Of a stretch of 43,632 bases of DNA, positions 1-43,632 are shown piece after piece. The translations under genes and the position numbers were made by a program. The number at the start of each line of letters is the position of its first letter. Position 1 is the first letter of the stretch. The notes below the pieces were generated by a model. It saw only the letters and a program-made list of their open reading frames with translations, searched no databases and had not been told where the DNA came from. The stretch is from Catajapyx aquilonaris (Eukaryota): assembly GCA_000934665.2 (NCBI GenBank), contig JYFJ02000541.1, forward strand, positions 124,001 through 167,632, given 5' to 3'.

Positions 1-800
1 TTCAGGTTGACACGACCGAGATATTTATCGTCCCCTGCGGAGTTTCCCAGTCTGCGTCAGCCCCCGTTTTGCTGAGAGAATAATAAATCCAGCCCAGCAG
101 CACATTACACAAAGATGTCTCTGCTGCCGGATAGCATGCACTTGGTGTACATGTTGTACCTTTCGAACCTTAGGAGAGAAAAAAAAAACCCTCAAAGAGG
201 GGGCAGCATCAGGCAGAAGCAATATTGCAGGACATTAAATTTTCTTGCTCCGGAACAGGTGGTTCCAAAGGGGTGCGGTGCAAATGGGAGGACGTGGCGC
301 TGGGATTTTAGAGACAGAGTCTGGAACCTTGCTGCAATTCCTCGGATGATACTTCTCATATTTTTTTTTTGTAAGGTTGCTACGCCTTCTTCTTCGTCTA
401 TCTTTTTGGACGCGGAGGATGCTACCAGGCGAAAAAGAGGGGTCTTGCCGGTCGATTGCAGCTGAAGATTCGGATGTCGACTTGTTATGAGATCGAATTT
501 GAGCGCCTTTCATGTGCTACGATTTGGATGTACGGATCCTTTTTACACGGAACGTATTCTAGAGGAGATAAAGAAAAAGGGAGTTGAGGAAGACGCCTCG
601 GGAAAATATGGAGTTTGGTTATCTCAAGAGATGGTTTTTTGTGACTGGCATATGCCGAACTGCACCTAGAGCCGAATGCCATTTGCATCGTGGATATAGT
701 GAGCTGGGTCTCAAAGTGAGCTGGTTCGACGTGCCAGAAGTGTTTATTAAGTTTTTTTAAAAAAATGTCTAGGAATATGGTTGTATTTAGTATCATTTTT

Positions 801-925
801 CATCATCATCATCATCATCAATTCATCATCATGAAAAATCATGTGTCTGGTCATCACTGGTCACCCCTTCATGGGATCAATGTCGTGATCAATATGAATG
901 AATGAATGAATAAATGAACGAATGA
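801..925. repeat. (CAT)n and (GAAT)n microsatellites flanking a short dispersed-repeat fragment
   Basis: catcatcat... at 801-830 and gaatgaatgaat... at ~896-925; GGTCACCCCTTC...GTCGTGATC between them recurs at ~4444-4486. Confidence 0.8.
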
Positions 926-938
926 ATTTATTCTGATT

Positions 939-1305
939 GGGGCATTCCACGGTAACGGACGGGACAAAAAAAAATATGGATTTTGTGTTTTCAAGTATAA
1001 ATTCTGTAGGTATCAAAGTGTTTTTGAATGTATTGTGACACTTGAAGGACAATATAGTGAAGGTGTTAAGATTTATGGAACTTCAGCTGTTGGTAATTTA
1101 GGTTTTAACATGGTGATTTAATTACATTAAGTAGGGTAAATGACGGGACAGAAAATGGGCATTTATCCGAATTGTAGCACATGTAATAGAAAATTTTTGT
1201 TTGAGTGTTATTCCACAGAAATACGGAAATTTAGGTTAAGATGAAAGTTTAAATAGGAAAAAAAGCACTTTTCACCAAAATGTCCATTTTCACATGGAAT
1301 GACCC
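939..1305. mobile_element. Possible degenerate non-autonomous DNA transposon with GGG(G/T)CATTCCA termini
   Basis: Left end GGGGCATTCCACGGTAACGGAC resembles the reverse complement of the right end, GGGTCATTCCATGTGAAAATGGAC; AT-rich interior; no clean TSD. Confidence 0.4.
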
Positions 1306-3242
1306 ATTTATTTTGTATTATATTTGATCTGTATTGCACATGAACGGCCGACTTTTTGGACGCTCTCCGGACAGGTATCGAAGCATCGCACGTTACTCCA
1401 AGGACTCCATTGACCACTTTCGTCTGCAACACTTCCGAAAATAGAGTATTTCAGACCACTTCGACGCTAAGAGCGGACCTGGTCCAACTTTGCGATTTAA
1501 TTACAGAATCTGGCGCGGGTTTTGCAAGAGTCTGCAGCAGCCGACTAGTTGAAAATTTCATTCCGTTCCTTGTGTCCTTCTATCCCGAGGTTTCCGACCA
1601 CATGAAAGTAGTGTCCGGCGTGAATAGGTTTTTTTTTTTTTGGGTGTTCCACCGTAAAAGGGGATGGTGAGTACCACCGCTGCTCCTTCTTCCTTCGTCT
1701 TCCTCCTCCTGTGTGCCGGCTTCCTTCATCGCAAATCGATTGAGCTGGAGCACAGGCCCCCCCATGCAGCAACCAGAGAGAGGGGATGCCCGTGCGTGGG
1801 GAAAGAGACGAGGCACTCCCTGCGCATGGGTGGGGCTCATTGTCCGCCGGTACACCCAAGTCGTCGTCAAGTGGAGGTTCTGACCCACCCCTCAGAAAGT
1901 TTGAGTCTATATAAACACCTTGGTGCGTCGAAATGGGTGGAATAGGAATTGGAGGGTGGGATGAGTTTTTTTTTTTATTATTTTACGGGCGAAGGCGGAC
2001 ATGAATGGGACATTTGGTAGCGTGTCGGTTGGATAAGATGTTTTTAAAGGGGTGTAGACGAGTGATACATTGTATTAGAAGGGGGGAAATGAGGAATTTT
2101 TCGTCCTGATGTAAATTCAGCAAGGCAAGTTACCTGACCGCAATGCGAAACGTGCCACAACTCCCATGTTGTTGCAGTGATAATTTATTCACACATTTAA
2201 AACTGCGGTACTTGGCAGTACTTCCGGTTTCCTGGCTGGCAAGGCGGAGTTGCTAGCAAACAAAGTTCTGCCGCACGAAGTTTCATTCGGTTTGTTATAG
2301 CGTTCAGAAATAGTTTCCAATTGAGATGCCAACCAGAATCATTTGTATAAGTAAACAAGTGTCCTCCCTTCATCGATGCATTTACTGTGCATTACTTTGA
2401 CTTCAATATATGCTGAAATTGTGCACACCCATAATTGGGCATGCTGTACGCCGTCGGAATATTCCAATTATTGTGCAAAAGGAGTAACAAAATTGCACTC
2501 TCTATAGTTTGTTCGGCTATTGGGTAGTCTTTGTTTCGTTCAGACGGCACAAAAAAATTGGCTTTTGACGATACTAGCAGTTCCCAGCTTTGATAAAAAT
2601 GATCAGCATGAGAGCACAGGCCGGGGTCCCACCGGAGTTGCATTATGTATGTACACGCGCACCATACACGGACGTTCAGTAGTAGCCTATTGGACTGATG
2701 AAGTCGTGTTTATCGAGGGTAAGTAATGCGGAGAGAACACTTTGGCAATTAGGTATGCATTAACCAGTGTAAGCCGTTAGCAAAGTTCACAAGGTGCGCT
2801 TAGTAGCCGGCCTGAATATGCAAGCCCTGTAGTTGCGGTCGTTTGTTTGTGAGAAATTGATTCGGCCGGCAGTAGACGCATGATGCAAAGGGTGTGATTA
2901 TTATGCAGGGGCATGAGTGCACCCCTCCGTGCTGTTTATGTAACTGCGGCCGCGGATGAGTGAGAGCACCTGTCATCTGAAACTTGCCTCGCCTCCCAGC
3001 AGTGTTGACGGTGCTGGAAAGGCCAAAGATGATGGTTCCGGGGGAGTCCTCAGGGCTTAGAGTCAGCAGGAAAGGGAGCTTTGGATGGAATATCGGACAC
3101 GGACCTTATCATCTTGGGATATAGCCTGGAGACTGCACTATAGTGAGGCAACTCTTCAAAAATATCGATATTGCAAATATTGCACGATAGTTTGAAAATT
3201 ATCGACAATTCGATATCGTTCGGGACGAACGTCTCAATGTCC

Positions 3243-3347
3243 AAAACTAGTAAGGGTGAAAATCGCGTGCGTGTCATGCACTAATCCCCCTGACTCAAAG
3301 AGGGATTAGTGCAGGGCATGCATGCGACTTTCACCCTTACTAGTTTT
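3243..3347. repeat. Near-perfect 105-nt inverted repeat (hairpin; miniature MITE or structured RNA)
   Basis: AAAACTAGTAAGGGTGAAAATCGCGTGCGTGTCATGCACTAATCCC / 13-nt loop / GGGATTAGTGCAGGGCATGCATGCGACTTTCACCCTTACTAGTTTT. Confidence 0.9.
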
Positions 3348-4443
3348 AGAAATAAAATGTCTCTCCTTGGGACTGCAGCTGCGGGAACTTCGAAACTGAT
3401 CACTAGATTCGTATTCAAGAAATCCGGCTCAACTTATCTCCGTCTTGAGCCCCTTGGGATAATTATCAGCGCCTACGTAATAAGAAGTTTTTGAACAGAG
3501 GGTCTCGCAAAAGCACGATCCGAGTATACATGACAAGCCCACCGTTTAATTAGAACTCGAGATGCTTAATTAGTGGGAGGTAGACGTGACGATCAATTAA
3601 TCAGAGCCAAGACGGCATCAGACTTGACGAAAAGTCCGGGTGAATCCTGAAGAATGTGCCGGATAATTGACTCCGGGTCCTGATTTTTTACCTTGTGATG
3701 ATTTACCGGCAGTCTACTTTGCAAAAACCGGGTTTGAATTCTGGAAGACCTGAAAATCACCGCCATCGATCCAGTCTCCTGTGAGAACAAGCCCCCTAAG
3801 GGAAAAGGAATCGGTATTGGAAGGAAAAGTATAGAAATGGTGTAAACACCCATTTTTTCCCCTCCTCCTCCCAAAAAAACTTGGGACACGAAGGCCCCCC
3901 CTCCTATCCCTAGGAGCTCACGCAAACACCCGGAAGGAAGAGCCTATTCTCGTTTATTCTGGAAGTCCGGTTTTTGGGTGTCGTAAATGGAAGCGAACTC
4001 CATCCCGAGGCCCGGTTTCTGTGACTTTTCTACCGGAGTAATAGCCCGTGTTATTGCCCGGGTGTTGGTTGGCTATAACTCCGGGGGCTGTTGTCAGGTA
4101 ATGATGCAGCTTGTAGGAAACTTTTTGGGGAGGGTGCACCGCTGACAACTCACCTTCTTCATTTGTCTTCGGGGCTGCTGCTGAAGTAGTGGGTGGGATG
4201 TCTCGGGCCATTGATTGAGATTGGTTGGATAGGGGAGGTGGGTGGAATTGCTACTGTGCGCTGTCTCAGCGGTGCAATATTTTCTACCCGACCCCCCACT
4301 GCTGCTCGGCCGAATTGGTGTTGGCCGGAATTGCATTTTTAAACAGGGATGGGAAAATGAGAAAAGATCAATTTCGGCCTCTATAATAAAAATAATACAA
4401 AATAATAAAAATTAACTAAGTAAAAATATGTAGGCTGACCTCA

Positions 4444-4590
4444 GGTCACCCCTTCTGACCCAGTAAGGTCACACAGGGTCGTGATCCAATAATACAACAC
4501 ATAGACCGGCTCGAAGCCAGGCCATCTCACGACTAACTACCTATGTTCATCAAACGGCACCCTCTTGCCATCTAGTGAGGGGTGGCACAA
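4444..4590. repeat. Dispersed repeat copy (related copies at ~7430-7594 and ~859-893)
   Basis: Collinear shared blocks GTCA(C/T)CCCT..TGACCC, AAT(A/G)ATACAAC, TAGACCGGC, CACGACT, GCCATCTAGTGAGGG..CACAA. Confidence 0.65.
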
Positions 4591-6737
4591 TGGCCATTGC
4601 TATCAAAATGTAAGATTGTTGCTTCTTTCGCCTTGTTGATCGGGATGTCTAGGTCGAGATTCAACCAGTCGCGAGTTTTAGTAATGTGAGGAACCGCCCC
4701 CTACAGGTCATGTGATGCGGGCGGGGCATGCGCACCGCTTCCCTGGCTTTGGCCAGGGGAGAGTGGAGTTGGTATCCTGAGTCGAGTGAGTCAAGAGGGT
4801 CTGTACACTAATTGGTGACCTAATAAACCAGTGTCCATGGAACCCAGGTGTTTTCTTGGTGGAGCTTGCACGGGGTTCCGGGGTCGTCACAGTAATACCG
4901 AAACAACCATTGCCAATATTGGCATATAGGCATCAATTCTCGGTGAAACGCACTTCGGCTTCTCCGGCCACTTTTTTCGCGGTTCCATCAAGCAAACTTG
5001 ATGAGAGTGGTCGTGAGACATGGGACCATCATTCTTGTCGAGTAGCAGAAGCAGACCATGCGCATATTGAGGGCCATATCGTCGCTTCCTCGTTGTCGAG
5101 GCAACCCGTACGGGCAATTGATGGACGGTCTCGGCGACCCTGCTCAGGCGTGTAAGGAATAAAGTTGCCCCCAGTCGGCCATTCCAACACCGGGTCAGGT
5201 CAATGCGGGGCCATTTACCAGAAAGCGGTGGGCACTTAGCGGGAGATGGGCTGGGGGGTTCTGGGAACATCCCCAAATGAGGCCGCCTTGTCGATATCGA
5301 GACCTTATAGATGACGCCATTTGTTTCATTTATCTTGTTTTTTCAGCGACGTTGCCGGGTTTTTTTAAGCCCTGAATCTCTACCTGGTTGGAAGTTTCAA
5401 AGCTTCCTGTCAGCACTTTGTAAATGGGTGTTGTTTTCTTGGCTTCCAAGTTTTTGAACCATGCCGCAGCATCCAACCGAGGTGCTGAATTCCTTCCAAA
5501 AAGTTTAATGCGTTTTCTGAGCGGATCTTGATGCCATTCGGCACCAAAAAGTCCGCAGTTGAATGGTAACCATCCCCGAGGGTCATTCCCTTGCAGATGG
5601 ATCCAAGAGATGAAGTCTGCCACATCTAGGTCGAGGATCGGTTTTTTTCCATATTTTTTTGGAAAAAAAAAATATTTCGGGTTCATTTCTGGCTTGGAAG
5701 GACCATGTCTTTGAATGGAACCCATTTTATTTTACAATGCACCTACCAGTGTTTGTGTTTTTCTTCCGGCCATTTATTGCGGACGATTTCGGTGCGGGGG
5801 TAGGATAAAGGGAACCTTTGTTGCGTGTTCTGACTGCCAACAAGTGCCGCTTTACTGTAAATGAAACTGGGCCTACCCACCATTCAACAAAAAAATTTTT
5901 TTTAGCACGAATATTGTGTACGCCTCGAGAAACTCACGTCACGCGTCATTGAAGTCACCGTCACGCCGAAATGGACACAGAAAATGAAGGCGAGATAAGA
6001 GGGTTCAAAAGGCCCACTTTCCGGGTCGTGTGCAGGAATACGGTTATAATATTTCCGGACCACTTTTGGAAAGTCCGATATGGGGGATGTACAAGGGGTA
6101 ATTTATTCCCGTTCTGGCCCCCTCCAGGCCGGGGGTCCTTCCGAAGGTGAGAGAGTCTATAATCGGGGGGATGACAAAGTTGGGACGACCCCCCCCCCCC
6201 NATGTCAACTTGACTGGGGAAGTCTTATCTAGAGAGCTGCAAACAGAGAGAATTGGGAGGACTATCGGTGACAGTAGATCCGTTTTTTGAGTACGGCCCC
6301 TGCGGCAGAGACATTTGCAAAGTTACGCGAGTTTGGACAACTTTTCCATATTAGGTTACGGCCAGGAATTCTTCCGGAGACGTATCGTGTCAGGATAAAA
6401 CGAGAGCATATTGGCATTTTTTTAAAAGGGGGGTATGCCTGTAGGGGTTGGACCTATACCTTCAAATTGACGTACTATAATCGGCGTAAAGTTCGATATG
6501 TGGAGGTTCCGTATTAAAATGCAAACCGGTAGGAATTGGGTGGGATGGGTCAAAGTTACCCCTCAGGTGCATGTTACGATCTACCCCGCTAGTCTTTGAG
6601 GCATGTATTCCGCACCTAACAGGCTGCCTCCCCGGGAAAGCTGCAGACTCGGAGTCAGTGCATGTTAATTCCATTGCGGAACCTCGTTAGTGGCTGGGCT
6701 TGGGTGGATGCGGAGGTTCAAACGATGATGTTGCACC

Positions 6738-6745
6738 AGAGAGAG

Positions 6746-6817
<72 letters not shown>
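6738..6817. repeat. (AG)n microsatellite
   Basis: About 80 nt of AG repeat with one interruption; it explains the ERERE/LSLS ORFs. Confidence 0.98.
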
Positions 6818-6818
<1 letters not shown>

Positions 6819-7064
6819 AATTTCACCGCCCACGCCTGCATTGAAAATGAGTCTGGAGAGATTAGCAACATGCTGTACCCCTGTGCTCTACTATAGATAG
6901 TAATCAAGGATCTGTTTTGAGAACCGCTTAAGATCCTAATTTGGACTATGTGTCTCAGTTTTGGGGGAGCTCATTTGGGTCTAATGAGTGTAGTGGTCAC
7001 ATTGTGTTTGGGTGCTGCAGGTGCTTCTTGAAGAGTTTGAGTCAAAGCCGTTGAATTTATATGG

Positions 7065-7411
7065 GAAGGTGTGGTGGCCGAGATGGTAACGTCTCGGGTT
7101 TCTGAGTGAAAGGTCCCAGGTTCGATCCCCTTCTGGGATTTCTCTTTCGCCTGCGTCAGAAGGATGTCTGACCCGCACCTTGGAGGTATCTGGCAACCTA
7201 ACCTCCTGGGGAACAGCACGTGACCCATTTATAGGTCGGTATCGCACTTGCACCTACGTTCCCTCCCCAACAAGATTTCCCATTGTCCTTGATTTCCCTG
7301 CACCGGAGTCTGAAGAAAAAAAATAATCTGAGAACATCAAAATGGTGGTAATCCACCCCGCTGAAAGGGCTCGGACCCCTCTAATGGGGTACAATAATAT
7401 ATATATTTTTT
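7065..7411 (+). mobile_element. Full-length tRNA-derived SINE with target-site duplication
   Basis: Pol III A box TGGCCGAGATGG (7075) and B box GGTTCGATCCC (7119); AT-rich tail; flanked by 20-bp direct repeats AAGCCGTTGAATT(T/C)AT(A/G)TGG at 7045-7064 and 7412-7431 (18/20 identical). Confidence 0.88.
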
Positions 7412-10400
7412 AAGCCGTTGAATTCATGTGGTCATCCCTCTGACCCCCAATGATACAACTGGTACAGAGCAAGCGTTTATTAGACCGGCCTGCTATCCGG
7501 CCACAACACGACTGAATCGAGCGTACTACGCCCCCAGCTCCCTCTAGATTCGCGCTAATGCGCCACTCCAGCCATCTAGTGAGGGACATCACAAATTATG
7601 TGAATAACCCCAATGGTCACCTGTGCTTAAATAATGTGTTTCTAAAGGTTCTTTGGCGCTACAATTTGGCGCGTCGTGTTCGAGAGCTGGCTCTTAATAG
7701 AGCCCCCTCCTGGCTGGAGGATTGTACCCAAAGCTATTTATTCAAGTGCAACATCCAGTAAACATTGGGCCCGATGCAATCCAGTAAATGAGGGCGCGCA
7801 GGACTAAACCGGCAGGGAGGCTAGCGTGATTGTACGTAAACAGGCAGCGTAATTCCTTCAATCTATACTTCAATTAGCATAATCAAAGAGCTGCGAGGCG
7901 CGTGTGTTGGAGGACGATAAGCGGAATCGCAATGTTTACAGGCTTATCTGGTGGCATCACTTCCACTTTGCCTGTTGCTAGTTGGAACAAGTTGTCGGCC
8001 CGGTTTTTAGGGTCTTGAGAGACGCCGTTTATGAGCATCTGCAGGGGGAAAGTTTGCATGCCAACAGGTATTACATGTGCGGTAACAATGTGAGGGGGGG
8101 ACCTTAACGTATGTCGTGGGAAGCTGCTGCGTATTATTATGGCAGGGGCTTTTCATATTTAATGAAAAAGGGGGAAAGGCGCCTCAAGTGCACTCCGTCG
8201 CGGGAAATTAGTGCGTGGTAGCGTATGGGAGGCTTTTGAAGCGGGTTAAGACCCGGGGAAAAGAGTGGAGGTGTTTCAAAATGGGGGTTGGATGGGATAG
8301 GATTTGCACTACCGCCATTAGTCGGCAGGGTTGTCGTTGATTAATGCCAGAGGGCACTATCCCCTCCCGCTTGTCCGTGGGAATGCAAAGTAAAGGCATC
8401 TATATTTTAAACTAGTAAAAGTGACATAATATTTGTGCTTACTGTAAAACAGCGATGGACCACCCTGTAATATGAATAAATTGTTTTTAATTCCTTTTTG
8501 TGGCATGACCGCGTGCAGGCAGGGAAAATGGGACAGTTCATTGATTACCAGGCTGTACAGCTTGTTTTCACACTCTATATGCCTGTAAAAATAAACAGAT
8601 TTTAATATTGCTATTGTTGGCGTGCACGGACGTTAAAAATATGGCAGGCTGATAGGAACAAGCCTGTATGAAATGATAACGTCAGAACCCGCGGTTATCT
8701 GTGATGGTTGAATAATGTCATAGACTATGAGGTACTGGCACTTCCTGAGTGGCACACAGTGGACACACCCGCAGGTGATCAAATTTTACCAGTCTAAATA
8801 GTTGAAACCGAGTTGAAAATAATAATAGACGTATGCCATGTCGAGTCCATTTGTATATATATATATTTTTTAAATTCCGAATTGCGTAAAACACCACATT
8901 ACGTATGTGTATGAAATCTGTGTACCGTTCTATGCAGTTGCAATTAACGTTAATAAATTGAATCCGTACGCTGATAAGTGCGGTTGTGTTATTGTTAGTC
9001 GCTCTTGTTGGCGTGCAACCACATTCGCCCAAATTAATGCCCCCGTATAAACATCGGTGACGTCCAACAAGAGCCGGGATCACTCCGGATATACCGCCCT
9101 GGAAGCAAAGTACGATTTCTGAATTTGGACCAATTACGACCTTCCGTTTTATGATAAGTGATTCAAACTTTTGGTCAATGTATTTCGAAATTTGTTCAAG
9201 TGTTTCACACTTTCAGGCCCAATTCTCACTCAAAATTTTCTGGATTGGGGTGGGTTCTTATGCACCCCCGACCAGTTCCGTTTTGGGGGAATATTTATGA
9301 CCCGCGGCCATATCGACATCGTTATTCAACCCCCGTCGTATTTATACTCCCCCCGCCAAGTTTGGCCAACCTTTATCGACCTCTTTACCTGGGATTTGGG
9401 GCCGGGCTGACAGCCGCATTGTTCTGCCCACGGTTACCCTAGAGAGGAAGACTCCTCAGCCTCCCATAGAAAAGAAAGGGAGTCTGCTCCATTTGGACGG
9501 CGCTGATAGTTGGAGGATTAATTTACGCTACATGGGGAAAGGGAATGGGGCAGCTCATAACGAAGATCCGATTAGTTGGGGGAAAGTGGGCTAATGACGA
9601 CGCTTGCATAAAAAGTACCCCCCCGCTCGCTGCCTGCCTACACACGGTCGGTTCCGCCGACTATCAACGGACTTGCTGGCCCGTGTCAACAATGTAGTCA
9701 AGTCGGATGGGGGAATATGCCCCGTAATATCCTCCACCCCCCTAGCCTCCCACCAGGATAAGCCGGTGCTGTAACAATATTATGGTAATTATTATTTTTG
9801 AAGCGCTGAGAGGTCAATCAGCCTATAACTAAACAAATAAGGGCAGACTGCAGGTAATGCGTCAACATTGAGTATGTCCTAATAAAAAGGGCGATATTCA
9901 GTTTTGTTAATCTGGCGAGAGGTTGTTGTTAGCTTTTCATGGCTGTTTGTCACATGCATGGAAAATAAAATTTTGAACCGGAATTGAATAATGGCGTCCG
10001 GGCGGAAGGTGACGTTGCTGCGTTTCATTAGAGAGTTGCTATATACTGGATGGCGATCTGAAAATTAAATTTCGCACTGTAGGGTGTTGCATTTCGGGAT
10101 GGAATCTGTGTGCCTTTAACTGCACCATTGTTGCTGGCGACAAGGTGCTAAAATTAGTTAATTGGAGGACACGCGGGTCTGTAATTATTTTGAGCACTAC
10201 ATGTGTGCTAAAATATAACAAGGCTGTAACAGTATTCAGTAACTGGAGTTTCTACCGCCTGAAAAAAATTCAGTGGAGTGAAAGTACTCGATTGAATAGA
10301 GCTTGGAACTGTATACCTCGCCTGACAGAAAAATGCGATATTCGAGCCTCTTTTTTTTACAGCAGAATTTTTCCAGAGGGAATTTTGATTATACCATTCG

Positions 10401-12826
10401 ATGCTTACTCACTAGCCCGCAGTATGCATGCAGTAAATCAATTTCGGAATTATTATTTTTTTGGTCAGAGATGCTTTTTTAGGCAGCCGCATCCTTCAGT
10501 GCTACATTCATGTCAGAAAAAGCAGTTTCGCCGATAACTGAACCTGCAATCTCTCTCCGGATATGAGAAAATATTTCTCCGCAGGTTGTAGCGTCTTGAG
10601 ACATAGCCTGGGCTTACCACAGCCCGGAAGCTCTGCCTTATTTCTTTAATTTTATACACACTTAACTCCCAGAACAGGTTTCATTGCAGTAGAGCTTTGG
10701 CTGCATTCCAGCGTGTAATCCCCGCAAATCTGTACCGCCGAGAACATAACATTTCTTTCGCCCGTCGGTACCGAGTCCGGCGGATTACATGAATAAAGGA
10801 TGTAACCAACCACAACCATTTGCAGAGGAAAATCCTTAGTTCCTTCCACACAAAAAAAAGAGCGCTCAATCACAGAGGTAGATTAAAGTCCAAAATATAA
10901 CTGGTTGGACCCCGATTGGGTTAATGTCATTTCCAGTAGAGTTTGATCCACTTACGGAAGAAGAACTTGGGGGTGACACACTGCGTGACAAGAGGATTAT
11001 TAAGCCCTAAAGTTTAGGGGAGGGGGAGGACCAAATTTATGCGCGGTTACCGTGTGTTCTGTATGCGACAACTTATCAAATTAGGATCCCGGTGTGTTAG
11101 GCGAAAAGGCATTCCGTATTCCGGAAATTCTCGGCCTGCACTGGGAGCCTCTCGAAAATCCAACTGCAATGCCTGTTATTCATGAGGACCCCCCTTTCCA
11201 GCCTGCTTACTTCGGGGACGGAATATTGTTGAGTAACACACACAAAAAAAGAGAGAAGTTTTAGGAATTTCTTTGGTGGAAAAGAGAGTAGAATGCATGT
11301 GGAGGAGCCCTTGAAAAGATGAAAAGGACGTGAGGAACATTGTAGGAACATGGCCCATTGGATGGGAGATATTTGGGATTCTTCCAGATTCCACACAATA
11401 AGGATAGTGGGAGTTGCAGGTAATTTAAAGGCTTGTTTTGGAAATAGGGGGGGAAAAAAGTATGATCAGAGAAGCTGCGAATTCTACGATGCGGGTGGAG
11501 AAGAAGAAAAAACCCACTTGAGACATACTGCAGTCCATTACATAACCTTCTGCGTATCTGCAATGGTTTGGTCCGACTTGGGGAAGCGGAAGGGTATATA
11601 CTGTAATAGCATACGTGAAGCGAGCAAATGGATTATTTTTTTAGTCTCGCGAATTTATTATTGACTAAGTTACTGAATAAAATAAGCGCAGAAAATGACT
11701 CGGGCTGTACGTGCGTATCGTGCCTTTTATTGTGATGATAAATATTTGGCACACTGTACGCGACCAAGGACCGTCACCGTCATGGCTTGTTGGCTGCTAC
11801 CATATCAAGAAGCACACACTTGATGCTGAACATGGCACTGTTCCACGCGTTGGAGCATTTTTTATCATGTAAGTTTACGCGAGTTCGTAAAGGGGATGCT
11901 GGGTTTTTAAAATTTTTTATGCAATTTAGCATTTCATAGTGAAAATTTCTGCTGCAGTTCAGAAGCAACTCATCCTTCTCCGTCAATCATATCAACCACC
12001 CATTGGCCCCATCCAGACTTTATAACCCATGAACAGGATACAATTCTAAAGGGGCTTACACCACACCTGATAACAAGCCATCCATCACCCTCCCCCCAAA
12101 AAAATTTATATACGGTTATGTCTGTAGCTTTGTTATAATATGCTGATTGAATCCTCCAACACGGAGGCCGTTATTGACGTATAACGCGTACTTTAAAACC
12201 ATGCTCCATTCGTCTGCATCACACGAGGCGTTTTTACAGCGATTCATATGTCCGACTCGGTATGATTGATGCGATTAGGAAATCGCTATGGGCACAACGT
12301 ATCACCCCTTGCCACGTTTTGAAAAACCGGTGCACGTATAGGGGTGGGCTAGCCTGAATATTTCCCGGTTGGCCGGACGCTATACAGAGGCGTCCAATAA
12401 AACAAGAAGCGGGCTTAGCAGCAGGCGATGAATGCGACCTTTCACCTAGTGTCGCCAAGTGTCCCCCCAACCCTTTGCCACCTCCCCCCTCCTTTTCCTC
12501 CGGACGGCGAAAGGTTGCGAAATGGACTCGGTTATCTGGGAAACTGCGAGGCCTCCAGAGTTTATGGATCCTCAACTACATGACCTTTTCTGAGGGGGGG
12601 GTGGGGGTGGGGGTGGGGGAACGGGATGGAGAACACTCGTTTGCCAGCTGGTGGAGAAGGTCGGGCACGGAACAGGAAGATGGCAATTTGCTGAGGAACA
12701 ACCGCCTCCTCTTCGGCTGCAGGGAGCCACCGTTGAAAATGGATGTATTGATTCGGATGGAGCGAATGAGATTTTGGTGGATTTAATCATTTCGATGATG
12801 AAAACCTAACCTAACCGATATCCGCA

Positions 12827-14012
12827 GTTCATATTTTGGTCCCTAGATGGCACTGCTCCACCACTAGAGGGCGGTGTGACGCTACCAGCCCCATCTACCT
12901 GCGCAAATTTGATTTGTAGTTCTGAAAGGTGAATGGACGAGACAAGACTGGATGTATTGTTGATAATGGAAGCGATGGGGAAGAAGCGACTCCGTGGAAA
13001 CTTTGTTGGTCTTGGCTGCTGTTGTCTTGATTTACTCGGCTGAGCTTGTGAGACGAAAGCTGCGAAGGTGAAACATGGCGTGGGAGTCGTAAGTGGTGGC
13101 TCGATCGAACAGCTTGAACTGGGATTACACTTCTGCTTCGCATTTTGGCGAAAAGAGCTTTGGGTTATTGCATTTTGAACTGGAGCGATACCTGGATAAG
13201 ACACTGTTAGAAGATTTTGGCGTTGTCTGCTCACGTTTATTAGTTACAGATTTTGAGATTGTCTGCCAGTATTTTGAGTCAAATTACTATATTGCTGGAA
13301 TGTTGGTACTTAGGCGCAAGATTGGTTTTATAAGGCGCTTATTACCTGCCAAGCAGGTGGAAACTTGTACTGGACGTACTATTATAATCTAAAGCAAGTG
13401 CTGTACATGTAGCTTAAACTAATTGTTTAAAATTGTGTCATTTAAACACACATTTAACCACTTTCTGATCCATCACCATGTCTTCAATGTCTGAACTAGA
13501 CGATTTTCGACGATAACTTTCTGAATTCCTCCCTTTAAAAAAATTGTTCCCACGCGAACATCTGCATAATACGATGCCAATTGAGAGCCCATAATAAAAA
13601 GTACACTTTTACGATTCCCAGTACCTCCGATTTAAATTATAAATCTAGTCAGGTGCTTTCTACCGCACCGATCCGGATTACCTCAAATGATAAAAAAATC
13701 TGACGGTGTTTTTTTTCTTCTCCCCCCTCCCAGCTCTAATGGCCCACCGTGCCATTATCAGAAGCAGAAACTTGGTCCTCCATAATATTCCCGCAGGGCT
13801 GAGGCCGGAATGGAGAAGGAAATGGAAGTTCTGTGATACGGAAAAGCCGGCCTAGAATCTCAGCCCACTTACAGTGGGTTACTACCAACATTTCAAGGTC
13901 CCTAGGAAATGTCATTTGGTTCTGTCCAAGTTGTGCGCCGGTAGATGGGGTTGCTAGCGGCACAGCGCCCTCTAGTGGAGGAGCAGTGTCATCTGGTGAC
14001 CAAAATATGAAC
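12827..14012. mobile_element. Element bounded by ~85-bp imperfect inverted repeats (or two inverted copies of a short repeat)
   Basis: 12827-12911 (GTTCATATTTTGGTCCCTAGATGGCACTGCTCCACCACTAGAGGGCG...) closely matches the reverse complement of 13927-14012 (...CGCCCTCTAGTGGAGGAGCAGTGTCATCTGGTGACCAAAATATGAAC). Confidence 0.7.
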
Positions 14013-16742
14013 CTTGGGAGCGTCCTGAGTTGACACCGCGTGACTGATTCCAAACGAGAATCCGATAGCCACATAAGCAGACCCTAAAAGCGAGAGAAAT
14101 TGCTCCGTCCCTCCAGCAAGCAGTCCATATACCCGGAGGACCAGCCGGACACGTAGAGTCAGCTGGGTCTGATCTAACGGAACGTGCCTCATTAAGGGCG
14201 CATCCACTTCCAATTTTATTCCCTAGGATTTCTCCAGGGGCCAAAACTGAGGGGGGCTTAAAAAGGCTTTTCGCGTTGCGTTCAGCCTAGGGATGACGGG
14301 AACAAACTGGATTGTTTTGGGACTTAAGGATCGTCGGGACAATTAGGGGGAAAGGGACATGAAGGAAGGAGCACTTGCGGTTAGCGGGGGAGTGTCACGA
14401 TCACTTTGCCCCGGTTTGGGTTACGGTGCTTGAAGCTGGAGGACAACTAGCCAGGAAGTCCTTTGACGGATGCTATAGCAAAGGGAAGGTTCAAATTGAG
14501 CATGGAGGTCATTTTTGTAAGGGAAATAAGGTCGTGACGAAAATGGGCTGATTTAAGTCATAAATGAAAGTTTAACACGTGAGAGGTTGTTTTAAATTGA
14601 ACGGTATGATATAGGTTGCGTCAGGTCATTTATGTCTAGACCTGGTGGAAGTTGGAGTGAATCACCCGTACCTAGCCATTGGAAAACCCTCTCATTGATT
14701 CCACAGGCCAGGAAATGACTCGCGGTCAATAAAGTGAACCACACCATTTTTGGTGGGTCTATAGGCAGCAATTTGGGGGCCAGCTTTAAAGAATTCTTAC
14801 TGCCGCAGTGTAACTTCTTCTCAAGGGGCAGCATCGTTTGATTGCTTCGTGACCGCTTTTTTGGCCAATTTTTAGCTCTTTTATCCCAAGTTTTTTTAAA
14901 TATTTGGAAATATATTTTTCCGCCGTCTTCGGCGCTGATAATAGAAAGTGGGAAATTCGGGTCAATTACGTGGACTGATCATCTGCGGTGGCGGATTGGA
15001 AAAAAAAAACACGCTTTTGACGAATTCGCTTCTGAAGAAGCGTGTACGCTAGGATGAGCCGTTTGCCTCTTTTGAGACCCGCGTGCAATTTTCCGCCTGA
15101 CGGAGGAGTTACCGCGGCAAGAGAAAAATAATCTGACCTCCAAAAAAATATATGACCACTTCCGATTTTGCCAGCGCTTCCTTCCAGATTCAAAACACGG
15201 CGGAGTTTCGTAAAAGCAGACGGCATTTACATGCGTTGCCACGGACTAGACCCTGGGCGCAAATTGAGTAAAACGGGATTAGTCGGAGTTTATTTTTCGA
15301 CCAAAGTTGGGGTGACATCCAAGCCGACGGGACACTATAGTTATTTTCATAATTTCTGGCGTGACGTGAATGCCAGCGATTTTTTGGGGGGTGAAGTTTA
15401 CTCTCTAGTGCGGTCTGTGTTACCTGATATACACTCATATAGGCATGGAAGTAAAGTGGTAAAAGGCAGGGTTTTGGTCAATAAAGTTCGGGGGAGCTGT
15501 GGGCGAAAATGGAGGAGAGAATAAGGGATGAGGGGAGAATAATAGCCGTATTGTCGATAGTTGTATAGCACCTGGAAATAAGGAATTTTGAGGAAGAAAC
15601 TTTTCACAAAGGGATTGCCTTCTGGATTGGTTCTTTTGATGCCAAGATAAACGAGGAACTTTTTGCTTTCATAAGTTCGTGGCCTGTGGTGAATTGCCGT
15701 ATGTCCGTGGCCATTTGCCGGTACCTGCAACTTTGTTAGTATTCGCCGTACAGTGTGAACAGCGGTCAGTTCCGCTCTGTCGATAGAGCAGTGGAAACAA
15801 GGCTTTAAAGCTTGTTTTTCCTTAGATAAATTTAAGCATACCCAAAAGGATCAGAATATATTACCATCCAATGAAGAATAAGTAGACGCCTATTGGTTAC
15901 AGGTGTGCCAACCTTCCAAAGTTTCTTAAGGAGCTGACAGTGATTGGCATAGGCCAACTTCAACCAGTTATACAGTAGGAGGTCAGTCGCCAATTTGACC
16001 GGGGTTATTAGCACATCAACAAGTCCTACTTAGAATTCCGACCCAGGCCTTGAAGCAAATGAGGGCAAAAGTTGTGGTTCTCAAGTTCTTGGCAGCATGT
16101 CTAAAGTAATTAAAATGGCCGCGTGGACTCGACAGGCGAAGAAGACTTCCATCTTGCGAACAATATTTCACGGGATGGGTCTAAAGTTGAAACACCCTCC
16201 TCCCAAAATTCGACGTATAAATCAGACGTGATGCAGCTCTTCACGCTGGGATCTGGCACTTCATAATGGAACTGGAGTTTGAGAAGATTTAAGCAGCAGT
16301 TCTGCAGATGGATGCGCTTATCCTGGGCCTTGGATTGAAACATGATTTTTTTTTTTTTTTTTTTTGAAAGACGGAGTTGCTTTTATACGGGACGTGGCAC
16401 CTAATGTGAAACATCGCTCAAGCATGGCATTTACTTGGTGCTTCACGAGCTAAGAAAGACAGCCTGAAGCTTATACGCAAAAGGTGTGTTTTCATGGAAG
16501 AAGCTTGCAGCGCAGTTTCAGCCTCCTAAATTCATAACAAGGGTAATCCTTCCAGTGGAGTGTGGAGAATTAGGTGAATAAGATGCTTTGCAGGGAGACG
16601 GTGAAGATTAGCTGTGGTGAATACGTGGCTGAAATTATGGCCACATCTAACACGTAATCACTGGTTGCTGTAATTCATGCTTCGGTTGCTACAAGCGCTT
16701 CTACCAAATCGTAGCAAAAAACAGTTTTAGCTGAATTTATCC

Positions 16743-16839
16743 TGCCACTATCAGCTCACTATGTAGTGAGCTGATAGTGGCATCCTATACTGTAGTTTTT
16801 CCCCAATGTACATTGAAAAAAAACACTGCAGTAGGATGC
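16743..16839. repeat. Two abutting palindromes
   Basis: Perfect 19-bp arms TGCCACTATCAGCTCACTA-tg-TAGTGAGCTGATAGTGGCA (16743-16782), then an imperfect palindrome GCATCCTA...CAATGTACATTG...TAGGATGC (16780-16839). Confidence 0.9.
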
Positions 16840-17911
16840 ATTCGAACTAAGTTTTTTTGGCAGATTGTACTGTACAGTGTACGCACGTGGGCGTAGATTT
16901 TTTTCCCCATTCATAATCGACCTGTTTGTTAATAGCGTTACTCGTGTTATAGGTCACACGATTAGGATAATGAGGTTTCTGCGCATAAATGCGATGCTCT
17001 CAAAGGCTACTTCTCTGGAAACTTGTATGGTAATTGCAACTGTAAATTGCAGTGTTCAAAATCGACGCAAAATCGTGAATTTGTAATGTTACTTGCCAAG
17101 CTTTTGAAGGTGCTGCTTTGTTACATGATGTGCATGTGGTAACGAAAATTCAAATCGCGACCAAGGGGCGGAATCAATTATTAATTATTGTTAAACAATT
17201 ATGCATCACATCTCTTAATTATTACAACTTTGCCAAGAGAAATCTGCATTATCTATATTATTAATACCCGGCTGTTCCCACAACTCCTCCCGCACCGTAC
17301 ACCTACAGCATTGCGAATGGTGTCAAAATTTAGCCCGCGTTTTCTATATTTGCAATAAACTTTTGTTTTTTGAAAATAATGGTCAGGGAATTTATACAAC
17401 ACAAAAAAACGCCGACAGCCTCAAAAAAAACCTGCCCGAAACCTTTCCACGGAATTCCCATTTCTATCGTTCCGGGCACGGGGCGCCACCTCCTGAGTGA
17501 CGACTCGCTTACTTTTGCACCGTCTTCGGCATTTCACCGTCGGATGTCGCTGCCTGGTCCGCCCCCCCCCTCTCTCTCTCTCTCCACTTTCGCATTTTTT
17601 GCCAAATTTTGGCAAGTTGGTGCCTAGTCTGTAATTAAAATCCTTCATTGTATGTCCGAGGTTTCTGATTGGCCCGCCCTATATTGTTTGCGCGACGCTT
17701 CCGATTGGTCCCCGTTCTGCGCCTGCGCAGTGGGGGGGGGGGGTAGGCAGCGCCTCTGGTGGATGGAACTAGTGTAGGCTATAACTTTGCAACCAAATAT
17801 GTGACTGAAAGTGCTCAGACGAAGCTTATTCACTCTGGCAGCAATCTCCTTCCAGAGATTAAACCCGTTTAATCACGATGATGGCTGCTGTGGTGATATA
17901 ACGCCTTACTT

Positions 17912-17916
17912 AGAGA

Positions 17917-17960
<44 letters not shown>
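17912..17960. repeat. (AG)n microsatellite
   Basis: Read directly from the sequence. Confidence 0.97.
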
Positions 17961-17964
<4 letters not shown>

Positions 17965-20900
17965 TACAAATGGAGCAAAGGTGTCCAAAAAGCACACATC
18001 CACATCGCAATGCCTATATGTACCTAGCATCCTCATCTTCTGACACTCCAAAGCCTAACTTTTCAATAACTCTCCGAAATGATTTGGAAAAGAGGGGAAC
18101 GCCTTCCAACAAGAACCTCCTTTTTTCCTTCTCCCCCCCACCACTTTTTGAAACGTGATGGAAGGGATGTCGTCGGACCCGGAGACGAGTATAACTCCCG
18201 GCTATTTGTCCACGGGATTATGCTGATGCAGCGCGCGCCATTTCTTGCGCAAAAAAAAAACTGGTCTCAAGATGGCGACGGATTCTCCAGAGACTCGCAG
18301 CCTGGTTCCCTTCCAAGTTCATCTAGTCGCGTCTAGGGTCGGTTGGCATTCCCTATTCTACGAGTCTCATTCCCCAGTCCTGATGGTATCAATTCCCGCG
18401 TTATAAAGACGCAATAAATCGACATATTCCCAGTCGGCGCAATTTTTATAGTCTTTCCCGCCACGGTGGCAAGTCTCACTGGGATCGCCCATATACCGGC
18501 ATACTACCTTGTTCCGAGCGGCACGTGGACCGATGCAACGCGGTTTCTTTATTGCGTTAAACCCAACTCGATCGTCCTTAATGGTACAGTGTCACTCATA
18601 ATTAAAATACTACAGAGGAACCCACTTTCAGAAGGTGCAGAAATGGGCAGGGATCATTAAAGTATGATAGCATGGACTATTGCTAATGGTGGAGATAAGT
18701 TATGCTGGGTGAAGGAAGTTGTTTCTGGGTTTGCTCACCGCCCAACCTCTTTGGGTATTCAGCATCAAAGTAGGTGCAGGAAATGGGCTTCTGTGCTATA
18801 ATTACGTAGAGTGGTCCAGACCGGGGGGATAGGGGCGCTAGTTGGTTAGTAACCGAGTCAAACTTGCAAGTTCCGCCTTGGTTACTAATAGGATCTATCG
18901 AATCACGTCGTGCAGTGTGTACGGGTTTTTTTTTGGGGGGGTGCGAACGTGCTGAATTATATTACGAGCCAAGTTCGGCAAAAATTGGCGTATGATAGAA
19001 CTGCGTTACTGCCCTCGGCCCGCATTATAAAATTACACAAGAAGCCCGTGATGAGCGGGCTTCGAAGCGCGGCGCGGCTCACAATTCGGCGGCATTCACA
19101 CGTGAAAACGAAAGGGCAGAGAGTGGCAACAGTCCACATTTTGCACTTGGCCACCAACTCGGTAATAATGGGCTGGAAGCCCACTTTCGGAAATGGATGG
19201 CCTATATTTCACTGCGGTGGTGAGACTAAATCCCCCTAGAAGGGCTTTCGTCTCTGGGTCCACCCTCGAAAAATGGCCAGAGGGAGTTTGCATGCTACTG
19301 ACTGCTGAACACACACTGCGTGTGGCAGTCAATGGGGAGAAAATAAATGTACGGGAGACCGCCCCACACTTTGCGGCTATACTTCGTCATGGGGTATATA
19401 TATGTAAGGACCGGTCTCATGGGACGACCAAGATTTTCAGCAGGCTTTTCGGTCGGAAAGTGATCGATGTCCGGTATACTCCATTCATATTGCTCATTCA
19501 GCGTTCTGAGTTTCTTTTTTTTAAATGTACGGGTGGAAGGACCTGATGGTTGCGTGCACAACATTTGCGTGCTTGACTGCATGATGACATAATTCAATCC
19601 GGATATCATGAGACTGCTGACTAAGGCGTTCGAAATAGACACTGTGGGTTTTTTTATGGCCTTGTCCTGAGGGAACGGTACAGGGTCAAGTGTGACGACT
19701 TTTCTGCTATAAATATGCCTTTAAAAATAACAGTGATGTGCATATTCACAACTCTATTCAATTTTTTTCAAGCGTCGCATAACTGGCGATAGGCTACTGC
19801 ACAATATTCCGAGGGAGCGTACGATTCCAATGCTTTTCACTTTCAATTCTCCCTGCAGTTGCGGCCGCACATATATAACCAGGTCTAGGACTGGTAATAA
19901 AAAGGCCCAGCTGGCGGAATTCGATTTAGAGATGTTGAGTGAAGAATGGGCGACGTGGTACATGATACAGCCAAGCTCGCTTACATTGTTCCTTTCGCTC
20001 TAAACCTGTCTCAGAACGCTATATCAGGGTATAGGGAAGAAGCGCCTTCTGTAGAATAATGCGACACGAAGTATGGGAGCCGCAGGAAGCTCCTTAACAT
20101 ATAGTGCACACCTCTTTTTTAGGGGGGAATGCCTACCGAGCTGAAACATCCGAGGACAAGTCACTTTAGATAAGAACTCTTTAAAATCCCCGCCGACTCT
20201 TGGAAAATTCGCTCTGGTCCAGAAGAAGAGTAATGCGTCTTTTTTTTCTCTGTCGCCGTTCTCTTAATTTTTCTTTTCCTGAGAGAAACGTGACGGGTCG
20301 TTTTTCAAAATAGCAAGTCCAACAAATTCGTAAGATCCGACAGTATAGGTGTATGCCTGTCGAGTCTGTTAAGACCCCCAAATTATCCTGTTAATTACCA
20401 GATATCATGTGGCATAACCCGCATCTGACATCACTTCCAGCTTGTATGTTGGCTCCTATATAGTAAAAGGCAGCTTCGGACACCCCATGGTGGTATACAC
20501 GTTGGGCAGCCGTGCCAGGCCAGGGCTTTTTATCAATAATGCAGGTTCCACACGGCCTCCAGCGCTTAATTCGATGGGGCCTAGGATGCGTTGGAAGGGG
20601 AGTAGTCGCCATGTCCTTTTTTCTTTCTTCCTTGGTCCAGGGGCACTTTTCCAATTAGGATCGGAGGCTGGGGTGCTTGAGGTGGAAAGTTGCGGCGCCT
20701 CCGGAGAAACCCCGTTGGGATTGTGCGGCGCCGGATAATCCGGGGCGCCAGTCTTCATTAGGGTGTGGGAGGGGGACTCGTTAGACCGTTGCCAATATTG
20801 TAGGGGGAATTAATGAGACTGTGTTGTGTATGTGTGTGTCGGAATTACCGCTGAATCCATCATATTAACGTGATTACGAACCGGGCAAAACATGTCATTT

Positions 20901-21130
20901 GTTTTAGTCCCATGGACAAGTTTTGGGCATTGGTCTGAGCGATTTTTTTGGGGGGTGCCTGTGAGGCTGGTTTACCTCGAATGGGGACAATTGACTTATT
21001 TGTTGCGGTTACGTGGACTGCAACCGAAATCGACTGTTTGTAGTGCGTTAAAGGGCTTAATTTAATACCTTTATCGGGTTTAAATACTTGACATTAATGG
21101 TGCGTACACTGCTGGATATTAATTCTGTCA

Positions 21131-21352
21131 TACTGCTAGCGACATTTTCTGATGCGGCAGCCGTGCAAATCGAGCCGTCCGAGTCAGAAATGGTAGCCCT
21201 TGGGTGACGTCACTGGCTGGGGACAAGCCTTTTCTTCATTGCTCTCCAGCCGGTGACGTCACTCAAGGCCTACCTCTTCTTACTCGCACGGCTCACACTC
21301 TATCACTTCCATTTGCATTTCTGCCGCATCAGAAAATGTCGTAAGCAGCGTA
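21131..21352. mobile_element. Palindromic (fold-back) MITE-like element
   Basis: Arms of about 95-110 bp: CGACATTTTCTGATGCGGCAG...GGTGACGTCACTGGCTGG versus CCAGCCGGTGACGTCAC...CTGCCGCATCAGAAAATGTCG; right arm carries a ~16-nt insertion. Confidence 0.8.
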
Positions 21353-22349
21353 CAAACAATGATGTCGATATGCCTGAATCACTGGGTCGCCCATGGAAGA
21401 TCCTCAGGGAGACTCGACAAAACTATGAATTCTGCAGGCTGACAAAAGTTTTGGAGACGAAATTCTGCAAGTTTCTCCCGAAATTGACTTTTCATATCTA
21501 AGAGCTGGGTTCCGTCACGCTAGAAGATTGAGCGAAAAATGACGCCGACGGTTAAATGCCAGTCGAGATAGGCGTCTACGATCTCAAAGTATGACTGTTC
21601 TTGCACACATTGCAAACATGAGAAGTCTTTGGTATTATATATGCCTGAAACTTTCCGCCGTTGCTTGCAGTTAGCTCAACTCCAGCGGGGGGAAACCCAG
21701 CCAGGAGTTGGAGAGATAATTTTATTAACGTGGATCCAGTGGGCGGGTACAGTAATGTTGCGGCATGAATTCCATCATAATTATTGAAACACCAGCAGCA
21801 AAGGCTTGGGGAAATACCATCCGCAGCGATTTACAATACCCGGTGCGATGATGGCTCTTTGTTGAAGCACATTTTTTTTTTTATGTTGCCTGTTTAAATC
21901 TATGGTAAAAACAGATATTTTTAAAAGAAAAACCCTTTTCGTTGCGGAACTATGCGGTGGTCTCTAACGATACATAGTGTTTCCGGGCTTCAGTTTTATG
22001 ATGTTCCAAAGGGTGTATTTCTCTCGTGCGAGGTCGGTGAGCTCCTATCATTGGTCTTTTGGAGAAAGCTGGGGGGAATCCGGTTGATGGGAAGAGAGTG
22101 CAGAAGATGATTTGTTGCTTTAATGGTCTCTGTATTACTGATCAGAAGAATAAAGGCGCGATTTATCGTCCCGTAATAGTTTTCGGAGGGGGTAAAAAGA
22201 AAGCGGGTTTTGTTCGCATCGGATCGGCTTTTCACGTCGATGGAGATAGCCATTTTATGGCTCCTTGCTGGTGATGTTTAGACCACTTATTCAGCTTCAC
22301 CTGATCTTATTCGTTTTAAAGTTGCACATTAGGCTGCTCCATGCAATTT

Positions 22350-22632
22350 TGTAGACTTTTTCGAGAAAACAAAGTCTTATAGAATGGCGCTGTGTCTATG
22401 GACAGGTATCAGACAGACAGACAGAGCCGTGCTATAAGACTTTGATTTTCGGGTTCCGGGTTCACTCTATCCGCCCCTCCCGCTGGCTGACCCCTACCCC
22501 TGACCGCCCATTATCCCCAGACCGTCCCTTTCCCCCTCTCTCCTACCACATGATACCTGATATCTGTCCACAGACGGACGGACAGAGCCGTGCTATAAGA
22601 CTTTTTTCGATTGATGAAAAAAATGTCTAAAA
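22350..22632. mobile_element. Helentron/DINE-1-like non-autonomous element
   Basis: Sub-terminal IR AAAGTCTTATAG (22371) and CTATAAGACTTT (internal copy ending 22443, terminal copy ending 22604); (GACA/GACG)n microsatellite; short terminal stem-loops; T-rich flanks. Confidence 0.6.
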
Positions 22633-25600
22633 GATGGGTTTGCTAGGATAGATTTTTTAAGGGGGAAAGGGGCGGTCTGGGGGTAGGAGGAGGGAGGGGG
22701 AAAAGGGTAAGTCCACTTTTGGCCGGAAATGAGTTATTGGTGGTTTCAGTTTCACTCCCAGTACCGTGACGGACGTTGGGGACAATAGCAGTAAACATGA
22801 AAAAGTCTACTCTAATCACGCACACGTGATTTGCCAATCTGGTTTAAAACCAGGTTTTGAGAATGCAAGGCTATAGAGGTCGTTTAGTAAGGCACGATTC
22901 TCCCTGAGTACTGGCCATTTCCCCATCCTGAGACTCGTGTTTTCCATTTTTGTCTTGTCCTGAGAGCGCCTGTGTCCTTCCGCCTCTCGCCTTTGCAACC
23001 ACAGTGCCAAAGTAACGAGCCGGATTTGCATACGATTAGACAGCAGAAAGTCTAAAAGAGCAAAAGGGAGAGAGAGAGAGAGAGAGAGGCTGTAAATGCC
23101 ATGTAGGGCTGGAGGATTAGGCGGGCTTAATCAGAGGCGCGTTTGGATTGATTTTTGGTGTAAGGATGCGCGCGGGAGATTTAATTTGGCGGGTTGGGGA
23201 GTCGGTTCTGACAAGGGCTGGGAATATTGCAGGCGGGAAAGGGTAAATAACCCGAAATGAAATGGGTAGGGTTCCGAGGGGGAATAGGGAGTTGGGAGAT
23301 ATTCAGTCGGATGCTTGATAGAATCGGTTTCTGTATGTACAGGGTGCTGCATCAGTACTGCTTATAGGTGGTTATTGACACCGGGGTTCATCTAGAAGCT
23401 TGAAAGGACTGATGGATTACTCGTGTCGGTTGCAGCCGAAATCTCCACCCTTATGTTGATCACATGAGCCAGATCAGTCTTCTGCGAATGGCTGATTTGG
23501 ATCATGGTGTAGAATTTCGTCTGTGAAATAACCCTGCCGTCGCCTGCAGATAAAGGTGTGTTTTATCCAAGCTTCAGTGTGTATAGCCAAGGGGGCGTAC
23601 AACTTTGTTGGAAGGATAAAGCCCATCCTCATTTGAGTGACGTTAGTAATCTATCACGTTGATTTATGAGCCAATTTGAACCTTGTTGCGATTCCTTGCG
23701 GACTTACATGGTTTGCGGGTGCCAACCCATCATTTTGCATCAGTAGAAACAAGGGCTTATCTTGTTTCAGGACATCCTGATTTTATAAAGAAGAAACTGA
23801 ATTTGTGTTAAAGTCTGTATGCTGTGATATCGCCATATATTTGCCCTTTAATGAAACCGATAGCCAACCGCAGTTTTTAAATCGATTTCCCCCAATCTGG
23901 CAGTGGCATCGGAACCGTATACATCCCTGGTTGTGCATTATGTAGCCGGGATAATTTGTAATGGCTGCTTATTGTTCCTGCATCCCGAGGCATAGCCAAA
24001 GGAAGGTTGGCTGTAGTTACTGTGTCATTACAACACTTTCAGGTATTTACATGCCTGGACGCTGCTTGTTAATCGACGTACCGACGCGAGTGTTAAAAGG
24101 CAGTTTAAAATTACATCAATTTCAGTACATTAGCACACAGGTTGTATGCAGGGAGGGCAATGACCATGATGGCTTTGAGAAGGGCGTTCGGTGTGCAAAT
24201 ATTCAACGCTGTGCTATGGCTCAGTAATATGCGAATTATTGCATAATTTGTGTGAAGACCACACTTAAATTTTGAAATCCGCACCTCTGCGTGGTTGAGT
24301 CAAAAAAAACCGGCATCTTATGCCCACAGTTAAAATAAAGCAAAGGAGGCTTCCAAGAATCTTAACGAAATTTGCCTCCTGCTGAGCCGCCTCCATTACT
24401 CTCTTTAATGCTGGCTCTGGCTGGGAAGAATGTGTCATATTTAGTTGGATCCAATTTGAGCATTCCTGGGCCCGGAGGCAAAGGAAGGGACACAGCGATA
24501 ACCTTCTTTGACAGAGGAAATGCGGTCATAAATTTGGTCCCCAATTCCCCAGCCGATGAATCCAGGAATTTTAACGGAGGAGGNGGGGGGGGGGGGCTCT
24601 CGCCCTAGCCTCTCCAAGTATCATTATGAACAATGCGTTTTAATTAATTTCCTAATTAACGATGGCCGTTAATTCCCACCTGCATGGCATTTGGTGGCCT
24701 GTGGGGAATCGCATATTATATAGCTTCCAAATCGATGCCTGGGATTAGATTTTCAATTGAGCGCCTGGTTTTTACATATTTTAAAGGAGGGTTCCAAACA
24801 GTCTGCTATTTTTCGGACCTAAAAGTTGACAAATTTTTGTCTGCATGGTGCATGGTGACACCCATTTTGACAGGTTCTCATCAGATAAAAAAATATATGT
24901 CACCCTAAGCCCTGACCAGCTTCATACACACTTGGGTCCGTTCAATTGAGAGGTCCTCTTATCTCCCCACGCTTTGTCCCGCCCAAAAACATCTGGTCAG
25001 GACATGTTCCGCATAACAACAAGCCATGTCGCTCTCCTTAACCGGCACAAAACTCGCTCGTTGAATCCAGCAAAATTGAACAGAAACCTAGTAATTTTGA
25101 AGCGGATTTCGGGTAAAAAAAAAAAATCTAACCACAGATAATATCCGGGGGTCCAGCAAAAACTATGGCGTCAATCACACTGGGTGGGTGGGTGTCCCCG
25201 GATGAAATACAGGGTGGAGCAACAGTTCAGCTGGTTTTTGGGCGGTGGAATCAAATGGCGATCGATAGAGTGTGCGCCTGCAAAGTTGGCCGCTGCACTG
25301 CATAATAAGCCAGATGCAAATGAGGCTAATTCTACGGCGTTAGGAGGAAAAATTAACACCCCCACCCCCTCCCCTCAGGCTCTCCTGTGCTTTCTGGAGA
25401 GGCCAGGGTTATACGCAGCTGTCTTGTTCAGTCAAGCATACCCGGTACTTGTGTAGAGAGTTAGCAGATGTACAGGGTGATCCAAAAGTTTCATACGGAT
25501 ATTCCAGCATTTTTTAAGAACATGTTTTTATGAGCATATGACTAACAATTGGGCATGTGTCCTATATGTAGGACGCCACATCCAGAATTTCGGTCCAGAA

Positions 25601-26050
25601 TTTTCGGCATCGCATGCCTGTCTGCTTCCTGAAAAGTCTCAATCTTTTCGTCCCCTCAGCGGGTCTCCGCCTCTTGCTGCTTCTCGGTTTCAAGTGCGGA
25701 GTCCCGAGACCGGTTAGAAATCAATTTAGCACCGATCAGTTTCCATTCCCCTGGAGCACTTCCACTTGACAGTCTGTGGAAACGAGGTTCGAAAAAAAAA
25801 AGGAAGGGGGGGGGGTGGGGGTGCACCCAAAAAAGGAGGGGCTAATTGGACGCCAATGCTTGGGATTAAAGGCTACCTGATTGCATGTATGCAAATGATT
25901 CGTGTCCATTAGTTCCAGCCTAATTGAAGCGGGTGGATGCAAATCGTAACGTTTTTGGCAGGGGTTGTGAGTTAAGAACTTGATGACATGCTGCATCATT
26001 CATGTGCCATATTCATGTGACTGATGTTCTTGTCCATTTTTGTTCCACAG

Positions 26051-26163
26051 GGGCCCTTTCAGCCTGGTTAGACGCTGCGTCCACAGGCAAACTGGCCAGC
26101 AATTCGCGGTCAAGATTGTGGACGTGGCCAAGTTCACCTCTAGTCCTGGCCTTAGTACGGACG
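26051..26163 (+). CDS. CASK: CASK coding exon 2 (113 nt; Gly-rich loop and AVK lysine)
   Basis: Acceptor ttttgttccacag|G, donor ACG|gtacgt; encodes [37 protein letters not shown]; phase 2 to 1. Confidence 0.96.
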
Positions 26164-26168
26164 GTACG

Positions 26169-26170
<2 letters not shown>

Positions 26171-26240
<70 letters not shown>
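26171..26240. repeat. (TAA)23 microsatellite
   Basis: 70 nt perfect repeat starting at position +8 of the intron after exon 2. Confidence 0.98.
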
Positions 26241-26241
<1 letters not shown>

Positions 26242-27740
26242 TTAGCCTTTCAGCTAATGGTAGAACTTTTGCATTTATCTCAAGGGTCTAAATGGGTTAA
26301 TTGCGCGGAGGTACTGGGCTTAAGTTTGAAGTCGAGACTTATCTGGAACTGTTGAAACTTCCCCGAGTGCTGTTCCTGCAAAATGGAAAAGGTGGAGATA
26401 GAACAATGGCCGCAAGAAGTGGAGTGTAACGCACTTATGCCGTTTTAAATGGGCCTTACGGGGGCATGGCTTAGAAGAAAGTTTAAGATGAGAGGTAGTT
26501 AAGCCCTTTGTTTACCTCAGGTTGAATCGGAGAATGGCCCCAGATTTTGTCATAGTTGTGAATGGAGGTGCCAATTAATTCCTAGATGAATAGTTTGAAA
26601 GTGAAATACGAAGCCCCTGGCATACAGGCAATGTGAAGAACCTAGAAGGCTGATGGGTTGCTTTAAATGTCAGGATAACATTGCCTTGGGAGTATATAAA
26701 ACCATACCTAGACCGGGGAGTTGGCAAACAACTTTCCATGGTCCGGTTGATTCTTGAAGAACCAATATTTTCCCGCGTCCGAAGATGCCAAGCACAGCTG
26801 ACCATCGGATCGGTTTGCACAAAAGAAGAGAAGGAGGAAAAAAAAAAAAAAAGAGGTTGAAGGAGAGGGGGGTTTGCTTTTCCAGCCCCGGTCTTTAGTC
26901 CCGGAGGCAAATCAAATGCCTCTCGGCTCCTTCTGGATGTGGCTGGATCCGGGTCCAATTTTCCGGAGCCTACCCCGATTCCATGGAGAGGACCGAGAAA
27001 AAAAAAAAGCAGAGAAAAAGTTTCCTAACGGGCCTGGGGACATTTCCGTAATATGCTGTTTGTGGGTGACCTTTATTACGCTGGGCTTTTCCTCACCAGC
27101 AGGAAACAAGGAAGATAAAATCACGCACTAGGTGGGGGGGTTATATAAAAAAAATGGCGATTTACTGGGGTCGGAACTTAATTTGCAAGTTTTAAAGTGG
27201 ACCCCCCNCCCCCCCCCCCCCCCCCAACTTTTGTGCGACCTGTCATGGTTGGTTATATATCGCGGCTACTTATCACCACACAGGTGTAGAGGGTGGCTGG
27301 GAGCTGCAAAAATCGAGACCACATGAAAACCGCTGCCTGATAAGTTATCAGCCGAAATGAAGCAGGGGGGTTATTTCATTTGCATGCTAATTTTTAGGGA
27401 TGTTATAAGCGCAATTTGAGGGTTATTGGCGAATTGCGAATTTTTTTTATTGCGTCTGCAGTTAGGGGAAAAAGGATGTGCATTTGCAGGGAAGGATAAC
27501 AGATGGCAGGTGCTGATTTGTTGCCGATTGCTGAACGCACCCCGTGGGGTTTAAATCAATGTTGAACACTCGGTCTGCAAGGGAGCGAAATGGTGTGCAT
27601 GTTCGGCTAACAGATTACAAATGACGCTTTAATTTCGTATGCGCCTGAAAAACGGGGTTTGTCTTAAAAGGTTTTGTTGATTTCAGGAAAATAGCGAGAT
27701 TTTGGTCCACACAAACTCTTTCTTAAAAATTAATTTTATT

Positions 27741-27840
27741 TGGTTTTTATCGCAATTTTATAAATTGAATATTTTGATGTGAAGCATTTTTGGTTTTTAT
27801 CACAGTTTTATTAATTAAATATTTTGATGTAAAGCATTTT
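27741..27840. repeat. 50-bp tandem duplication (2 copies)
   Basis: TGGTTTTTATC...ATTTTGATGT(G/A)AAGCATTTT twice; 45/50 identical by eye. Confidence 0.9.
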
Positions 27841-29447
27841 TTGTATTATTAACTAGGTTGAAACTTTTTCTGAATGCTTTTAAAATATTTTTTAGGTGTA
27901 CCCCATGATAGAGCCCAAGGCCCTCTTGGGGTGGGGGTGGGGGGGGGGGTGGAATACCACCATAAGGTGACTGGGAGGGGATGTGCAACATGCAAGTGCA
28001 ATGTCGTTGCTTGATCATTTTGTGAACTCCCCTGGGTCGAGTCGTTTAGTGGAGATTCCACCCGAGACGAAGCCAGAGATGGCCAAACTCTGCACAAGAT
28101 GAAGGGGGGAACCCCGGGCTGAGATTTCGTGGGTGCATACGTTACCGCAGCATCACTCCGTCTCCCCTTAATGCTGTTAATCCCAAGATTGTTGTTTGAG
28201 AATGTGTTCTACATCCTGAGTGGATGTAACAAATAGAAACAAATTGCCACGAATGTTTTTATCACAATTATGCAAAGTTTGTAGCGCGTTATCGAAAAAT
28301 TCCAGGGCTCTTTTAATTCCATTTCTGGGAACGTGTTGACAACATCAACGTTTTTCTGTGACGTTCCCAATTTTTTTTCCCTCCAGTCTTCTTTCATCTT
28401 CCAATGTCATATATGCTGCTCTTCTGAAATGGGTTTTATAGAGATCTAGACCACCTCAGGGCCTTGATGTTTAGTTTCTCGACGCTGCACAGCTGCCTAG
28501 CCTTTCCAATCAGCAGCTGACAGTAAGTGATCTGGGGAGTCGAGAGATGAAATTCACTTGAGCAAGTTCAACAAGTTAGGCGCTTCATGGGAGACTGGGG
28601 AAAGGCAACGGTGCCACCTTTGCGAGTCACGATGGTAATTTCCCAACGGTTTTTTCCAGGGGGAGAAAACAGCAGTGCAGGTGAAGTACTGCTATTGAAT
28701 TACTCCTGGAGCAATTTTTTCTGATTAATCCTGTCCTTGGGTGGTGCAGATGGCACTCTTTTTCAGGTTTAGAGGTATAGGTTGTGGGTGACATTTAGGG
28801 CTGAAGGTGAGGCCTGGGATTAAGTTCTTGGAGTGGGTTGGTTCCTCCTGTGTATAATATAACAAAAATATAACAATGAGAAAATGATAAGCTAAATATG
28901 CAACATACGTTGCTCGTATGTTGGCATTGCAATGCGGCAGGAGGAGAGCATGTAATGAAGCATGACATAGTGAAAGCTGAGATTGCATAATAATTACTCT
29001 TGCATTATTCACTGAGTAAAGAATACTGGATGATCTCAGTAAGCACCTGTTACGTGGAAGTCAGAAGAGTACAGTGCAAACAATATATAATTTGTGGAAG
29101 CTGTGTTGATTTTTGTTCCTGAGTTGGTGTCTTGGGATAGGAGAGGGAAGTCTACTTTGTAATGCAGGAAATGTGCTAGTTACTGCGCCATGCACACAGG
29201 GGAAATCCGATTAGGGAAAAGTGATAGTATTAAATTTTAGCCGATGTTGTCATTAACACCAAAGTTCATTGTAATATTCTTGTTACGAGCTATTGTAAGG
29301 CACATGAAAGTGAACTGTTGTATGTGGGCTTGCCCATATTGTAAACAAATTGAAAGGGTGAGATTATGCCATACTTTCATTTGCTGTGAATATTTGTTTA
29401 AAACTGTCAGTGTAGTTAAACAGTAGTAATTACTTGGCCTTACTTGA

Positions 29448-29584
<137 letters not shown>

Positions 29585-29641
29585 GTAAGTACACAGACTT
29601 GACCTGTGCCAACCAACTCCCATGAGTAACACCCTCAGTAA

Positions 29642-29740
<99 letters not shown>

Positions 29741-29795
29741 TAAGATGAGATGGTCTGCAGTGTACCTGAGTAACTCATCACTACTTTATTTGCAG

Positions 29796-29971
29796 CCACT
29801 ACATGCGGCAGATTCTGGAGGCATTGCGATACTGCCATGACAATGATATAATCCATCGCGACATCAAGCCTCACTGTGTGCTGCTGGCGTCAAGGGAGAA
29901 CTCGGCACCAGTCAAGTTGGGTGGCTTCGGAGTGGCCATCCAGCTGCAAGGCGGACAGCTGATCAATGGAG
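29796..29971 (+). CDS. CASK: CASK coding exon 5 (176 nt; catalytic loop HRDIKPHC and GFG motif)
   Basis: tttatttgcag|C ... GGAG|gtgtgc; [58 protein letters not shown]. Confidence 0.96.
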
Positions 29972-30568
29972 GTGTGCAAGATACGGCTTCTGGTGTGACA
30001 CATTTAGGTGCAGATGAGTGAGGGAGATTGGGCAGGTTCACTAATGGCGCTTTTCTTGGCTGAAATGGGTTTTCCCCCAGGCACAAGGATCAAAATGCAC
30101 CTTTTTGTCACTCCTTCAATGTTTGTGTTGCACGGCTGTTTTGTGTTGGTTTCACCTTTGTATACTAAAGTGGCCTCCTTGGTGACAAGATACATTTTCG
30201 TGGGTTTTTTAAAACTTCAGGCAAAATGGATAAGTGTTGAATTTAAAATATGTCCATGAATGTTTATTACATGACCTGAAGTGCACAAAATTGATTTAAT
30301 AATAGTATTTTGAAAATCCAGTTCTGAATAGTAATTACAGCAGCATCAGCTGTTAATTGTGGAAACCCACGATAATGTTGACAATTGGTATGGATGAAGT
30401 TTATGTTGTATATGCTTTGTGACAAGGTTGGGTGCAGGTTATAATCCTTGATTACATAAATTGACTGCATGAGGAGTCTCATTTAATATTTTATTTTGCA
30501 TGAATTCCAGCTACTGAGCTTTTATTTTCTTGGCTGCAGCACACTTTTTTGTTTCTTCCCACCTGCAG

Positions 30569-30634
30569 AGAAAGTAGACTTGCTGCCAGTGTTGAACACA
30601 AATGGACGCCTCTATCTGAAGGAGGATCCAGAGG
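30569..30634 (+). CDS. CASK: Candidate alternative cassette exon of CASK (66 nt, +22 aa EKVDLLPVLNTNGRLYLKEDPE)
   Basis: Long pyrimidine tract cttttttgtttcttcccacctgcag|AG, donor GAGG|gtaagg. Length is 3n and it is stop-free in the phase-1 frame of the host intron. No homology or transcript support is available here. Confidence 0.6.
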
Positions 30635-31513
30635 GTAAGGGGATTCAGAGAGATAACAATTGAAAGATATTATTCATATAAATGCACCATGGTGTCCAGT
30701 GGAAGCATGGGAAAGAAGATCTCAGTGTTTGATCAGTTGATATTTGGTTCTTGCCTGTTGACACAGTGTTTTAAGTTGACCTGTTATTTGTAATGATGAC
30801 AATGTCAGGGAGGCTTCACATGTACAATGTAATGTAATGTATGGTAATGTAATGTAATGCGGTAACATCATGAAAATTTTATTTGAAATTTGATTAGAAC
30901 ATTTTAGAACTTGTTGCTCTCTAATTAGATTCATTATCCATTATTTCTGCATTTTCCTCTCTTCAATACATGATTTGATGCACACCTACTGAAACCTTTG
31001 TATAAGAGTAGAGCAAAATCTTGTCTGTTACAGAGTTGTGTTTGATTTCGATTTAGGAAATTTAATTCACAAGTATGTTTATTATATAAAGTGGAAACCT
31101 GACCACTATGATAAATTTTTGTGGAATGGAGTGACTCTATTATACTACTGTAGATAGATTTCACTGTATTTAGTGTTGAAAAAACACAGCTTCTTGGTTT
31201 GTTGTACTAGCAGTTGTCAAGTTGGGTGGAAGAGGGAGTGTGTGAATGTGTGAATGAAGTCTCCAAACCTTGTTCAATTAACATAAATGACAGGATAATT
31301 TATTCACACCAGTATATTGATTCTTGAGTTTTAAAACTTATTGTCGGCCATTTTTGGTTTATAGTTGCTTGTTTTTGAAGCTATATTTTAATTCATATGG
31401 TATCAGTTGCAGAAAATATGCAATGCAGGCAAAGCTTGGTCACACCCTGAGAATAATCTTTGACAAGGTTAACAACTAGGAACAAAATCAGTATACACGC
31501 TGTTAATTTTCAG

Positions 31514-31689
31514 GGCGTGTGGGGACCCCACATTTTATGGCGCCCGAAGTGGTCAAACGTCAGCCTTATGGGAAACCAGCTGACATTTGGTCAGCAGGAG
31601 TTCTGCTCCACATCATGCTGTCGGGCACACTGCCTTTCCTGGGGACCAAAGAGTGGCTTTACGAAAGCATCTGCCGAGGGAAGCTCTAT
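31514..31689 (+). CDS. CASK: CASK coding exon 6 (176 nt; APE motif)
   Basis: aattttcag|GG ... TAT|gtgagt; GRVGTPHFMAPEVVKRQPYGKPADIWSAGVLLHIMLSGTLPFLGTKEWLYESICRGKLY. Confidence 0.97.
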
Positions 31690-31767
31690 GTGAGTATCAC
31701 AGAGGAGCCAAGGAGCACTGCTTGCTGGTGCAGTAATTTTGTCATGTTGGAACATATGCACTTTCAG

Positions 31768-31890
31768 CTTCAAACTCAGCAGTGGCAAAGCATCAGTGAC
31801 CATGCCAAAGACCTCCTGATGCATATGCTCGCCGTCAATCCTGAAGATCGTCTCAACATACATGAAACTTTGAGCCATCGATGGCTTATG
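31768..31890 (+). CDS. CASK: CASK coding exon 7 (123 nt)
   Basis: cactttcag|CTT ... ATG|gtatgt; LQTQQWQSISDHAKDLLMHMLAVNPEDRLNIHETLSHRWLM. Confidence 0.95.
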
Positions 31891-32483
31891 GTATGTGAGG
31901 TGACCATAGTATCAGCTAAAAATTGGGTGGAAAACTGGGTCTTGAGAGGATCTTTTTCTTTTATGCCTTAAGTTTCTGCATCCTGTTTGTCACCTTCGCT
32001 TTACAAGGATATTTATATAGACATGCCTTGCTAATAGTTTCACCTTGAATGGATTTGTAGGGATTTTTTCTGTTAAAAGGGGCTTGTCATGTAGAAGTTC
32101 ATCCTTCAAGGTGTGAGAGAGCATCTAAGGGTGCTTCAGGGACATGCCAGAAATCTAAATGTATCGCCGAAAATTCTCTTGCTTGGTTGGTCAAAAATTG
32201 CCCATAATGGATACAAGTTTTGAAATAAGCTCCAGATGTATGGGATAGTACCAATTAAGATTTGTAGAGTGCCTAATGTCCTTATGGGCTATGTTCCGTC
32301 TTTAGTTGACACTGTCAAGCACCCAGGTCACCGAAAAATTTCAGCTAAACCATCAAAATAAGCATTCTGCAAGGTCCCCACTCACTTGGTGCAACCTGGG
32401 TGGATTGGCCCTTTTTTTCACCCAAGCACTCAAATGTGAATGTCAAATGTTGTGCAGAGTACTGATTGGCACTTGACTTTCAG

Positions 32484-32670
32484 GACAGGGACAAGACTGC
32501 TCCTAAAGCCCACCTGCATGACACTGTAGATGAGATGCGAAAGTTTAATGCCAGGAGAAAACTGAAAGGAGCAGTTCTTGCTGCTGTTTCATCGCCAAAG
32601 TGGACTGCCTTCTATTCAGATCCAAGTGATGGATTTTCCGACTTTGGAGATGATGAAGTTACCTCCTCGG
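32484..32670 (+). CDS. CASK: CASK coding exon 8 (187 nt; regulatory/calmodulin-binding segment)
   Basis: gactttcag|GAC ... TCGG|gtgagt; DRDKTAPKAHLHDTVDEMRKFNARRKLKGAVLAAVSSPKWTAFYSDPSDGFSDFGDDEVTSS. Confidence 0.97.
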
Positions 32671-33121
32671 GTGAGTAGCGTTAATTGGTGAATTTTTTCC
32701 AGTGTTGTGGCATGGAAACAAGTTAATTTACGAGTAGATTTTTTCCCCCTACTTACTTTGAACCATTCAGAGGAAAAATGTTTTTAGTGAAGAAATCTTC
32801 CATTATGTGCAATGTTGTGTTTTTTTTTTCCAGAGTAGGCAGAAACAACATGTGGTATTGCATTGAAAATGTTGTTTATTGAATAAGGCCTGTTCATGAA
32901 ATGCATCATTCATAACAGAGTCAGTGACTTGAGAGAAGGATGCAGGGCATATTTGTTCAGTTGTGTTTATTTGACGTTAAGCTTGTGGAATAATTGCATT
33001 TTTGCTGTATGCCTACAGTATGCGAATATTTATTTATCATATTATGTCTGTGGAAGCAGTGAATCACAAGTTGTCATTTTATAGAGGGACTTAAATTCCA
33101 CATTCACAACGTTGAATACTA

Positions 33122-34102
33122 TCAGGGTGAGTCGAATGAGAAGTGAGCCAAGGCAATTATCAGGAAGTATATGTGAAAGTAACCATTTTCATTGAGGCAT
33201 TCTCCCACTGAAGAATGAGCTTGGTGATTCCATGCTCAGAGAAGTTTTTTGGTTGCTGTGGCAGAATTCATGTAACTGCATCCTGCATGTTGGCCTCCGA
33301 CTTTTCTGGGCCCAGTAAGGGACATTATTCGTCACATGTGCTGAAAATGGAGAGAATATTAATACGCCCCACTATTGTGCCATGCTGCAACGCCTGCACC
33401 TGGCAATCAAGAACAAGCAACATTATTAAGGGACATCATCTTGTTACACAATAATGCAAGCCACATGATATGGCGAAAGTGGTTTTTATTAGGAAAGTCT
33501 ATCGTTTATCCGCACCTAGTGACGCAGCGGGGTTGGGAAGGCAGGGTGGGCTCCAAACATGTTGGCTACTGGTCGCAAACAATCAGTTGCCGGGAGAGCA
33601 CAACAAAGGGCGTCTTGTTACCCCTGCCACACGAACCGATGAGACGAGTAACTAGGACCACAGTATTAATGAAGGAGGTGGGAAATATGAAAGCCATGAT
33701 GGTTGCTGCAGCCCATTAACACAAAGAGCGACACTTCGTCAAGCAACCATGAAGGCATTCGAATTTGGCTGGCAGCAGTATCAAGGCACCAGATTGTTTG
33801 CGATGCAACGTTGCCAACCGTCGGGAGGCTCCCCGCCCTCCCAACCCCGACCTCATTGTTAAGGTGCGGATAAACAATAGTTTCTCCGACAATTTTTGTG
33901 GGTTGATGAAGCAGCTTAGGATTTGTATCAGAGGCTGATGTCCCAAGTGGGAGTTGCACTAATTCTGACATAGCAGAAGAGATCTCTATGAGCATCGATT
34001 CTGCAGTCTTGTTCGCAAGTGGGATAAATGTCTCGATGCTGGTGATGACTTTTTCAACATAAAGGTAATACTTTCTGACATAATTGTTTTGACTCACCCT
34101 AA
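33122..34102. mobile_element. Degenerate, rearranged mariner (DD34D-type) element
   Basis: TIRs TCAGGGTGAGTC / GACTCACCCTAA with TA on the left. Transposase relics: + strand ENGENINTPHYCAMLQRLHLAIKNK../IILLHNNASH (~33343-33467; cf. LLHDNARPH), + strand YEHRFCSLVRKWDKCLDAGDDFF (~33984-34056), and - strand MQDAVT*ILPQQPKNFSEHGITKLILQWE../CLNENGYF (~33175-33290). Confidence 0.85.
33491..33888. mobile_element. MITE with ~100-bp imperfect TIRs nested in the mariner relic
   Basis: CTATCGTTTATCCGCACCT...GGGGTTGGGA...TCGCAAACAATC..TGCC mirrored by GGCA..GATTGTTTGCGA...TCCCAACCCC...AGGTGCGGATAAACAATAG. Confidence 0.8.
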
Positions 34103-34973
34103 TTTAAGAAATATTACGCAAACCTACCTTGCCTAACCCTGAAGAAACACAACATCACAACACCACAACACCACAACACAGCACCATTATAAACATTTGG
34201 CAAAATCATGAATGGGTGGAAACTAAGCATTATCACAGATGGGTAATGCATTATTTCTATAATATGCTGTTTTTGGTTAATATGTGTCATGACACACATA
34301 ATGTTGCAAATCCTTCAGTAGAAACTTGGCACCTGAATTCCCACTGGACAACATTATCAGCACTTACCTTTAACCTCAGCCATGTATTTATGTAGTGGCG
34401 CAACTAGGTTTTTTGTCACCCGGGACAAACTAAGATTCTGCCCCTTTATTGTACATACATACATACATCACGGCATAATCCCATTCACCCCATTCACCAG
34501 GGGGAATATTGTGTAGATATTGTTAGAGTCCGGATTTGTAGGCACGAAATCCCCTGAAAAAGGCACGAAAGAACCTAAAATGCACAAAAAGTTGACTTTT
34601 TTGGGCATATGGAGGAATGTTACAGAAAATTTAAAAAACCAGAATAATTTTATAGGCCTAAACCTAAAATATAAATATAAAGTCGCAAACAAGAGCAAAA
34701 ATTGAATAACAATGATGAACTGACAGAAACTCACAAAATTTGGGCAAAAGACACAAAGTGCAAGCAAGTATCACTTGCTCTGGACTCTACCGCTAATAGC
34801 CAGTTTCCACTTGCACCAGACTTGCACAATATGTTTCCAAATAGTTTTCCAATCAGAGGAAAATTTAGAAAAATATTTGGCATAAAACTTATATGTTTCC
34901 GTGACACGTATGTGTGTCACGGAAAGAATAAGCTCATATTTGATGCAGACTTGCTGTAATACTGTAGTTTATA

Positions 34974-35235
34974 CGAGGAATGTTAGGAAAGTATTTACTC
35001 TTTATTTTTTTGCCATAGGTACAGGGCTCATGCAGGTCGGGAGATAGGCACATATTATCGATGGAACCCTGCCGGAGTGAATGCCCAGGCATTATAGGTA
35101 TGTAAACCTCTCCAGGCCCTCCAGGAACCTCCAGGAGGGTTCTATGAATATATTGTGTGCCTATCTGCTGACCTGCATGGGACCTGCATTAGTGGTTAAA
35201 AAAATAATGTGTAAAGACTTTCCTAACGCCCCTCG
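34974..35235. mobile_element. Mariner-type palindromic MITE (262 bp, ~105-bp TIRs, TA TSD)
   Basis: TA|CGAGGAATGTTAGGAAAGT...CATGCAGGTC..GATAGGC mirrored by GCCTATC..GACCTGCATG...ACTTTCCTAACGCCCCTCG|TA. Confidence 0.85.
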
Positions 35236-37019
35236 TAAAAATGAGACATTAAAAAAGAAAGATGAGTTTTCTGTAGGTACTTTTGTTAAGTCACTGTTAG
35301 CAGCGTTCTGCTAGTCTGGATTATACCACGAACTTTATCAAGGGTTACATTTATTATAGTTGCAGACAGGTACTGATAACTAGCAGGAGGACCAAAAACG
35401 CAACTCTTGTTTTTTATCAGTCAGGAAGAGAGTAGAATAGAGAGATCTTTGCCAACAGTAATATTACACTTATGGAGTCAGATTTGACTGGCATGGTAAT
35501 ATTCAGGATATTAATTGCTCCAAAGGTGTTTCAGGTTGTCATGTGCAACACAAAAAAGTTTTCTGTGACCACAATTCATTTTCATTTTGTCCATGATAAC
35601 CTGAAACATTGGTGCCGAGCAAGAGTGGTTAAAAGCAGTAGTATTTTTCACATATCCTTGCAGATTACTGTAGAGCATAATATATGAATAGTTCTTGGCC
35701 AGGAGTTCAATTCAGGGATCAGTTGGTTGATCCTCTTCCCATATCAACTGTCCACAAAAGTTTAGTTTACTTTCCAGCAATAATTTTGCAATGCAACCAA
35801 CTGAGGAAGAGAGGAACTCTCACCTTTCATCCATCCTGCAAGGGGTGCTAATATTGAAAGAGCCCTATCAGTAAATAGTAAATGGAAAACAACTGACTTG
35901 TTCGTCAACTATGTACAAATCAGTTGTTTTCTACTTTTTTTTCTGTTGAGAAGTCTCTTTGTTGCCTGTGAAATTTTCCCAGTACTTCACAATATTGGCT
36001 GTCAACATTAGGGAGCACCCTTCAAATTTTGAATTGCAATGGTTTTTGTAAATCCATTGGCATCCAATGTCAAGATGGAATTAATATTTTGCAATGTAGA
36101 CTGAATTAAAGCCTATCTATATGAGGCTGTTGCTATCAAAATATAAGTTCTGTCTTCCAATCAACTTGTAGAATGGCCTGTTGCAGCACACAAGTCGCAG
36201 CACTTGGAGGCCCATCTCTATCTAGATTAGTGACTGTGCTTATGATTAGTTGTCAGTAGCCTCATGTAAGGAGGACTTTAGAGTGTTCAAAATGCATCCA
36301 TTGAACTTCATATTAATATCTAATGATTTGGATAACTTATTTAAGAACCTTTTACAGTAATTGCTTAGCAAAAAGTGGTTTAAGACTAAGAAAATTGCTC
36401 TATAACATGAAAGTTCAGTTGGGGTGAATGCTATACATACAGTTGCCACCAACTCGTTTTCAAGAATACTAGAACACAGCTGCATGTTACACAATGGATA
36501 TGAATGGATAGGGAGAGTAGGAGTTGAACCACCAGATAAATTGAATCACATTCACTGCTCCAAAACAATCTGCACAATCCCGCACAATTTCATGGGGGCA
36601 TTGTTGGATTTATCCCTGGCTGCCCCTAGGCAGTTGAGATCTGCCGCCTCATCCCCCCACCCCTAAGCCACTTCAAAATTCCATTTTTCTGTGAGTTCTT
36701 TCGTTCATTTCATTTCATTTTATTTAAAAATGTATATATATATATATATATATCCACTTAATGGCCATCCCCAGAGGGCAGCCGCCCTCAGGCGTTTCTG
36801 GCTGCTATCAGTTTATTTAATATAGGCCCCTGTGTTTGACTCGGATCAACTCCCAAGCAAATGATCCTAAAAATTAATGATATATATCGTTGGAAAGCTT
36901 GTTTAAATCCACGTTACATATGTTCGAGTTGGTGTCCTATCATCAGTGTGTAAATTTCTATCGCAAGAAGAAGGCCGAAAGGTGTCATTTTTGACTAGTT
37001 GTCAACGTTACACTGTAAC

Positions 37020-37584
37020 ATGAATTTTTTAATGACACTTCCCGGTGGCCAAAAAAATCCCCCAGTGAACCCTGGATAGTGCAAATCTTTGTCTATCTAA
37101 TGATATATCTAAAACTTAGAAATCGGCATTTGTGTAATGATAATTAAGTTAATTGCACATCTCTGTTATCTCTGCCATTTCTCATCTGATGGCAAGCCAG
37201 AAATGTGCATGATAAAATTTAACCGTCCTCTATTACACTAAAAATTTTAAAAGTACAGTACTGTATTTAAAAGTTCGCCATGTATTCCCACCAGAAAGCA
37301 GGCTGAGTACTTGCCTATTGAACTTAATTAACCAATACTTTTAACAATTGTAGTGTAATAGAGCACGGTTTAATTTTATCGCGCACATTTCTGGCTTGCC
37401 ATAGATACATTCATTAAGTAATTCGGATGAGAAACGGTGGAGATAACAGATGTGTTCAATTAACTTAATTATGATTACACAAATGGCGATTTCTAAGTTT
37501 CACATATAACATTAGAATATTAGATAGACGAAGATTTGCACTATCCATGGTTCACAGGGAGAAGTGTCACAAAAAAAAAATCAT
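37020..37584. mobile_element. Long fold-back element (arms ~235-250 bp, spacer ~80 nt)
   Basis: 37020-37255 is the imperfect reverse complement of 37336-37584, e.g. GGATAGTGCAAATCTTTGTCTATCTAAT versus ATTAGATAGACGAAGATTTGCACTATCC. Confidence 0.88.
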
Positions 37585-37947
37585 CTTTCGGCTTAACGTC
37601 AAAATATTTATTGCAACATGCGGCGCCCCTAGGCAACCTCTCTACGCTGCCTTATGGTGAATCCGGTGCTGCTTTGAGTCCTGTAATGATTTATTATTAA
37701 TTCTTCGTTGATTTATTTGTGTATGCCTAAATTTGCCGCCCCTTGAAATCAGCCGCCCTTGGTAACTGTCTTGGTTGAAATGCCATAAATGCACGTGGGA
37801 AAAGTCCTGATGTGGGGGAGAAATCGCATCTACATTAGAAAATACAAAACAAAATTATTATGGAGAATCTGTAAACACAAAGATGGCGTATAACTCAGGG
37901 AAGCAATGATGGGGAGATGTGGCCTCTCAACATTGTGCCAAGGAATA

Positions 37948-38146
37948 CAGGGTGTTCCAAGTTCATGGGGCCTCTTAGTTGTAGGAAATTTCGATTGAAG
38001 CTGTTATTGTTTTGTAGCTTGTTGTGCCCTTAACCAGATCTGCAACATGGGGCAACTGGATCAGGGAACAACAAGCTACCCAAAAAGAACTACTTTGGGC
38101 GATATCAGTGATAACTAAAAATGACTCACGAACTTGGAACACCCTG
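37948..38146. mobile_element. Tc1/mariner-type MITE (199 bp, TA TSD)
   Basis: TA|CAGGGTGTTCCAAGTTC ... GAACTTGGAACACCCTG|TA (perfect 17-bp TIR); internal IR GTAGCTTGTTGT..CCCT / AGGG..ACAACAAGCTAC. Confidence 0.9.
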
Positions 38147-39133
38147 TATATCGAATTATAATGATGTCAATCATGCAATATCCCTCTTATGGTGATCCAA
38201 ACAGGGGCACGCGGCCCGGGCGGCAACAAGGTCGGGGCGGCATGTCTTGTCCCTAGAAATGTACTTGTCACATAAATAAATAAACCAAGTTTTGCTCAAC
38301 CACTGAAAGCAAAACTTGGAAAGAAATTTGACCCAACAGGCAACTGGCCTTTTTGGCTTTTTTGGTATAGTTTTAGAACTTTTTGAAGCAATTTCTGGAC
38401 ATTTTGGGCCTATTCTGGACCTATTCCTTCAGAGGCATTTTTTGCGGAGTATTTGTTGTACTTGTTCTCCTGAAGGACCAAAATCGTTCAGGTTTCACTA
38501 ATGCAAATCTAGAATTTTTTATAGTGACATAGGCTACTGTGCAAGTGGAAATGTGCTATAAGAGGTAGAGTCCAGAGCTGCAGTCCAGAGCAAGTCATAC
38601 TTGCTGGTACTTCGTGTCTTTTACCCACGTTTTGTGATTTTCTGTCAGTTTATCTTTGTTATTTGGTTTTTGCTCTGGTTTGTGACCATCCATTATTTTA
38701 TACCTTAGGCCTAAAAAAATTTTGTCTAGCTTTTTGATTTTCTGTAACATTATCTTTCATACTCTTGCAAAAGTAAAATTTTTGTGCGTATTTGAGGTTT
38801 TTTGCTTTTATTTAAGGGTTTATTTGTGCCTTTCTTGCTTACAAATGCGGCCTTTACTGATTAAATCATTAGAACAACCTTTCTCGCTGTTACTGTGCTC
38901 CATGAAGCATCCACGAAAAGATTGGAAAAAACCATAAATGTGACAAGAAAAGTCAAAATCTAGACAGCTTCCAAATAGCGAAATAATTTAGAGAAATTCT
39001 AAATTCCGACATACCTGGAGATATCTTAGATTAGTTTTACGTTCCTCCACTAGTTTTCTTGATAATTTCAGCTGTTATTTTCTTGAAGATCGTTACGAAG
39101 AAAAATTTTAAAAAACTTTTGGGTTGTAAGCCC

Positions 39134-39135
<2 letters not shown>

Positions 39136-39171
<36 letters not shown>

Positions 39172-39439
39172 AATAATAATGGATACCCCATGATAAGCCT
39201 CCTTGGGCTTTTTAGGGGATCATCTTTTTAATTAACCAACTTTAATCATTACTTTTGCTGTGATGGATTTTGATAGTAGGAGGAAACGGGAGAACCCCGA
39301 GAAAACCCACGTGAATATGGAGAGAACGCATCAAAACTCTATCCACATTAGTATCATCTGTCCGATTCGGGGATTGAACTCGGAACCTTAGAGGTGGAAG
39401 GCTGCGGCGCTAACCACTCATCCACTGTGTCGACCTCTG
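39136..39439 (-). mobile_element. tRNA-derived SINE with V-domain-like core and (ATT)n(ATC)n tail
   Basis: Minus strand: A box TGGATGAGTGG, B box GAGTTCAATCCC, core GTTCTCTCCATATTCACGTGGGTTTTCTCGGGGTTCTCCCGTTTCCTCC; probable TSD GTAA(G/A)CCCAT at 39126-39135 and 39440-39449. Confidence 0.85.
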
Positions 39440-41125
39440 GTAAACCCATACTCTGCTGTGTCGGAAAAGTAATGACATCGCAGTAGTGTTGAGCTCGTAA
39501 TCATTTGAATCATTTGACATAAGATTATGCCATAAAAGGGAATTTTGCAACTAGAACTCACTCTCAGAATTTTGGTGTCAGCTAAAAGACGCATATTAAA
39601 ATTTTCATTAAATAAAGCAAAAGTCATAATTTTGCTCTTTGCAACATCTTATGTTAATCAAGGTTCTCTGCATATCTATATAATTTGCCTCTACACACTG
39701 ATACTTATTACAGCCCATTCACTCACAACATTTACAACAAAATTAATACACTGATACTGTTTGTTGTACTGTAATATTATGGTGCCTGGTAGTTTTTTTA
39801 AATTGCCTGAAGTACTGAACATCCATGCCCCCCCTTCCGAAATTTCGTAGATCCGGCACTGATTCTTCTGACATTTCCTCTACATCCTCACATAGTCAAA
39901 TACTATTCATGCAAGAAATATTCCTGTGGTGTAATGGGTTTTTCCTCCTTCATGTCATGGTCCTTCATGGTTAATTACGGTTGTCCACTGTCATTTGTTG
40001 AGATATCCTACGAGCACACTGCCAGTTGAGTAAGGAAACTGGGTGGAAAAGGGTGTAGAGGTATTGTGTACCTTTGATTGTGATAGCAAACTTCTCCTTA
40101 AATGCATAAGTTCACTTCGCATTTCCTCATATACTGTAGATGAGATGTGCTATGAGAGTTGTTACTTTATTTGACTTACATCTAAAGTTGAAAACACGAG
40201 ATCAAATGTTCAGTCTTTCGTTGTATCATGTCATTCAGAGACATGCGATTCAATTAATCTAGCCAGGTCCTACAAAATTTTGACAGAGAATTCTCATCAC
40301 AACTTCTCAAACAGTAGCACTATAACTGTTTGCACCACAGTTTATGCACTTACACATGCCGCACTAATTTAACCTGACTTTGTATTTTAAGAGCAGGTGT
40401 ATGCATGATTACATGCGCAATTAACCCCTAGGAACAGGTGCTATTTACTCTACCTCTGGTGTGATGGGGGAAAATGAATGGGTGTTTTAGTAATTTGTTA
40501 CACTGAATTGCTAATGGTTCATTTCCTAGCTTGTGCAGGCACAAGATTCATGGTGCTGTAATGAATTGATCCTGTCTTAGGTTAATTAATCAACTGATTA
40601 ATTTGTAGATCGTTGCTCTCTTGTTGTTATGAAAGCATTTGAAATCGATATGATCACATGAAGTGGGATCCCACTACTTGTTTATAAATTAGATCACAAA
40701 CTTAATTGCAAGTAACTGAATATCATCAGTAGTCTAGTGTATAAAGGATGCTTCTAAATGAAACAAAAATGCTGCCAGTTACATTTAGTGACTGTGTGAC
40801 TCACATCGCAGTCAAACTCAAATAATATTACTAGGTTGTATTTTGAATAGCATTTTAAATTTATATCGCTTAAAATTGTACTCTGATGGTGTTCCTTACA
40901 TATACGTATTATCTACCTTTGTAATTTTTAGTTCCTCTCTATGTCATGATACAACATTTTTTTTTGGTATGGAAAGATATGAAACTATTTTATGTTGGCC
41001 ATTGATGATGCATGAAAATGTGCTGATTTTGATTTGTACTGATGTACATTTGTACTGTCCTTTATTCTGTGATATTGCATGTGCTGTAATATATTTGTGA
41101 GTCTCCATTTTGACTTTTGTTCAAG

Positions 41126-41247
41126 GAGCAGTCAGCGTAGTGCTGGACAGCCTCGACGACATTCACTGCCTTCAGGAAGCTCCCCGAAAGGACCGAGACT
41201 TTCTGCAATCCGTGCTCGAGGACAACCAGCTTCATGCACTGCTCGAT
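41126..41247 (+). CDS. CASK: CASK coding exon 9 (122 nt; start of first L27 domain)
   Basis: cttttgttcaag|GA ... GAT|gtaagt; GAVSVVLDSLDDIHCLQEAPRKDRDFLQSVLEDNQLHALLD; phase 1 matches exon 8. Confidence 0.95.
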
Positions 41248-42953
41248 GTAAGTACCCTTTACCCTTGTTTGCTCACCCTCTTCAGTCCATTTTCAAGCAG
41301 CTATTAATTTAGATGTCGCTCAATGTAAGAGTGGCCGTCCCTTGTCATACTGAAGGACATTACTCTGTGCATGTTTATCAGGGTCATTGACCTTGTCTTG
41401 TGCACACATTAATAGAGTAATTTGTCCCACTTGAGATCTGCCTTGAGGGCGGCTAATTCTAAAGCGCTGCAGTTGAACCCTGAACTTCAGTCACTGCGAC
41501 ACTTGTTGAGGTGAATCACACCAGTCCAGTGCTCTCTGTAATCATCGGGGAGCGTTTTGTCATGTTTCAGAAGTCAATTTGCAAGGTAATTGTATATCAT
41601 TGAAAGCTGATTCATTATACAGTCTTAGGCAGCAAGCCAGAGCAGGTAGGGGGTAACTCCATGCCGGATTATAACCCCCACAGATTCAAGGAAATTATTG
41701 ATGCATAACGTGGAGAAAGGTAGCCTAATTAATGACCTCCCATAATGAGCTGCATAATTTTTTAATTGAGTCAGCCCCCTTCCAACTGAATTTTGCTGAG
41801 CAGTGTAATTTGTATGATTATGAAGTGGGAGATTAACTATTTTGATGATGGTGCAACTTGGAGGGCTTGACCAATTCGCATCACCGCCTTGATTTAATTA
41901 CTTCCCGTGGTGTACAAAATTATGCTTTACGTGCTCTGGCAGCAGGAAGGGAGTAAAAAGCGTAATCACCAAGAGTGACTTAAACTCCAGTTTTGCCTAT
42001 CCCTTTTTATAAAACCGATGTTCATCACCGCCTGATTTTTAGGATTAACAGAATGCCTTTTTTTCCACTTTGATCACTTTCAGCTAACAGCTTGAAAGCC
42101 AGTAGGTTAATAACAGTGTGAAACAAAAGTTGCCCTGAAGGGATGGAATAGGGAAGCAGTCATTATGTACACCATAACGGAATATTTCAATTCCGCTCCA
42201 TTAATTGCATGCATGAGTATGAATTGAGTGCCATCAAGCCGAAGCCTCTTCCGTGTGCTCCGGCATAATCGAACCCCGAGGCTTACCTGCAGGGACACAA
42301 CTTTGGAGGCCAAATTTTGGCACTGTAATCTGCATGTGTTTTATGAGATTTGATGTTGAATTAAGATTTTGGTCGTGCTATAGCATATGTTATTTATTTG
42401 TTTGTTTGTCTGTGTGTTACTTATGTAAAGGCGCCCTCTCACGGTGCCGTCGTTTAACTTGTCTTGGCGCGAAATTGATTCCAAATGTTTCACTCCCGAC
42501 TGGCTTACCTGACAGAAATTATATTTGGCGCCATCCCTAAGTGACTCGACTCCATTACAGCCGTGATTTACACCTGCATTAGAATTTTCTTGGTCAAACT
42601 ATAGCCTGAATATTCAAGGTGGAACGGTTTTCTTTGTATGCTCCGGAAGGGAAAGTCTGAAATATGAGCTTTGTGGGAATGGGTGTTTTCTCACTCTCTG
42701 ATTGATGAGACAAGCTGTTGAGATAGGTAATGGTGATATTTCGAGCTAGTAACTAGACGAATAGCGGCGAAGTCCCCCACTCCTCAAGTTCCCCAACCAT
42801 TCTTTCTTATATTCCCGGCTGCTCTCCAAAAGGCGACGAGAAACGGGGGCCCTCCTTCGGTTTTTATGCTCCGCCAACAGAGATGGAACTTAAATTCGTC
42901 GTTTGCTCTGGTCCGGAAGCCGTCTTCGAAAACTTTGGGAAGTTCCAACTTCT

Positions 42954-43137
<184 letters not shown>

Positions 43138-43632
43138 NCCCCCCCCCCAAAAAAAAAAAAAGTTTCTGCCAAATTCTTGAAACGGACCGCACACTTTCTC
43201 GGTATAAATCCCCCAGCTGCTTCGATATTTCGCCGAATTTCACAATATTACTTTTCAGATATACGGAGAAGGTCTGTGCACACGTGATTTTTATTCAAAT
43301 AGTGATCGATATTTTGTAGTTCTGCTGGAATAACTGGGTTAACTTCACAATGTAAATATTCAAGTGTCAATATTGGCAAATATTTTAATTTAAACTGAAT
43401 GACTGCCATTTATTTACCGATACATTTCGTGGAGTGTACTATCACGGTCAAAAAGATTGTCGGACTGTTATGGAATCGTCCGCGACTTTTTCTCCCGCCA
43501 ATCAGTGTGCCAGGTGCAGGTGATTTGGGCGAGTGCCGTCGACAGCTTTCCTCCCGCGACCTGATGACACGTGCTCGAATTTTCATCGGTGGGGGGGAGG
43601 GGGGGGGTGCTGATTAGGCGAGGAAGGGGCGA

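Follow-up and report, generated by a model that had tools for sequence, protein, structure and literature searches.

In Catajapyx aquilonaris, the activation segment of the CASK kinase domain is encoded by two exons, which are separated by an intron of 1542 nt. This intron occupies positions 29972-31513 of the window, by which we mean the whole stretch of 43,632 nucleotides that was analysed. We asked whether a segment of 66 nt inside this intron, at 30569-30634 on the + strand, is a coding exon of CASK, whether it is alternatively included in the mRNA, and what its inclusion would mean for the kinase domain.

The CASK gene and the candidate exon

The 43.6-kb window carries the 5' part of the CASK gene on its + strand; it ends at position 43632, upstream of the exons for the PDZ-SH3-guanylate kinase module of this MAGUK. 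The exons were mapped by tblastn with three CASK proteins (P0007, P0008 and P0042), and their boundaries were then read from the sequence; the numbering follows that of the preliminary description, in which exon 5 is 29796-29971 and exon 6 is 31514-31689. Coding exons were placed in this way at 26051-26163 (lobe of the CaMK-like domain), at 29479-29584 and at 29662-29739. Exon 5 encodes HRDIKP, the catalytic loop, together with the GFG motif, and it ends with …QLING plus one base, that is, in phase 1. Exon 6 starts with GRVGTPHFMAPE and includes the P+1 loop and APE. Downstream of it we find coding exons at 31768-31890 (LQTQQWQSISDHAKDLLMHMLAVNPEDRLNIHETLSHRWLM), at 32484-32670 (the calmodulin-binding or regulatory segment) and at 41126-41247 (AVSVVLDSLDDIHCLQEAP…LHALLD). 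The last of these aligns with the start of the L27 region in P0007, P0008 and P0042 and marks the beginning of the first L27 domain, of which only the first part is within the window. All of these exons are on the + strand.

The gene can be identified as CASK by the sequence GGFGVAIQL in exon 5, in which GFG replaces DFG in a CaMK-like kinase domain. Nearly all named proteins among the 120 matches listed for each of two exon searches (exon 5 and exon 8) are CASK or CASK-like. Among the matches listed, identity reaches 91% in exon 5 and, with Blattella, 85% in exon 8; for the latter exon we see 83% identity with Zootermopsis, 78% with the centipede Strigamia and 72% with Ixodes. The summed tblastn scores are highest for proteins of cockroach, locust and termite, and among solved chains, those of human CASK come nearest to the cockroach orthologue. 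A simple motif search for the first CASK coding exon, with its N-terminal …VYELCE… motif, did not find it on the + strand in window positions 1-26050; this exon may lie upstream of the window, or it may be too diverged for a motif search.

The candidate exon has the following anatomy. Exon 5 closes with the bases …ATC AAT GGA G at 29971 and is followed by the donor gtgtgc (29972-29977). The acceptor of the cassette, cttttttgtttcttcccacctgcag, is a polypyrimidine tract plus cag at 30544-30568, with 14 pyrimidines in the 17 positions from -20 to -4 and its last base at 30568. Then come the 66 nt of the cassette (30569-30634) and the donor gtaagg (30635-30640). Exon 6 begins at 31514 with GG CGT GTG GGG ACC…. 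Read in the required frame, the cassette contains no stop codon and encodes the 22 residues EKVDLLPVLNTNGRLYLKEDPE; a local tblastn match to Periplaneta P0007 covers 30592-30639. Since the length of the cassette is divisible by three and its phase is 1 on both sides, the reading frame is kept, and exons 3-6 joined with the cassette give 201 residues and no stop.

The preliminary description, made from the letters of the sequence, had pointed to a stop-free segment of 66 nt with a good acceptor and a gtaagg donor in a phase-1 intron. Re-reading and recomputation confirmed this. The evidence also supports its reading of a cassette-type exon within the activation segment of CASK's CaMK-like domain; the segment sits in the intron that splits …QLING from GRVGTPHF.

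In a comparison of splice sites among the nine mapped exons, the cassette has the best polypyrimidine tract, and its splice sites are stronger than the sites of the neighbouring exons. The upstream donor gtgtgc, on the other side of the comparison, is the farthest of all from GTRAGT. A weak donor beside strong cassette sites would be compatible with a regulated choice of splice sites and proves nothing.

Apart from the exons, the window offers few features near the cassette. Rfam gave no match at E <= 0.1 in 29400-32700, and a tandem-repeat scan of the cassette intron found only three small repeats; an (AATGT)n microsatellite of 6.8 copies is located at 30826-30859, in the intron downstream of the cassette. 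Elsewhere we note a long AAT-type trinucleotide run at about 26170-26240, in the intron directly 3' of the exon at 26051-26163 (it gives runs of N and I in translation), (GA)n-type dinucleotide repeats at about 6750-6860 and about 17900-17960, which read RERERE… in translation, and, at about 42950-43150, a poly(A)-type run of great length that is interrupted by an N. In total, the window contains 4 N.

Homologous inserts in other CASK proteins

Inserts at the same point are common in CASK proteins of other arthropods. At least 118 of the 314 CASK proteins that were collected carry an insert of 22-25 residues at exactly the cassette point, with the core G-[RQ]-x-Y-L-K-x-D, most of the database isoforms being automatic predictions. 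The taxa include many insect orders, a barnacle, ticks, spiders and the horseshoe crab Limulus. In the search with exon 5, the insert is found in 25 of the 120 matches listed, and 84 are insert-less; in those 25 the stretch from GFG to APE is longer by 21-25 residues or more, and the extra piece is at the junction of exons 5 and 6. For example, the insert reads ECLVSETRPNLSPMGRLYLKADCE in Zootermopsis (P0021), ENLVRESRPGLSPMGRLYYKADRE in Schistocerca (P0005), ESFVSLSRPDLSPSGQLYLKSDRE in isoform X7 of Nilaparvata (P0015) and EPVTMETRPGIGHVARDYFSADKT in the barnacle Pollicipes (P0042). The search with exon 8 adds Ixodes P0126, Amblyomma P0133, Limulus P0137 and P0139, and the unnamed P0129 and P0130.

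We also built a profile from alignment A2, which consists of the insert plus its flanks, and scored it on 8000 candidates. At E <= 0.001 there were 188 matches, and among the best 120 of these 188, which are the ones listed, 87 of the 88 new proteins carry the insert. The new carriers include proteins from a damselfly (Odonata), a stick insect (Phasmatodea), many Hymenoptera, beetles (Coleoptera), moths (Lepidoptera) and four spiders. One of the beetle inserts, that of Leptinotarsa P0271 (X3), is ECLASEYRSDLNTLGRLYLKTDRA, which is very close to …LNTNGRLYLKED… in the window. The window peptide aligns with A2 with a single gap of two residues and has the common residues G, R, L, Y, L, K, D and E. 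Conservation in related species had been named as a check in the preliminary description, and both the peptide and its position are indeed found, by alignment and by profile, in related arthropod CASK proteins.

Within the insert, conservation is uneven. In a set of 47 unique inserts, the upstream half varies apart from an Arg (41/47), a Leu (39/47) and a Ser-Pro pair (Ser 35/47, Pro 33/47), the latter being typical of most insects. The downstream half is strongly conserved, with G in 43 of the 47, Q or R in 44, L in 40 and K in 39, plus Y and D; the invariance of Y and D in these 47 inserts is partly built in, as the regular expression used for collecting them required both. The Y is invariant in the hand-picked alignment A2 as well.

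How does the window peptide compare with this pattern? Ten of its 22 residues are the commonest residue of their column in the 47 inserts. Near its C-terminal end it has G-R-L-Y-L-K-E-D-P-E, which agrees with the motif G-[RQ]-x-Y-[LF]-[KR]-x-D, and at the protein level it is inserted between …[NS]G and GR[IV]G, as in the other taxa. The upstream half is different: in place of R-P-x-L-S-P the window has L-P-V-L-N-T, in which Pro and Leu are kept and Arg and Ser-Pro are absent, and the insert is two residues shorter than most. The same Arg and Ser-Pro are also absent from the inserts of ticks, spiders, Leptinotarsa and the mirid bugs (Nesidiocoris and Lygus). As ticks, spiders and certain beetles and bugs show variation in this upstream half, R-P-x-L-S-P is not strictly defining. 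As judged from the alignments, clear conservation in the window cassette is confined to its C-terminal half.

We refer to the arthropod activation-loop insert, as represented by Zootermopsis P0021, Periplaneta P0007 (X2), Nilaparvata P0015 (X7), Leptinotarsa P0271 (X3) and Ixodes P0126 (X2), as cassette 1. It shares with the window segment the gene, the insertion point …NG/GR[IV]G and the core G-[RQ]-x-Y-L-K-x-D-x-E. The two differ in length (23-25 residues in cassette 1, 22 in the window) and in the Arg and Ser-Pro that the window does without, the other species being compared at the protein level. Very probably, then, 30569-30634 is the orthologue of a known but scarcely studied arthropod CASK insert and not a new discovery; the window appears to add a further orthologue to the set, one whose N-terminal half is shortened and has diverged. 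The exon had been called hidden in the preliminary description. That word does not hold for the family, as automatic annotation has already placed the orthologous insert in many CASK isoforms of arthropods. On the other hand, full-text searches on CASK splicing, isoforms and inserts and on kinase inserts in general listed no description of an activation-loop cassette of arthropod CASK; subscription journals and supplements may differ in this respect.

The insert is absent from all vertebrate CASK proteins among the matches listed that have a readable GFG-to-APE stretch; in these, 14 residues lead from GFGVA to GTP. There is also no dipteran among the A2 matches listed (the best 120 of 188), despite abundant Hymenoptera, Coleoptera and Lepidoptera, and this absence may reflect a loss in flies. 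The accessible parts of PMC10559581 and PMC6025963 do not mention an insert in fly CASK.

Several other variants of the activation loop were seen in the collected proteins. Directly after cassette 1, Hemiptera and Hymenoptera have a second alternative insert, which adjoins it in the activation-loop region and belongs to a different sequence family. In Hemiptera it has 22-23 residues (…LPDLEKIEAAE…; P0003, P0004, P0008, P0018 and P0269), and in wasps, bees and sawflies it has 29-31 residues (…FPFEDLTDAEDSL…; P0277, P0278, P0285-P0294, P0298, P0300 and P0308). Ranatra P0004 has this second insert and no cassette 1. With profiles of the hemipteran and of the hymenopteran second insert, neither the cassette intron nor the rest of the window gave a match; the best E values, 2.9 and 0.42, belong to places outside the intron. 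At the point of cassette 1 itself, we see a 19-residue insert in the nemertean Tubulanus (P0145), whose …SLRED… is faintly like …YLKxD…, a 9-residue insert in krill (P0148) and a divergent 21-residue insert (…ARVFWCAD…) in a mantis shrimp (P0041). Judging by these three, the arthropod set may underestimate the age or the lability of the insertion site or of the exon itself. In bees and Orussus (P0230, P0234-P0268) the GFG motif reads GFS (…KLRGFSVAVQL…).

Origin and use of the exon

Could the cassette be a chance pseudo-exon, that is, an unused AG…GT pair that happens to enclose an open frame and has no relation to the inserts of other arthropods? Taken by itself, its pattern would allow it. 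An open frame of 22 codons is expected by chance in about a third of random segments ((61/64)^22, about 0.35). As a control for the splice sites we counted pairs with at least 14 pyrimidines out of 17, a YAG, a GTRAG 30-300 nt downstream, a length divisible by three and an open phase-1 frame. In the 43.6-kb window there are two such pairs on the + strand, one of them the cassette, and one on the - strand, which gives a rate of about 0.03 per kb and an expectation of about 0.05 per 1.5-kb intron. The combination of splice sites and frame can therefore be called mildly unusual, which is suggestive, not decisive.

What places the cassette far above chance is the homology of the encoded peptide to arthropod CASK inserts. 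With a profile of 19 inserts, the cassette ORF ranks first among the six-frame ORFs of the window (E 0.029, next match 0.13). With the profile of 47 inserts it is again first of 1911 ORFs, at E 0.0062 and with 13.0 bits, a score that is modest taken alone and that compares with 6.5 bits for the next match. Not one of 1000 mononucleotide shuffles of the intron reaches 13.0 bits in any forward frame. Moreover, the match is found in the one intron, strand and frame that are expected for an orthologous insert. From the profile statistics together with this location we conclude that a chance origin can be dismissed for practical purposes, and give it next to no weight.

We then have to ask whether the exon is used as an alternative one. 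The annotations of four species contain the two forms side by side. In Zootermopsis the insert is present in P0021 and absent from P0022; in Homalodisca P0016 and P0020 have it and P0019 does not; in Daktulosphaira it is found in P0052-57 and not in P0051; and in Ixodes P0126 has it and P0127 lacks it. Going by these annotated sequences, the insert is an alternative cassette in the four species. In addition, there are full-length proteins with the insert that come from short contigs, namely P0013 (920 residues, contig of 3739 nt), P0024 (918 residues, 3322 nt) and P0130 (910 residues, 3563 nt), and likewise insert-less ones, P0017 (897 residues, 5226 nt) and P0125 (893 residues, 5379 nt). These five contigs are too short to hold introns and are therefore assembled spliced transcripts.

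The best explanation, which we consider likely, is that 30569-30634 is a real, conserved coding exon of CASK that is alternatively included. In Catajapyx it would be an ancient exon of this kind, whose alternative inclusion is extrapolated from the relatives. A constitutive or nearly constitutive orthologous exon in this species would agree with the finding that the splice sites of the cassette are stronger than those of its neighbours, and several species have only insert-bearing models among the matches listed (for example, Schistocerca P0005 and Periplaneta P0007). However, both forms are annotated in four species across insects and ticks, and the relatives' insert-less full-length proteins P0017 and P0125 stem from short, intron-free contigs, so constitutive use here seems to us improbable. 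It is also conceivable that the cassette is a relic, an ancestral exon that is no longer spliced into the mRNA and whose frame and sites persist because the loss was recent. The diverged N-terminal half, with its missing Arg and Ser-Pro and two residues fewer, could be read in this way. Against a relic speak the two near-consensus splice sites, the intact frame and the core G-R-L-Y-L-K-x-D-x-E, which is fully kept; what is more, Ser-Pro is lacking also in the expressed or annotated inserts of Leptinotarsa, Nesidiocoris and Lygus, ticks and spiders. We hold a relic to be very improbable.

Position in the fold and possible consequences

Relative to chain 6lnm_A of human CASK, the insertion point is between positions 183 and 184, directly before GRVGTPHFMAPE, which is the P+1 loop. 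In protein kinases, the P+1 loop shapes the site for the peptide substrate. An AlphaFold2 model was calculated for Periplaneta P0007 from alignment A3, which has 60 sequences and is enriched for insert-bearing ones. The mean pLDDT of this model is 74 and its pTM is 0.74, and the other four models reach a mean pLDDT of 57.6-70.9, which is medium quality. The insert of P0007 comprises residues 178-201. At its start confidence is low, with pLDDT below 50 for residues 173-181, and the block means then rise from 66 (181-190) to 81 (191-200) and 85 (201-210). Residues 190-196 (P-M-G-Q-L-Y-L), in the conserved half of the insert, are predicted to form a short helix. The model thus agrees with the pattern of conservation and gives weak evidence that the C-terminal half of the insert may be a structured element.

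When spliced in, the cassette would add 22 residues to the CaMK-like domain, at the tip of its activation loop. Its conserved G-R/Q-x-Y-L-K-x-D half would adjoin the P+1 and peptide-substrate site, and inclusion would then tune substrate access or catalysis of the atypical kinase. Alternatively, the insert could provide a regulated contact or a phosphosite, for which the conserved Tyr and, in insects, the Ser-Pro would be candidates. A different target that comes to mind is the C-lobe pocket formed by V117, H120 and Y121, which binds Trp-containing peptides of Caskin1, Mint1, Tiam1 and liprin-alpha, according to the accessible part of 10.1101/2022.01.16.476467. These three residues are invariant in alignment A3. 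An effect of the insert on the pocket for Mint1, Caskin and liprin-alpha appears less likely than one on the P+1 site, as nothing computed places the insert there.

Going further, we tentatively propose a pan-arthropod switch that is older than the split between chelicerates and Pancrustacea. In such a switch, a helix-forming Y-L-K-x-D segment by the P+1 loop of a Mg2+-independent kinase would toggle substrate access or catalytic competence, or would add a Tyr or Ser-Pro phosphosite. This is a possible reading about which we have more doubt than confidence.

Splicing that puts a short peptide into a kinase domain has a parallel in the kinase-insert isoforms of TrkC (NTRK3), in which the inserts are located in the activation loop. 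TrkC is an unrelated receptor tyrosine kinase, and the parallel is a functional analogy only; its inserts change substrate specificity and signalling, as far as the accessible text of PMC6859819 reports. The alternative exons of human CASK are similar to the cassette in another way, as they are in-frame coding segments that tune protein interactions; exon 11, for example, lowers binding to SAP97 (PMC8208546, accessible part). Unlike the arthropod cassette, however, every human exon described there (11, 19, 20 and 23L) codes for a linker between domains and lies outside the CaMK domain. This agrees with the preliminary description, according to which such an insert is not known in human CASK, within what the accessible part of that source covers.

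For the genome of Catajapyx, the practical value of the result is in annotation: a gene model without 30569-30634 would miss an isoform. For the family, it is of interest that the core motif of the exon has been retained in horseshoe crab and ticks as well as in beetles, bees and moths. At the presynapse, CASK serves as a key scaffold, and the kinase activity of its CaMK-like domain has long been argued about. If the proposed switch is true, the two main model systems for CASK would have missed a whole regulatory layer of a debated kinase or pseudokinase. An exon that lengthens the loop beside the P+1 loop would offer a natural handle for testing the role of the CaMK-like domain in invertebrates.
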